Source of the DNA: Gekko japonicus | Taxonomy: Eukaryota | Assembly (NCBI RefSeq): GCF_001447785.1 | Contig: NW_015172565.1 | Span: 1,079,732-1,141,905 of the forward strand | DNA length: 62,174 nucleotides | Direction: 5' to 3' | Part shown: positions 1-62,174 of the stretch, one piece after another | How the letters are laid out: the number at the start of each line of letters is the position of its first letter | How positions within the stretch are numbered: position 1 is the stretch's first letter | The notes under the pieces: generated by a model | Database searches by the model: none | Told to the model about the DNA's origin: nothing | Seen by the model: the letters and a program-made list of their open reading frames with translations, nothing else | Translations under genes and position numbers: made by a program

Positions 1-6
1 GGGGGG

Positions 7-183
7 CAATGCTCCCTCTAAGCTGTGGAGTCTTGTGAACAAAAATCCTACTTTGTGAGCTGCTGGCATTAAAGTTGAGAGTGAGCGATTTGGCTGCTGC
101 ATCAATTAGTTTGCTCTGGAGTCATCCGGAGGCTAAAAAACTGTTGAGCTAGCTCAGACTTACTCAGCTTAGAGGGAACACTG
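7..183. mobile_element. hAT-type MITE, family A (copy 1)
   Basis: TIR CA(G/A)TG(T/C)TCCCTCTAAG...CTTAGAGGGAACACTG; five copies in the window. Confidence 0.8.
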
Positions 184-2694
184 GAGAGGCGCTGCGCTCG
201 TCCGGGGGCGTGCAAAGGGCTTGGGCTGGAGGGGACTGTCTGGTGCCTCCCATCATTTCCTCGCCCCCACCCTGGCCGCCCACTCACCAGAGCTCCCCCC
301 GACGGGCCCCCTGGCCCCCGGGAGGAGGCGCGCTGGAAAGCGGAACCTGCGGGGCACGGGGAGGAGTTTGCATAGAGCTCTGGCCTCGTCGGCTCCTCCT
401 GCCAGCCTGTGGGTGCCGGGGTGGCTGGGCGGGGAAGGGAGCCTCACGCCTCAGCCTGCTGGGCTCTTCCAAGCGAGTCCCGGCCGCTCCCCGCCTCTTC
501 GGGCCACGCCACCGGGCTGAGGGAAGGAGGGAGGGGAGGGAGGAGGGAGAAGCGCCCCCCGGCCCCGGGGGAGGCTGAGCCCCTTCCTGAAAGGTTCGGG
601 AGGGTCTGACGCTCCTCAGCCCCCCTGCAGATTACGCGCCTGCAGCCACCTCACCTTTTCTTATGATAGGGCTTCCTCTGTCTTCATGCTCCATACCCAA
701 ATTCAGAGGACAAAAAATTTCTGCCTTTCAGAGTTATACCAAAAGAGAGCTATGATGGGGAGTTGGCATGATCTCATAGAAATACTGAACCAGGGGGTCT
801 TTGGCTCATTCCTCTGCTCTGACTTCACTAAGTAGTCTTGCAAAGTCATTCTCAGTGGTCTGTGGGGGGGGGGGGGAGGATAAAATGGCCTTCCTCAGAT
901 GATGAATGAAGCAAACATTGTACACATATTGCATGCAAAGATAGTGATCCTCTTGGCACAACAGCTAGGTTTTGAGTACTGATCATACTGACCGCTTGTT
1001 AAAGATGTTTTTCTTCCCAGGGTTTTTCATGGGGAGTCAGGGTTGCCAGGTCTGGGTTGGGAAAGACCTGGAGATTTGGGGGGGGGGGCTGGGGAGGACA
1101 GGGTTTAGGGAAGGGAGGGACCTCAGCATTGTGTAATGCCATAGAGTCCACCCTCCAAAGCAGCCATTCCCCACCCCCTGGGGAACTGATTTGGATTATC
1201 TGGAGGTCAATTGTAATAGTGGGATGTCTCCAGGTACCCCCTGGAATTTAGCAACACTGTGGGTGTTGTGAGATTCTGGATGTGGGTGTGTGGCTGCACG
1301 TGTTCTGTGAAAACGTGTTTACCCATGTCACCCACGCTCTCTCCCCTCAGTTCGTGTGTGTCTCCTGAGTGTCGCCCCTTACCAAGGCAGATGTGCAAGC
1401 TTGGAAATCACTAGGTCTCTTCTTAAAATAAAACTAATCTTTATTAAAAGGAACATTCAAAGATTTGTCTGGCAAGATGACCGCAAGACGCTATGTCAGC
1501 CTGCCACACAGTAGAATCCTATTTCCTAAACATTGATAGAATATACAGAAAATAAATATGCAGCAAAGTTTTCCCCACCCCATGCATGCGCCAACGAGAG
1601 GCCTCTCTGACTGACTCCTATCGGAGTCAGCTGAGGTCTGTTGTAACCAACCAATATTTATACCCAAGATCAAAGAGGTCTCTTAATAACTGGATTACAG
1701 TTAAAATTTAACACTTAGAAGTTGGAATTGTCTTGCAGGAAATTTGTTTCCCTTCCTTTGTTCACATTCCAAAGGATCAATACAGCGTCATTGTTTCGTC
1801 CAGGTGTTCCCCAATCAGGGGAAATAAACTGTCCTTTGAAGTTATCAGAGAGCTGCTTCAAAGTTATCTTCTAAGGGGAAGGTGGGGTATGTGAAATCCT
1901 GTTGCCTATATTGGATTAGGGTCTGTCATTGTCCAGCTGCAGTTGTTATCACTTTTAAATTGTGAGTCCCACACTTATAGAGACTTATATTGATTCAAAC
2001 AAACTGTCCTTTTGGTGTTAGTGTTTAGATAAATCAGGGTTTGTTTGAACTTCTGTTTCCCATGGATTTTGCATTGTGGATTTGAAGTCTACCAGCTGTA
2101 CAAATGGTCACCCATTTTATTGCAAAGGGAATTGGGGGTCTCACACCTTTGGCTGGGAATGGAATGCGTTACGTCCTTGCGTGTGTGACCAAGAAAGAGA
2201 TCCTTCTGGGAAGAAAGGGCTTGCAAAAGAATCATGGGCTTTGATTCAAACAGGCCTAGCAAGGGCAGAGACAAAAATATGTATACTATTTTGGTTCATT
2301 TTAAACCCAAACCTTCTATATTTCTAATATTTCTTACCACAGTGGGGAGAGCAGTCATCACAGGCCGTGGAAAGGCCTCAGCTATGTGCATGCAGCTATC
2401 TCATGGTGAAACCACACTGTTTGCCAGAGCCATCTCATATGGATAGAGTTTTTTAAAAAGAAAGATGATAGTGATCAGCAAGAAGGCGGCTTACGTCTTC
2501 GCTGCTCACTAGAAAGAGGACAATTAATTAGGAACACCAGAAATATTGGTCATATCTATGTAGACTCAATAGGGTTTACCCCATCTCGCTACACTAGTGC
2601 GTAAGGACTTGTCTATCCCCCCAGATAGGCTAGCTCCCAGAATGCATGACTGCCTTTCTAAATGCCCTTCTTTTTTCTGTCTCCTGTCAAGGTC

Positions 2695-3462
2695 ATGGAG
2701 GGCAATCGTTTCCCTTACACACATGATCCTACAGATTGCTTTCGTGATATACTGCTGGACCAGAGAAGCAGGCTCCGTGAGCACATAAAGAGCCTTCGTG
2801 AGATTTCACACAGAATCAACAGACTGCACAGGTGGTCTCTGATAGCCAACCTCACAGGGAGTTCTTTAAGTGTGGCGGGAGCCATCACTGCCATTGTGGG
2901 ACTGTCCTTGAGCCCCGCTACACTAGGAGCATCTCTTTTGGCCTCTGGTGTGGGTTTAGGAGTGGCCGCCGCAGGCGGAGCGGTCACTGTGACTTCCGAT
3001 CTCTCCTTAGTGCTGTCCAATTCCCGAGAGGTGAAAAGGGTGAAAGAGATTGCAGCAACCTGCCACAGCCAGATGAGAGAAATAATGAACTGCCTGGAAT
3101 TCCTACACCGTCGTCAGGGCCCAACGGACCCTACTTTACTGCAGGCTGAGAACAAGGCTTCAGTCTTGCTGTACAACTCCATCTGCTTCATGGTCTTCTG
3201 TGGCTCGCAGGGCTTCCTGGTCCCAGAGCACACAGAAGAGGTGACGAAAGTGAGCCATGCTGTTCTCAAGGCCAAAGTCCAGAAGCTGGCAGAAAACCTG
3301 GAAGCCTGCACAAGACCCATGGATGAAATCTGCAGACTTTTAAAGAACAGGAAAGAATTCTCCCTGAAGAGAAAAACACCAGTGCTCTGGGATGTCAGGG
3401 GTCAGCATCACCTTTCAGCAGCAAATGCTTCCCTTGAGAAAAGCCTGGAAAACAGGGACTAG
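2695..3462 (+). CDS. APOLD1: Apolipoprotein L domain-containing protein 1, main coding exon
   Basis: ORF 2662-3462 encodes the ApoL-type hydrophobic segment SLIANLTGSSLSVAGAITAIVGLSLSPATLGASLLASGVGLGVAAAGGAVTVTSDLSL. A polypyrimidine tract plus AG acceptor lies at 2668-2691, so the exon starts at 2692 (GTC ATG GAG). It sits immediately upstream of DDX47, as in other amniotes. A short upstream exon may add 1-2 codons but was not located. Confidence 0.93.
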   Translation: MEGNRFPYTHDPTDCFRDILLDQRSRLREHIKSLREISHRINRLHRWSLIANLTGSSLSVAGAITAIVGLSLSPATLGASLLASGVGLGVAAAGGAVTVTSDLSLVLSNSREVKRVKEIAATCHSQMREIMNCLEFLHRRQGPTDPTLLQAENKASVLLYNSICFMVFCGSQGFLVPEHTEEVTKVSHAVLKAKVQKLAENLEACTRPMDEICRLLKNRKEFSLKRKTPVLWDVRGQHHLSAANASLEKSLENRD

Positions 3463-6400
3463 GGCTAAAAAGAAATCATTACAGTATGGTTTTATTTTAT
3501 ATTCTTAATATTAGGGTTGTGTATTAGGAATTTTTCCATGTCCCAATCCCTGCAGCTCAGCCACCACACACAGCAGATGGGAACAGTCCAGTCTAAACTG
3601 TCGACACGCGCTGTGGTTTGGTGCTTACACAGANNNNNNNNNNNNNNNNNNNNNNNNNNNNNNNNNNNNNNNNNNNNNCTGAAATTCCTGGTTTGATGCC
3701 CCAGCCCAGAAGTGGAAGTGTGGATTGCTTCTATGTACACACACATACACGTCAAGGTTTTCAAGGGGCCAGTGGACTCCTGTTTCATTTTACACACTTA
3801 CAGAGTTTTTGCAGTACAGGGGAACCAATTTCCAAATCTCCAGTTTGAAATGTTGTGCATGTACTTGACTCTCACAGCACTGAGCGAGGTAAAGAGAGGC
3901 CATGATGGAACTGTAACCAGCCTAGGAAGGAAATGGCTGTAGATTCCAGAGCCTGTACTTTGCTAAGGTAAATGAGGCCAACTTTCAGGGATTAAAGGCC
4001 AGGCCTTAACGTGCCTGAATCCTAGTGATGCTCTCAGTGGCGGATGGGAGTTGGTCTGTCTGGGACAGGCAACATTACACAATTCTTGTTCTGTGAGAAA
4101 TTATCTGTTTCTGTTACCTGTCTTTGGTGTGCCCTTCCCACACCACATGCTTAGGAGCTGGTATTTTCATAGTTGTGGGTATTTATTTGTATATGGTTAT
4201 TTTAAATGTTCTGGGTGTTTGTATTTCAAGAAATAATACTACTGTCACAAGGCGTGGGAGCAGTTGCTTCAGGTGGCCAGACTTCATTCAGCTTGCAGCA
4301 GAGCATCTTTTCAAAGTTGTTTTGCTAGTGGTGTCCTTGTCAGAATTTTCAGCTAAAATAGCTGGGGAGGAAGGGAGAACAGATGGGCCAGCAAAAACTC
4401 AGAATTCATCCAAGGGTGAGAATTGCTTAGTCTTCTTCTTTATTTTTTGGATTTGGTATTACTCCAAACAACAGTCCTTTCTGCTTATAGGTGTAAATTC
4501 CTTACTAGAAAGAGTAATACTACTAATACTTTTGCTTGGGATCCTTTGCAGGATGGGTTTCTTTGCTAAAAATTGTGCTAGGCCTTTCAGTGTCTTTGTA
4601 AAAAGTATACACCACCCCCCACATTCCACTTTACTGATAAATTCAGACACCATGAAGGATTTATTTGGCGTGCAGCAACAGCAAGCTGGGCCACTACAAG
4701 CTCCCAAATAGCTTTAGCCAAAGTCTTCAGAGTCCAAAAAGTCCAGGAAAAGCTTCCTCTGCTCAGACAGACCACTTCTGCAGCAGCAAAATTCTCCACA
4801 TTGATGTTTTTAAAACTGCACGTTATGTGAAATTTTCTGCACTAGATTTTTTCTCACCAGGTGAGTTTTCGTGAGTTCCAAAAATGCGGGGTAAGAAGTT
4901 AATATAAGGTGCAGTTTTAAAAATATCAATGTGGGGAATTTCACACCTGTGGAAATGGTCACACACTTTTTCCAGGCCCCATCTATGAACATGAGTTGTT
5001 TATAGGAATGCTTTGCATGCTGGGAAGAAAAGGCAGTTGAGAGACGTAGATGATGGTTAGGGATTGGGTCATTATGAATTCTTATAGCTTATATCTCTGG
5101 AGTACACAGGAACCATTTTCTTGCTTTTATTGAGTTTTACAGAAGATCTAGATCTCACAAGGCAACTAACACAGTTAGGATTGGCTTGTAGGTTCTCTGT
5201 GGTTATTGTCCTAGTGTGCTAGTCCCCAAACACACACAGAAGCATGTGTGAAGGAGCTGTTTCTGGTAACATTCATAAAAATAACAAGTCACCAAAAGGC
5301 AGCCCTGACACTGCTTCTCTATATATGCTATTGAAATTAACTCTCTCATATGTATTCCTGCAGGTATAATTGGAGTATAATATAGCAAAGAAACAGAGGA
5401 AAGAAAAAGAGCAAAATGTGGGTTATTGGCATGTTATGGATACATGCAAATCCACCCTTAGTGAGCACTGAGGAGCAGAAGCCAATCCTAAAGCATAATG
5501 GTACTAATGGTACCTAGGAAGCAGTTTCAAAATGTGTAGATCCAGTTCTCACTGAAGTGGTAAACTTGTGTCTGGGTTGCATCATTTCAGACTGCAGGAG
5601 ACTCACATGATTTAATGCACATCCATACAATAACATTCCCATCATACAGAAAACAAGATGTCAAGGAGGTTTCTAGCCTAGCCTTGTCCCTGAAATGCTA
5701 GTTTTCCATGTACCAAGAACCTTCCCACTGCAAATGCATATTCAACCATATGAACCCCCACTGCAGTCTCTGAAGTGGTTTAGTCCAAACACCTAATTGT
5801 AGTGAAGGCCCTAACATTGCTAGCAGTAATGCTAAAATGCAGGGATTACTGGATGTGAGTTACATTCTCAGGTATGGCTAATGTCACGTGAAAGGAGGAA
5901 CTTTAGAATCTTAACACTGCAAAGTAGTGAGTGGCAAGACAACAGATTAAAGGGCATTGGGGCTTGCAAAATCTGGGTGTGGGACAGGGTTGCCAACTCC
6001 AGGTTGGGAAATTCCTGGATATTTCAGGGTGGAGCAAGGGGAGGGCAAGGGCTTGGGGAAAGGAAGTACCTCAGCTGGGTATAATGCCATTCCCCCCTCC
6101 AATGCAGACATTTTCTTGAGGGGAACATATCTCAGTAGAAATCTCTTCTGGGAGATCTCCAGGCCCCTCTTGGAAGTTGGCAATCCTAATGGGATGAGCT
6201 GTTTATGAACTACACAGAAGATTCAAGCCTTTCCATGGGCAGGGCAAGATTATCTCCGGGAGGTCTCAAGTCTGAATGTACCAAGAAGCAATTTCCAAAG
6301 ATGACTGTGATGCAATAAAAAGTACAGATTAAATTAACGAATATGAGCTAACTTTGTGTCAGCATCTCTATCAACAAATTGTTTACGCTGGACCATGTTC

Positions 6401-6573
6401 TAGCTCACAGCTGATTTAACAGTCTCAGTGTACTTTGAAGAATACAGCAGTGAAGTTACTGGTTTGGAATAATAGGTTTGTTTTCAAACATACAGATTGA
6501 GCAGTCACAGAAACAAGCACAGAGGCAATACTACATCCACACTACTCCAAAACTCAGTTTGCAGTAGCACAGC

Positions 6574-6714
6574 TACCCTGTTTCCCCGAAAATAAGACCT
6601 ACCCCCAAAATAAGCCCTAGCAGGATTTCTATGCATTTGTGGTATAAGCCCTAGTGTGTCTTCTTGAGAAAAAATAAATATAAGACAGTGTCTTATTTTC
6701 GGGGAAACACGGTA
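6574..6714. mobile_element. Tc1/pogo(Tigger)-type MITE, family B (copy 1)
   Basis: TA-flanked TIR CC(C/G)TGTTTCCCCGAAAATAAGAC; three near-identical ~140-bp copies. Confidence 0.85.
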
Positions 6715-7391
6715 GTAACTGTTCAATATTATCCCCCGGCTTCACATTTTTGCATGACTAAACAGTATGGTTGTAACAATATACATAGTGGGATTTCTCA
6801 AAGTAGTAGTTCCAGTGTTTTTCTCCTATGTACCTACGTAGTTTCTGCTCTCTCCATTTTCTGTCACCAAATCAATTTAAAAAATAATAATATTATTATT
6901 ACTATTTAAGAGACTTACAGAGCACCTCTTCAGAAATCTGCTCCAGGCAACTAAGTAAAAACAAAACAAAACCCATCAATGATAAACAGCTATACATTGC
7001 TTGATACCCACTGAGAAGGGCCATAAACAGCATAACCAAAAGTTAAAAGCAGTAGTCAACAAAAAACAGAGATAGTGATAAAAACCATCACTATGCAGGC
7101 CATAACCAGCTAACAAAGGATAAGATAACACTTATTAAATGGCTGGTTAAAAAGAAATGTTTGGGCCTGATGCCTAAATGTCAATAGGGTAGAAGCCCGG
7201 CGAGCCTCAAGGGGGTGGGTATTCCAAGGGTAAGGCACCATCACTAAGGAAGTCCTGTCTTTAGCTGCCACTTTCCTTATATCTGCAGTCAGGGACACAG
7301 AGAGCAGGAACTGAGATGAAGATTTTAACTGGTGGGCTGAACAATAAAGGAGAAAACAGTCCTTCATATACTATAGTCCAAAGCTATTTAG

Positions 7392-7909
7392 GTGGGTACT
7401 CAGAAGTTTGAGTATAACCAACTTAAAATATAAGTATTTATTACACAGTGTAACAATTAAAAACAAGATGGATACATAAGAAATGCTAAAATCCAACCTA
7501 TAGAACTTGCACTTCAACTGAACATGAATCACATATGCGAATATTTCATAAAAAGCCACTAGACCAGACACATTTCGGCTCACAGAGCCTTCATCAGTAG
7601 CCTAAAACCAAACAGCACACACTTAAAACCATGTACAACAATTAAGGGTCAAGCAGGTTCGTAGTATTTCGATGTAAGGGGAGGTTCCATGTGAAAACCA
7701 GGCTTGTATATAATTCTGAGCCAACTCACAAAGAAGGCAGTGTCTCTCACCAATTATTCTGTCTCTGGCATCTCTGTGTATGCTAATGTACAAACCTGCT
7801 TACACCTTGTAATAAATTCTTTGTCATATTTTTAAATGTGTTGTATTCAGCCTTCTGAGTACCCCACCTTGTAGCCGTAGTTGGGTTTCTCCCCCTGTTG
7901 TTTTTTCTT
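7392..7909. mobile_element. Non-coding PLE-derived insertion with inverted ends, nested in an L2
   Basis: 13-bp TSD CAAAGCTATTTAG at 7379-7391 and 7910-7922. Imperfect inverted repeat between about 7391-7445 and 7808-7869, plus an internal hammerhead. Confidence 0.7.
7562..7602 (-). ncRNA. Minimal type I hammerhead ribozyme relic (PLE/retrozyme type)
   Basis: The minus strand reads GGCTA-CTGATGA-A-GGCTC-TGT-GAGCC-GAAA-TGTG-TC-TGGTC. This is a canonical core, a 5-bp stem II, a stem I, and a minimal stem III (likely CpG-decayed CGCG). Confidence 0.75.
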
Positions 7910-10900
7910 CAAAGCTATTTAGAACCTTCAGTGTAAGAACCCATGCTTTGAATTGTGTCCAGAAATAAGCAGGCGTCCAGTGCAGATCTTTCATCACAGG
8001 GGTGATATGGCTCCTGTATCCAGCCCTCAACAATAGTAACTGACCTGTCACATATTAAGCTGTACCTAACACAGCTAACTGCCCCCCAATAATCACCAAC
8101 CTACAGAAAAAGATGCCGTGTTTTTTTAAAGACAGTATTTTTAAACAAATGCCTGTTGTAGTACAGTTCTATTGATAATAGTATAGCATTTGAAGATTAC
8201 AGACAAAAAAGAAAAGATTGACTCTGTTCAGAAAGCTCAAGAATTTCTAAGGGTTCAGCTGGGAAGGCCAGAGGACGGGAAAAAAGAAGAGGACAGCAAG
8301 TCCAGCAGCGAGCTAGACTCTGGTTCTTCCGGAGAGGACTCTCTGTCAGAGCAAGGGGAAGCAGCCCCAAAAAGTCCTTACAAGCTGCGGAAGAGAAGGG
8401 GAAAGGAGAAGTAAAGGCTGAAGGACTCTGAATTGTGCCTTTGAGACTTTTGTTATGGGATGATTGGGGGTACTGTTTCTAGACAGTTAAATCTAAGTTT
8501 TAAAGAAAAAGTGTTATAAATGTTTGACTCAGTTTATAAAGGGATCAATGATGGGAAGACTTGATGTATCTAAGCTAGTTGGAGGATGTCCTCTCTTGGG
8601 CTTTTAGTTAGTAGTGGGTTCTTTACTTTATCCCGTATATGTAGTTTCCCCTCCCTTTTCTTCTGTTGTAGTTTTTTGTAGTGATAAAAAAATTAAAAAA
8701 AATCCCCTCGGGGGGCTCAAAAAAAAGAAGAGAGAAAATATTTCCTTGCCTCACAGTCAAATCTACATGCAGAGTAGAGTAGAAACAAACCCAGTATAAT
8801 GCCATTTATCCAACATAACCTAGGACAGTGTTAGTCCATGACTTGTGGAGAGCCACATTCATAATTACCATCAACCAAAAGAGCTACATCTACATCCATT
8901 CCTGGCATGAGAACTGCATCTCAGGGAGGCTTTACTTGTCCTTCTGGTGATGGCTATTTCAAGGTGGGAACCATTGTCAACCACAAACAAGGCAAGGGCC
9001 TTGCCCACTTTCCTAAAACAGGGGGCAGATGCAAAATTGGAAAACAGAGTTCAGGAGAGCCACAGGTGGCTCCCAAGCCACTGAGTATCACTGATCTAGG
9101 AGATATTCAAGCAATTGGGCCCATTTTAATTATGCAGGACATGGGATTCTGTGATCAAATTTCTTAGACTTAAAAAAAGGCTCAAGGGGCTTATTCTCTT
9201 CCCTCTGAACTATTTCCCTAGAGAGAAATCCAAACTCCCCCAGAGTTGCAAGTAAACCTGGTAGGGAAGAAACACACTTGTCTTTTTCGCTTATCAGATC
9301 TGATAGAAGCTTGGACAGTGGGGGGTAGTTTCTCTCAGGGAAACAATGGGAACTTCCCCCTTTCACCAGTTCCACAGCCCCACTGTGGCTGTTTTTAAAA
9401 CTGAAATTACACATCAGGAAATCTGACAACAGATCCCTGGTATTGCCCATAGTTTGACCTTGTGAAATGCAGATAAAGGGGAACATTCACTGACATGGGA
9501 ATGTGTGGGAAACAGGATAGCTTCAGATAATCACAGTTCTTTACTACTGTTTTCAAAATTCATGAGCCAGATGACTTCACAGAAGCATGTTTATCATTCA
9601 GCAACTGCAACGTGGAGATATGACTGGTGGAGGTAAACACCCATCACAGATCATTTCAGACATTCAGCTGTAAAACACAGTACCAAGTGTAATAACTCCA
9701 TCTCTCTTTATACCAAGTGCTTCATAAAACAACCATCTTATATTCTCAGTCAAGTGTGGCCCAATCTAAATCCACGGATTGGGGCCATACTGACTACATA
9801 TTGTTCTGCAAAGTTGGGGGATTCCTCAGGTTTGCAGAAAAATCTGCAAACAACACAGTAGAGCTGGTGGCAGTGGATTCTGGGAACCACTCCGGACCTA
9901 GTTGCAGAGAACTCCAGGAGTGCTCCAGGCCCAGCTGTGGCAGCAGTGGACTCTGGGTGCCGTTCTGGGCCTGCTGTGGTGATAGTGGACTCCAGGAGCT
10001 GCTCCAAGCCCAGAACAGCTCCCCAACACCGCCACAGTTGGGTCAAAGGCAGCTGGTGAGGCCTGGAGCTGTGCTGGGCTCAGTGATAAGGGGAGAGGGG
10101 TTTCCCCTCCCCCCCGCAAGCCTTACAGGCCCTTACTTGTAATATGTATAAGCACTTCACCAGATGGACCAGCCCTGCCCCATGGGAAGACTCCACACCA
10201 ATACCATGCTTTCCTGGGGACCACAAGCACTTGCATATCTACACTGTGAGCTCTTTACATATATTATGGCCACCACCACAGAGAGGTTATAGGGATCTAT
10301 AAAGCAGACTTCATAGGAACTTGCTGGGACCAGGACCAAGGCACTATGAGGAGAATTGCCTGTTTGGACAGCATATAAAGAAGCACGGGAAAATGGGGAA
10401 TGATGCTGATGAGGGCTAATAGAGGAGCACTAAATCAATCAAGTGAATGAGGATGGCATATGTAGAAGGGGAAGGCCAGAAGCCAGGATTTCCAGGGGGC
10501 TCCTCCTTTAAAGAACTGCCACTCAAACCGCTAATTCACTGGAAATAATGCGTGCTTCATCATTTCAGATACTATGTTGGGTCCAGCCAGCTTTTTCACT
10601 CAATCTCCTCCAGTTCTTCTCCTTACTACAACCCCATCCTACCTGGCTTTTGTGTATTCAGGCCCCATGATCCCCAGTATAACTTCTTTTTTGGGGGGTA
10701 GTGGTCAAAGGCGACCACTTCCTTTTTCACCAGCAGGAAAACAGGCTAGATCAAACCCATCAAAAGACCACAGAGCAAGTGGTTATGGAAAAGCAGAAAG
10801 GCAAAGAAACACCCCACCAATGCTGTATTTATTGCTCACAGATACTAAAAGAGGTACTGACTTTGACTGTGTAATGACTGCGCTTTTTGAACTCTTTTAC

Positions 10901-12343
10901 TTTACTGGTCATGCCGAAAGTTTATTTAGATTTCCTGTCACTCTTCCTATTGTATGAAGGCAGGATATAGCACAGTTGGGCTCCAGTAACTGATGGCTTA
11001 GGTACGTCATCATATCCACAGTACTCATGCACGTAGCCAAGATATTTTTCCCCAGAGAAACTGAGAAAATATTCTCCACAAAGAAACCCTCAAGAGTTCC
11101 CTTTGATATCAGAATTACAATGCTAGCCAATTTAGAATTTAATTGTGACTTTCTGAAAATCAGTCTGAACTGAAATAGCTGAAATAAAACACAATATTTT
11201 GCAGACAAAACCCTTCCAGTCACTTTCTGGACCTAATATCTATTTCATTTATCAAACCCCTTAACCTCATTCCCACTGTTTCCATTGTGGTCTTTTGACC
11301 CCTCTGTGAACAGCATAGGGCTGCTACCCCTTTTTATTTTTTAAAAAAATCAACATTTCAGTGGCACCTCTGACCATATGCAGAGTATCTTTATGAAGGA
11401 TTGCTTCTCTGAAGACTCCCTTATGTGCTACAGGAATCGTCATCTTACTTGACTAGAGTGCTTGGGGAATGAATCATGAATTATCCAAGGTAAAACAGCA
11501 GATAGTCCCTCAGTTGGGGAGCAGCAGCAGAAAGCTGCCTTTCAGCTTAACCCTGTCAGCAAAAAAGACCCAGGTCATAATGGTCACAAAGTTTCGAGGC
11601 TACAGAGTTTTTGCTGCCCCATACAAACATGAATTGACACTTAAACAAAAAAAAACACAGGTTTTTATTTAAAGACACAAAAGCAGCATAGCAACTGGGG
11701 GTCGGACTGAAACATTGTTAACAATAACAACAACAACAACAACAAAGAGTCGTCCCAAAGTCAGTGGGAGGGAAGAAATGAGTCTCCTTAGGACCTACCC
11801 TCAAGGGTCCAGATTCACTCTTTGTAGGATGGAAAGGGGGAAAGTGCCAGCAGAATCACCGTCGAGGGACACTGCTAGGGCAGGTCTCTCTTCTCTTAGA
11901 AGTTCTGAGGATGGGCCTTTCCTCATAAATGCTGAAGTTCCATAAGAGCTGAAGAATCGAAGAGGTCTGCAGCAGAAGGTGGACCCCTCTTTTGATATAT
12001 GAATCAGCTTCTCAACCACTTTGCAGGTTGTCTTCTCCCACAGAACAGCTGCCTTCTGCTCTGGTGGAAATGTCAGCACCTCCTCAGAAACACCTGAGCT
12101 CTCTCACTCCCCCCTTCTCCCATAAGAAAACCAGTCTTGCTTTTTTTTTACGGGGGGGGTAGCCCCTCACAGATGCTCTCCAGAATCACTTCCCACTAGA
12201 TGGCCACATTCCTAAACCCGAATCCAGTATGCAGGGAAAAGGTTTAATGTGTTCAAATGTGGTTTTTTAATAGCAACAGTAATAATTGAATAACTACACC
12301 AAGAAAAGCAAAGAGAAGCTTCTAGCTGAAGTATACAAGGCAG

Positions 12344-12550
12344 CAGTCTTCCCTCTAAGTTGAGTTAGTGTGAGCTAGCTCACAGTTTTTTAGCCTCCAA
12401 CGCACAGATTTTTTGTCTCCGCTCAGGAAGGAGGGCTCCAGAGCAAACTGATTTATGCAGGAGCCAAATCGCTTGCTCACAGCTTTAATGCCGGTAGCTC
12501 ACAAAGTAGAATTTTTGCTCACAAGACTCCACAGCTTAGAGGGAGCACTG
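12344..12550. mobile_element. hAT-type MITE, family A (copy 2)
   Basis: Same TIRs; perfect 8-bp TSD CAAGGCAG. Confidence 0.85.
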
Positions 12551-12655
12551 CAAGGCAGACTTATTTAAGGTTACAGAAGCCAAAGAAGATTACAAAAAGA
12601 TTGCAATCAAAACTCACTTTAACAACTGGAAACAAAAGCACTTGCATGGGCAATA

Positions 12656-12700
12656 CTTTGTTCTGTCACTTCAGACCAACACGGCTACCCACTTGAATCT
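12656..12700 (+). mobile_element. 45-bp PLE 3'-tail insertion
   Basis: TTCAGACCAACACGGCTACCC resembles the tail at about 18340-18358. 10-bp TSD ATGGGCAATA at 12646-12655 and 12701-12710. Confidence 0.65.
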
Positions 12701-12824
12701 ATGGGCAATATTTGAAAGACATAGAGAACAAAGTTGATAACAAAAACAACTGGAAGTGGTTCCAAAATGGGTTCTTGAAGAAAGAAGGACACATTCCAGG
12801 TGCACAAGAGCAGGTGCTCGAAAC

Positions 12825-13028
12825 CAATGCTCCGTCTAAGCTGTGGAGTCTTGTGAGCAAAAATTCCACTTTGAGAGCTACTGGCATTAAAGTTGTGAGT
12901 GAGCGATTTGGATACTGCATAAATTAGTTTGCTCTGGAGCCATATTCTGAGCTAAGACAAAAATGTTTGAGCCAGAGGCTAAAAAACTGTGAGCTAGCTC
13001 TCATTAACTCCGCTTAGAGGGAACACTG
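12825..13028. mobile_element. hAT-type MITE, family A (copy 3)
   Basis: Same TIRs in the opposite orientation; decayed 8-bp TSD CTCGAAAC/CTCAAAGC. Confidence 0.85.
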
Positions 13029-13870
13029 CTCAAAGCGAATAGTATGAAAGCCAAGATTCAGAAGACTAGTCATGACAGCCTGAGGGACGTAAGCCGGGCC
13101 GAGGGAGGGCGTCTACTCCGTGCCGGTTTGAGCGCCAGGAGAAAAACAACAGCCGGTGAACCTCCGGGTACGAAGCCAGAAGCCGAAGAACATCAGCCTC
13201 CACCAGGGTGCTGGTAGGCTGCCCCAACCCCCTTCCAGAATGTGGCCATAGTTAAGGATAAAATCATTATTAGCACTCCTCAATGTGAACCGCCCAGAGA
13301 CCCCTACGGGGGTTAGGGCGGTATGCCAAGTCAAATTATTAAATTAAATATTAAATTAATGTCTGGTTTACCATCAGCCAGAAATTAATGGGAGCACAAG
13401 CCAGACAAGATCATGGAGAATGATGAAACAAAGGTTCTTTGGTACTTCCGATTGCAAGCAGATAAACACCTGGAGCATAACACACCTGATATCACAATTG
13501 TAGAAAAATTGAGAAATAGGGCTTGGATAATTGACATTGCAATCCCAGGAGACAGCAGAATAGAAAAGAAAGAACAGGAGAAGATCACAAAAAACAAAAG
13601 CTACGAATAGTGTTAAAGTGCCTCTGGGAGAAGAAAGTTACCATTGTGTCAGTTCTCACTGGAGCCCTTGGAGCAGTGCTAAAAGTCTCTGCAAACACTT
13701 GGACATTCTGGGCATTGAGCTAATAACACCAGCTCAACTCCAGAAGACAGTGTTACTTGGAACAGCAAGAATCCTGCGAAGATACATCTGCAATTCCCAA
13801 GAACTTGGCTAGATCTTGAATTGTAGAACACCATCTACCAGTCAAATACTTGACTGTGACAATACTAACT

Positions 13871-16056
13871 AGCCATGCCTTTAATAAAGAAAAAACGGAA
13901 GTACTTAATTTAGGCTTAGGATTTGTATTCACTCCTACCTACCATGCGTTCCAGACAAGAATTGATATCTTTAAACTTGTAAGACTTATAAAATTGAAAA
14001 CTATGTTCGAAGGAGCGACCTTAACAGAGATAAATCCATTTAAAGTCAGGTCCCAATTTAATCCTACAATTTACGATCCGTCCATAGTAGTATTCGAACG
14101 CAGGGTATTGGAAGATATATCAATTCTGGAACAAAAAGGTCCAAACAGAAAATTTAATATGTCTAAAAAACAGTGGGATAGTCTCATAGAACTCACTAAC
14201 ATACAGGAGATTGTCATTAAAAATGTGGACAAAGGCGGGGCTATCGTTATCCAAGATAGGGAAAAATATCTAACAGAGGCCAATAGGCAGTTAGACAACA
14301 TGGATTGTTATAGAAAAATAGAATATGACCCGACCAATGAAGTCAGCAGAATTATATCAACCACTGTCAATGAGGGACTTTTGTATGATTACATTGATAT
14401 ACAAACAGCTCAGTACCTTTGTAAAAAATACTATAGAGTGCCAATTTTTTACGTGCTTCCTAAAATTCATAAACCCGGTGATCCCCCACCGGGCAGACCT
14501 ATAGTATCGGGGATAAACTCTCAACTAGAGCCCCTATCCAAATATGTTGACTCCTTTCTGAAACCAGCAGTGGTCAAATTAGAATCTTATATTAAGGACA
14601 CCCGCAGTTTTATCCAACTGGTGGAAAACAGAGAGATCCCCCGGGAGCAGTCCTTATGACTATGGACGTGGGAGCCCTATATACAAATATCCCTCATGAA
14701 GAGGCCAGATTGGCCCTGCTCACCACATTGGAAAAAAGGTCCTGCAAGATTCCCCCCACTCATTTTCTTATTGATTTGGTGGATATTATTTTTGAAAAAA
14801 GTTTTTTTCGTTTTGGGTTTGACTTTTACTTTCAAATTAAAGGGGTAGCCATGGGGAGTTCTTTTGCACCGAGTGTGGCTAATTTATTTATGGGTTTTTT
14901 TGAGGAACGGTGGATCACAGATAGGAATGTAAACCCTTTTTTCAACAATATTATTTTATATAAACGTTATATTGATGATTGTTTTTTGATTCTAGATGAT
15001 ATTAATGCAGTTGAACCTTTTTTCCAATGGGTTAATACTATACATACATCCATTAAATTTACCCATGAAGCCAGCCTCTTTGAGATTAATTATTTAGATA
15101 CCACAGTCTTTATTAGTGATGGCAAATTGGCTGTTCGTCCATTCCACAAAAAAACTGATAAAAACTCCATTTTACACTTTGAGTCGCACCACATCAGTCA
15201 TTTAAAATATAATTTACCATACAGTCAATTCCTTAGGATCAAACGAAATTCGACCTTAAAGGAAGACTTCAATAAGGAAGCAGACAGACTCACGGAACAG
15301 TTTCAAAATAGAGGATATCCGGATTGGGTTATTAGGAACGCCCGTTTTAGAGCGGAGCGCCGGGACCGAAAAGACCTGTTTCAAAGCAGTAATGAACATC
15401 CCCATGATGGTAGACTCAATTGGGCACTAGAATTTACAAGCAAGGCGTTTGACATCAAGACTATAATCATGAAACACTGGCATATTCTCAGTGACATTGC
15501 GGCATGTCAGTTACCTTTGAGAGTAGGCTTTAGAAGAACACAAAGCATCAGAGACAAGTTAGTTAGGGCTGATGCCTTTAAGATTCAGGAAGCCGGAGAA
15601 GACCCGATCGGACATTGCAGCTGCGGTAGATGTGCTGCGTGTCCATTAATGACGGAGATTGACACTTTGGAGTTTCCGGATATTAACTTTAAAGAACCCA
15701 TGCATCATTTCTCATCCTGCGCTACAAAATCGGTCGTCTACCTATTGACATGTGCCTGCAACCTGAGATATGTCGGGCAAACATCAAGAGCATTAAGGAC
15801 CCGTGTCCTGGAACATAAATCCAAAATTAAGCATAAACACCTCACTGCTTCTATGGTGCAGCATTTTGAGGAAACCAATCATGGCCCGAGTGATTTTAAA
15901 TGCCTCGTATTGGAAGTAGTAAAAAGTAAACCATTCACCAGTATGGATAAGAAAAAATTATTACTTCAAAGAGAGGCGTTCTGGACGTTCAAACTCCAGA
16001 CAGAACAACCCAGGGGCTTGAATGCCGCATTGGATTTATCATGCTTCTTAGGTTAA
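13871..16056 (+). pseudogene. PLE ORF2: reverse transcriptase + Cys/His linker + GIY-YIG endonuclease, one frameshift near 14640
   Basis: PLE motifs DKGGAIV, FYVLPKIHK, PGRPIVS, MDVGALYTNI, GVAMGSSFAP, RYIDD, YLD, linker CSCGRCAAC, and VVYLLTC..YVGQTSR.LRTR..EH. Adding one C to the C-run at 14638-14642 restores EIPPGAVLMTMDV and a continuous frame. Confidence 0.93.
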
Positions 16057-16612
16057 TAAGATCACTTTTTTGATTGTTAAAAGTACGTATATGATGAAAA
16101 TGTTTTGAGTCTTTCTGGGCGATTCTTGGATAATAAATAAATATCGACTAGACATATTGTATTGGATTAAGGAGCTTAGAGACTAATGGTCAGAAAAATG
16201 TTTAAGCACTTTGGATTTGTTGGTAAGGTGGCCTCTCAGCATCAAACATCATGTGATTTAGAGAGTAGGATATAAGGAACTTTTTTGCAGTCATGTATTA
16301 AGATTTACTATCCGGTAAGAATGTTGTGAATTAGTGAGAGCTGTTCTCAGCCGATATAGGTAAGAAAGAAATTAAAAAATAATTGTTTGTATTATATGGA
16401 GGGATTGAGGTTATGCTGTAACTATGCATGATAGTTTTTATAAATATTTTATTTCTGTCTTCAGAAAACTTACACTTATTGTTGGAAACATTGAAGTAAA
16501 GAATAACACTACAAACTGTATGTATACATATAATTGTACTTTAGTGAAAAAATTGTTAATCTGTAAATGTTGTATTTAATAATTCCTGTTAAAAAATCTA
16601 TCAATTTCTATT

Positions 16613-16678
16613 AGGATGGTTGAGAAAGACATCCAGTCGAAACGAACATCTGTAAACTCGAGAGAGTTCGTACTTTTG
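16613..16678 (+). ncRNA. Candidate type I hammerhead ribozyme (U3-A8 core variant) in the PLE
   Basis: Core TTGAGAA (16620-26) + A, stem II GAC-atcca-GTC, GAAA, stem III ACGAAC/GTTCGT, and cleavage triplet GUA (16670-72). Stem I is weak. Confidence 0.6.
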
Positions 16679-16884
16679 AATACTTGTGAATTAAACATCC
16701 TTGTCATCTTGGATTGGGCTTCTGTCTTCGGATGAAGTTCACCTATTGATACTAAGTAAAATCAACATAACTTATTTACGTGCCTTTAATAGCATGAACT
16801 TGTACAGTAATTTTTTCGTGTGTAATTGACTTTAATTACTGGGTCCATTTGTGTTATCTTGTTCATAAGTCTTAGATTGGGACC

Positions 16885-17599
16885 ATGTCATCATTAAATC
16901 AGAGATTTGCTTTCTCTGAAGAAGATAAGCAGAGAATTTTGGGGAATTGTTCAGGACTTAAGAGAGATAGCAGGAGTCCATCTGATTGGACCCAACTGGA
17001 CTTTCTTAACAAAAAAGAAATTCGGATGTCACTCCATGCGGCATCCCTTACTGAGTATTGTAAAGCTGACCTCATTCCACGGGGTCTTAGACTTCAAAAG
17101 GGACCCGCTATGTTTCTTAACAAGGAAGAGTTCAAAAGTAAATGGATAGCCATTCTTAATAAGTGTTCCTTTGATTTAATGTTACTAGTCATTGATGAGG
17201 CTTCTCGTGAGGCTACCACCATACAAGAAGAGATTAAAGAAGTGGAAGATAAACTCAAAAAATCGTTCAGCCAGGAAGAATTTGAAAACAGACTTAAGAC
17301 TTTAGAAGAGGATCTTAGAAATTGAACTTAAAAAATTAGACAGGGATCAGAGGGACTATACCCTTAACAGGGTCTACAAATGGTGCTCACCGAACGCCAA
17401 TGCTCCCATTAAAAGAGTATCTTGGGCCGATGCAAGGGACCCGATATCCGATATGGATACAACTGAAGCCGAAGATTCGGCAACAACTTCGGGTGAAGAA
17501 AGTTACAATAGGAGACCTTTTTTAGAAAGGAGAGCAAAAAACAGAAAGGAAGGGGGACCATCACAAGGATACAAACGAGGCAAGAAGAAGAACTGGTAG
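16885..17599 (+). pseudogene. PLE upstream ORF1 (helical/coiled-coil-like, acidic then basic C-terminus), disrupted near 17320
   Basis: MSSLNQRF...LHAASLTEYCKADLIPRGLR...WIAILNKCSFDLMLL. After an apparent deletion or frameshift near 17320 it continues as ELKKLDRDQRDYTLNRVYKW...RRPFLERRAK...KKKNW* (TAG at 17597-17599). Confidence 0.75.
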
Positions 17600-17699
17600 T
17601 TAATTTGTCTAGCCATGCCTTTAATAAAGAAAAAACGGAAGTACTTAATTTAGGCTTAGGATTTGTATTCACAATACTAACAACAACAATAACTTTGTC

Positions 17700-18370
17700 C
17701 CCATGCACAGTCTAAAAACACACTCACCAGACCTAACAATACTACCCAGACCATCTCAGGTTCATTCACTTGCTCATCTTCCAACATTACGTACTCCATC
17801 AAGTGTCAACAGTGCCCTTCTACTCTCTAACATCAGCACAAGCCAGTCCCTACGTGAAAGAACAAATGGAATAAATCTGACATTAAATATCACAGTACTC
17901 AGGAACCAGTGGGAGAACATTTTAATCTTCTAGGACATTCCATTTCTGACCTAAGAGTGGCAGTTCTTCTACAAAGTTCTAACACAGATTACAATCTGAG
18001 TTCGTGGAACTAGAATTCATTAACAAGTTCAGGACAATGGACTTCCCATGGCTGAACAGGGACACAGGATTCTTATTTCTTTACAGATGCTAATTTTCTG
18101 GACTTCCCACCTCTATGCATATCTTGTTGCCCTTATTCAGCTGCTTACATTATGCTTTATACCTCCACATCCTGACTCCATCTGGCTCTTCTTAGTAATA
18201 CAACAGTCACTTCTCCCACTGTCTGGATATAAGGATCGATGTATCTGACAAAGCGAGCTTTAACTCATGACTGCTTATACCCTGGAAAATTTTGTTGGTC
18301 TGTAAGGTGCTACTGGACTTGAATTTTGTTCTGGTACTACAGACTAACATGACTACTCGTGTAGTAACTA
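17700..18370 (+). mobile_element. Older, degenerate PLE 3' fragment (GIY-YIG remnant + tail with decayed hammerhead)
   Basis: Translates to TISGSFTCSSSNITYSIKCQQCP...SQSLRER...PVGEHFNLLGHSISDLRVAVL. The tail GTATCTGACAAAGCGAGC..CTCATGA..TAAGGTGCTAC..CAGACTAACATGACTAC is typical of sauropsid PLE ends. Confidence 0.75.
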
Positions 18371-19699
18371 TCCTGATAATAAGATAATAACAATAATTAA
18401 TAATAAAACATATTTCTTGAAGGCATACACGTTTATGCCAATTTCTGGAGGGCAGCAGTATGGGATGCTGTTGTCTTTATGCTCTGTTTGTGTGCTTTCT
18501 AGAAGCAATCTAGTTGGTTACTGTGGAAAACAGAATGCCAAAGTAGAGAGGATCTTGGAGCCAAAACTACACAATGCTGAGAGGTGCAAACCTAGAACTA
18601 CAGACTTAAAAAAAAATGCTGAGGACCTCTTCACAGAGCTGTTTTAGCTCTGGCCAGTAACACAGGGCCCAAGGATTACCCCTCCCCTCCTGTGCCAAGG
18701 TCTGGATCCAAACTGGGCTCCTGAGCTTGGTAGTTCTCAGTAGTTGATCAGTCAATTATACTCCAACAATTTAAGCACTACCCCATACAGGCTCTCAATT
18801 TGTGCATATGATTATAGTGCACCAACATTAACAGTACACTACAAATGCAGCTACCCATCACATGTGATATCTTAGTAAACGTGCACTGTGACAAGAAGAA
18901 TGGCTTTGTTGGAATCTGCCAGTTTTTCAGTCGTGGCACCCAACCAAAAGGGTACATTCTCGGCTAGCTTGGGGGGTGGGTGGGAATCCTGTTACTGTAT
19001 TCACTGGGATATCTTTACTGGTGAAATGACGAGATATCTCATCTTGCCTCTCAAGCCTATGCATATTTACTTTAAAATGTCCTACCATGTTCAATGGGGC
19101 TTTCACATAAGAGTGCATAGCATTGCAGCCTTATTGGCCAAACATCAATAAACTGGCATAACATTGGGATAGGCTTATGGTTCCGAAAAATGTATCTAAA
19201 GTTTGTTAATTTCTAGCAAACACCACTTTTAAAATTTCTCCCTACTGTTGCCAACTCTAGGTTGGGAAATTCCTGGAGAGTCAGGTGTGGGGCCCAGAGA
19301 AGGTGGAGTTTGGAAGGGGAAGGAACTCAGAGGGGATATGATGCCATACAGTCTGCACTCCGAAGGACCCACCTGGAGGTTGGCAACACTAAATGCCACT
19401 TCATTGTTTTCTTTCACGACCTGAGAAAATCCAAACCATTTAAAAATGCTATCACCTTCCACGTGATTTTTCAGACTAGTTTAAAGCTCACCAGAACTGA
19501 AGAACTCTTCTACACTCTAAATCTTGTTCACTGCTTCTGTGAATTGGCATTAACGAAAGTATTACATGACTTGATTTTTTCTGACGGTCCAACTCTGCTA
19601 GCTACATTTTTTTACTGTTTTATCTCCTGTCCTTTTCCCGCACAATATACGCTTACTTGCGGTCACTCAGCAGTCCCTACAAGCCACCTTCCGTGACTA

Positions 19700-19905
19700 T
19701 TGTCGTCAACTCATTTCGCAATTTTCTGCGGTTCTTCGGTGGCTTCACTCATACTACAAGTCCCAGTATCCTCCGCGAGAAGCAAGAGCAAGTTTTCTAA
19801 GGGTCTAGGGTGCCGTGACGAATGGAGTGGTTACTGTAGGCACTTGGACTACTACTCCCAGGGTACACCGAGTGGGGTCAAAGAGGAAGTCGAAGATGGC
19901 GGCCG
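19700..19905 (+). promoter_or_regulatory. DDX47 CpG-rich TATA-less housekeeping promoter
   Basis: Local CpG enrichment. ACTACAAGTCCCAG at 19753-19766 (ZNF143/THAP11-type motif), CTCCGCGAGA at 19771-19780 (CGCG/BANP-like), an ETS core GGAAGT at about 19885, and a YY1-type AAGATGGCGG overlapping the start codon. Confidence 0.75.
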
Positions 19906-19958
19906 ACATGGAGCATGAGGAACCGGCTAAGGAAACCGTGCAAACTTTCAAAGAATTG
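19896..19958 (+). CDS. DDX47: DEAD-box helicase DDX47 (Rrp3 orthologue) exon 1
   Basis: AAGATGGCG Kozak context; encodes MAADMEHEEPAKETVQTFKEL; donor GTGAGG at 19959. Confidence 0.92.
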
Positions 19959-21076
19959 GTGAGGGAGGAGTTGTTATGCCTCTCGGTTCCCGGCTCTTTT
20001 CTTTTTCAACCGCTTCTTTCCTTAGTGCTGTTTTTCTGGTAGCGGGCCTGTCCCATGGTTTGTCTCATTTCGCACACACGTGAATAGTCCGTCAGAATTC
20101 AGTATCTGTTCCTTGGAGCTATCAGTGTTCGTAATTTTAATTAATTATAGCATGATTTATAATATTATAGCGTGTAGATAGCCTTCCTTCTTCATTTTTG
20201 CTGAAGGTAAGTTTATACCACGTTACTGAGATGGAGTTTCTGATGCCAGCCCACCGTTGTTTTACAGTACAATTCAGTAACTGTGTGGTACTACTGGCAT
20301 ACCCATCCTGCTCTCTTATGTGGAGATAGATACTCCCCGGCTGTTTACTTCCTTACTTTCCCTCCTGGGAAAGTAAATGTGAAGATCATAGACACCTATT
20401 GTGTAGGAGAAACTAATGGTGTTCCTTGAATCCAGACATTTTGTAGCTGAGATTGCAATGATGTTGGACTTCGTTGTAAAGGGTACTGATGTGATTTGTA
20501 TATCCTGTTGAAACTAACTATATATTGTGCCATAGTTGTGGACAAAAGTAGGAAAGGTATGCAGATCCAGTGATTTCCTGCAAAGAAAGATTTTCAAAAT
20601 CTATTATATGTTTATCCTGTCTTTTTTCCTGAGGAATTCTGCTATGTAGTACTTTCATATTTTATTAAGAGTTGTAGCATGCAGGTCAAATCGAGAGAGA
20701 GAATGACTTGCACAAGGTCCCCAGTGCAGTTTATGATTGATTGGGGATCCGAACCCAGTTCATTTTGGTTAAAGTCCAGCGACCTCCCTCTATACTGCAC
20801 TGTCCTTCTTAACAGGGACATCGGTAGGAGCTACTTTTATGGTGTTATTTATTCATCCATTTAGGAAACTTGTATGTTGCCTCTGCAGAACCTGCTCAAA
20901 GAGGTTTAATTGATTTTATATGAAGCTAGTGTACTTTTTTAATCTCATAGTTTCGTGTTACCAAAGTTTGCAAATGGCATCTGATTCTCAGATGGGGGAG
21001 AAGAGTTTGTTGCAGGCCATACTGAATTGTCAAGCCTGTGCTGCTGATTGTTCCATTTCTTTCACTGGAATAACAG

Positions 21077-21170
21077 GGAGTGACAGATGTGTTGTGTGAG
21101 GCCTGTGATCAGCTGGGATGGAAGATACCAACAAAGATCCAAGTGGAGGCAGTTCCAGTTGCACTCCAAG
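21077..21170 (+). CDS. DDX47: DDX47 exon 2 (Q motif)
   Basis: Encodes [31 protein letters not shown]; 94 nt with AG/GT boundaries. Confidence 0.95.
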
Positions 21171-21779
21171 GTGAGGCTGATTTTGAGATAAAGAATTGAG
21201 GGAGAGGAAATTCTCTCAGAATTAAAATCAAAATCTGGATGTTCTGGCAATAGGCATTCTAGTGCTTTATGGACATGTTGCTTATTTATTTATTCTTCAA
21301 ATTTGTACCCCACCCTCCCAGTGTCTTCCTGCTCTGAACGGCTCAAGTTGCTTTGGAAGAAAGAGTTCAGTTCTGGTTAGAGCTTTTTCTAATATATTGG
21401 AAAAGGTGTGTTAAGAGCTGTTTGAGGAAAGATCAGTCTTGTCCATGCTATATAAAAAGACATTTGGTTAATATACAACAGTCTCTTTCTGAGCCAGCTG
21501 CTTTGCCAAGATCTGGCAGGAAGCGGTTTGTAAATGTGCATTCAGAAACCCTGGTTAATAAAAATGTTATTCAGAAACCTTAATAAAATGTATTCAAATA
21601 CGGGGGTAGAAGTGTTGACCTCTTGATTGTTTTGATAAATAGTATACTTTTAGACTTCTATAGATGAAGTGCGTCAAGAGGTCTCTCCTGTGAAATGTTA
21701 TTCACTTTTAAACAGTGTATTTCTAGATTCATTGTCAGGTTGTTCTGTACATAAACAATACAACTTATCCATAAATCTT

Positions 21780-22240
21780 TTGGCTTGAAAGATGTCCGCT
21801 TAGCCTCAACCAGGGCCAGGGCATTTCCTGCCTTAGCCCAGGCCTGGTGGAACATGCACCCCCTCAAGATCAGGGCTCTGTGGGATTTAATACAGTTCCG
21901 CAGGGCCTATAAAACGGAGCTGTTCTGCCAGGCCTTTGGTTGAGGCAGTGGATGCCTGAAGATTTTGGCCTCCCCTGCCTACACTGCCTGGGTTAACTGC
22001 CCTTTCTTAAAGATTACCATGACATCTGTTAAATGGGTCCTTGTTTTAGTCATCATATGCCCTGCACTTGTGGGAGGCATTTGTGGATGCCGGAAATTGA
22101 ATCTTTGCTATCTGTTGGGCTTTTGAGATTTTAACTCTGTATGAAGTGTATTTATTATCATATTGTATCTTAATTGTCGTGACCTGCCCTGAGCCTGCTT
22201 GCAGGGAGGGTGGGATATAAATCCAGTGATAAATACATAA
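21780..22240 (+). mobile_element. L2 3' end
   Basis: Similar to the 3' part of 44755-45530 (GGTGGAAC...GATCAGGGC...TTCCGCAGGGCCT; GCCCTGAGCC stem). Confidence 0.65.
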
Positions 22241-22538
22241 CGGATGTATCCAAAATACTTTTAAGATGACTTTTGCCCAAAGTCTACCTTGATTGAGCTG
22301 ATATCCAGGATGGAGATAGGGGGGCTAGAGGACTGATTAGAATAGGGTACTGTTCTTAGGTACCATATCATTATTTGAGGGATGTGTGTTTAAAGTTATC
22401 AGTAGTGCAGTTCCCCCCCCTATTCTGGTATTCTGTTTGTAACAGCTAGATTCCACCCAAGTGCTTGGAATGTGATCCATGTATGTCATATTGTTTTTTC
22501 TTTAGTGTCAAATGTGACAGAGGTTTTTTTCCTTGTAG

Positions 22539-22727
22539 GTCGAGATGTCATTGGCTTGGCAGAGACAGGTTCTGGAAAGACAGGGGCTTTTGCTTTGCCC
22601 ATCCTTCAAGCACTGCTAGAGACCCCTCAACGTTTCTTTGCTTTGGTACTTACACCCACCCGGGAACTTGCCTTTCAGATCTCGGAACAGTTTGAAGCTC
22701 TTGGATCTTCCATTGGTGTCCAGAGCA
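22539..22727 (+). CDS. DDX47: DDX47 exon 3 (Walker A, motif Ia)
   Basis: Encodes [18 protein letters not shown]...PTRELAFQI; 189 nt with AG/GTAAGT boundaries. Confidence 0.97.
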
Positions 22728-22967
22728 GTAAGTGGCCTTTGTGAGATTGCTTTTGTTAAGCAGAAGACATAATGATGTTTACAAGGAGCAGAGAAGAGAT
22801 GGAGCAATTGTGTGTGTGGGGGTGCAGAACAGCTTTTATCTTCTGCGAAGTAGGGGTCTCTACATGCCTCCATCTCTATGATTGTAAAAGTAACATTGAA
22901 AGTTTGTTGGCAGTTTTCTTTAAAAACCTAGAAACAGAAATTTCAGTGGGTAGATCTTTTGGTGGGT

Positions 22968-23245
22968 AGATCAGTTTGGTGTAGTGGTTAAGTGTGCGGA
23001 CTCTAACCTGGGAGAACTAGGTTTGATTCCCCACTCCTCCACTTGCACCTGCTGATGTGACCTTGGGTCAGTCACAAGCTCTGGCACAGCTGTCCTTGAA
23101 AAAGAGCAGTTTGTGTCAAAGTTCTCTCAGCCCCACCCACCTCACAGGGTGTCTGTTGTGGGGAGGGGAAGGGAAAGGAGTTTGTAAGCCACTCTGAGAC
23201 TCCCTTGGGTAGTGAAGGGCGGGGTATAAATCCAATCTCTTCTTT
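22968..23245 (+). mobile_element. tRNA-derived SINE (Squam3-like, L2 tail)
   Basis: Box A TGGTGTAGTGG, box B-like GGTTTGATTCCC, and an L2-like 3' end with a (TCT)n tail. Confidence 0.8.
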
Positions 23246-23774
23246 CACAGCTGCTACCCTGCCCTGGTAGTGTAGATTGAGTGAACTATGCAAATAAAAT
23301 ATATTCAATTTGTCTAATTTATTCCACTTAAATAGTTTTAGGAAGAGCCTCTGGTTCATTTTTTTCCCCTTTGGACACATTATTGACAACCCCTCTTGCA
23401 GCTTCTCCTATAATAGGTGGCAACTGGGTGTTTTGCTTAATGCCACTCTGTGTGAATTAAAAATAAAGCCTGGATAAGACTCGCTACATGAAGACCATAT
23501 TTGAGTCTCTTTTGTAATATTCAATCAGCTAAAGGATCCTAACTGTAGCAATCCAGTTCCTAAGTAATTTTGAGATCTGGGCCGTGGTCATGCTTGAAAG
23601 CCAGATAACAGGCCCAGCTCCTTTTGTGTAGGTAGGGATTTTATGGAGAAACTAACAGATACTAGGATACTGACAGTGCAGTCTTAAACAGTTTCACCCT
23701 TCTAAGTCCATTGAAATCCGTGCGCTAAGGAGAGTGTAACTCTGATTAGGATTGCAGTGAGCATAGCTTTGATG

Positions 23775-24135
23775 GGAGGTAGATTCAGGATGAAGAAACA
23801 GAAATCCTTCTTTACTCAACAATTGATTAAAATGTGGAATTCTCTGCCAGAAGATGCAGTGATGGCCAGAGGCACAAACAGATTTTAAAAGGGATTAGAC
23901 AGATTCGTGGAGGATAGGTCTATCAGTGGCTACTAGCCGTGGTGCCTAAAGGGAACCTCCACATTTAGAGGCACTAAACCTCTGAATCTCAGAGCCAGGA
24001 AGCAGCATCAGGGAATGGCCTTGGTCTCTATGCCCTTTTGTTGGCCCTCCAGAGGAACTGGTTGGGGACCGTGTGAGACTGGATGCTGGACTAGATGGAC
24101 CACCAGTCTGATACAGCAGGGCTCTTCTTATGCTC
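23775..24135 (+). mobile_element. CR1 LINE 3' end in DDX47 intron 3
   Basis: FFTQ.LIKMWNSLPED...FKRGLDRF remnant and a TCTTCTTATG tail. Confidence 0.8.
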
Positions 24136-24236
24136 TTTCCTGAAAATGAATTGTGGGCAGGGTGCTCAGAGAGTACTGACAGAGGTAGCCAGCTGTTTGT
24201 GTTTCAAAGGACCTTATTTGGCTTTTCTTTCCCTAG

Positions 24237-24308
24237 CTGTAATCGTTGGAGGAATTGACATGATGGCTCAGTCTCTGGCCTTAGCCAAGAAGCCGCATGT
24301 AATAATAG
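24237..24308 (+). CDS. DDX47: DDX47 exon 4
   Basis: Encodes VIVGGIDMMAQSLALAKKPHVII; 72 nt with AG/GTAAGT boundaries. Confidence 0.95.
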
Positions 24309-25195
24309 GTAAGTAGATGGGATTACCCAAGTAACAATAATGAGATCTTAAGGAATCCATGTTATCTGGAAGGTATTGCAGAGTTGAATTCTTCTACCTC
24401 TGAAGTGAAGCAATGAGAAGCATTAGGAGAAGTACCTGATTGCCCAGAAGCAAGCGACACGGGGTTGCCCAGCTATCTCGGAATCTTTGGGGCTTGAAAG
24501 GCAGAATAGAAACCTTTCAAGTAAATCATTTAAGCATTGGTGATACAAATACTTTACTTCTCTCTCCCTGCCTTTCCTGTTCAATGCTTCCTGAGTCCAG
24601 CTAGCTAGAAAGCTAGCCAACAGCTGTCACTGTTGCTCTTCAGTTCTAGAATAATGGCAGTTGTGGGAACACAGTCCGGCACACCCCCAGCTTCCTCCAT
24701 CCAGCAGCTCTTCTGCCTGGGACTCTCAGTTGCCATTCCCTAGTGTAGAATCTTTCTGGCTCTTTTCTGCTAGAAGAGGGCTTAATCATGTTATTTGTAA
24801 TTTGAGCAGGATTGTTCGGACTCTTTTTCATCTAGTTTGAGAATGCCTAATAGGTTGGCCAAGCTTATGCTGTAACTTCATGGGGTTAAAACCTATTCTT
24901 GATTTAGGTCAGGATCCTCTTTTTTCACAGTCTCGCCTTTGTCTCTCTCAAAACAACCCTGCCAATTCTGACCTGTGCAAGGCCTTGGCTCAGTGCTTAC
25001 TCTTGTGTCTATGTTTGCAGAGGCTTATCAAAGAAGGAAACAATGGTAATCGGAAAAGTGATGTGCTAAAATGTGTGTGGTGGTCACATGGCAGCAGTAC
25101 TCTGTAGATGGTGCCAGGTGTTAACATCTTATTTTCAGTCACATACCCAACTGGGCAAAATTCTGGAATATTCTCCTCTTGATGATCTCACATAG

Positions 25196-25360
<165 letters not shown>

Positions 25361-25610
25361 TGAGTAATTTTAATGATGCTGTCTAGCGCTGCAGTGCCAA
25401 ATGTTGCAACGTGTACTTGGCAGGCACTGGCTCCTACCTGCATTCCACTTGTTGACAAGAAAAACACACCAGTCTTCGCAAAGAGGCATGCTTTCTCCAC
25501 CATTTACAGCTAGTAGCTTGCTGGAATGCTCATTGTGTTGCTCTGGACTGCCTCTTTCCCACTGTGTGGATCGACTGTCCTACAGTTGACACAGTGGCAT
25601 TATTGGTAAT

Positions 25611-26352
25611 TGTGACGTCCTCCTTATTGGGAGGACTGGGTTCCCTTTAAAAGTGTTCTTTTTATTTTATTCTACTAGGTATATACGGCTGCCACCAGGA
25701 AATTTAAGGCTTTGCAAACCTTTATACTTTACTGTTGCTCTTACTATTTTGGTAGACCAAGTACAAGGCTTACGAGGAACTATGTGGTCTTGAGGAAGTA
25801 TTTCTTTCAGAGCTGGTATACCTAAATAAAAGAGGATTTATTGAAGTAATTCATAAATAAAAGGGTAGAATAATGTAACCAGTAAGGAGTAAATCATGAA
25901 CAAATGCTTAGTGTATCACACACAATCTGCTCCCTTACTGACAGGGATCTTTCAGGTAACTTTGTAACACTTTAACTCAAGGTCATATATGTTTACTGTT
26001 TCTCTCCAGGACATACAGCCTTTCCTATAACTTGTCTTCAATTAAGCTTTCATTTAATTTTTCCTATTCTCTCAGCCTTCCTTCTGCTTCTCACTTCCCT
26101 CACACAGAACTGCTTCTCTCTCCTTCTCTCACAGAACTCAGAACTAACTGAACTCCTCAACTGTCAAACCTGTAACTGTAACACCTGACTGACATACATA
26201 TCCACTCATTCTCACTTCCAAAACCCCGCCCCCTCTGTCAACCACCAATCATACCACGCTTGCTTCTCTCAACCACTCTAGTCTACTTACCACCGCCATG
26301 CAACCAAACTTTTAAAGAGACACACACACACTTAAAACAAGGAATCATTACA
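25611..26352 (-). mobile_element. Solo LTR in DDX47 intron 5 (antisense)
   Basis: TGT...ACA termini and a perfect 5-bp TSD GTAAT at 25606-10 and 26353-57. AATAAA, a GC box and an ATTGG (inverted CCAAT) box occur on the minus strand. Confidence 0.75.
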
Positions 26353-26689
26353 GTAATGCTTCTGTACCCTTTTAGAAAAAGCAAGATTTCTTGGAAGGCT
26401 TGTAATCTTGTTATTAAGTGCTATCCAGGTTCTCTTCCAGGGCTCTGTTGGATTACACTTATGCTGTACTCTAGCCTCACCATGTGGCTACTGTAGTGCA
26501 CCATATTGCACACAGGCTGCAACTTGTTACAGTGGTTCAAATAAAAGGAAGTGACTTCCATAACTGCTTATTCCATTTGCACCGAGGTTGATTGGTACTC
26601 CACAAGGATATTCTGTGCGTGTGCGCAAGCATGTGTATGTAATGATTATTTGGCTGTGACTTTGTTTCACTTGCCTGTTTTCTTCACAG

Positions 26690-26761
26690 GTAGACAAGAT
26701 CCTGAAAGTGATTCCCAGAGACAGGAAGACATTTCTCTTTTCTGCTACAATGACTAAAAAG
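26690..26761 (+). CDS. DDX47: DDX47 exon 6 (SAT motif)
   Basis: Encodes VDKILKVIPRDRKTFLFSATMTKK; 72 nt. Confidence 0.96.
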
Positions 26762-26892
26762 GTGCGAGAAGCTGGCATTAACCTTCTGACTGAGTTAGGG
26801 AAGAAGAAGAGAAAAAGGGGGTATCGAAACCAGGCAAGTGAAGAATGACAAGTTGTGTCTGACAATTAAATTCAAGTCTGTTTTTCGTTCAG

Positions 26893-27009
26893 GTGCAAAA
26901 ACTCCAGCGTGCAGCGCTTAAGGATCCGGTTAAGTGTGCAGTTTCGACTAAGTACCAGACTGTTGAAAAACTGCAACAATATTATATTTTCATCCCTTCC
27001 AAGTTCAAG
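26893..27009 (+). CDS. DDX47: DDX47 exon 7
   Basis: Encodes VQKLQRAALKDPVKCAVSTKYQTVEKLQQYYIFIPSKFK; 117 nt. Confidence 0.96.
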
Positions 27010-27161
27010 GTAACTTTATTTCCTTTCTCTGTTTCATACTGCTGCAGCACTCCTCTTTACTCTTTAAGAAAAAAATATTCTCCTTTACCTAATCTGCATT
27101 ATTTCTTTCCCTTTCTGATCTAATCTCCACCCCCACCCCACCCCCCTGGCTCCTCTCCTAG

Positions 27162-27308
27162 GACAGTTACCTCGTCTATATTCTGAACGAACTTGCCGGG
27201 AATTCGTTCATGATATTCTGCAGTACTTGCAACAACACTCAGAGGACAGCCCTCCTGCTTCGGAATCTGGGCTTCACTGCCATCCCCCTCCACGGACAGA
27301 TGAGTCAG
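27162..27308 (+). CDS. DDX47: DDX47 exon 8
   Basis: Encodes [49 protein letters not shown]; 147 nt. Confidence 0.96.
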
Positions 27309-27559
27309 GTATTGGCTGGCCTTCATGCAAGGAGGTTTCTGGGGTGCTCTAATGGAATCATAAGCATTGTAATGACAAATGCAATGTATGTGTAGTGTTA
27401 GATTTGTTTATCCTTTTACTAAAAAAAAAAGCACAAAAACTTCTAGTCTTGTGGAATAGATGAAAAGTGAATCTCGAAATTTTTACTTTTTTAAAATACT
27501 TTTTTCCTGGTTGGAAAAGTTTTAAAAGCTGCTTACTGTTTCTTCTTCTTCTTCTTCAG

Positions 27560-27697
27560 AATAAACGATTAGGATCCCTGAATAAGTTCAAGGCCAAAGA
27601 ACGATCTATTCTGTTGGCTACGGACGTCGCTAGCAGAGGTCTGGACATCCCCCATGTCGATGTAGTGATAAACTTTGACATTCCTACCCATTCCAAG
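27560..27697 (+). CDS. DDX47: DDX47 exon 9 (motif V)
   Basis: Encodes [46 protein letters not shown]; 138 nt. Confidence 0.97.
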
Positions 27698-29403
27698 GTG
27701 AGTTGAAAGGAAAGCTGCTATCTGCCTCTCAAAATTTGGGACGTCTCAATGGAGTTCACAGGAAAAGATAGGAAATACTTGGCTTTCTTCTTCCATAATT
27801 GTGGGTAGTTCATAGTGGTGGAACAGCAACACTTTTTCTGTGAGCCCTCATTGAATGATAAAAAGTTGGGGAAAGGAGTAAGTATACCAGCAAGGGATGT
27901 GGCTGCAGGATACTGTTGTTCATACGGTAGAGTTCAAAGTGATAAGTGAAGGGTTCACTTTGGTCGGGTCACGCTTTCCTGAAGGAGCCAGTGTGCAGGT
28001 TGAGGTTGTTCCTGAACCTGGCTTTGTTGCTTGATGCTTAGGTGGCAGCTATGGCTGAGAGTCTCCCCCTCCCCCCCAAATCTTTGTTTGATCCACCGTC
28101 TTTCAGAAAAATCAAGATCATGTTTCTGTAAGCCAGGCCTCATAGTCAGGCTAGTTTAATGATGCTTGGAAGACTATTCAGAAACATTAGCAGATTCAAA
28201 TTTTTTAGATGGGAGTCGTTCTTGGGGGATCATGTAACAACAGTCCTAGAAGATATCCACTGGGTATTAGCTGGTTTTCAGACTCAATTCAAGGTGCTGT
28301 TTTTTGTTCTTGAGATTCCAACATAAACAGGAGCCTGATTACTTGAAGGAATACCCCCTCTTCTGAATATCTCTCCACATACACTGATAACTTATGAGGA
28401 GGCTGTCTTGTTGGAGGTGTGAAAGGTGGCTACAAAGGCTTAGAGCTTTGTTAGCGTGGGACTCCATTCTCATGCTCCCTACCTAGGACTTTGGATCTCT
28501 CACTCCTCTCTTGGCTTTTAGAAAGCAGGTGAAGGCCATTTTATTTAGAAAGCTGTTTCAGTTGGTTATTACAATGGTCTGGAGAACTGCTATTTTAATA
28601 TTTTTCTTGTAGTGTATTATATGTGTTGATTCTATGGGTTGTTTTGTGAATTTTATGGTATATTATAAACTGCTCAGGGAGGCAGTATAGTATAGTGCTT
28701 TGAATGTTGGAGACCCAAGTTCAGCCATGAAGCAGGCTGGTTGATTGTGGAGCAATCATGCATTTCCAGCCCCACCTACCAATCAGGGCTGTTGTGAGGA
28801 TAAATGGGGAAGTGGAAATGTGTATGGCATCCTAAGTTCCTTGGAGGAAGAGTGTGATAAAATGGATCAGTAGGTAGCATTGTGTTTGAGGTAGCTGACC
28901 ATATAGTCCGTTTCCATAGTCTGTTACTATCAGATGTCTTCCAGTCTTCAATGTGCAACCCTAATGAGATATGCCTTCATTTTGCCCATCAGAATTATTT
29001 GCTTGCTGTTGCTTAGCTAAGAATAGCTATTACAAAGATATCTTTATGGAAGTATCATTTCTCCCCACTATACAGTTTGTATTTTTTAAGACAGATAAAT
29101 AGTTCAAAAGGCTCTGGTTGGAATCAAATGAAGAATTCCACATGGTACTTTGCAAATGATTGATCAGGTAGCCACTTTAACTGTATGGGGAGGCAGCTGG
29201 TTGCAGCCACTTACCTACCTAAGCCCAGCTACCTGGGTGAAACTAGACAGCCTTGAAATAGGCCAAATACATATTCTGATGAAGCAAGATGGAACATGCA
29301 TCATGGTGCCTTCTCCACCATAGCTTGGTCCAGGTTCCGCTCTTTTTAGTATTTTCTGTTGCCTGATCTGTGTTCTTTGACTGGCTCTCTGGATCTGTTT
29401 CAG

Positions 29404-29474
29404 GATTACATTCATCGTGTGGGAAGAACTGCTCGTGCTGGGCGCTCTGGCAAATCAATCACCTTTGTCACGCA
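29404..29474 (+). CDS. DDX47: DDX47 exon 10 (motif [10 protein letters not shown])
   Basis: Encodes [24 protein letters not shown]; 71 nt. Confidence 0.96.
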
Positions 29475-29603
29475 GTAAGTAGTGCTGTACACCATGGACA
29501 GCAGCTCTGCATCTTATCCGAGTGGGTGGGGAAGTATGCTTGTGATGTGGAACAGCAACAGCATGAGGATCCTGTGATGGAGGGGAATAGAGGTGGGTCC
29601 TGA

Positions 29604-29796
29604 CCAGTGAGTTAGTGTGAGCTAGCTCACAGTTTATTAGCCTCTAGCTCACATGTTTTTGTCTTAGTTCAGGAAGGATGGCTCCAGAGCCAACTAATTG
29701 ATGCAGTAACCACATCGCTCGCTCACAACTTTGATGCCAGTAGCTCACAAAGTGGAATTTTTGTTCACAGGACTCCACAGTTTAGAGGGAGCATTG
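29604..29796. mobile_element. hAT-type MITE, family A (copy 4, one TIR partly deleted)
   Basis: Homologous to copies 2 and 5. Confidence 0.75.
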
Positions 29797-29798
29797 TT

Positions 29799-30287
29799 GT
29801 TTTTTTAATAATAATTTTTATTAATTTTCAAAAATATAGAGTACAGAGTAACAAGATCAGTTGAACGAGCTACAACTGGTTTATAAACATAAGGTATTCC
29901 TGTACCGAAGAAACAGCAAACCAAACTTTTTAAAAAGACAAACTTTCAACTCGTACACTTTCAACAAACCTAATAACTTTTAAATAAACATTTAATATTG
30001 GCTATTTATGGAGTCAGTAGCTTAGGAGGAGGTCAGCTGTTAACCAACTGTGAGACTGGTTCACCTTAGAGTATATCTCTAAGCCGCTCTGAGACACCTT
30101 TGGGTAGTGAAGGGTGGGATATAAATCCAATCTCTTCTTCTCCATCTTGACCTGTTTTTTCTAATAATAAAGACCATTTTTCTAGTGGATTAAGTAACTC
30201 CCTCTCACATCTGTTCACGTCAAAGAAAACCACACACTTTTCCATTAGAAAGTAGTCCCAGGCTATAGAGATGCAGCGATTAACTGT
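29799..30287 (-). mobile_element. 5'-truncated L1-like LINE 3' end with a nested SINE tail
   Basis: Poly(T)/TTTATT end, a minus-strand ORF remnant (WDYFLMEK...EKWSLLLE), and a 13-bp TSD AGGGAGCATTGTT at 29786-98 and 30288-300. A SINE 3' piece lies at about 30075-30145. Confidence 0.65.
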
Positions 30288-30398
30288 AGGGAGCATTGTT
30301 TGGAATGCTTTTGGAGGGGATCCTAAAAGAATGTCAACGGGTGCAATGCCGCCAGGCAGAGGCCGATGCGTTTAATACCTTTCCTTAGCCCCCTCTGC

Positions 30399-30598
30399 CA
30401 GTGTTCCCTCTAAGCTGAGTTAGTGTGAGCTAGCTCACAGTTTTTTAGCCTCTGGCTCACACATTTTTGTCTTAGGAAAGATGGCTCCAGAACAAACTAA
30501 TTTATACAGCAGCCAAATCTCCTGCTCACAACTTTAATGCCAATAGCTCACAGAGTAGAATTTTTGCTCACAGGGCTTCATAGCTTAGAGGGAACTTG
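30399..30598. mobile_element. hAT-type MITE, family A (copy 5)
   Basis: CAGTGTTCCCTCTAAGCTG...GCTTAGAGGGAAC. Confidence 0.8.
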
Positions 30599-30678
30599 GG
30601 TCCTGATTAGTTTATGGGGTGCTGATCAAGGGGAATGAGAGACAAGATATGACAGAGACCTTGGCTACTGTCCCACAG

Positions 30679-30808
30679 GTATGATGTGGAGCTCTTCCAG
30701 CGCATTGAGCACCTGATAGGCAAGAAGCTGCCTGCTTTCCCCACTCAGGAGGATGAGGTCATGATGCTGACGGAGCGTGTGGCAGAAGCACAAAGATTTG
30801 CTCGGATG
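30679..30808 (+). CDS. DDX47: DDX47 exon 11
   Basis: Encodes YDVELFQRIEHLIGKKLPAFPTQEDEVMMLTERVAEAQRFARM; 130 nt. Confidence 0.96.
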
Positions 30809-31974
30809 GTAGGTCTTGCTGCCTGTCGGTAGTTGTCAGACTGTGTCTGCCCAACCACAGATCCATGAGTTTGTTTCATATTGGGAGGGCAGCCATTGGT
30901 TAGCAAACCCATCTGAGCAGCTTTGCCTATGGGTGCATTTGGAGTGCGCAATGCCAGGAACATTGTTAGTGCAAAGTAACCACATGCAAGGCCATTTCTG
31001 ATTTAAGATGTACATCATGTGCCACAGTCTTTTGCTTCTTTCCAAGTTGGCTGTGAGAGCAAGTAGTTTTTAAAAACATATCTGTTGCACACTAACACTT
31101 CACAGTTGAAAATAGGGATGTTTCTTTGTATGGGTGGGAGGGGCCTGGGGCAAGGAGCAATGTAGCCACCTCCTCAAAAATGAGACATTTGGAAGGGCAA
31201 GTTCCTTCCAAAGCTGTGAAAAATGTGCCTTTCCTGGCTGAATGGGAGCAGTTGGATGGGTGTTCTCAAATCCAAAAATGTAAGTTCTTCATGAAATGCC
31301 CACTACAGAACTTAGGAAACTGGGAGGCAGATTTTTTTTCTGCACACACATACTCTCTGCTTCCTCCCTCCCCCAGAATAGCAGTGAACAGTATCAAAAG
31401 TGTTCACCTATTCAGAGTGAGGGCAGGAAAGCATTCACCCTCAGGGACAAGCTAGATAATATGGTGTGTCTGGGGCCACTGTTGCCAGTTTACCACTGGA
31501 ATTCCCTCACTTTACAAACACCGGGGGGGGGGGGAAGCTTCCTCCCCTGGTGCTATACTGAAGAGCCCCAAACCCCAAAGTGAGCTAGCAATAAAATGGC
31601 ATCCACAGGTATACCATATCTTCTAGTTCATCCCTCACTCTGAGCTGGTCTTGTGCTGTTGTGACATAGCCAAATCTGATCACAGCGCCTAGCAAAAAGG
31701 ACACTGTTTTAAAAAGTGGTGCCAAAATAGAGGAGGGGAAGTGAATAGATGTGAAAAGGTAGCATTTATGTGGGGGTGATAGGAAAGTTTCCCCTTCCCT
31801 CTGATAACATTTGTGAATATTTGGTGCATTCTCAATTTAGAATCCACTTACATATCTACTGGTTAAGCCTGTGGTGCTGATTGCGTGTCTAATGCGTTCA
31901 GTCCTCTTTATCTTCATGATTCTTCTTCTAACTGCTGAGAAGCTCAAGTAATTGCCATTCTATTTTCACCACAG

Positions 31975-32103
31975 GAATTGCGGCAGCAGGAAGAAAAGAA
32001 GAAGCGCTCTCGAGATGAGGCAGATGACGGTGATGACACTGAGGGAACAATGGGCGTCAGGAACAAAGTGGCTGGTGGGAAAAAGAAGAAGCGGAAAGCG
32101 TGA
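31975..32103 (+). CDS. DDX47: DDX47 exon 12 (terminal coding part)
   Basis: Encodes ELRQQEEKKKRSRDEADDGDDTEGTMGVRNKVAGGKKKKRKA*. The 12 exons sum to 1341 nt, i.e. 446 aa plus stop, with the frame preserved. Confidence 0.95.
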   Translation, partial: ELRQQEEKKKRSRDEADDGDDTEGTMGVRNKVAGGKKKKRKA

Positions 32104-32562
32104 CATTTCTTTGTGCTGTTAGGTTCCTTGGTTTCTGGGAAGCTCTGGTTCAGCGCCATTATCAGACTGGCTCTCCATCACTAGCCTAATAACAAGAACT
32201 CTTCTGCTTGATTAGTGTCTTTGCTAGTGGGACGCAATCCAATATCCTGGATATAATGCTGATTTATTTTATGAAAGAAGCTTGGGAAACATACAGCAGT
32301 GTTCGGGATTGCTCATTACGCATTTTTTATCCACCACTAGGGAGCAGGAGAGAACTGGTTCGATGATCTTTTTCTGGGCAGTGAATCTTTTCAGTCTACT
32401 GCCACCCAAGTTATATAGAGAGACTTCCACATCCCATAATTTTATGAAATGACGGGGGGGGGGGGGGGGGTGGTAAAAAAACCCCATTATATTGGTTCCT
32501 GGATTTGCAGACAAAGAGGATGAAACTCTGAAATGAGTTTCTTGCCTTAAATCAGGGAGAAA

Positions 32563-32568
32563 AATAAA
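32563..32568 (+). terminator. Candidate DDX47 polyadenylation signal
   Basis: First AATAAA, about 460 nt after the stop codon, followed by GT/T-rich sequence. Confidence 0.55.
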
Positions 32569-32686
32569 AATGTGTGTATATTTAAACCAAAGCTAGACTG
32601 GTTGCCTTTCCATGTCTCCATGGTGTTGTTGCCATGCTGTGCTTTTCCTTTCTTGTTTCAAGTATTTGTGCTGATCAAATTGGTGA

Positions 32687-32827
32687 TACCCTGTTTCCCC
32701 GAAAATAAGACCTACCCCAAAAATAAGCCCTAGCAGGATTTCTATGCATTTGTGGTATAAGCCCTAGTGTGTCTTCTTGAGAAAAAATAAATATAAGACA
32801 GTGTCTTATTTTCGGGAAAACACGGTA
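32687..32827. mobile_element. Tc1/pogo-type MITE, family B (copy 2)
   Basis: Near-identical to 6574-6714 and TA-flanked. Confidence 0.85.
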
Positions 32828-35156
32828 GGTACCCATCAGTGCTGGATGTGTTTATGTGCTATGCCTGCTTCACCTCAAAAAGAAGTCCTTCCACAAGAGG
32901 GAAAATACTGGTTTAAAGTGCATGCTTCCTTTCTCCCTCCTTTCTGGAGTCCGGCCCAAGAGCAGCACTCAGAGGCAGTGCGTGTTCAGGCAAGATGTCC
33001 ACCAGACTGCATGGGGAATAGCCAGTTGATTGCTGTTTTCCTCCCTCTCTGTGCTGCTCTGCTTAGCAGAATGAAAGCACTTTAATAAAAGTGAGAGGGC
33101 CTCCGCCTTGTGTCCTCTTGCTGAAAGTCCTTGGGCTCTGTTTCCATTGCTGCTCGCTGGCAGTATGTGAACAGTGAAGGTGATTTCACTAGAAACAGGC
33201 CACCCACTCATATAACTGAGTGATGATCTGGTGACTACAGTGTTTCTATATTGAGTACACAGAGCTGTGACAGCAAAACCGTGTCCTCCCTGGTATTGAT
33301 GCATGTTCCTAACTGGTTTTTCAATAACAAATGAGGGCAGGCTTAACAATACGAGACCTGCTTCTGAACTTCAGTAAAGTCTGTTTGTTATGACGGGGGT
33401 GGGGGGGGTGCTGTATAGCAAGGGACTTGTGCATTCCCAGTGCCCCATGAGCAGCACTTGCTGAGTTTTGCATAGGGGTAGAGATGTATGTTTCTGGAAA
33501 TTGTAAAGCCATGAGGGGGGATCCTGTTTTTTCCTAGAAAAACATACCAGTTTTGGAAAACACTGAAATATATGCAGTACTTATTGTCCTATCAAACCTA
33601 AGGTGATGTTACTGCTTTAACAACATAAAATGAATCATTTATAACTTACTGAGCATATAAAACTGCAACATTTGACACACTTATGGACTTGACCGTTATA
33701 AATGCCTCAGTTTTCTATAAGTAAAATTGCAAGTGTATGCAATACTTGAGAGAGAAGACTGCAAGCTGATGCACCCTTTGCTATCCTAGCACAGGTACCT
33801 TAATTTTTGCCGTCTGCTTTAGAGAGCGCTCGGTTCTCAATGGAACTTTCAGAGTTTTCCCCTGAGGCTTTGGTGCACTTTCTGCCCTGCCTCCTCCTGA
33901 TCTTTTTCTCCCTCCAGCAAGGTAAGGCAATAAGCTACCCTATCTGTGGATATATGTGTCACAGTGGTTTGCGGGAGAGGAGAAAAAGTCAACCACATCA
34001 GGTCAAAATGACAACAGAAAGTATGCAACAGTTGACAAGCAATGAAAGCCCTGCATGCCCCCCTCATGAGATCAGGTATCCGTTAGGTACAGAAATGCCT
34101 CTTGGATCTAATAGCTATACATGTCTACAGCATGCCTGGTCTTCGAAAGCATTTAATTCATCCTAAAAAAAAGAATATAGGAGTTTTTCCCCCACTACTA
34201 CAAATGTGTAATTTTGCTATTGGAAAAACTGAAAGGAAAAAAGGCCTCAGAGAAAAAAAACTGGGCTTTTTTTTCTGAATTTTCCCATCCCCCCCCCCCC
34301 CCCCCCCCCAAAAAAACGGGGTTTTTTTTTTAAATTTTCCCCCCCCCCCCCCCCCCCCCGGCCTTCACATCTCTGCCTAGGAGTGGATGTCAGCCCTTCA
34401 GCATTAGAAGAGCCCTGCTGCATCAGACCAGTGGTCTGTCTAGTCCAGCATCCTGTTTCACACAGCCGGGAGACATTTGCCCTGGAAGACCAATGAACAG
34501 GCACAGAGACCAAGGCCTTTCCCCTAATTTGCCTTGTAGGCTTTGGCTTTCAAAAGTTTACTGGCTCTAGATATGCAGGTTCCCTTTACTGATCATGGGT
34601 AGTAGCCACTGATGGACCTGTCCTCCATGAATCTGCTGTCCTTTTTAAAGTCATCTATGCCCATCACTACCTGGCAGTATATTCCACAGTTTAATTACTC
34701 ATTGAGTAAAGTAGTTCTTTTAGTCTATCCTGTACCTGTTGTCTGTCAACTTCATTGGGGGCCTCCTGAGTTCTAGTATAATTGGGGGGGGGCAGGGCCG
34801 GCTCCAGCTTATTTTGCACCCTAGGCGAGGATCCCTTCTGCCCCCCCCCCCCCGGGGCCCCCCCCATTTTAAAAANNNNNNNNNNNNNNNNNNNNNNNNN
34901 NNNNNNNNNNNNNNNNNNNNNNNNNNNNNNNNNNNNNNNNNNNNNNNNNNNNNNNNNNNNNNNNNNNNNNNNNNNNNNNNNNGGGGCGCCGCCGGGGGGG
35001 GGGGGGGGGAGAAAGTCCCCTATCCACATGTAAATGTATAAACTAGGGGGAAAGCTTCCTCTTCTCTGTATCATTCTTACGTGAGCATTAGAGAGAAGGG
35101 AAAGGTGGACTGAGAGGTCAAAGGGAGGGAGACCTTCCCTCTCTGGGGCTGCAACG

Positions 35157-35157
<1 letters not shown>

Positions 35158-35202
<45 letters not shown>
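35158..35202. repeat. (CA)n(TA)n microsatellite
   Basis: Directly visible in the sequence. Confidence 0.95.
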
Positions 35203-35203
<1 letters not shown>

Positions 35204-35329
35204 ATTTTATTATCAAATTTATACCCTGCCCTACCAGCCGGAGCCGGCTCAGGGCGGCTTACAGAAAGAATAAAACGCACAATAGACAGTTTAAATAATC
35301 CTAAAACCATATGTGAGTGATACTCAGTT

Positions 35330-36275
35330 CTATCTTTTCCACATAATTCTGAGGATGTTGTTGATGTTCTGAACCAGTGCTTGGAGAGAGTAATGAGCTG
35401 GATGAGGGTGAGCAAGCTGCAACTTAGTCCTAACAACACAGAGATGGATCAGTAGAAAGGCAGACTAGAGATTTGTTCTCCCTTGTCTTGGATTGGGTTA
35501 TACTACTCCCCTTCAAAAGTCAGGTTTGCATCTTGGGAGTTCTGCTTGACAAAGCGGTCAGTTTAGAAAACCAGGTGGCTGCAGTGGCTCAGAGTGCATT
35601 TGCCCAGCTCTGGCTGGTGACTCAACTGCTTTCATTCCTGGTTCAGTCCGATCTAGCCACAGTGACCCCTGCCTTAGTGACCTCTAGACTGGACTATTGT
35701 GATGAGTTCTACTCAGGACAACCCTTGAAGAGTGGAGGCTGCAGCTAGTGCAGAATGCTGGGGTTCGACTGCTGGTCAGGGCAAGTTACTGGCATCATGT
35801 GACCCCCCCCCCCCAATATTATAGCAAATATATTGGCTTCCAATCTGTCCCTGAGCCCAATTCAAGGTGTTAGTTTTGACTTTTAAAGCTCTACATAGCT
35901 TGGGACCAGGGTATTTGAAGGACCATCTTCTCCCCTACATTCCTGCCTGGGAACTAAAATCACAGGGAGAGGTCCTCTTGAGTGTCCCATCGACCAAAGG
36001 AACTCCTTGGGGGAGCAGACGAGAGAGGGCCTTTGCACTGGCAGCCCCACGGCTATGGAACAACCTCCCCAGGTAGGTACACCTGGTCCCCCCACTCAAA
36101 TCTTTAGGAGGCAGTTGAAGGCAGTTTTATTCATGACAGTATTTGATTACTTTTTTTTTTTTTTTGCGCCTACTGGCAGTTTTAACTAACAGTTTTTATG
36201 TATTAGTATTTGCAATGTAAGCTGCCTTGAATTACTAAAAGGTAGAAAGGTGGCTAATAAAAGTTTAAATAAATA
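35330..36275 (+). mobile_element. L2 LINE 3' fragment
   Basis: ALVTSRLDYC, FKVLVLTFKAL and RAFALAAPRLWNNLP remnants. Confidence 0.85.
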
Positions 36276-36595
36276 CATGTGGTAGGTAGACTGTGATGGC
36301 CAAAACTCCTTCATGGGCACCTTTTTGTACCTAAGGTGCCTATAAACTTAAAAGGCGAACTTCCCTCTTCCTTGACAGCTGATGAGTCATTCAAGAAACA
36401 ATCAATATGTTGGGGTGGGTTGGGGCCCCCTCACCCATTTCGTTTGCCAGTAAGTATACAAATCCTACAAGCTTAATAAAGGCCCTGTTCAGGGCCATGT
36501 AGTCAATACTCCACATGAGCCAATGTCAAAGCATCTTGCATGTTTTCTGGTCCTATACCTATGGCTTGATTGGCCAAGAGACCTAAAGGAAGAGA

Positions 36596-36872
36596 GAAGA
36601 AGAAGAGATTGGATTTATACCCCGCCCTTCACTTGGAGTCTCAGAGCGGCTTACAAACTCCTTTCCCTTCCCCTCCCCACAACAGACACCCTGTGAGGTG
36701 GGTGGGGCTGAGAGAACTCTGACACAAACCGCTCTTTCAGAAACAGCTGTGCCAGAGCTTGTGTGACTGACCCAAGGTCACATCAGCAGGTGCAAGTGGA
36801 GGAGTGGGGAATCAAACCCAGTTCTCCCAGATTAGAGTCCGCACACTTAACCACTACACCAAACTGGCTCTC
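36596..36872 (-). mobile_element. tRNA-derived SINE (Squam3-like)
   Basis: Reverse-complement homologue of 22968-23245. Confidence 0.8.
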
Positions 36873-37759
36873 AAACTGGGATGTCCCTCATAGCAATCCC
36901 TACAGGTACGTTGGGTAGTAATCAGAAATCACTCATCCAGGGATAATGCTGTTCTTGTCATTCCAGTCCTGCAAAGATTTTGCTGTCTTCTAGCCTAGTA
37001 ATTAAATGTTAGGGCTGGCTTTATGAACCTACCACCAATGTGGAGTCACAGCACCAAAGTATTTTTATTTTTCTACCTTTCCTATTTTGTTAAGCACTCT
37101 GTGTGTCCATGTTTTACCAATAAACATATGGCTTTTTCTTAAGTGAGTGGAAGAGTACTGCAATACTCACATTGCCTAGATAAACTCATAATGTTATTGG
37201 TTTGAAAAGGAATGGGGAGTTGGAAAATCTGTGTTTCCAAACTGTAAGAGCCACAGATCTGCTCTTAGTTCCCCTAAGGTATCTCTTGGGGATACCTCGC
37301 TGCCTTAGGAGGAGCCACAATTTCCAGGGGGATTGTGGCAGCACAAGGGTATGGGAAAGCTCAGAGGAAGGATTTGTGGGTCTGAGGGCTCATGATGGTG
37401 TGTTGGAGGGGATGGTTGGAATCGCCTGGTAGAGAAGTTCAGGTCAATAACATGTTGCTGTGTCATCAGTGCCAGGAATGGTAACAAGATTTCAACTACT
37501 ATAACAAGTGCAGAGGTGACATTATTTCATTGAATAGGGCAATCACTATTTTTTCTTTAGGTTTACTGACAGATCAAGAACTCTGAATCTCAGATATTCA
37601 GTAATGCAGTAATCTCAGATATTCAGTAATGCAGTAAACATGGGTGTGGTTTGCAGTGAGATTAGAAGATCTTTTGGGGACAGTATTGTATTGACCTATG
37701 TGGGGGATACCCTAGTGCAAGGAGTCCTCCCGCCATTGAGTCTAAACTACAAACCAAAT

Positions 37760-38270
37760 CCAGTTCAAGGTTTTGGTATTAACCTTTAAAGCCCTGCACA
37801 GTCTAGGACCTACATATCTACAAGACTGCCTCTCCCACTATGTCCCCCGAAGAGCATTACGCTCATCTGAACAATGGCTGCTGGTGGTTCCCAGCCCTAA
37901 AGACATCCAATTTAGCCTCAACCAGAGCCAGAATCTTTTTGGCTCTGTCTGGCTCCAGCCTGGTGGAACACTTTCCCGAGTGAGATCAGGGCCCTGTGGG
38001 ATTTGGTTGAGGCGATGGGTGTCTCATCATTCTGGCCTCCCCTGCTCCACACACACACACCCCGACTTAACTTATTCAGTAATTGTGTGGAGTGTTTACC
38101 CACTGCCCTTTTTAATCTTGACCTACAAGCAGTCTTGGTATGTTAAAAAAAAATTAAATTTTTAAACAGTAGAATGTTTCTATTGTTTTATTTGTATTTT
38201 TAATATATTGTGACCCACCCTGAGCCCTGCGTGTGGGGAAGGGCAGGACAAAAATCCAAACAATAATTAA
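37760..38270 (+). mobile_element. L2 3' fragment
   Basis: FKVLVLTFKALHSLGPTYLQDCLSHYVPRRALRSS. Confidence 0.75.
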
Positions 38271-39758
38271 ATGAACAGAAAAGAGAGCTTGAACCACACT
38301 GGGATGCCTGTCATAGAAGGCCGGGTTCTCCTACTGGGGAGGATCCTGGCATGCGTGTGAGTTTTTTTAATAGTATAGGAAGAGCAAAACATGTGGAAGA
38401 ATACTCTCACCTTGTGTAAGATTAGTATATTTAAACCAGTGCGCCCCCCCCCCCCTTATATTTAAACGTGTCCTCTTTGGCTGACATGCAACTGAAAACC
38501 TAGTAGTAGAAAATCCAATGTGGCTGTTACACCCACATTCTTACCCGTGGCCTCACCTGCCAAAGGTATGTACATTCATGTGTGTTAAAATACACCCCCA
38601 CCCCAGTTTCAGTACTCAGAAATAGTTTCTATATTTGATCATGCTATCGGCAAGAATGACACTTATATCAACAAAGAAGAGATGTCGGAGACCACGTCCA
38701 AGATTTCGCCCTAGCTCTGCTGTGCTCTGTTCTCTTCATAGTCCTGCCTGGTGCCTCGGCTTCAGGTCTCTCCCCCCCCCCCCCTCCTGCCATGGGGCGT
38801 AATAAAACTGACTGACTCTTGCAGGATGATATCTTGGAAAAACGTAAACACTGTTCAGCAGAGACAGGATTCAAAGCCTGGGTTTCCTTATTGGTAGGTA
38901 GCTTAGCTGTCTAGTAGATAAAGATGACACCTGTGGGGGTTGTGGAAGTTCGGGACTGAAAGCTCTGCTGTTGTCTTTGCAGTTCTTGTACAGCTACAGT
39001 TGACTCCAGGTTACTCTCTACTGGGCTCTGAATTACGTGATGGGGACTTGGAAAATGTACACTGTCTGGATAAAAACAGCAGGCACTCTATGCATCAGCT
39101 GATTTCCTGTAGAGATTTTCTGACTCAGATAAAATGCAGAATCCTGAGCATTCAATGGGCTTCCTTTTAGTTCTTTTATTACTGGACAAACGGATCACTG
39201 AAGCAACTCACTGCTAATGCCTCCAGATCACTCTTGCCAGTGCTATGACTTACTAGCTAGGGCCGGGGGCAGGTTTTCATGGGTCCTTGGGTACAGGGTG
39301 TGTCTGTCTGTTGGCCCCTTCGGCTAGCCCCTTCCGCAGCCATCTTGCTCCACAATCTCAGATTCCCCTCCCCCGTCACAGGCACAGCTATGCTTGAGAG
39401 AGTTGACGGTTACATTCTTTTTACTCTTTTTTTATTCCCATCATTGCCAGCAGGTCTACAAGGAACAAGGAAGAGTCTTCGCAATATTGCAGGGGCCGAT
39501 TGGGAGGGGTGACTGGAGGAAACAGCAGAGTGGAAATCTGCCTTCAGGCACTTATACTTGGAAATGGGAGCCCCCACCCAATGTCTACTGTTGGTGCTGG
39601 GCCCTTGGTTGTTGGCCTCAGCAGCTGCACAGCTGTGCTGACCATGCCTGGCACCAGTCTTGGAGAGGACATCAAGTTTCTGATGCCACACCCAAATCTA
39701 CTCAGGCAGCAGAACAATTATCTTTATGATTCTTGCACACTCACTGACACTGCCCTTG

Positions 39759-40042
39759 AGAGCCAGTTTGGTGTAGTGGTTAAGTGCGCGGACTCTAATC
39801 TGGGAGAACCGGGTTTGATTCCCCACTCCTCCACTTGCACCTGGCTGGATGACCTTGGGCAAGCCAATAGTCCTGATAAGAGCTGTCCTTGAAAAAGAGC
39901 AGTTTCTGTCAGAGCTCTCTCAGCCCCACCTACCTCACAGGGTGTCTGTTATGGGGAGGGGAAGGGAAATGAGTTTGTAAGTTGCTCTGAGACTCCCTTG
40001 GGTAGTGAAGGGTGGGATATAGACCCAATCTCTTCTTCTCTT
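39759..40042 (+). mobile_element. tRNA-derived SINE (Squam3-like)
   Basis: Homologous to 22968-23245. Confidence 0.8.
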
Positions 40043-40612
40043 CAGTTGTAATACTTTTCTATCCTTTTGCTGATTTCCCCCACAAAATCAGCAATCAAAA
40101 TCCACTGCTCCACATCAATCTGTTAGCGCCCCCCCATGGTGAATTGTCTTCTTCATCTCACACCACAGAAGGAACATAATAGAGTAAGGTTTGATATTTT
40201 TGCTGGAAAGACCAAAGAGGTGATAAAGGTGAACAAAACTTTCTGACCTCAATGGGTGTGTAAAAATTGCTCACTAGGAACTCTGGGAAGCAACAACGAT
40301 TGCAAAGAATTATTGAGGAAGGGAATGATTTGGTGATATACACATCCACAGACAATGGTAATGAATAAATGTAAGGGTGTTCAGCTGCATCACTAAAGAA
40401 TAATTTATTTGGGTTTCAGCTCCAAAATATTGCCTGGGGGAGGAGAAAACTTGTACTTTAAATGAATCTGATGAGTTTTAAGGCCCCCACACCCAAGCAT
40501 TCAGCTTTGCCTTGAAAGTGCTTTCTCTAATAACAGGAACTGAAGGAATTTTAAAATGAAGAAGGGTGAGAGGAAAAGAAAAAAAATCCCTCTTGAAGGA
40601 ACAAATGTATAT

Positions 40613-40760
40613 TTAGTTGCTGTAGATTTTCCGGGTTGTGTGGCTGTGGTTTTGGCATTGTAGAAGTTCTACAAAGGTTCTACAATGCCAAGATCACGGC
40701 CACACCACCCGGAAAATCTACAGCAACTAATGAACTCCAGCCGTGAAAGCCTTTGAAAAT
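40613..40760 (+). mobile_element. PLE (Poseidon-like) tail with inverted 5' copy
   Basis: About 53-bp inverted arms at 40613-40665 and 40678-40730, then the tail CCGTGAAAGCCTTTGAAAAT. 12-bp TSD AAATGTATATTT at 40603-40614 and 40761-40772. Confidence 0.7.
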
Positions 40761-43004
40761 AAATGTATATTTCTTTGGTCTTTAATTCTCCTTAAATTGG
40801 TCTTGGACTTAGTTCCCTAAACAAGTCCCCAAGGAGAGTTGCGTTTGGTTTTATGTCCCTTGCAACTTGGACAAAGGCAAAACTGGGGCAATCCAGATCA
40901 AATTAGGCATGGTGAAGTTCCACAGGATTCAAAGTGGAGCTAAATTACACCATTTATGGCAATCCTATGCACAATTACTTCCAAGCAAGTCCCACTGAAT
41001 TTCTTTCTGTGTCAACATGTGTGCAAGCTATAAATCCTGTCAACTTGGATGCAATTTTTAGATACGTCTATTTTTCACAGGATTCATTACCATCATTCGA
41101 TGGCCTTGCCCTCTGTGGCATAGCTGAGGCTTCATTAAGTTATTCGAACAATTCTACCCCCTCCTCCCCCCTTGAACAAGTCAGCTCACATTAACAAATG
41201 GCAGCAGAGCTGATAATACAACATTAAAACAGTAATGTCAGTCTTAAATTCATCAAAATAAAGGGAGTGATGACCCAGCATTCATTAATGAGCTGCTTCC
41301 TCTGCTCCTGCAATTTGAGAATGTTGGTCTTCAAGGGGTATTTTCTAACTCAGGAAAGCAGCTGACTACCATCAGGTATATGGCTGAGGCATTGCTTCAG
41401 ATGGGAGAGATCCTACAAGTTGTATCTACTAAAATCAATTGAGAGAAGCAGATATATCACAGTTATTTTGAAGAATGACATACAAGTAGGGCATGGATTT
41501 ACAAGTATCTTAACAGTCTATGGCTGTTCTGAAAAGTAAAAAAACTTTCTGTGGCAGACTTTTAGCATAATGATGACTTTGGGGGGTGTTCCTCTTACAC
41601 TAGCACACAACACGGAGTCTTACCGCACCTATCCATGCTCTGCTTATAAACATCCTTGTGAAACTACTGTAACCAGATAGCATAGGAATACCACCTGAGA
41701 ACCCCTACCCCAAAGCTTTGTCTCTGAACCCCAAGATTCTCTGGTCTAGTGCAGTCAGATACTCTGGTCTAGTGCAGTCAGATCCATCATTTGATATTAA
41801 ATCAGGGTCTCTCTATTAAGATGTATTTAACTGCAGGAACTTGACTGCTGTGAGAACTCTGGAAAACATTAATCAAACTTATTTTGTGTGATTCTCTGTG
41901 AATCCTCATACCCGGGCAATGACTAACACTCCCTATCTGCAGGACAATAATCTGGGTTCTGAGAAGGGGCAGGAGAGGGAGCTGCTGCTGGAGTGATGAG
42001 TGTTTTATTATTTGCCTTTCTTTAACTGCTGAGGAGAAGCAGCTGAGGGTGCTGTGTGGGTGTGTATAGCCTGTTGGAGAGTGGTGCTTGTTTGAGGAAG
42101 TGTGGTTTCTGTTTGTCCCAAGAATTCCCATAGAGAACCTTTGTCTTGTGTCTTGACATTATGCCAGTTATGAGATCAGCCAGGTTTTGCTCACACTCCA
42201 GTTTTAAGTTCTTGTGCCCACGTGACAATTGGAAAAGGTGTCATGAAAATGCATATACACACACATGCTCAGATACTGTATCCTAAGCCGTAATTTGCCA
42301 ATGTAACGCATTTTATTATTTGTGTCCAGATATACCTTTTCTGTGTTGACTGTAGTGCCAAACTTTGGTGTGTGTATGTGTATATGGATTTTTTTAAAAA
42401 ATGACAATAGCAGGGATGTGTGAAGTTCCAAATAACAGTTGTGCCATGTGTAATCACAGCTGTTCTGCAAATCTTCCTGTTTAGGAAATGGTGTTGGTAG
42501 ATTGATTTGTTCACCTATTTCTAGCATATTTGATGCTCATCATGTTCTCATTTTATTTTTGACCTTGTTTATACCATTGAAGCAGGTACATTCCTTGTAG
42601 CTNNNNNNNNNNNNNNNNNNNNNNNNNNNNNNNNNNNNNNNNNNNNNNNNNNNNNNNNNNNNNNNNNNNNNNNNNNNNNNNNNNNNNNNNNNNNNNNNNN
42701 NNNNNNNNNNNNNNNNNNNNNNNNNNNNNNNNNNNNNNNNNNNNNNNNNNNNNNNNNNNNNNNNNNNACAACTCACTGCTCCAACATGTGTTTCTGGTAA
42801 TTCTCAAAGTGAAATAAAAATAAATTCTAGTGAGTCTATGATCCTAATATGTAATATCACAATGCAGATTCTGGCTATTAGAGTTATAGGACAGGGATCC
42901 CCAAAGTTTTTGTGCCTGAGTTCACCTTTGGAATTCTGACACAGCATGATCGGTTAAGCCACAAAATGGCTGCTGCAGGAGGCAGAGCCAGCCAAAATGG
43001 CTGC

Positions 43005-43417
43005 TAGGGTTGCCAGTTCTGGGATGGGAAATATTGGGAGATTTGTGGGGTGGAGCCTGGGGAAGGTGGGGTTTGTGAGGAGAAGGACCTCAACAGGATA
43101 TAATGCCATAGAATCCATCCTCCAAATCTAGGGTTGCCATCCCCCCCCCCAGTGGGCCCAGGGTTTCCCCCGCTTTCAGGGCTCCCAATCTGCCACTGAA
43201 GAGCCCTGCCCCCAGAGAACCGTGTCTTGCCCGACATGCCTGGTGCAATGATGTCATTTCCAGGGACCTGGGCTGGAGCCCCCCGCCAGCAGCTAGGTAA
43301 GACTTTCCAACCCTATCCAAAGCAGCCGTTTTCTTCAGGGGAACTGATCTTAGTTGTCTGGAGATCAATTGTAATAGCAGAAGATCTCCAGGTAGCACCT
43401 GGAGGTTGACAACCCTA
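43005..43417. mobile_element. TAGGGTTGCCA-TIR non-autonomous DNA transposon with a nested same-type copy
   Basis: TAGGGTTGCCA...TGACAACCCTA termini. Related copies lie at about 1039-1258, 5986-6189 and 19246-19391. Confidence 0.65.
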
Positions 43418-44754
43418 GGTAGGAGCAAGAACATGCTCTCCTCATGTAGTGACAAGGGTGGGTTGGGATGTTAAAGAGGCCTGGGAGCAAGCTTGAGCTC
43501 AGTGGTCCCTGTGGTGCTGACATACTTATAGGGACAACTTGCTTTGGTGGTGCAGGAGATGGTTACAGGGGTGCCTAATGCCTATGGTGGATACTGTTGG
43601 CTGAGTCCCAACCAAGTCCTTAGGAGCCTGGCAGTACTGCAACAGCTGCTCACCTTGGCTTGCTCCAGGGCAGCAGCCAATCAGGAATGATACTACATGC
43701 CAACAAACAAACCACTGTGATAAAATTGACAATGACACATTTAATAATTCTGTGAGTCTCCTAATGCACTCATTATCCTGTAAAAAGCATAGTTATGAGG
43801 AGTGGATAATTTAACTAAGAAGAAAATAAGAAGCTATACTGTTTTAAAAAAGAAACTAAGGTGAATCTAGAGGTTGGCACCTTCCAACTTTATAAGACTA
43901 CTCATGAGGAAGATTGCTGAAATGAGTGCAAAAACCGGTGTGCTCATCGAGGATATGACTATGTTGGACTTTGCTTTGCTTATGTCAGAATTCTCTAACT
44001 ATATTGTAAGATTAATAGCTTCACAAATTGATGCTCACAGAATTATTAAATGTGTCATTGTCAATTTTATCACAGTGGTTTGTTTGTTGGCATGTATCTG
44101 CACACTGTGACCCCTTTTCTGGCTTTTTAAATCAGGAATGATAAGCTAAAGGGAAATCAGTGGGCATTCCCTTCTCTTGTGTCTAATCCATGACATACAA
44201 ATGATGACTTCTTCTCCTCTAGTTTCTACACTCCTCTTGTTTCATGCTTTATTTTTTCACACCTTAATGCCAAGAACAACTGGTGGCAGTCACAACATGG
44301 CATTCACAAAAGGAGCCGTATAAATATACATCATTTTTACAAGAACGAGGAGAAATCTTTTCCAGTTCTATGGAACATTGTGGGACAGTTCTAGAAGTGG
44401 AATGTGTGGTTGTGTCGATAAGGTGAAATTAAGGAAGAAATAGCAAGTGCAATGGAATTCTTGAAACTGCAGTTCAGTTCCTCACACAGACTTTCCTCTC
44501 CAGCAGTTATAACTTGCTAGTCTTTAATCCTGTTAAGTTTAATTCAAGTACCATTGAATCCTTGTCAGCTGAAAAACACATGAGGCAAAGCAAAGCAAAA
44601 TGGCCATTAGGACATGCCACATAGCAGCAGGTGTCTTGTTTTCTAATTCTCAGAGGAAAGCCCCATCTCACCGTTTTGTGTGGCTTAGATAACACTCCTG
44701 TGTGAATATTCCTCTCACAGTAAATGGCCCTTTAGAAAAATAGAATTCAAATAT

Positions 44755-45530
44755 TTATTTATTTATTTCCTCAAACTTATACCCCGCCCTCCCCGCAAGC
44801 GGGCTCAGGGCGGCTTCCAATAAAAACATAAATTACAAATACATAATATTCAACATGCCATAAAACATATACATATAAAGTGCAGGCGGCAGATTAAAAT
44901 TCATCTTGATGGTGAGTTGCAGAAATAGATTGCCACTGCCCTGATGTCCACAAGTGTCTTCTGTCATTAGTCCATATAGTTGTTAAAACACAGGCCATAT
45001 TTAGTTGTAACAATCTGCAGTAAAAGCCTGCAGTAACATGGGCCTGCAACAGCGGCGGCCCCTACTTAAATGTCTGGCGGAAGAACTCCGTCTTGCAGGC
45101 CCTGTGGAACTGTAAAAGGTCCCGCAGGGCCCTGATCTCCTCCGGGAGCTCGTTCCACCAGGTAGGGGCCGCCACTGAGAAGGCTCCGGCCCTGGTAATG
45201 GCTAACTTGGCCTCCCTCGGGCCAGGGAGGGTCAATAGATTTTGAGATCCCGACCGTAGTGCTCTCTGGGGTATATATGGGGAAAGGCGGTCCCGAAGGT
45301 ATGTTGGACCCCGGCCATGTAGGGCTTTAAAGGTAAGAACCAGCACCTTGAAATGGACTCGGTATGCTATTGGCAGCCAGTGCAGTGTCCTCAGCACAGG
45401 CTGGATGTGCTCTCGTCTAGGGAGATCCATCAACAGCCTGGCCGCGGCATTCTGCACCAGCTGCAGCTTCCGGATCCGAGACAAGGGCAGCCCCATGTAG
45501 AGAGCGTTACAGTAATCTAGTCTCGAGGAA
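44755..45530 (-). mobile_element. L2 LINE 3' fragment (relatively young)
   Basis: SSRLDYCNALYMGLP...LQLVQNAAARL...LHWLPI..RVHFKVLVLTFKAL...AFSVAAPTWWNELP, with a (TAAA)n tail. Confidence 0.9.
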
Positions 45531-46729
45531 TATGCCCGCATTCAATCAGGATATCTGCATTTGTTTTGGTTTTGTGTATAATAGGCAAAACCATGTATTT
45601 TTATTACACCCACTAGTTCAAATCCTTGCAATATTTTAAAGCATTTAGTGGGTCCAATATGAGTTGTTCTTTTTCTTTATTGTGAGGTTTGGCTCATGCG
45701 GTAACTCCTTACATTCTTGGTTTGGGACTTCTCTGCATTGCTAAAGTGGCCGGAAGAGTGTTGTGAGGAGCCACAGTTCAGTGGCAGAACACTAATTATC
45801 CTTGTTATGGTCCCAGGCTCTATTCCCAGAAGAACCCTACATGTGACCGAATGGGCCATATCACTTCCATCTGCAGATTGTGCTGTTTTTATTATACCCT
45901 GTATAAAAGCCTCCCTGCAATTAACACACACAGAAGGAGACCTGAAATGGAGACTCTAACCGAACCTACTTCTTACTGTTCTACCTTCCTGCTTAGAGGA
46001 TTTGTTTACCTCTGGAGAGCAGTGACAAATTCAACCTGAGACCATATTGTGGCCTTAAATTCCACTACCTCATTTGATTCCAAGTGTAAATTCTGCCTGA
46101 GTTGGAGCTGCTGCTTTGGACACAACCCAGGACTAGAACTGCTCTGCTCACTGTAATCCTGATTCCTCCTATGCCTTAAACTGCCCTTTCCTACAAGAAG
46201 TCCTGAGTTGATAACAAGAAGGTTGGGCCATGCAAGCTGTTACCCATTGTATGTGTTGGAGAGAGGCAGGGAAGGAAAGAACAGTGCAAGCAGAAAGCCT
46301 TTTATCATAGCCCACAGTGTGTTTCATTCTAAAGTACCCACATAGCTACAAAACGTCTAATCCCCCATGTCCACAACAATCAAACTACCAGCTAAGCATT
46401 TCAAACACCTCCACACAGTCCTTTTGTTAATGGGCATCCGGGTCCATTGACAGGAACAACAGTAACATTGTCATTGAGAACAAACTGTGCAAAGCAGAAA
46501 GAAATCTTGGGAAAATATATCCCCTGTACCAGGTAGAGCTTGATGGAGTGTTGGCCTGCCATTGTTGTCAACAGCAGGAAGCTTTCCTGTGCTTTCATTT
46601 ATTGGAGCCTCTTAGCAACCATTTCTATTTCTGCTTGAAGAAACTCAGTATCTGCCTACTGAAAATTTTGTCTCATTTCCTCTCAGTTACTACTTCCTTG
46701 GAGGAGAGAAGTGGGGGATGGAAACCTTT

Positions 46730-47210
46730 AGCATATAAGATTATGCATGGGAAAGAGCAGGTAGAGAAAGAGGTACTTTTCTCCCTTTCTCACAATACAA
46801 GAACTCGTGGGCACTCCATGAAACTGCTGAGCAGTCGGGTTAGAACGGATAAAAGGAAGTACTTCTTCACCCAAAGAGTGATTAACACTTGGAATTCACT
46901 GCCACAGGAGGTGGTGGCGGCTACAAGCATGGACGGCTGCAAAAGGGAATTAGATAAGCATATGGAGCAGAGGTCCATCAGTGGCTATTAGCCACAAGGT
47001 ATAGATAGGGGCTCTGGGGCAGGTGATGCTCTGTCTTCTTGGGGCTTGGGGGGGGGTCAACAGTGGGAGGGCTTCTAATGTCCTGGCCCCACTGCTGGAC
47101 CTCCTGATGGCACTGGTATTTTTGGCCACTGTGTGACGCAGAGTGTAGGACAGGATGGGCCTTTGGCCTGATCCAACATTGGCGTCTCTTATGTTCTTAT
47201 GTTCTTATGT
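46730..47210 (+). mobile_element. CR1 LINE 3' end
   Basis: YKIMHG...RTRGHSMKL...KRKYFFTQRVINTWNSLP...LDKHM, with a (TTCTTATG)n tail. Confidence 0.9.
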
Positions 47211-47583
47211 TTAGCGCTTCTGATGAAATCATGAGCAGATAGTAGAACAAGGTAGATGAGAGAGGTTTTGGTCTTTTAAATAATTTGTTTAAAATCAGCC
47301 CCCATACTTGAAGGGTCTATTTGAAGCAATCCCTATATGGCCACTGTTCCAGCAGTCCTCGTGACCAAAGCAATGAATGAATTACCACAGACTCATTGCA
47401 AGCATAGTTTTTCTGCCAGGTGGAGCCTTTGCAGTGGGTTCTTTTGGAAACTCTCCATGGGATGGTGATGACCCAGTTGGTGAGTCTCTTTCTGCAGCTC
47501 CACAGAGTTGTTGTTCAACAGGTCCAAACAGCTCTTGTGGGTTTGTTTTTTTACTGGAATCACATCTGTCGTAGAATAGAATG

Positions 47584-47723
47584 TACCCTGTTTCCCCAAA
47601 AATAAGACCTACCCAAAAAATAAGCCCTAGCAGGTTTCTATGCATTTGTGGTATAAGCCCTAGTGTGTCTTCTTAGGAAAAAATAAATATAAGACAGTGT
47701 CTTATTTTCGGGAAAACACGGTA
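47584..47723. mobile_element. Tc1/pogo-type MITE, family B (copy 3)
   Basis: Near-identical to 6574-6714 and TA-flanked. Confidence 0.85.
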
Positions 47724-49559
47724 CGCCTTCATGCCTTGCAAGGCTTCTTCTTACAAGCGTCAACAAAGTTTTAACAGTGATTATCCAGCCAAGTATGTTA
47801 CTTTGTGTGTTTTGTTCTCCAAAATCTCTGTGTACAAGTTTGCTTTATACAGCTACTTATATTAGGGTTGGGAACTGGTGGTCCCTAGGCCAGATTCACC
47901 TCTGGAATAGCATCTGCCAGCCCCTGAGAGGCAGAAGAGGGGGTGTGGATGAATACTATGTACAGCAGTGGCTCATTTGGGGTGTTGTACATCGGACCTT
48001 GGATTGCCATTCCCCATTCCCTCAGCCAGAGTGGACTTCCATTAAAATTACTTACTGATCAAGGACTTATGTTTTGTATCTCTTTCTCTGGATCCTCTTC
48101 TGTTTTGCATGCTGCTTAAGAATGGTACATTGTGATTGGCACAAGTGTCACAAGTCCCAAATCAACCACAAGCCTGGTCTGGGGTATATCTGCTGTTACC
48201 ACAGAAATTCTTTATACAGAAGACATTCTAGGAACCTGAGGTAGACAATGGAGTGCTTATTTGTGTGTGTGAGTGAGAGAGATAGAGATCCGTTTTGTAA
48301 GCCACTTTTAATGGCATAAGAGGCAGATGAATAAGAATATTCTTTCAGCCATGTTTTTTTTCTGGAATCTGTAACTCTGCCACTGTCAGCCTGAAACGTA
48401 CTCACATTCCACATTCTTTCTCAATGGCATGATGGGAGTGACTGTCAGCCATGGAGGAACATCATTAGAAGAAGCTGGCTGGAGTGTATCTCTTCAGGCG
48501 GCAGATTTTTTTCCCTTCTCTGCCAGACCAGCTTGGTTTTGTCAAATATTCCTTCAGTACTCCTCATTGGATCTTGCACAGTTCTGCTAAGGAATGACTG
48601 GTACTATTTGACACATAAAGAAAAATACCAGTTCTACTATATTTTCTAGGAGGTAATTAGGAGGATGTGTGATCAGAGCCAGGTTGGAAGCTCCAAGAAT
48701 GATGTTCGCCTTCGCAAGCTTCTGGTGTCTGTCATCTCTTTGACCTGTCATGCCTTATCTGGAACTCACAGTTCCTCCCTCAGCCACTTGTCAAAGGAAA
48801 CCCAGCAATTAGAGATGAGAGATACATAGGAGAGATCATATATCACTTCTCCCAGTCATTTCTCATCAATTTTAACCAATGTTTAATAGCTCTCTAGGTG
48901 ATAGTCATCGCTGCAAATAGAGGTTGACCTAATTGTCGGGAAACCGAGAAATTTCATTGTTGGCATATGGAGAAAAATGATGCCACTTCCCCGGTGCTTA
49001 AGTACTGCATTAACTATTACTGCGCCAGAAAAAATACACTGAAGTCAGTGAGGTATTCATTTCAGTCTGCTTAAGCCATTAGAAAGGCAAACAGAATCTT
49101 AGGTTTTTCTTTATTAGGATGAGAATAGAATAATAATAAAATCATGCCCCCCTCTCTGTTAATGGCACATCTGCTATTTATTTATTTATTTCATTTTTAT
49201 CTCATTCCCCCCACCAAGTGTCTCAGAGCAGAATTCTTCTTCCCTGCTTTTGTATTACAGCAACCAAGCAAGGTAGGCTGGACAGAAAGATACAGACTGG
49301 TCAAAAGTCAGTACAGGGATTTTTTAAAAAAACTCTGATTATAGATTCACCTTTCTCACTGAGACTCAGAATGAAAGGATATAAAATTGTACAGACAGAA
49401 AGCCTAAGACAACCAGTGGACAAAACAATAGGACTGGGATCACAGAATTAAAGAACAATGCAAACAACAAATGATCTACGGTAATGTATATTATAAATAA
49501 TGCAGAAAGTGGGATTGCAAGGTATAAGACAATGCAGTAAAAGCAGGTGATGACCTGCA

Positions 49560-50940
49560 ATAATCATTGTAGTTCCATTATATAGGTGCCCTCCTAGGCT
49601 ATGCTATTCTACTACAGTTCTAATCTTTATTTTAAAATGCCATCTTGAACATGACTGTTTTGCACATTCTGTGGGATGACAGAAATGCTGGGAGCCTTTC
49701 TGATCTCCTCAGGCAGGCCGTTCCACAAGATGGGAGCCACCACTGAGAATGTACATGACTGGGCAGCCCACATGTATGCAGTTTGCAGGCTGCCACCTTT
49801 AAAAACTTTGTTCAGATATGTGAAGCTGTTTTAGTGAAGTGTAAAAGCAGAGGTATGTGGATCCATGTATGTGGATCCAAGGCCATTAAAGGCTTTGTAG
49901 GAGACAACCAGAATCTTGAACTGAACTTGGTAATTGATCAATAACCAGTGGAGCGTCTGCAGAACTGGCAACATCCATGTTCTGCCTGGTGCCCAATAGT
50001 ATCCAGTTCTGCACTGACTGCAGTTTCTGAGCTGTCTTTATGGGCAGGCCCATTGTAGATTGCATTACAGTAGTCTAGCCTTGAGGCTAAGCAGGGTCAG
50101 CCCTGGTTAGTATTTAGATGGGAGACCATGATGGAAGTCCAGAGACACACATGCAGGCAATGGCAAACCATCTCTTAGCATCTCTGGCATTGAAAACCAA
50201 CAGGGTAACCATAAATTGGCTGCAACTTGATGGTACTTTCCTCTATCTCCAGCCTGGAGGTAATCACAGTAGGGATCTAAGTGGCCAGATTAGGGAGTCA
50301 AGGAATGGCATCATCTTCTGAATTAAAAGAAGTTGACAGAATGCCTTTTTTTTGCATCTGTATTAACTTGTTTCTCCAGTAATAGTGCTGGATCCAATAT
50401 AATAAGATGACTGAGTCAGTAAATGGCCGCTGGACCCCATCAATGGTGGGGAGCATGATGTCCCTCAAGACCTCAGCCTTTCCAACCAGCATTAATTCCA
50501 TCTTGACAGGATTCAGTTTCAACTTATTCAGCCTTAACCATTTAACCACAGCAGTAGGGCACTGGTTCAGGGCTTCTATAGGATGATCAGAAAATTTGGA
50601 TAAAGAAGAATCAAGCTGGGTGTGATCAGTGTATTGATGACAGCCTGTTCCAAATCCATAAATAATGTCTCCTAAAGACTTTACTTAGAGATTGAACAGC
50701 ATGGGGGATGAGATTGAGCTCTGAGGAACAGCTCAATATAAGTCACACACTGATGACAGTTGGTGTCCAAGAGCAACCTTTGGGCCCTGTTCATAAGGAA
50801 TGACTTAATCAGTCCAAGGCAGAACTCTTAATCCCTACGTCTGCCTCTAAGTATCTGACCAGGATGGTATGGTCCACAGTGCCAAAAGCTACAGATGTAT
50901 TCAGTCAGAGCAACAAAGAGGTCCACATTCAAATAGAAAC
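49560..50940 (-). mobile_element. L2 LINE fragment (RT to 3' end), old
   Basis: WLRLNKLKLNP.KME remnant, plus YADDTQL-like and VPQ.S..SP.LFNL-like segments on the minus strand. Confidence 0.75.
50086..50242 (+). mobile_element. 5S rRNA-derived SINE fragment inserted in L2
   Basis: GCTAAGCAGGGTCAGCCCTGGTTAGTATTTAGATGGGAGACC resembles the 5S internal control region. A second 5S-like piece lies at about 52036-52077. Confidence 0.65.
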
Positions 50941-51209
50941 TGTCATCTAAAGCACTCTTCATAGTTGAGGGGGATTAGGAATTCATCTCCCCAATCCTAA
51001 TTTGATCCAAATTCTAACTACTTCAGCATACTGGGTCAATCATAACTATTGTTTGGCTATTATATGTAGTCCTGGGTACACCATATTTTAAAAGGCCATG
51101 GATTAAAATTGAAAACCACAATTATGATAATAGATTTAGTGAAATGACCACCCACTAATGGAAGGGCAAGATTACAAGCGGATTGTGAAGACATGAAGCT
51201 GTTTTATAT

Positions 51210-51390
51210 GGAACCACGCTCATGGTCTGTCAGGCCAATGTTGTCCACTCTTACTGACAGTGAGTCTCCAGGGTCTCAGGAATAAGTCTTTTAAATCACT
51301 TACTACCTGCTCTTTTTATAACTGGAGATGCCGGGGATTGAAGCGGGGACCTTCTGAATGGAAAACAGATAGTCTATCAGTGAGCCACAC
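51210..51390 (-). mobile_element. tRNA-derived SINE fragment
   Basis: Minus-strand box A/B-like head (GTGGCTCA...GGTCCCCGCTTCAATCCCCGGCATCTCCAG). Confidence 0.5.
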
Positions 51391-52374
51391 AACCCCTCTT
51401 CTCATTGTCTTAGAGACTCTAACATTATTTATTGGTTTACTCTGTGCTCTGTTGAACCAGATGTACCCTTGGAATTCAGTGATGGAATATAATTCCCAGG
51501 CATGTGGGAGACCAATGTGAGCACACTACAGGAGGAGAAGGGGTTTAAACCTTCTCTCCCACCTCCACCAACATTTTCTCTACTTGGAACAATCCCAGGG
51601 AACCATTACTTGCCTGACTGGGATATGTGTCAGGGGCTACATGGAAACTAGTGTAATGTTTAGTTAGTCACTGACCGGCTATTGAACTAGTACTGAATTT
51701 CAAACCACACCCATTCAAAACATTTTGCATGTTTGAAACATTTCTTGGATTTCAAGCTAAACATAAATTAAAGCTTCAAATTAAGAAAAACATGAGTTTT
51801 AGTGAGGTTTCACCTGAAATCAGTAGTAAATCGTTTTTCACAGATGGACATCTGGATGGAAAAACTGGATTTTCTTTGCAAAAACTGTGTTGATAGCCAC
51901 CATTCAAAATTTATAAGATTTATAATTTTCATTGACAGTATAATAGGGCTGTTGGATGACTGCAATCCTATGTAAACATACCTGAGTGTAACTTCCATTG
52001 AACTAAGAAGGACTTACTTTTAACACCCTAGGCTAGTCCAATCTTGTCAGATCTTGGAAGCTAAGCAGCCCAGCTCGCCCAGGCTTCTTGCCTCCTGCTG
52101 CCTTGGCCCTCTGGTGCACGGGTGAGTCCCCAAAGTTTGACTCTTCCTCTACAAGTCTCTGGCGCTGGAGGTATTCGTCTCCTTCCCTCCTGCCTGCTAT
52201 GGCTGCAAAATTGTGTAAGAGATTTCTTAACAAAGGCCCTGTTCATACGAGGGGTTTTGGTCCGGGAGCGAGACAGAACGGGGGCGGAGAAAACGGGGGC
52301 GGAGCAAACGGGCGCGATCCCACGGCAACATCTGGGAATCGTTGCCTGCCCATCCCCGATCCGTCCCTCCCGCC

Positions 52375-52693
52375 CGAAAACATCAACTACCTCAGATATG
52401 CAGATGATACCACTCTAATGGCAGAAAGTGAAGAGGACCTAAAGAGCTTATGGTGAAAGAGGAGAGTGCAAAGGTTGGCTTGAAACTCTACATCAAAAAA
52501 ACTCTAAGATCATGGCATCCAGCCCCATCACTCCTTGGCAAATAGAAGGGGATGGTTAAACAGTGTTATCAATGCAACGAACATGAAATTAAGCAAACTC
52601 CGGAGCATGACAGAAGACAGGAGGGCCTGGCGTGATGTGGTCCATGGGGTCGTGAAGAATTGGGTTTAACTGTGTGACTGAACAACAACAACA
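52375..52693 (+). mobile_element. RTE/BovB fragment with a large internal deletion
   Basis: NINYLRYADDTTLMAESEEDLKSL joined directly to a BovB-like 3' end with a (CAA)n tail. Confidence 0.85.
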
Positions 52694-53419
52694 AAGTCTC
52701 TACACTTCTTTGAGAATTTGATTCATTACTGACTATATTCAGAGGCAGCAAAATTACAGGAAGTGTAGATTTAACAGCTAAACATGATGCAATCTGACAC
52801 ACCTAACAAATGTCTGACAGTCTTTTTAATTAAACTATTCTGTTCTTGATCTAATTATATTCCCTGTTTTTCTTTGAAGTTCAATGAAATGTGGATGCAC
52901 ACATGAACATGATACACATACATGCAAATTAATGGGAGATCAGTGGTTCCCATAATGGAACTTAATATAACTCTATCACCAATCCTGAGTACATTTATGT
53001 AGGATCCAAGATCAAATGAAGATTTGGGTGAGGGCCAGAAGTGTGAAATGAGGGATGGCCCATGTCAGTAGTCATAATCATGAGAACTAATGAAGTGAAA
53101 GTGAATTTTAAAATGTAGATAAAGGATAAAGATGAAGAAAATGACATTTCTTCAGTGTAGAACAAGTAGTCGCAGGAAGCATTTACAACTGATCCAAATA
53201 AGCATTTGATGAAGGACTGTGGGAGGAAACTCTTCATCATTAGATTTACAATTACACTGACTTTATAGGTCTCCTCTGTTTCAACTGTCTTCCTTCGACA
53301 ACTTACATGCTTGATTAATCAGGCTAATAAAAGCCATTCTTACCTGATCCTTCATTGTTTGATTCCCAAAGGCCATGCTTTTGGAGGGCTTAACACATTT
53401 AGAGAACTATGGCTATGTG

Positions 53420-54279
53420 GTAGGGTTAGGCACAGATCACATTTTTGCAGTTCGGTTCAGGGTGTGAGGCTGAATCACAAACCAAACCACAAATCGATGC
53501 AATGGTTCATGACCTGAGCCAGTTCGTATCAGTTTGTGAGCCATTTAAACCCCTGATTTCTGTTTTTGGCAGGGAGCAGAAAGCAGTGGTTTAAATTGTT
53601 CTGAACCTTTTTGTCACGACCCAGGTGGGGTGTCACCTGATGCTGCCACCACTCTGGATTTAGGTTCCCGTGAGAAGGTCCAGAGTACCCTCCCAAGACC
53701 TTCAGACCTCCCTTTAGGCTGAATAACGGGCATGAGGACCAGGCAGAGTAAATAGGGCTGCCAAATGCAGCCGGGGGGGCGGGGAATCCCCCGTTTCGGA
53801 GCCCCGATTCCCGGCGCGCCGGAATCGGGGCCCGGGGGAAACCCCACCCCCGTGTGCGCGTCACCCGGAAGTGACGTCGCACGCTGGGGCTGGGGCCACG
53901 CGATTTGAGGGGAAAACAAAGAGTTTTCCCCTCAAATGGCAGCCATTTGAGGGGAAAACTCTTTGTTTTCCCCTCAAATCGCGTGGCCCCGTCCCCAGCG
54001 TGCGACATCACTTCCGGGTGATGTGCACGCTGCGCGCACTCGCGCGCTACGCGCGCACACACACACCCAGGATTGTCCGGGAGCCCCCCGCTGGGTGGCA
54101 CAGCCCAGATCATGACACTTTTAAACCAAACAAGCTGAGCTGTGTGGGAGCTCTTCACAAAGCACCAAGAACTGCATCAAAATTCATGGAAGTTCATGGC
54201 AGCTCTTCAGTCTGTGAACCATGAACTGCCCAAAATTTATGACGAACTTTAATTTGTGAGCTGGTTCGTGCCCATCCCT
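53420..54279. mobile_element. Nested non-autonomous DNA transposons
   Basis: Outer ends TAGGGTTAGGCAC / GTGCCCATCCCTA. An inner GC-rich element TAGGGCTGCCA...TGGCA (about 53753-54103) has a palindromic core. Confidence 0.6.
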
Positions 54280-55587
54280 ATTGCTAGGACTCTTAGATCA
54301 CTGCCTTCAGGCAAGTCAACCTCACTAGCCCTGCAGTCTGGCAATGCACAATTCACACAGAAAAAGGATATGCCTATATGGCTTGGGTGGGCATCAGCTA
54401 CTGCATCCTCATGGCAAGAGTTCTCTGTTTGAAATTCATTGTTGCTACAAATGCAGAGGTGTGCACATTTGGCAATGGAGCTTCTACATGTGCTCACTTT
54501 TCTCCATCAACTGACATTCCTCCCTGCATTTTTCTACTGTGTGCCACCAGCATGCTTAAGAAACCCCAGTAACTGTTACAGCCCTATAGTGGTGCAGTGT
54601 GCATGTGTGTGTGTGCGCACACACATGTGTGAGCTAGCAAGGAAAAATGAGGCTGATGTGGGCAAGACCTTTGAAAATATGAACTTTCCCATCCAAACAG
54701 CATGATAACATGCTCGGACTCTGCTCATTTAACATAATTGAAAAACAGGTTTGAGAAAGAGCATATAAAGTGCAGTGATTGTTGAATCCAATTAGAGCAT
54801 GATGTCATTTGGATGCTCCCCCCAAAGTGCTCCCGTCTGAAAGACAAAGTCTGATGGTAGACAAAGGAGGAATTGTTGGGGTCATGTTTACACTGGTGGA
54901 GGTCCTGCTATCTTGCCTTCCCAGTTGGAATTTGTGAGAAATTGATCTTTGTGAGAAATTGATCTTTGAGCGGGAATAAAATGGCACAAGGAACCCCACA
55001 CCACTATCACTCATGTTGGTGCATACTCTTTTCCTCAGTCCCACAATCAATTCCAACAATAGTGCAGACAAAAGCAAGTTAGATACAACACATGACATAG
55101 GAAGGTTCATACGAACCTTGGACTAGAGACATGATACTCTGGGGTTTGAGGGGGAGCAGAATTATTATCTATGCTGTGCACAGAAATCTCAGTTCTATTC
55201 ACAGGTTTTTCAGGTACCTCAAAAACCTGCCAAATCGGTTTGATTAGAGGCACTGCATTGGGGCTGTGTATGGTACATCTCCCGGGATCCTCAAAGCTCC
55301 CTGCATGGGTGTGTGTCATACTAAGAACTAACTTTATTCATACCAGGAACAGTTGGTATGTGGCATCAAGTTGATCCGTTTGGATGGTCAAGGAAGATGT
55401 CATGTTTTCTGTCTATCCAGGAGCTTGCTGTGTCTTCTAAACTAGCAAGTCTGGGTGTTGTATCATGCTGTACACACTGAGCCAGAAAGTCTTTCACATC
55501 ACAGGGACAGACTTCACGGTGTGGCTTTTGGGAATGTATCACACAGGATTTCTGACACACAACATATAATTAATTTATATATATATA

Positions 55588-55784
55588 NNNNNNNNNNNNN
55601 NNNNNNNNNNNNNNNNNNNNNNNNNNNNNNNNNNNNNNNNNNNNNNNNNNNNNNNNNNNNNNNNNNNNNNNNNNNNNNNNNNNNNNNNNNNNNNNNNNNN
55701 NNNNNNNNNNNNNNNNNNNNNNNNNNNNNNNNNNNNNNNNNNNNNNNNNNNNNNNNNNNNNNNNNNNNNNNNNNNNNNNNNNNN
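55588..55784. other. Assembly gap (others at about 3634-3678, 34877-34982 and 42603-42767)
   Basis: Runs of N. Confidence 0.99.
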
Positions 55785-56093
55785 ATATACACACACACAC
55801 ACATATATATATATATGCAGTCCATCACCACAAGAGTTAGTGATAAACATAAACAAAAGATGGCTTTTGAAAAGGATTAGATTGATCCATGGAGCATACC
55901 ATTATCAGTTGCTGAATGGGTCTTTCATGTTTAGAGGGATGCTGGCAACAGATGCTGAGGACAGACAGACAGTCCAGTGCCTTGATGCCTGGCTTGTGAG
56001 TGTCATAGAAGCGTCTAGCTGGCAACTTTTGTCCTGATACCACACCCATTTTTTATACTTCTATACTTCTTTTTTATACTTTTATACTTCTAT

Positions 56094-56381
56094 TGTTGTA
56101 TATGAAATGGAATGTAATGAATGTACTGAGCTTGAGCCTGACCAAGGTATTGTAAACCGACCAATCAGAACAAAGGAAGTTCTGGAGGGAAGCAAAGTGA
56201 TTGGTCTTATGTACTGTATTTGATTGAACCTTATCTGACATGTGGGCGTGGCTTGCCAAGCCCGGACTTTCTAAAAAGGAGCCTGTTGCTCCATAGTTTG
56301 TCTCGTTCTGGTTCTTCTGACTTTGTGTTCAATAAAGCTGTTATCACTGTTCACCTGCTGCCTCGAGTCTTGTATCTAACA
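56094..56381 (+). repeat. 5' LTR of the Gypsy element
   Basis: TGTTG...CTAACA with AATAAA; about 95% identical (roughly 15 differences by eye) to 61540-61826. Confidence 0.92.
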
Positions 56382-56383
56382 AT

Positions 56384-56402
56384 TGGCGATGAAGGTGGGA
56401 TT
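56384..56402 (+). promoter_or_regulatory. Primer binding site, probably tRNA-Ser(GCT)
   Basis: TGGCGATGAAGGTGGGATT lies 2 nt after the LTR. It matches 16/19 positions of the complement of the vertebrate tRNA-Ser(GCT) 3' end as recalled (TGGCGACGAGGATGGGATT). Confidence 0.7.
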
Positions 56403-57334
56403 ATAGAGCGGGTAGGCAGCCCCACTGAACCGACGCCAGGATGGCAGACGACCGAGAAGCCCCAGAAGGACCCAGGGCAGAAGAACAAGACCCAGCTGAT
56501 CAAGCAGCTGCAGCACCTGTGCGTGCCAGCACAAAGAGCAGTGATGGCCGTCAACCCACAGTTCGAGGCATTCAAACCCAACCTCGAGGACTGGGATTCC
56601 TACCTGACCAGGTTCGAGTTCCACCTCCAGGCAAACCAGATCAAGGGTGAGGACCAGCAGAAGGCGACGCTCCTCAGCTCCTGCAGAAGGGCTGTCTTCA
56701 ACGTTGCCCGGTCCCTGGTCGCCCCGGCTGAAATCAAAACCATGTCCCTGGCTGAACTCAAACTGAAACTGCAGGGGCATTTCGCACCGCAACCCTTGCA
56801 GATCGCTTGCCAACACGTATTCTACAAGTGATCCTAGGCCGTGAACGAGACGGTTGCTGAGTACGTATCGGCCTTGCAGAAGGCTGCATGCCCGTGCAAC
56901 TTCACCAACCTCGAGGAAGCGCTCCTCGACCGACTCGTCTGTGGCATGAGGGACGAGAAGCTACAGCAACGATTGTTCGCACGGATGGCTCTCACCTATG
57001 CTGTGGCCTACTCCGAGGCTATCGCCGCTGAAGCCACTGAGAAAGCAACCCAAGAAGTGCGTCAAAACCTGGTCCTAATCCAACAGGGGGCCAACAAAGC
57101 CGTACACCATGAATCAACGAGCAAGTCTGATGGTGAGCGTGATGACGTCAACCATTCTCGTACTCTGAGGCCCAAGCGGACCCAAGTGAAAACTGCGCTG
57201 AGGCGAACCTGTGCTGGATGCGGTGGAGATCATGAGTCGGATTGATGCTGGGCGAAGGACATCGTCTGCCAGTCCTGTGACAAGTGAGGCCATTTGGCCA
57301 GAGTCTGCAGGGCCAAGAGGAAGAAGACACCACC

Positions 57335-58423
57335 GTCGTCTCCTTGTGCAAGCTGTTACCATGTGTGCTTGTATTTGCATTTTGTCTGTATTGTGCTTAT
57401 GAGGTATTGCTCAAATGTCTATGTATCTGTGCCTTTGGGAACTCAGGGCTCATTGCTATGTGTGTTTGCTGCTATGTGTTTGTATGGCTGGCCTTTCACC
57501 TCATGCTGCCCACGGATGGGCATTGCTGAGATGCCTGCCCCAGAGCACATGCGTCCCTGGAATTTCTCGGGGGGCCTCTGGTCAGAGGAGGTCACCTCCA
57601 GTATGCACAAGGAGACATTTGGAGAAGCAACAGGCGCGACCACCATTGATGGATTGTGGGAAAGCACCAACTCCCTCTTTGCTATCTGGTTTGGGCATCA
57701 AAAGACAACACTGTTTATGACTTTGGACCAGCAACATCTCAGCAAGTCAAAAGGTTGCCAATGGAAACGGAGGCCCACACTTCACCACATGGCCCCCGCT
57801 TTGATGTAGGATAGAATATCCTCATATTGCCCCCTGCCCCTTCATTAGGACGTCATCCCCTTGTGGACCTATAGCCATAGAGTAGAGGACGGACCCCAGG
57901 GTTTATGGCAGGTAAGGCCATGCCCAGAACAGAGCTGTTAAAAAGAGAAACACGGTTTTGTTTCTCTCTCTCTCTCTCTCTCCTCTTCTTCTTCCCCTTA
58001 GCGTGCACTAAAGTGCCTCAGGTGACTCTCTAAGTTCCCCGGAGTCGCGACCAGGGAACGCGCACGTGGCTTGGCTGGACCAGCCTCTGTGTGTTCAGAG
58101 TTCACCAGTTGATACATTAGTTGCCCTTCTTCCTAAGAGGAGATTTCTTCTCAGCGGACCTCAGATAAGTATAATCGCCTACCTGTGAAGTCATCCCCCT
58201 TATTTGATGCTTTTGTTATTTTCCATGCTGTATGTGTCTATTTCCTATTGTAACTAAGGAGCTTGTGCGAATCTCGTATGTATCTGTTTTTGTATGTCTG
58301 AAGAAACTGCTTTAGTAAAGGCAACATTGATTCATAAAACCTAGAGTGTTGTCTGACTTCCTGGGAAATAGCGAGCTTCCAGCACCAATCTGACCTCTGG
58401 ATACATGGGTTAGAACTCACGCA
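57335..58423 (+). mobile_element. Probable solo LTR (~1.1 kb) inserted between Gypsy gag and protease
   Basis: Non-coding interruption of gag-pol with a TATA-like TTAAAAAG, a (TC)n tract, AGTAAA, and a CA end. Imperfect flanks CCACC/CCGCC. The 5' TG is not clean. Confidence 0.5.
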
Positions 58424-59275
58424 CCGCCCACCCTCTGTAAACAGAGCTGACCTGGGCTCCCGGAACCGTCTTTGGACCGGTTCGGGTAACAAAGCCCCTG
58501 GGTTCGAGGCAATGACAACACGAGGTCTACAGATTGGCATCTGACCAACTGCTGTTCCTGCCCTTCGACCATCCTGAGGACCGGATCGTGAGCAAAGAAG
58601 AAGATCCACGTCACTGTCTTGCTGAATGGTGTACCGTGCGAGATGGAGGTCGACTCGGGATCGTCAGTGACCGTCATTTCGTCGGAAACCTTGCAACGTT
58701 TGTTTCCACGATGGAGCCGTCGGCGTTTGCAGCCGAGCACCATCCACCTTTCCGATTTTCAGGAAAGGCGCATCCCTGTGGCCAGCGAAGCCACATTTGA
58801 GGTACAATTCAAAGGGTTCAAGGAGTCTCTGAGTCTCCTTGTTGCCGAGGGGCGCCGAGCCAGTCTGTTGGGCTTAGACTGGTTTGAGGCCCTCGGAATT
58901 GCAATCAGTGGTATTAACCAAGTCAATGTAAATAAATTGAATTCATTGTATGTGGAATTTGCAGATGTTTTTGATGGTACGCTGGGAATGTAACCTGTAA
59001 CGTTTGACCTAGATCCTGCTGTAGCGCCTATACGGCTTAAGTATCGCAAGGTACTGATTTCTCTGAAACCGCGTATAGAGTCCGAGCTGGACAAACTCGT
59101 GGCTCAAGGTGTGCTTGAACCAGTGTCACACTCAAAATGGGAGACCCCTATCCTGACACCAGTAAAGCCTGATGGGTCTATCCGAATATGTGCTGATTAC
59201 AAATGCACAATCAACAAGGCTCTGCAGCAGCACTCTTACCCAGTCCCCATAATTAGTCATGTGTTGGCATCATTA

Positions 59276-59615
59276 AAAGGTAAAGGTTCCCTTCCTCGAA
59301 AGCCAGTTGAATCCGACTCTAGGATTGCGGTGCTCATCTCCGTTTCAAAGCCGAAGAGCCAGCGCTGTCCAAAGATGTTTCCGTGGTCATGTGGCCGGCA
59401 TGACTAAACACCAAGGTGCACGGAACGCTGTTACCTTCCCACCAAAGTGGTACCTATTTATCTACTTGCAATTTCTTGCTTTCGAACTGCTAGGTTGGCA
59501 GGAGCTGGAACTAGGGAGCTCACTCCATCATGCGGTACCCGGGTCTTGAACTGCTGAACTACTGACCTTCCACAGCCTGCAGTTCAGCATCTTAACCACT
59601 TGAGCCACCGCAGCT
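59276..59615 (-). mobile_element. Sauria-type SINE inserted in the Gypsy RT
   Basis: (ACCTTT)n tail on the minus strand, Sauria-SINE-like body and tRNA-like head. 8-bp TSD CATCATTA at 59268-59275 and 59616-59623. The RT frame resumes afterwards as GKGKVFAKLDLAQAY. Confidence 0.85.
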
Positions 59616-61539
59616 CATCATTAGGGAAGGGTAAAGTCTTCGCCAAATTAGATCTGGCTCAGGCTTATCAGTAGCTGCCAGTAGACCCGAAGCCTGGCTC
59701 TAAGAAGGAACTGCAATCCTTCTTAGGTATTTTGAACTTCTATCACGCCTTCCTGCCACATAAAGCGTCAATAGCCGAACCATTCCATCACCTCCTCAAC
59801 AAGGGGGCGAAGTGGGAATGGGGCCCTCAGCACGACCAAACTTCTACTGCTATTAAATCATTGTTGTCATCCGATGCTGTCCTGACCCACTACGATGAAT
59901 CCAAGCGATTGGTGTTGGCGGCGGATGCGTCCCCGTATGGCGTGGGGGCTGTGTTGAGCCATGTGCTGGCAAACAGCAGGGAAGCGCCGATTGCTTATTA
60001 CTCTCGGACACTCATCGATAGGGAGGGGTTGGCGCTAGTGGCCAGCGTAAAAAAGTTCCATGACTTTTTATATGGAAGACCGTTTATTATGGTCACGGAC
60101 CACAAGCCCCTCCTTGGGATCTTTGCACCTGACAGCCAGACGCTCAATGTCTTGTCTGCGTGGATGTTGCGCTGGATGGTATTTTTATCCGCCTATGACT
60201 ATGTCCTGCAGCACCAGCCAGGAAAGAACATGGGGCATGCCGACGCCCGAAGCCGCTGCCCCCTGCCAGAACTGGACAGTGACCCTGCACCGGCTTTCAA
60301 GGTGATGGCCTTCGAAGAACTGGCCAAACCTCCGGTGCACGCGTCGGACGTTGCGACCGCCTCCGCCTGGGACCCCACCATCACCAAGGTTCTTAACTTG
60401 GTATGGAGGGGGTGGACGGTGGGGCATGTCGATGACTGTTTCAAGCCGTTTGCATCACGGCAAAATGAATTATCTATGCACCGGGAATGCTTACTCTGGG
60501 GTAACAGGGTGGTGGTTCCCCCTAAGTTACGGGACCAAGTATTAGAGACTCTGCACAAATGCCACCCCGGCATCGTGCGTATGAAGGGACTGGCCAGAGG
60601 GTATTTCTGGTGGCCGAAAATCGACACGGACATAGAGTCCTGGGTCCAGAAATGCCAGGAATGTCAGTTGTCTCGGCCTGATCCTCCACATGCACCGGTA
60701 ACCCCATGGGAAAAGTGTCACCGCCCCTGCTCCCACGTCCATGTAGATTTTGCGGGCCCTTTTCAGGGGCAGATCTTTTTAATTGCGCACAGCACGTCCG
60801 CACCATTCTACCCGGCAACCAACGGGCAAGCCGAAAGAATGGTGCGGACTACAAAGGAGACTTTGGGCCATTTGGTGCAGTGAAACTGGGGGCAGAAGGT
60901 GGCGTCTTTCCTACTGCATCAACACGTCACGCCGCACTCCATGACAGGGTGGAGTCCGGCGGAGCTGCTTATGGGTCGGCACCTAACGACATTGTTAGAC
61001 CGTATGCACCTGGACTTAACATCAGCCAGGCCACTGACCAACCCAGGGTGTTTGTTGAAGGGGAGAGTGTATATGCAAGGAACTACGGTAGCAGACACAA
61101 GTGGTTACCAGGCACAGTAAACCATGTCCTCGGGTCCCGCCATTATACTGTGAAAGTAAATGATGGTAGAGTAATGAAGTGCCATGTAGATCAGTTGCGC
61201 AAGTGGTGGGCTGACTCAGTCCCTGATTCCCTTCCCCAGGTGGCCGACGTACCTGACTCGGACAGTCAGGTAGAGTCTCTGGACTCCGAACAGACTGAGG
61301 GCTTCCAAGCACTGGAACCCCAGGCATAGTCGAGGGCGAGCAGAGCCATGGCTATGCGAATCGGCCACGGACACTCAGTCCCATAAGGAATCAAACCGAG
61401 CCCACTCACAGGGAGTCCGAAGCTCTTCCTCCTATCCCACCAACGGTAAATATCAGACGATCCCAACGGGTCAAGGAGCATCCTGCTTACTTGAAAGATT
61501 ATGGCTGTTCAAGGGTTGTCTCGTCTTAGGGGGGAGGAT

Positions 61540-61826
61540 TGTTGTGTCGAAATGGAATGTAATGAAGTATTGAGCTTGAGCCTGACCAAGGTATTGTAAA
61601 CCGACCTATCAGAACAAAGGAAGTTCTGGAGGGAAGCAAAGTGATTGGTCTTTATGTACTGTATTTGATTGAACCTTATCTGACATGCGGGCGTGGCTTG
61701 CCAAGCCCGGACTGTTTAAAAAGGAGCCTGTTGCTCCGTAGGTTGTCTCGTTTTGGTTCTTCTGACTTCGTGTTCAATAAAGCGGTTATCACTGTTCACC
61801 TGCTGCCTCGAGTCTTGTATCTAACA
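61540..61826 (+). repeat. 3' LTR of the Gypsy element
   Basis: Direct repeat of 56094-56381, preceded by a polypurine tract. Confidence 0.92.
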
Positions 61827-62174
61827 CCTATAAAAGTGAAAAGAGAAACAGAGATACTTCTGTGCTTGGAATGGAACTTTTTGCCTTTGGGCAATCACAT
61901 GAGATGATTTGGTCTGTTATCCAACTGGGCTTTCGCCAGGTGTTATTAAAGCCATAGACCTTGGAGTGAGCAGGGAAGAAACTTGGATAGAATGAAGAGG
62001 TGGAGAAACAGGGAGTGGATTCAGGATTGCAGGAAGCTGGGAGTGCATTGTAAAGGCATAAGTGTGGGTGAAAGTGAAAGTGGCCTTCTTTTTCAGTCAG
62101 TGGTTCATTTTTGGTGCTTTCTTCCCATCCCTGCACAGTAGTCCTAGGCAGGCGCGTAATCTGCAGGGGGGCTG

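What the first reader, a model, noticed from the sequence alone, without database searches (positions are those of the whole stretch)
13859..17681. Circularly permuted PLE insertion: exactly one unit plus 64-bp terminal redundancy, suggesting reverse transcription of a circular RNA
Seen: the insertion starts inside the RT ORF, runs through RT-EN, the non-coding region and ORF1, and re-enters the RT ORF. It ends after repeating its first 64 bp exactly (13869-13932 = 17609-17672; period 3740 bp). One 11-bp TSD flanks the whole thing, with 1-2 nt microhomology at the junctions, so this is a single event. The repeat lies in coding sequence, not in the usual pseudo-LTR. Inference: RT initiated internally and went slightly more than once around a circular template, or read through a tandem transcript. 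With the hammerhead candidate this would parallel retrozyme circRNA replication, but in an autonomous element.
Basis: partly seen in the sequence, partly recalled or inferred. Interest (0 to 1): 0.85.

Follow-up and report, generated by a model that had tools for sequence, protein, structure and literature searches.

The report
Slightly over-length Penelope-like retrotransposon copy
A fairly young copy of a Penelope-like jumping gene in a lizard-type genome was reverse-transcribed from an RNA longer than one element unit, which is how these elements normally insert; its copying start point is unusual, but nothing shows that the RNA was a circle.

Summary
An exact 64-nt direct repeat (13869-13932 = 17609-17672, spacing 3740) ends one insertion flanked by a perfect 11-bp target duplication.

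The insert is a Neptune-like Penelope-like element (PLE). It carries ORF2 (RT, Cys linker, GIY-YIG), an 828-bp non-coding stretch with a U3-A8 hammerhead motif, ORF1, then the first ~80 nt of ORF2 again.

More-than-unit insertions are the defining PLE layout. Relatives fetched here show 3 units+119 bp and 1 unit+376, +521 and +2141 bp. A circular-RNA template for them was proposed in 2014 (PMC4209133). Internal initiation inside coding sequence was shown in 2024 (PMC11167929).

One feature is atypical. The 3' end lies 1052 nt after the hammerhead core. It is about 120 nt in the Anolis element, 205 nt in another PLE in this window and 200-260 nt at 28 of 30 sites in relatives. Reverse transcription probably began off-site, on an RNA that spanned a unit junction.

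A tandem read-through transcript, a circle and template jumping all predict this sequence.

This is a new member of a known kind, of modest interest.

The parts
13859..13869 (+). Left copy of the 11-bp target-site duplication (ACAATACTAAC). The last C is shared with the element.
13869..13932 (+). 5' copy of the 64-nt terminal redundancy. It encodes the conserved N-terminal PLE motif (..SHAFNKEKTEVLNLGLGFVFT).
13850..14659 (+). ORF2, N-terminal part (N-terminal motifs, DKGG, RT fingers). 44% identical to residues 5-267 of the 730-aa homologue P0001.
14635..14656 (+). Frame break in ORF2 of this copy. The match to the intact ORF2 of L002 changes reading frame here.
14656..16056 (+). ORF2, RT core (YIDD), thumb, Cys-rich linker (CSCGRCAAC) and GIY-YIG endonuclease.
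16057..16884 (+). Non-coding inter-ORF region, equivalent to the pseudo-LTR core of other PLEs.
16620..16672 (+). Hammerhead-like motif of the U3-A8 class: core TTGAGAA, one unpaired A, a 3-bp stem II, GAAA, a 5-bp helix III. The predicted cut is at 16672/16673. Helix I is weak and there is no Rfam hit.
16885..17325 (+). ORF1 (146 aa here), homologous to the N-terminal 148 aa of the 328-aa ORF1 of L002 (E 2e-15). It carries the shared IP(K/R)GL motif. In this copy it ends early at a stop.
17024..17046 (+). Hairpin with CACUCC in the loop at ORF1 +139 to +161. Candidate usual start site of reverse transcription (inference).
   Evidence: -10.8 kcal/mol, z -2.0; analogy with PAc +111-118 and L047 +129
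17326..17598 (+). Stretch open in another frame. It probably continues ORF1 up to the ORF1/ORF2 overlap (inferred from L002, where ORF2 overlaps ORF1 in the -1 frame).
17609..17672 (+). 3' copy of the 64-nt terminal redundancy. cDNA synthesis started at its end, with the 2-nt AC overlap to the target. The end sits at the loop edge of a small hairpin in a C-rich patch.
17671..17681 (+). Right copy of the 11-bp target-site duplication.
17693..18052 (+). Older, decayed GIY-YIG remnant of a different PLE immediately downstream of the target site (flank, not part of the insertion).

Best explanation
This is one target-primed reverse-transcription event of a Neptune-like Penelope-like element. The template was a linear RNA longer than one unit, most likely a read-through transcript of a head-to-tail array that was not cut at its hammerhead.

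Shown: the structure, the target duplication, the element's identity, and the requirement for a template spanning a unit junction.

Inferred: the GIY-YIG nuclease made nicks staggered by 11 bp in an A/C-rich target next to an (AAC)n stretch. The bottom-strand 3' end (..TTGT) paired with two bases (AC, 17671-17672) of the RNA. That site is in a C-rich hairpin loop at the very start of ORF2 of the downstream unit. cDNA synthesis ran back through ORF1, the hammerhead region and the whole upstream ORF2. It ended 64 nt past the point equivalent to its start.

Also inferred: the start site is probably off-site, about 640-850 nt downstream of where this clade normally starts. On this reading, the length of one unit plus 64 bp is one draw from a broad distribution of 5' ends.

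The copy carries frame breaks in ORF1 and ORF2. ORF2 also lies upstream of its own promoter-bearing region, so the copy is a dead end.
For: Structure and duplication.

PLE identity.

More-than-unit copies with fixed 3' ends and variable 5' ends are the rule in relatives. L047 is 3 units + 119 bp, L057 1 unit + 521, L033 1 unit + 376 and L061 1 unit + 2141. The same is stated in the literature (PMC8557442).

Internal initiation on multi-copy transcripts, and hammerhead cleavage not being needed for insertion in vitro, were shown for PAc (PMC11167929). That work also saw minor priming at the RNA 3' end.

Off-site start: the distance from hammerhead core to 3' end is 1052 nt here. It is 201-258 nt at 28 of 30 hammerhead sites in relatives, 205 nt in the old PLE at 7392-7909 and about 120 nt in PAc. 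None of about 165 distinct 3' homology ends around 60 ORF2 N-termini in relatives fell in the bin (0 to +99 nt from the point equivalent to 13850) that holds this copy's end at +82.
Against: No other copy of this family could be examined, so its usual 3' end is inferred by analogy only. Most comparison sites come from one metagenome-assembled eukaryote whose elements target (CCCTAG)n.

The end does sit in a C-rich patch at a hairpin loop, like a genuine start site. It could therefore be this family's normal end.

A length only 1.7% above one unit has about a 2-3% chance per copy if the remainders are uniform. A circle with poor strand displacement would explain it more naturally.

No tandem master array was found.
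Confidence: 0.62

Rival explanations
1. Circular RNA template. A unit-length RNA is cut at the hammerhead (16672/16673) and ligated into a circle. The RT primes anywhere on it, goes once around and stalls 64 nt into its own cDNA-RNA duplex.
For: It explains the junction-spanning template and the near-unit length in one step. A plausible hammerhead of a class common in this clade lies at the presumed unit boundary. The model was proposed for PLEs in 2014. Related non-autonomous retrozymes do form circRNAs (PMC7229834).
Against: Nothing in the sequence is specific to a circle. The hammerhead has a 3-bp stem II, a poor helix I and no Rfam hit. In PAc, hammerhead mutants insert normally and no RNA-seq reads end at the cut site. 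Relatives show multi-unit arrays and remainders from 119 to 2141 bp, so one round plus a short overlap is not a general rule. This is a single copy, chosen because it looked odd.
Confidence: 0.15
2. End-to-end template jumping. The RT starts inside a hammerhead-processed, unit-length linear RNA, reaches its 5' end at 16673, jumps to the 3' end (16672) of a second RNA, and continues until it stops in ORF2.
For: It gives the same seamless junction. End-to-end template jumping is known for the R2 RT (my own knowledge, not checked here). PAc is modelled as a dimer that could hold two RNAs.
Against: It needs efficient hammerhead cleavage, which is unsupported for PAc in vivo. Jumps usually leave extra or missing bases, and none can be judged without a reference junction. 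The near-unit length would still be a coincidence.
Confidence: 0.08
3. The ends are the family's normal, fixed ends. Its RNA or its RT start site is defined so that every full-length copy begins at ORF2 +~20 and ends at ORF2 +~82, with a 64-nt R-like redundancy. Positions are counted from 13850.
For: The end lies in one of the two most C-rich patches downstream of the hammerhead, at a hairpin loop. This resembles the AC-rich stem-loop start site of PAc. The terminal overlap of 64 nt is of the same order as the PAc cut-to-start distance (85-92 nt) and the 119 bp of L047.
Against: In PAc, in the L047/L057/L033/L061 families and in the old PLE of this window, the end lies 120-260 nt after the hammerhead and at or before the start of the ORF1 domain, never at the ORF2 start. 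There is no hammerhead core upstream of the 5' end, although it follows GTC.
Confidence: 0.12
4. Assembly collapse. The real locus holds several identical units plus 64 bp, reduced to one unit by the assembler.
For: Identical tandem units are easily collapsed. L047 shows a 3-unit array with a short remainder.
Against: There are no gaps or Ns in the region. Collapse would change the unit count, not the ends or the mechanism.
Confidence: 0.1

Closest known systems
Partial-tandem / pseudo-LTR architecture of endonuclease-bearing Penelope-like elements (Evgen'ev and Arkhipova 2005; Craig et al. 2021, PMC8557442)
   Same: One TSD-flanked insertion longer than one unit. The upstream unit is 5'-truncated, so a direct repeat frames the copy. 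RT and GIY-YIG share one ORF, and a hammerhead lies in the inter-ORF region.
   Different: The repeat is only 64 bp and lies wholly in ORF2 coding sequence. Both ends are shifted about 0.65-0.85 kb downstream of where relatives place them, so ORF1 and the non-coding region sit in the middle of the copy.
Poseidon_Ac (PAc) of Anolis carolinensis: internal initiation of reverse transcription (Frangieh et al. 2024, PMC11167929)
   Same: Squamate host. The template is a multi-copy transcript. The RT starts inside coding sequence in a C/A-rich stem-loop, at a site not homologous to the target beyond 0-2 nt. Targets are AT-rich.
   Different: PAc starts 111-118 nt into its single ORF, about 85-92 nt after the hammerhead cut. 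Here the start is 787 nt after the ORF1 ATG and 1000 nt after the predicted cut. PAc has one fused ORF and a 126-bp spacer. This element has ORF1 plus ORF2 and an 828-bp spacer.
Neptune-type PLEs with a separate ORF1 (Craig et al. 2021, Fig. 1), and the metagenomic relatives L001, L002 and L047 fetched here
   Same: A Cys-rich linker precedes GIY-YIG. The ORF1 carries a coiled-coil-like region and the IP(K/R)GL motif. ORF2 is in the -1 frame relative to the end of ORF1. ORF2 begins with VVNLS..L..GL.F.PT.
   Different: Identity is at most 38-44% in ORF2 and 28-30% in ORF1. This copy has frame breaks in both ORFs. Its closest relatives (L001-L003) show no hammerhead by my scan.
Retrozymes and the circRNA model for PLE tandems (Cervera and de la Pena 2014, PMC4209133; de la Pena et al. 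2020, PMC7229834 and PMC7761336)
   Same: A hammerhead once per unit and a more-than-unit cDNA are what that model predicts.
   Different: Retrozymes are small and non-coding, with demonstrated circRNAs. This element is a 3.7-kb coding element, and no RNA evidence is available for it.

Membership tests
Penelope-like elements, endonuclease-bearing (EN+) | RT and C-terminal GIY-YIG endonuclease in one ORF, related to known PLE proteins | tested here: met
   Pfam RVT_1 and GIY-YIG. 46 homologues, best E 5e-125, full length 730-776 aa. N-terminal part 44% identical to P0001.
Penelope-like elements, endonuclease-bearing (EN+) | More-than-unit insertion forming a terminal direct repeat (pseudo-LTR), flanked by a target duplication | tested here: met
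   64-nt exact repeat, spacing 3740, 11-bp TSD.
Penelope-like elements, endonuclease-bearing (EN+) | Sense-strand hammerhead motif in the inter-ORF region | tested here: inconclusive
   The U3-A8 core with an unpaired A, a 3-bp stem II and a 5-bp helix III at 16620-16672 is one of only two such motifs in 62 kb. The same class is abundant and sense-specific in relatives. But there is no Rfam hit, helix I is weak and cleavage is untested.
Neptune clade of PLEs | Extra CX2-5CxxC Zn-finger-like linker before GIY-YIG | tested here: met
   CSCGRCAAC stands in the 466-aa translation upstream of the GIY-YIG match. The criterion is from PMC8557442. It does not separate Neptune from Nematis.
Neptune clade of PLEs | Phylogenetic placement of the RT within Neptune | not tested
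   No reference set of named clade members was available, so no tree was built.
PAc-type canonical 3' terminus | 3' end about 85-260 nt after the hammerhead, at the start of the first ORF or N-terminal domain | tested here: not met
   1052 nt after the hammerhead core and 787 nt after the ORF1 ATG. Compare 120 nt in PAc, 201-258 nt at 28 of 30 sites and 205 nt in this window's other PLE.
PAc-type canonical 3' terminus | Start inside an AC-rich stem-loop, without homology to the target | tested here: inconclusive
   Small hairpin at 13911-13941 with the end at the loop edge: -7.1 kcal/mol, z -1.3. The patch is C-rich. Microhomology to the target is 2 nt.
Retrozyme / hammerhead circRNA replicon | Small non-coding, non-autonomous unit | tested here: not met
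   The 3.74-kb unit has ORF1 and RT-EN ORF2.
Retrozyme / hammerhead circRNA replicon | Unit-length circular RNA detectable | not testable with these tools

The most novel reading that the evidence does not exclude
Autonomous PLEs can be reverse-transcribed from a hammerhead-processed, ligated unit-length circular RNA. The RT can prime at non-standard places on the circle and stops shortly after one turn, leaving circularly permuted copies of one unit plus a short overlap. This copy would be the first genomic footprint of that route.
Probability: 0.12. Interest if true: 0.8.

Novelty: new member of a known kind. Interest (0 to 1): 0.3.

Why it matters
How PLEs create and maintain the head-to-tail arrays they need to stay active is still open. 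The circRNA model of 2014 has never been tested directly. A family in which many copies were permuted at different points, each just over one unit long, would be strong genomic evidence for a circular or rolling template.

This single copy cannot carry that weight. It does show that a PLE RNA spanning an uncut, or re-joined, hammerhead junction served as template, and that reverse transcription can start far from the usual site.

The survey of relatives gives a usable yardstick for judging such cases: a fixed 3' end about 200-260 nt after the hammerhead, with variable 5' ends.

Tried and rejected
Hammerhead searches:
- Rfam at gathering and at E<=10 over the window and the inter-ORF and ORF1 regions gave no hammerhead hit.
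- The 5' end follows GTC at 17607-17609, so I asked whether it is a hammerhead cut site. No CUGANGA/GAAA core lies upstream. Rejected.

Signals at the 3' end:
- An AATAAA stands at 17622-17627, but it is 45 nt from the end and there is no A-tail. Rejected as a poly(A) explanation.
- The 11-nt TGCCTTTAATA occurs at both 16781 and 17616 and could be a recognition motif. The local alignment is not significant (p about 0.06).
- I looked for homology between this element's non-coding region and the older PLE at 7392-7909, to transfer its terminus. There is none beyond the hammerhead core.

Search for other copies of the family:
- None in the window.
- None by sequence in the scan's notes.
- The exact proteins are not in the protein collection.
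- The best protein homologue of the 466-aa part is only 42% identical.

Other readings considered:
- Age of the frame breaks: zero differences in 75 duplicated bases is compatible with both pre- and post-insertion mutation. No conclusion.
- A DNA-level origin (deletion from a larger array, or re-integration of a DNA circle) does not fit a perfect 11-bp target duplication abutting both ends.

Full report
**Observation**

The window holds an exact 64-nt direct repeat at 13869-13932 and 17609-17672, spaced 3740 nt. Directly outside it, ACAATACTAAC occurs at 13859-13869 and 17671-17681, 11 of 11 identical. One base (C) is shared at the left junction and two (AC) at the right. The region has no assembly gaps, and the window holds no second copy of the element.

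**What the insert is**

From left to right it contains the following.
- A frame from 13850 to 14659 that is 44% identical to residues 5-267 of a 730-aa homologue.
- A 466-aa ORF (14656-16056) with weak Pfam RVT_1 and GIY-YIG matches and 46 homologues down to E 5e-125.
- 828 nt without a long ORF.
- A 146-aa ORF1 (16885-17325).
- About 270 nt open in another frame.
- The ORF2 frame again from about 17594 to the end.

Full-length homologues are 730-776 aa and begin with M(V/I)xNLS..L....L.KGL.F.PT. The 64-nt repeat encodes exactly this N-terminal motif. A Cys-rich linker (CSCGRCAAC) precedes the GIY-YIG domain, the feature that marks the Neptune and Nematis clades (PMC8557442).

ORF1 is a real gene. 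It matches the first 148 residues of the 328-aa ORF1 of the metagenomic relative L002 (E 2e-15) and that of L001 (E 7e-19). In L002 the ORF2 overlaps the ORF1 end in the -1 frame, as described for some PLEs.

Against the intact L002 ORF2, this copy changes frame at about 14635-14656. Its ORF1 also ends early. The copy is therefore broken in both genes. I did not repair or join anything.

Earlier notes of this scan call the genome squamate. I did not test that.

**The hammerhead**

Rfam finds nothing. A structural scan allowing one unpaired base after A9 finds only two motifs in the whole 62 kb, counting both strands.
- One is a canonical minimal PLE hammerhead on the minus strand at 7597.
- The other is the motif at 16620-16672: core TTGAGAA, an unpaired A, a 3-bp stem II, GAAA, a 5-bp helix III, and a predicted cut at 16672/16673.

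In 470 kb of 79 related PLE loci, the same scan with a stem II of at least 4 bp gives these counts on the sense strand: 32 C3/G8, 23 U3/A8, 3 A3/U8, 2 U3/G8 and 1 A3/G8. It finds 2 motifs on the antisense strand. The U3-A8 form with an unpaired base is therefore a common natural variant in this clade. Cervera and de la Pena also describe the unpaired base.

The motif here is plausible, but its stem II is short, its helix I is poor, and the fold is no better than shuffled sequence.

**How ordinary is one unit plus a bit?**

The literature defines PLE insertions as partial tandems in which a 5'-truncated upstream unit creates the pseudo-LTR. Some of the 79 relatives fetched from metagenome assemblies show both borders of an array. 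Their layouts are as follows.
- L047: 3 units of 3922 bp plus 119 bp.
- L057: 1 unit plus 521 bp.
- L033: 1 unit plus 376 bp.
- L061: 1 unit plus 2141 bp.

Within the L047/L043/L057/L074 family, four copies share one 3' end to within 3 nt, while their 5' ends differ. The 64-bp repeat here is the short end of a known continuum. It is a pseudo-LTR by definition, even though it is coding.

**Where reverse transcription should have started**

Frangieh et al. 2024 showed that the Anolis element PAc starts reverse transcription internally, 111-118 nt into its ORF, in an AC-rich stem-loop of a multi-copy transcript. Its hammerhead core lies at -6 to +1 and its cut at about +26 to +30.

In L047 the 3' end equivalent lies 129 nt into ORF1. 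In L033 it lies about 70 nt before the N-terminal domain's ATG and 201 nt after the hammerhead core.

Across the relatives, homology between copies ends 201-258 nt after the hammerhead core at 28 of 30 sites. The other two ends are explained by a nested insertion or a continuing array. The old PLE at 7392-7909 of this window gives 205 nt.

Here the distance is 1052 nt. Around 60 ORF2 N-termini in the relatives, none of about 165 distinct 3' homology ends fell in the first 100 nt counted from the point equivalent to 13850, which is the bin holding this copy's end at +82.

Caveat: most of these sites come from one assembled eukaryote whose elements end in, and target, (CCCTAG)n. The closest relatives, L001-L003, show no hammerhead.

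By analogy, the usual end of this family should lie between about 16820 and 17035. A hairpin at 17024-17046 (ORF1 +139 to +161, -10.8 kcal/mol, z -2.0) carries CACUCC in its loop. The actual end is CAC|UCC at the loop edge of a weaker hairpin, in one of the two most C-rich patches of the region. This resemblance is a lead, not a result.

**Mechanism**

The following is shown. The cDNA began at 17670-17672 and ended at 13869/13870, so its template ran continuously from ORF2 across 16672/16673 into ORF1 and the ORF2 start. The template was therefore longer than one unit and either uncut or re-joined at the hammerhead.

The following is inferred.
- The target was nicked with an 11-bp stagger.
- Priming used a 2-nt AC overlap.
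- The start was off-site, on a read-through transcript of a tandem array.
- The 5' end fell by chance 64 nt beyond one unit. The chance is about 2-3% per copy if remainders are uniform, and this copy was picked because it looked odd.

PAc data favour unprocessed multi-copy RNA. Hammerhead mutants insert normally, no reads end at the cut site, and minor priming at RNA 3' ends was seen.

A circular template explains the near-unit length more neatly, and I give it about 0.15. However, nothing in the sequence is specific to it. Multi-unit arrays and long remainders in relatives show that one turn plus a short overlap is not general. Template jumping between processed RNAs, and a family-specific fixed end, remain possible.

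**Surroundings**

The target lies beside an (AAC)n-like stretch. Upstream is the C-terminal part of a LINE-like ORF (13385-13812). Downstream is a decayed GIY-YIG remnant of a different, older PLE (17693-18052). A bias of Neptune-type PLEs for microsatellites has been proposed.

**Novelty**

The idea that PLE hammerheads yield circular RNAs serving as templates for more-than-unit reverse transcription was published in 2014. Internal initiation in coding sequence was published in 2024. The element is a new member of a known kind. The off-site 3' end is the only unusual point, and it rests on one copy.

**Limits**

- The exact proteins are not in the protein collection.

It remains the decisive step.

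Noticed in passing
L001-L079 (79 metagenomic PLE loci): Hammerhead positions 3 and 8 covary on the sense strand: 32 C/G, 23 U/A and 3 A/U, against 2 U/G and 1 A/G. Only 2 motifs lie on the antisense strand in 470 kb. U3-A8 hammerheads with one unpaired base before stem II are therefore a common natural PLE variant that Rfam models miss.
   Followed up: partly
L043, L047, L050, L057, L058, L060, L061, L074-L076 (contigs WLWD01...): PLE families of one metagenome-assembled eukaryote all end in C-rich CCCTAG-like repeats and sit in (CCCTAG)n microsatellites. The 3' end is fixed at 200-260 nt after the hammerhead core.
   Followed up: partly
L047:2861-14739: A tandem array of 3 units of 3922 bp plus 119 bp. 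ORF1 (340 aa) starts 11 nt before the point equivalent to the array's 5' end, and the 3' end lies 129 nt into ORF1. The units are 98.7% identical, and the array is nested in an older PLE.
   Followed up: yes
window 17693-18052 (+) and 13385-13812 (+): The new PLE landed between the C-terminal remnant of a LINE-like ORF and a decayed GIY-YIG remnant of a different, older PLE, beside an (AAC)n-like stretch. Two PLE insertions therefore lie at one A/C-rich spot.
   Followed up: partly
window 7392-7909: An old 518-bp PLE-type insertion with a 13-bp TSD (CAAAGCTATTTAG at 7379-7391 and 7910-7922) and inverted ends. It has a canonical minimal hammerhead on the minus strand 205 nt from the left end. 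An extra ~49 nt stands at the right end only, like the one-sided tail described for PLEs.
   Followed up: partly
window 17024-17046 and 13911-13941 (= 17651-17681 equivalent): Two hairpins share CACUCC...AUGCG. One lies at ORF1 +139 to +161, where PAc and L047 start reverse transcription. The other lies at the actual 3' end of this copy. This may be a start-site look-alike. Its significance is untested.
   Followed up: partly
window 16781-16791 and 17616-17626 (= 13876-13886): The 11-nt TGCCTTTAATA is shared between the zone where the usual 3' end is expected and the start of the 64-nt repeat. It is not significant by shuffling (p about 0.06).
   Followed up: yes
window ~17320 and ~14635-14656: Both genes of this copy are broken. 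ORF1 stops after 146 codons although homologues run to about 330, and ORF2 changes frame. Whether this arose before or after insertion cannot be told.
   Followed up: partly

Follow-up and report, generated by a model that had tools for sequence, protein, structure and literature searches.

The analysed window is a stretch of 62,174 nucleotides from Gekko japonicus (contig NW_015172565.1, positions 1,079,732 to 1,141,905 of the forward strand), and it contains a Penelope-like element (PLE) with a hammerhead ribozyme motif. The PLE is inserted in the AAC/AAT-rich tail of a non-LTR remnant (window 13340-13868, 17673-18060), which presumably is of the R4/Dong type; a decayed endonuclease fragment of another PLE follows the remnant. 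Elsewhere in the window, an intact 266-aa ORF at 2662-3462 with a Pfam ApoL match (E 1e-18) is probably an APOLD1-like exon, and LTR-retrotransposon pol fragments are located at 60089-61329 (Integrase_H2C2, E 3e-18). Long near-perfect inverted repeats lie at 40613-40730, 43694-44096 and 53854-54028, and two of the three give sub-threshold Rfam microRNA matches. The PLE unit is composed of the following parts:

13869..17672, + strand: the entire insertion, a Neptune-type PLE unit in circular permutation, in the order RT-EN, pLTR, ORF1
13869..16056, + strand: ORF of the reverse transcriptase (RT) and GIY-YIG endonuclease (EN), with Pfam RVT_1 and GIY-YIG matches, 5'-truncated
16057..16884, + strand: pseudo-LTR (pLTR), the 3' UTR of one unit plus the promoter and 5' UTR of the next
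16885..17599, + strand: the next unit's ORF1, with a frameshift near 17300 in the window copy

The insertion comprises 3,740 nt plus a 64-nt identical terminal redundancy (13869-13932 = 17609-17672), and is flanked by an 11-nt direct repeat (13859-13869 / 17671-17681). The RT-EN ORF of the window copy has one frameshift near 14640-14660, and this copy, which has only one ribozyme and a frameshift in each ORF, is likely passive. In the intact relative L234 the RT frame has 763 codons and opens in -1 relative to ORF1, with a T TTT TTA slippery site at 17518-17524 (L234:2548-2554); the site agrees with a frameshift mentioned in a figure legend of PMC8557442. The ORF1/ORF2 overlap recurs across PLE families. 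The element has an RT whose C terminus bears a GIY-YIG endonuclease and, ahead of the latter, a C-x4-C-x2-C linker at 15616; a CX2-5CxxC Zn-finger linker before the endonuclease is given as a feature of Neptune and Nematis in the available part of PMC8557442. Judged by these domain features, from which the clade name is taken, the host element is a Neptune-type PLE.

Reverse transcription that goes once round a circular RNA, or that follows a tandem transcript, would be expected to give a permuted unit with a short overlap. Apart from the window itself (L289), the ORF1-bearing loci L289-L338 contained no second permuted copy of this kind. In a distant family two true tandem PLE arrays are present, and the permuted copy might also stem from a linear tandem template. 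The PLE arrays at L320:5919-6970 and L319 are young and head-to-tail, with a unit every 3,993 nt. Their ribozyme combines A3-G8 with a GCCGGC loop and a C-C mismatch within stem III; of the natural loci, they are the most suitable for testing two-copy cleavage.

The ribozyme motif lies within the pseudo-LTR, at 16613-16678, and its parts and neighbours are as follows:

16613..16619, + strand: stem I 5' arm, GGATGG (16614-16619) pairing weakly with 16673-16677, or AGGATG pairing with the distal CATCCT (16696-16701)
16620..16627, + strand: catalytic box U3 U4 G5 A6 G7 A8 A9 plus an extra A (U3 = 16620, A8 = 16625)
16628..16638, + strand: stem-loop II of 3 bp (GAC/GTC, 16628-30/16636-38) with loop ATCCA; 1-3 bp in relatives
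16639..16671, + strand: G12 A13 A14, stem III and the 18-nt loop III, with GAAA at 16639-42
16657..16662, + strand: self-complementary hexamer CTCGAG in loop III, a putative kissing/dimerisation signal
16670..16673, + strand: GUA triplet with the cut predicted from hammerhead geometry at A16672/C16673 (A17 = 16672)
16696..16701, + strand: distal CATCCT, complementary to the splice-acceptor/stem-I arm, in 100/106 family copies
16715..16741, + strand: cUUCGg hairpin 3' of the ribozyme, its core kept in 87/106 family copies

An earlier note on this DNA had proposed a type I PLE hammerhead with a U3-A8 core, a 6-bp stem III, a cut after 16672 and a weak stem I. Every letter that it quoted was found at its given position, and the ATG at 16885, 212 nt after 16673, is the true start of ORF1, which encodes 245 aa in the intact copy L234. 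The core box TTGAGAA (16620-16626) is followed by an unpaired A at 16627, typical of PLE hammerheads, and all type I core positions are present (U4 G5 A6 N7, A9, G12 A13 A14, A15.1-U16.1, H17), with U3-A8 as the 3-8 Watson-Crick pair. Stem III is formed by ACGAAC (16642-47) and GTTCGT (16666-71). Stem I has a G-C and a G-U pair and then a mismatch; G10.1-C11.1 closes stem II and is absent from the predicted minimum fold, and the loop II letters are not conserved among relatives. The 5' half gave 109 genome matches for the family, against 0 for the reversed control, and the long stem-III module gave 1,431, against 3 for its control. The flagged stretch is thus a real type I hammerhead motif, beyond chance. 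The hammerhead model search that the same note had suggested came out blank: the Rfam scan of the whole window at E<=10 returned 18 hits, none from a hammerhead family, which suggests that the build of the window ribozyme is too atypical for the Rfam hammerhead models.

Comparison across the genome showed that the core is kept while two of the stems are weak. The ribozyme was located downstream of 78/94 endonuclease matches at 63-100% identity; this search pattern preset part of the core, as did the stem-III-module, 3-8 class and loop-free patterns, and several of the misses are truncated or N-filled. Loci that had been chosen solely for their stem-III module had the 5' core at the correct spacing in 30/30 cases. 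At the free positions of 61 distinct sequences, the extra A and G10.1 are present in 60/61 and C11.1 in 56/61, and H17 is never G in the 57 distinct long forms. These copies are related by descent, and the counts overstate independent events. No ribozyme was found upstream of ORF1 at most of 40 distant loci, probably due to truncation, and a metagenome scan gave 48 partial matches and 0 full motifs.

The stems differ in how well they are paired. An alignment of 17 rows shows pairing in 100% of cells for stem III, one pair of which has changed on both sides, in 88% for stem II (G10.1-C11.1 in 17/17) and in 48% for proximal stem I. Among the 57 distinct long forms, in which helix III has 6-8 bp and loop III 13-19 nt, the pair 15.4:16.4 covaries (A-U 36, G-U 13, G-C 8, never A-C). 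In distant families the letters of stem III are wholly different and the stem is kept; on this pattern of substitution, stem III is under selection. At the core, the stem I pair 2.1:1.1 is formed in only 17/57 long forms and 2.2:1.2 in 44/57. Stem II is cut to one or two base pairs in the families L144, L146, L152, L155, L168 and L172, which recalls engineered minizymes. Stems I and II are nearly lost across the long forms.

The core position 3 is variable. Of 1,617 long-form copies, in a tally that leaves out G3 with non-A8, 1,187 have U3-A8, 371 have C, G or A opposite A8, and 59 have a base other than A8 (44 of them C3-G8). Among 100 matches listed of the mismatch class, a hand count gave 36 C, 38 G and 26 A. 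The canonical C3-G8 pair occurs in three families (44 copies; 16/16 loci in a 125-copy and a 297-copy family), and the sum 1,617 + 125 + 297 amounts to about 2,000 long-form copies. The compensatory C3U/G8A core of the earlier note therefore holds for the U3-A8 pair itself and fails as a strict compensation, given the 371 mismatched copies. Whole families have spread with a G3-A8, C3-A8, A3-A8 or A3-G8 mismatch and an otherwise intact core (e.g. L140, L150, L184, L345). Hammerheads with a 3-8 mismatch are expected to cut poorly. No description of such multi-copy mismatch families was found in the available parts of the PLE hammerhead literature.

The best-conserved added feature of the long form is the palindrome in loop III. 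The hexamer is self-complementary, with G-U allowed, in 54/57 distinct long forms (mean 18 and maximum 28 in shuffled loops), and a perfect palindrome in 44/57 (mean 8, maximum 18). Its middle pair is U-A in 40, C-G in 13 and U-G in 4 of these forms and never C-A, and the 5' spacer takes 32 different sequences. The loop-free search gave 1,400 matches, a few of them listed twice, versus 0 for the control; among the matches listed, 90/98 distinct copies carry a self-complementary word by hand count, and 6/8 of those without it are a CpG-decay form. The 125-copy distant family has an unrelated stem III and CCCGGG, CCTGGG or CCTAGG at the same place (CCTAGG in 12/100 matches listed), the 297-copy distant family has TCCGGA, and the tandem distant family GCCGGC. 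These different palindromes mean that all three hexamer pairs change on both sides. Such covariation indicates that the self-complementarity of the hexamer is under selection. Since the hexamer is unable to fold on itself, pairing between two copies is the simplest reading, and the covarying hexamer likely mediates RNA-RNA dimerisation. The long stem III had been described as replacing the minimal palindrome; the long stem is there, but the palindrome persists within its loop.

Structure prediction gives a mixed picture. The folding gain of the hexamer over shuffled loops is modest (median -7.3 vs -5.6 kcal/mol, better in 36/57), and the predicted dimer of the window module reaches -40.9 vs 2 x -16.5 kcal/mol. 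In the window copy stem III is stable alone, with a pair probability of about 1. Monomer folds have stem III at P>0.8 in only 14/48 long forms; in most families the monomer folds thus do not favour stem III, and fold prediction alone lends no support. The core-compatible fold of the window lies 5.7 kcal/mol above the minimum, and 13 with proximal stem I forced. A ribozyme of the window type is therefore expected to be weakly active, as its stem I would be mostly open and its core-compatible fold would lie above the minimum.

The earlier note had also proposed that GGATG pairs with CATCC in loop II as a switch or pseudoknot. When only 16605-16685 is folded, this pairing has a probability of 0.996; it drops to 0.004-0.10 once more downstream sequence is folded, and the distal CATCCT helix wins in the fold when its sequence is included. 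Moreover, loop II is ATCCA in only 4/106 family copies and GTTCA in 97/106. The loop-II switch was rejected on these copy counts and the extended folding. A general splice-controlled switch via the distal helix was also rejected: the helix is strong in the window family (z -1.7 to -4.2), but only 9/48 long forms pass z<-1.64, and it is thus not general.

The splice acceptor AG (16613-14) sits within the 5' arm of stem I, a feature that the earlier note had missed. The introns, start and ends of the transcript are placed as follows:

16300..16303, + strand: inferred transcription start, from the 5' ends of spliced copies
16360..16464, + strand: GT-AG intron 1 of the pLTR, precisely absent from spliced retrocopies
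16518..16614, + strand: GT-AG intron 2, missing in 38/106 copies, its acceptor AG inside the stem-I 5' arm and five nt before U3
16806..16885, + strand: the PLE 'tail', where the 3' ends of copies fall in two clusters, putative RT start sites

Most of the 38 copies without intron 2, among 106 distinct family copies, also lack 16360-16464. The GT..AG joint of intron 2 is present in RNA reads on a sister family; these joints may derive from already spliced DNA copies. All 18 of the 38 spliced copies that reach far enough start at 16300-16308, whereas 42/45 intron-retaining copies extend upstream of the 16300 region. Transcription would then start near 16300, and the ribozyme would lie five nt into exon 3 within the 5' UTR of the mRNA. 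As mRNA copies begin at about 16300, the cut would fall about 171 nt into the spliced 5' UTR. In RNA viruses, hammerhead cleavage in the 5' UTR is reported to drive cap-independent translation (PMC13725137, available part); by analogy, a similar role for a ribozyme 212 nt before ORF1 may be regarded as a lead.

Copy ends do not support the claim that cleavage defines the monomer ends. The 3' ends lie at 16806-16840 in 36/106 copies and at 16850-16885 in 56/106, and hence 92/106 end 134-213 nt past the cut; no copy (0/106) ends at the predicted cut, the nearest being at 16680, and the cut site was rejected as a 3' copy boundary. Two-site tails of copy ends have been tied to internal RT initiation (PMC11167929, available part), and the ends of the window family match this. 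Among 5' junctions in the ribozyme region, 2-3 of 9 informative cases fall within 5 nt of the cut, without a clear peak; these 9 are what was left of 14 fragments without an intact 5' half after exclusion of five (two with N gaps, one with a point change, one with an internal deletion and one that begins further downstream). The spliced copies run from the promoter with the ribozyme intact, and 38/106 copies thus derive from spliced, uncut mRNA. With copy ends away from the cut, uncut RNA, spliced or not, is the usual insertion template. In 3-12% of three standard RNA-seq runs there was no end pile-up at the cut, a read type that is uninformative on cleavage, no read with the window allele at 16631, and no coverage of the ORF1 start.

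Within the window family, 85/106 copies carry a minimal form, with a loop-less palindromic AACGTT stem III, a GUU triplet, and a stem I of 6-7 bp with one compensatory change. In the DNA tree, which took 23 of 26 loci, the minimal forms group together (99/97) inside the long forms, and the window copy is placed as their sister (100/96); an earlier endonuclease protein tree of 108 columns had left the long/minimal order unsettled. All ribozymes found outside the minimal/window group are of the long form. By this tree, the minimal hammerhead arose once from the long form, and the window's subfamily is its sister. The nested position and the palindromic AACGTT stem III suggest that a dimer-forming palindrome was re-created when the loop was lost.

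Several of these features are known from other PLEs, as described in the available parts of the publications cited here. PLE hammerheads, the U3-A8 pair, intron overlap and dimer action have been reported (PMC4209133; PMC6765202; PMC7229834), and U3-A8 is a known natural covariant (PMC4209133; PMC3088659). The minimal hammerheads (min-HHR) of PLEs, including the U3-A8 Schistosoma Cercyon families (Cervera and de la Pena 2014, PMC4209133), share with the window ribozyme the pLTR site, the type I topology, the unpaired base between A9 and G10.1, the G10.1-C11.1 pair, the U3-A8 option, and a palindrome in the helix III region with a proposed dimer action. The derived AACGTT form of the window family is a textbook min-HHR. 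By contrast, the long form mirrors the published build: min-HHRs have a helix II of 7-8 bp, a helix I of 4-5 bp and an absent or tiny helix III (PMC4209133), whereas the long form has 1-3 bp, 0-2 bp at the core and 6-8 bp, respectively. With a 6-bp helix III and a 3-bp helix II, the window copy lies outside the min-HHR definition (0-2 bp helix III, long helix II), and 85/106 family copies have the short helix III.

Other systems are comparable in part. The Penelope hammerhead of Drosophila virilis (PMC4209133) also has an intron 3' end at the 5' end of helix I, spliced and unspliced forms and a very short helix I; it differs by a 6-bp helix II, a small palindromic helix III and one described 5' UTR intron, compared with two in the window family. 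Hammerheads of fungal and protist EN-minus PLEs are likewise of type I with a large helix III and no recognisable loop I-II contact, but they are described as stable active monomers (measured for Serpula), and no loop-III palindrome is described for them in the available part of PMC4209133. Poseidon of Anolis carolinensis (PAc; PMC11167929), also a reptile PLE, has ends set by two internal RT start sites and an uncut RNA substrate; it belongs to another clade, has a C3-G8 core, and is cut inside an ORF rather than 212 nt upstream of ORF1. Its ribozyme is protein-assisted and dispensable for insertion in vitro (PMC11167929). A long stem III with a loop hexamer is absent from the Fig. S3 rows compared in the Cervera 2014 supplement, and was not found in the available part of bioRxiv 10.64898/2026.07.22.740005. 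In a comparison that did not include Lünse et al. 2017, the likeliest to list such variants, no publication was found that describes a stem III of 6-8 bp whose loop has a covarying hexamer. Loop III also resembles the retroviral dimer initiation site: in both, the 5' UTR of a retroelement has a hairpin whose loop presents a purine-flanked self-complementary hexamer. In the PLE this hairpin is the ribozyme's stem III, and kissing is suggested by covariation only.

Taken together, we consider it rather probable that the locus carries a type I PLE hammerhead in which the hexamer of a long stem III pairs two copies, with slow and conditional cutting predicted. A transcript spanning two pLTRs, 3.74 kb apart, would bring the loop-III hexamers together in a kiss, which may slide into an extended stem-III duplex; minimal PLE ribozymes arrive at such a double-hammerhead state via their palindrome. 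Cleavage after A16672 would be occasional, probably helped by the protein of the element, and would trim or circularise read-through RNA rather than set insertion ends. There is precedent for PLE hammerheads acting as low-activity dimers (PMC4209133, available part). A point against a benefit of dimerisation is that the monomer already forms stem III, and the reason for a catalytic gain is not obvious. Moreover, C, G or A opposite A8 (371 copies) or A3-G8 is expected to cripple catalysis, and cutting may therefore be absent in those families.

An alternative, which we regard as unlikely, is that the clade retains the fold for RNA dimerisation or protein docking, in the manner of the retroviral dimer initiation site, with catalysis being vestigial. 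The 5' and 3' pLTRs, or two RNAs, would then pair and thereby guide template switching of the reverse transcriptase. In its favour, each of the four bases is found opposite A8, at position 3, among the multi-copy families, and the hexamer survives in all of these variant families; stem I is unpaired at the core in 40/57 and the inserted copies are uncut. However, U4-G5-A6, A9, G10.1-C11.1, GAAA and a non-G17 persist down to 63% endonuclease identity, the three families mentioned above keep the canonical C3-G8 pair, and the derived minimal form gained a covarying stem I, all of which argue against this alternative.

The model of the earlier note, an efficient monomeric hammerhead with a GGATG:loop-II switch and a cut defining the unit ends, is improbable. 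The stable stem III of the window monomer, the loop-II pairing that dominates in the short fold, and a permuted unit with a 64-nt overlap, the expected product of a circle closed at the ribozyme, are consistent with it; against it stand the 4/106 copies with loop-II CATCC, the loss of that pairing with downstream sequence, the positions of the 3' ends and 5' junctions, and the single occurrence of the permuted copy. It is very improbable that the hexamer is a palindromic site at the DNA or protein level (e.g. for a dimeric endonuclease or a host factor) rather than an RNA-RNA signal: most hexamer states are perfect palindromes with a central CG and the Anolis PLE protein is a predicted dimer (PMC11167929, available part), but the letters change freely between families with complementarity kept, imperfect states pairing only as sense-strand G-U number 11/57 vs 3 with C-A, and the hexamer always lies in the loop of an RNA stem.

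Beyond slow cutting in paired copies, a wider reading might be put forward tentatively. The Neptune stem III could be a retrovirus-style dimer initiation site, in which the kiss between pLTRs or RNAs is the selected function and catalysis is tuned down or optional; the minimal PLE hammerheads would be its collapsed descendants, and the permuted window copy the product of one round on a ribozyme-closed circle.

PLE hammerheads show poor cleavage in vitro, and in the one system tested insertion does not need them. The gecko genome allows the origin of a minimal hammerhead to be traced, and reveals a large class of ribozymes that was missed by the Rfam models in the window. It also offers a natural series of C3-G8, U3-A8 and mismatched 3-8 cores, long and minimal stem III, and spliced and unspliced copies, in which the self-complementarity of stem-loop III is the sole constant beside the core. 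With this series, dimerisation versus cleavage becomes directly testable with short RNAs.
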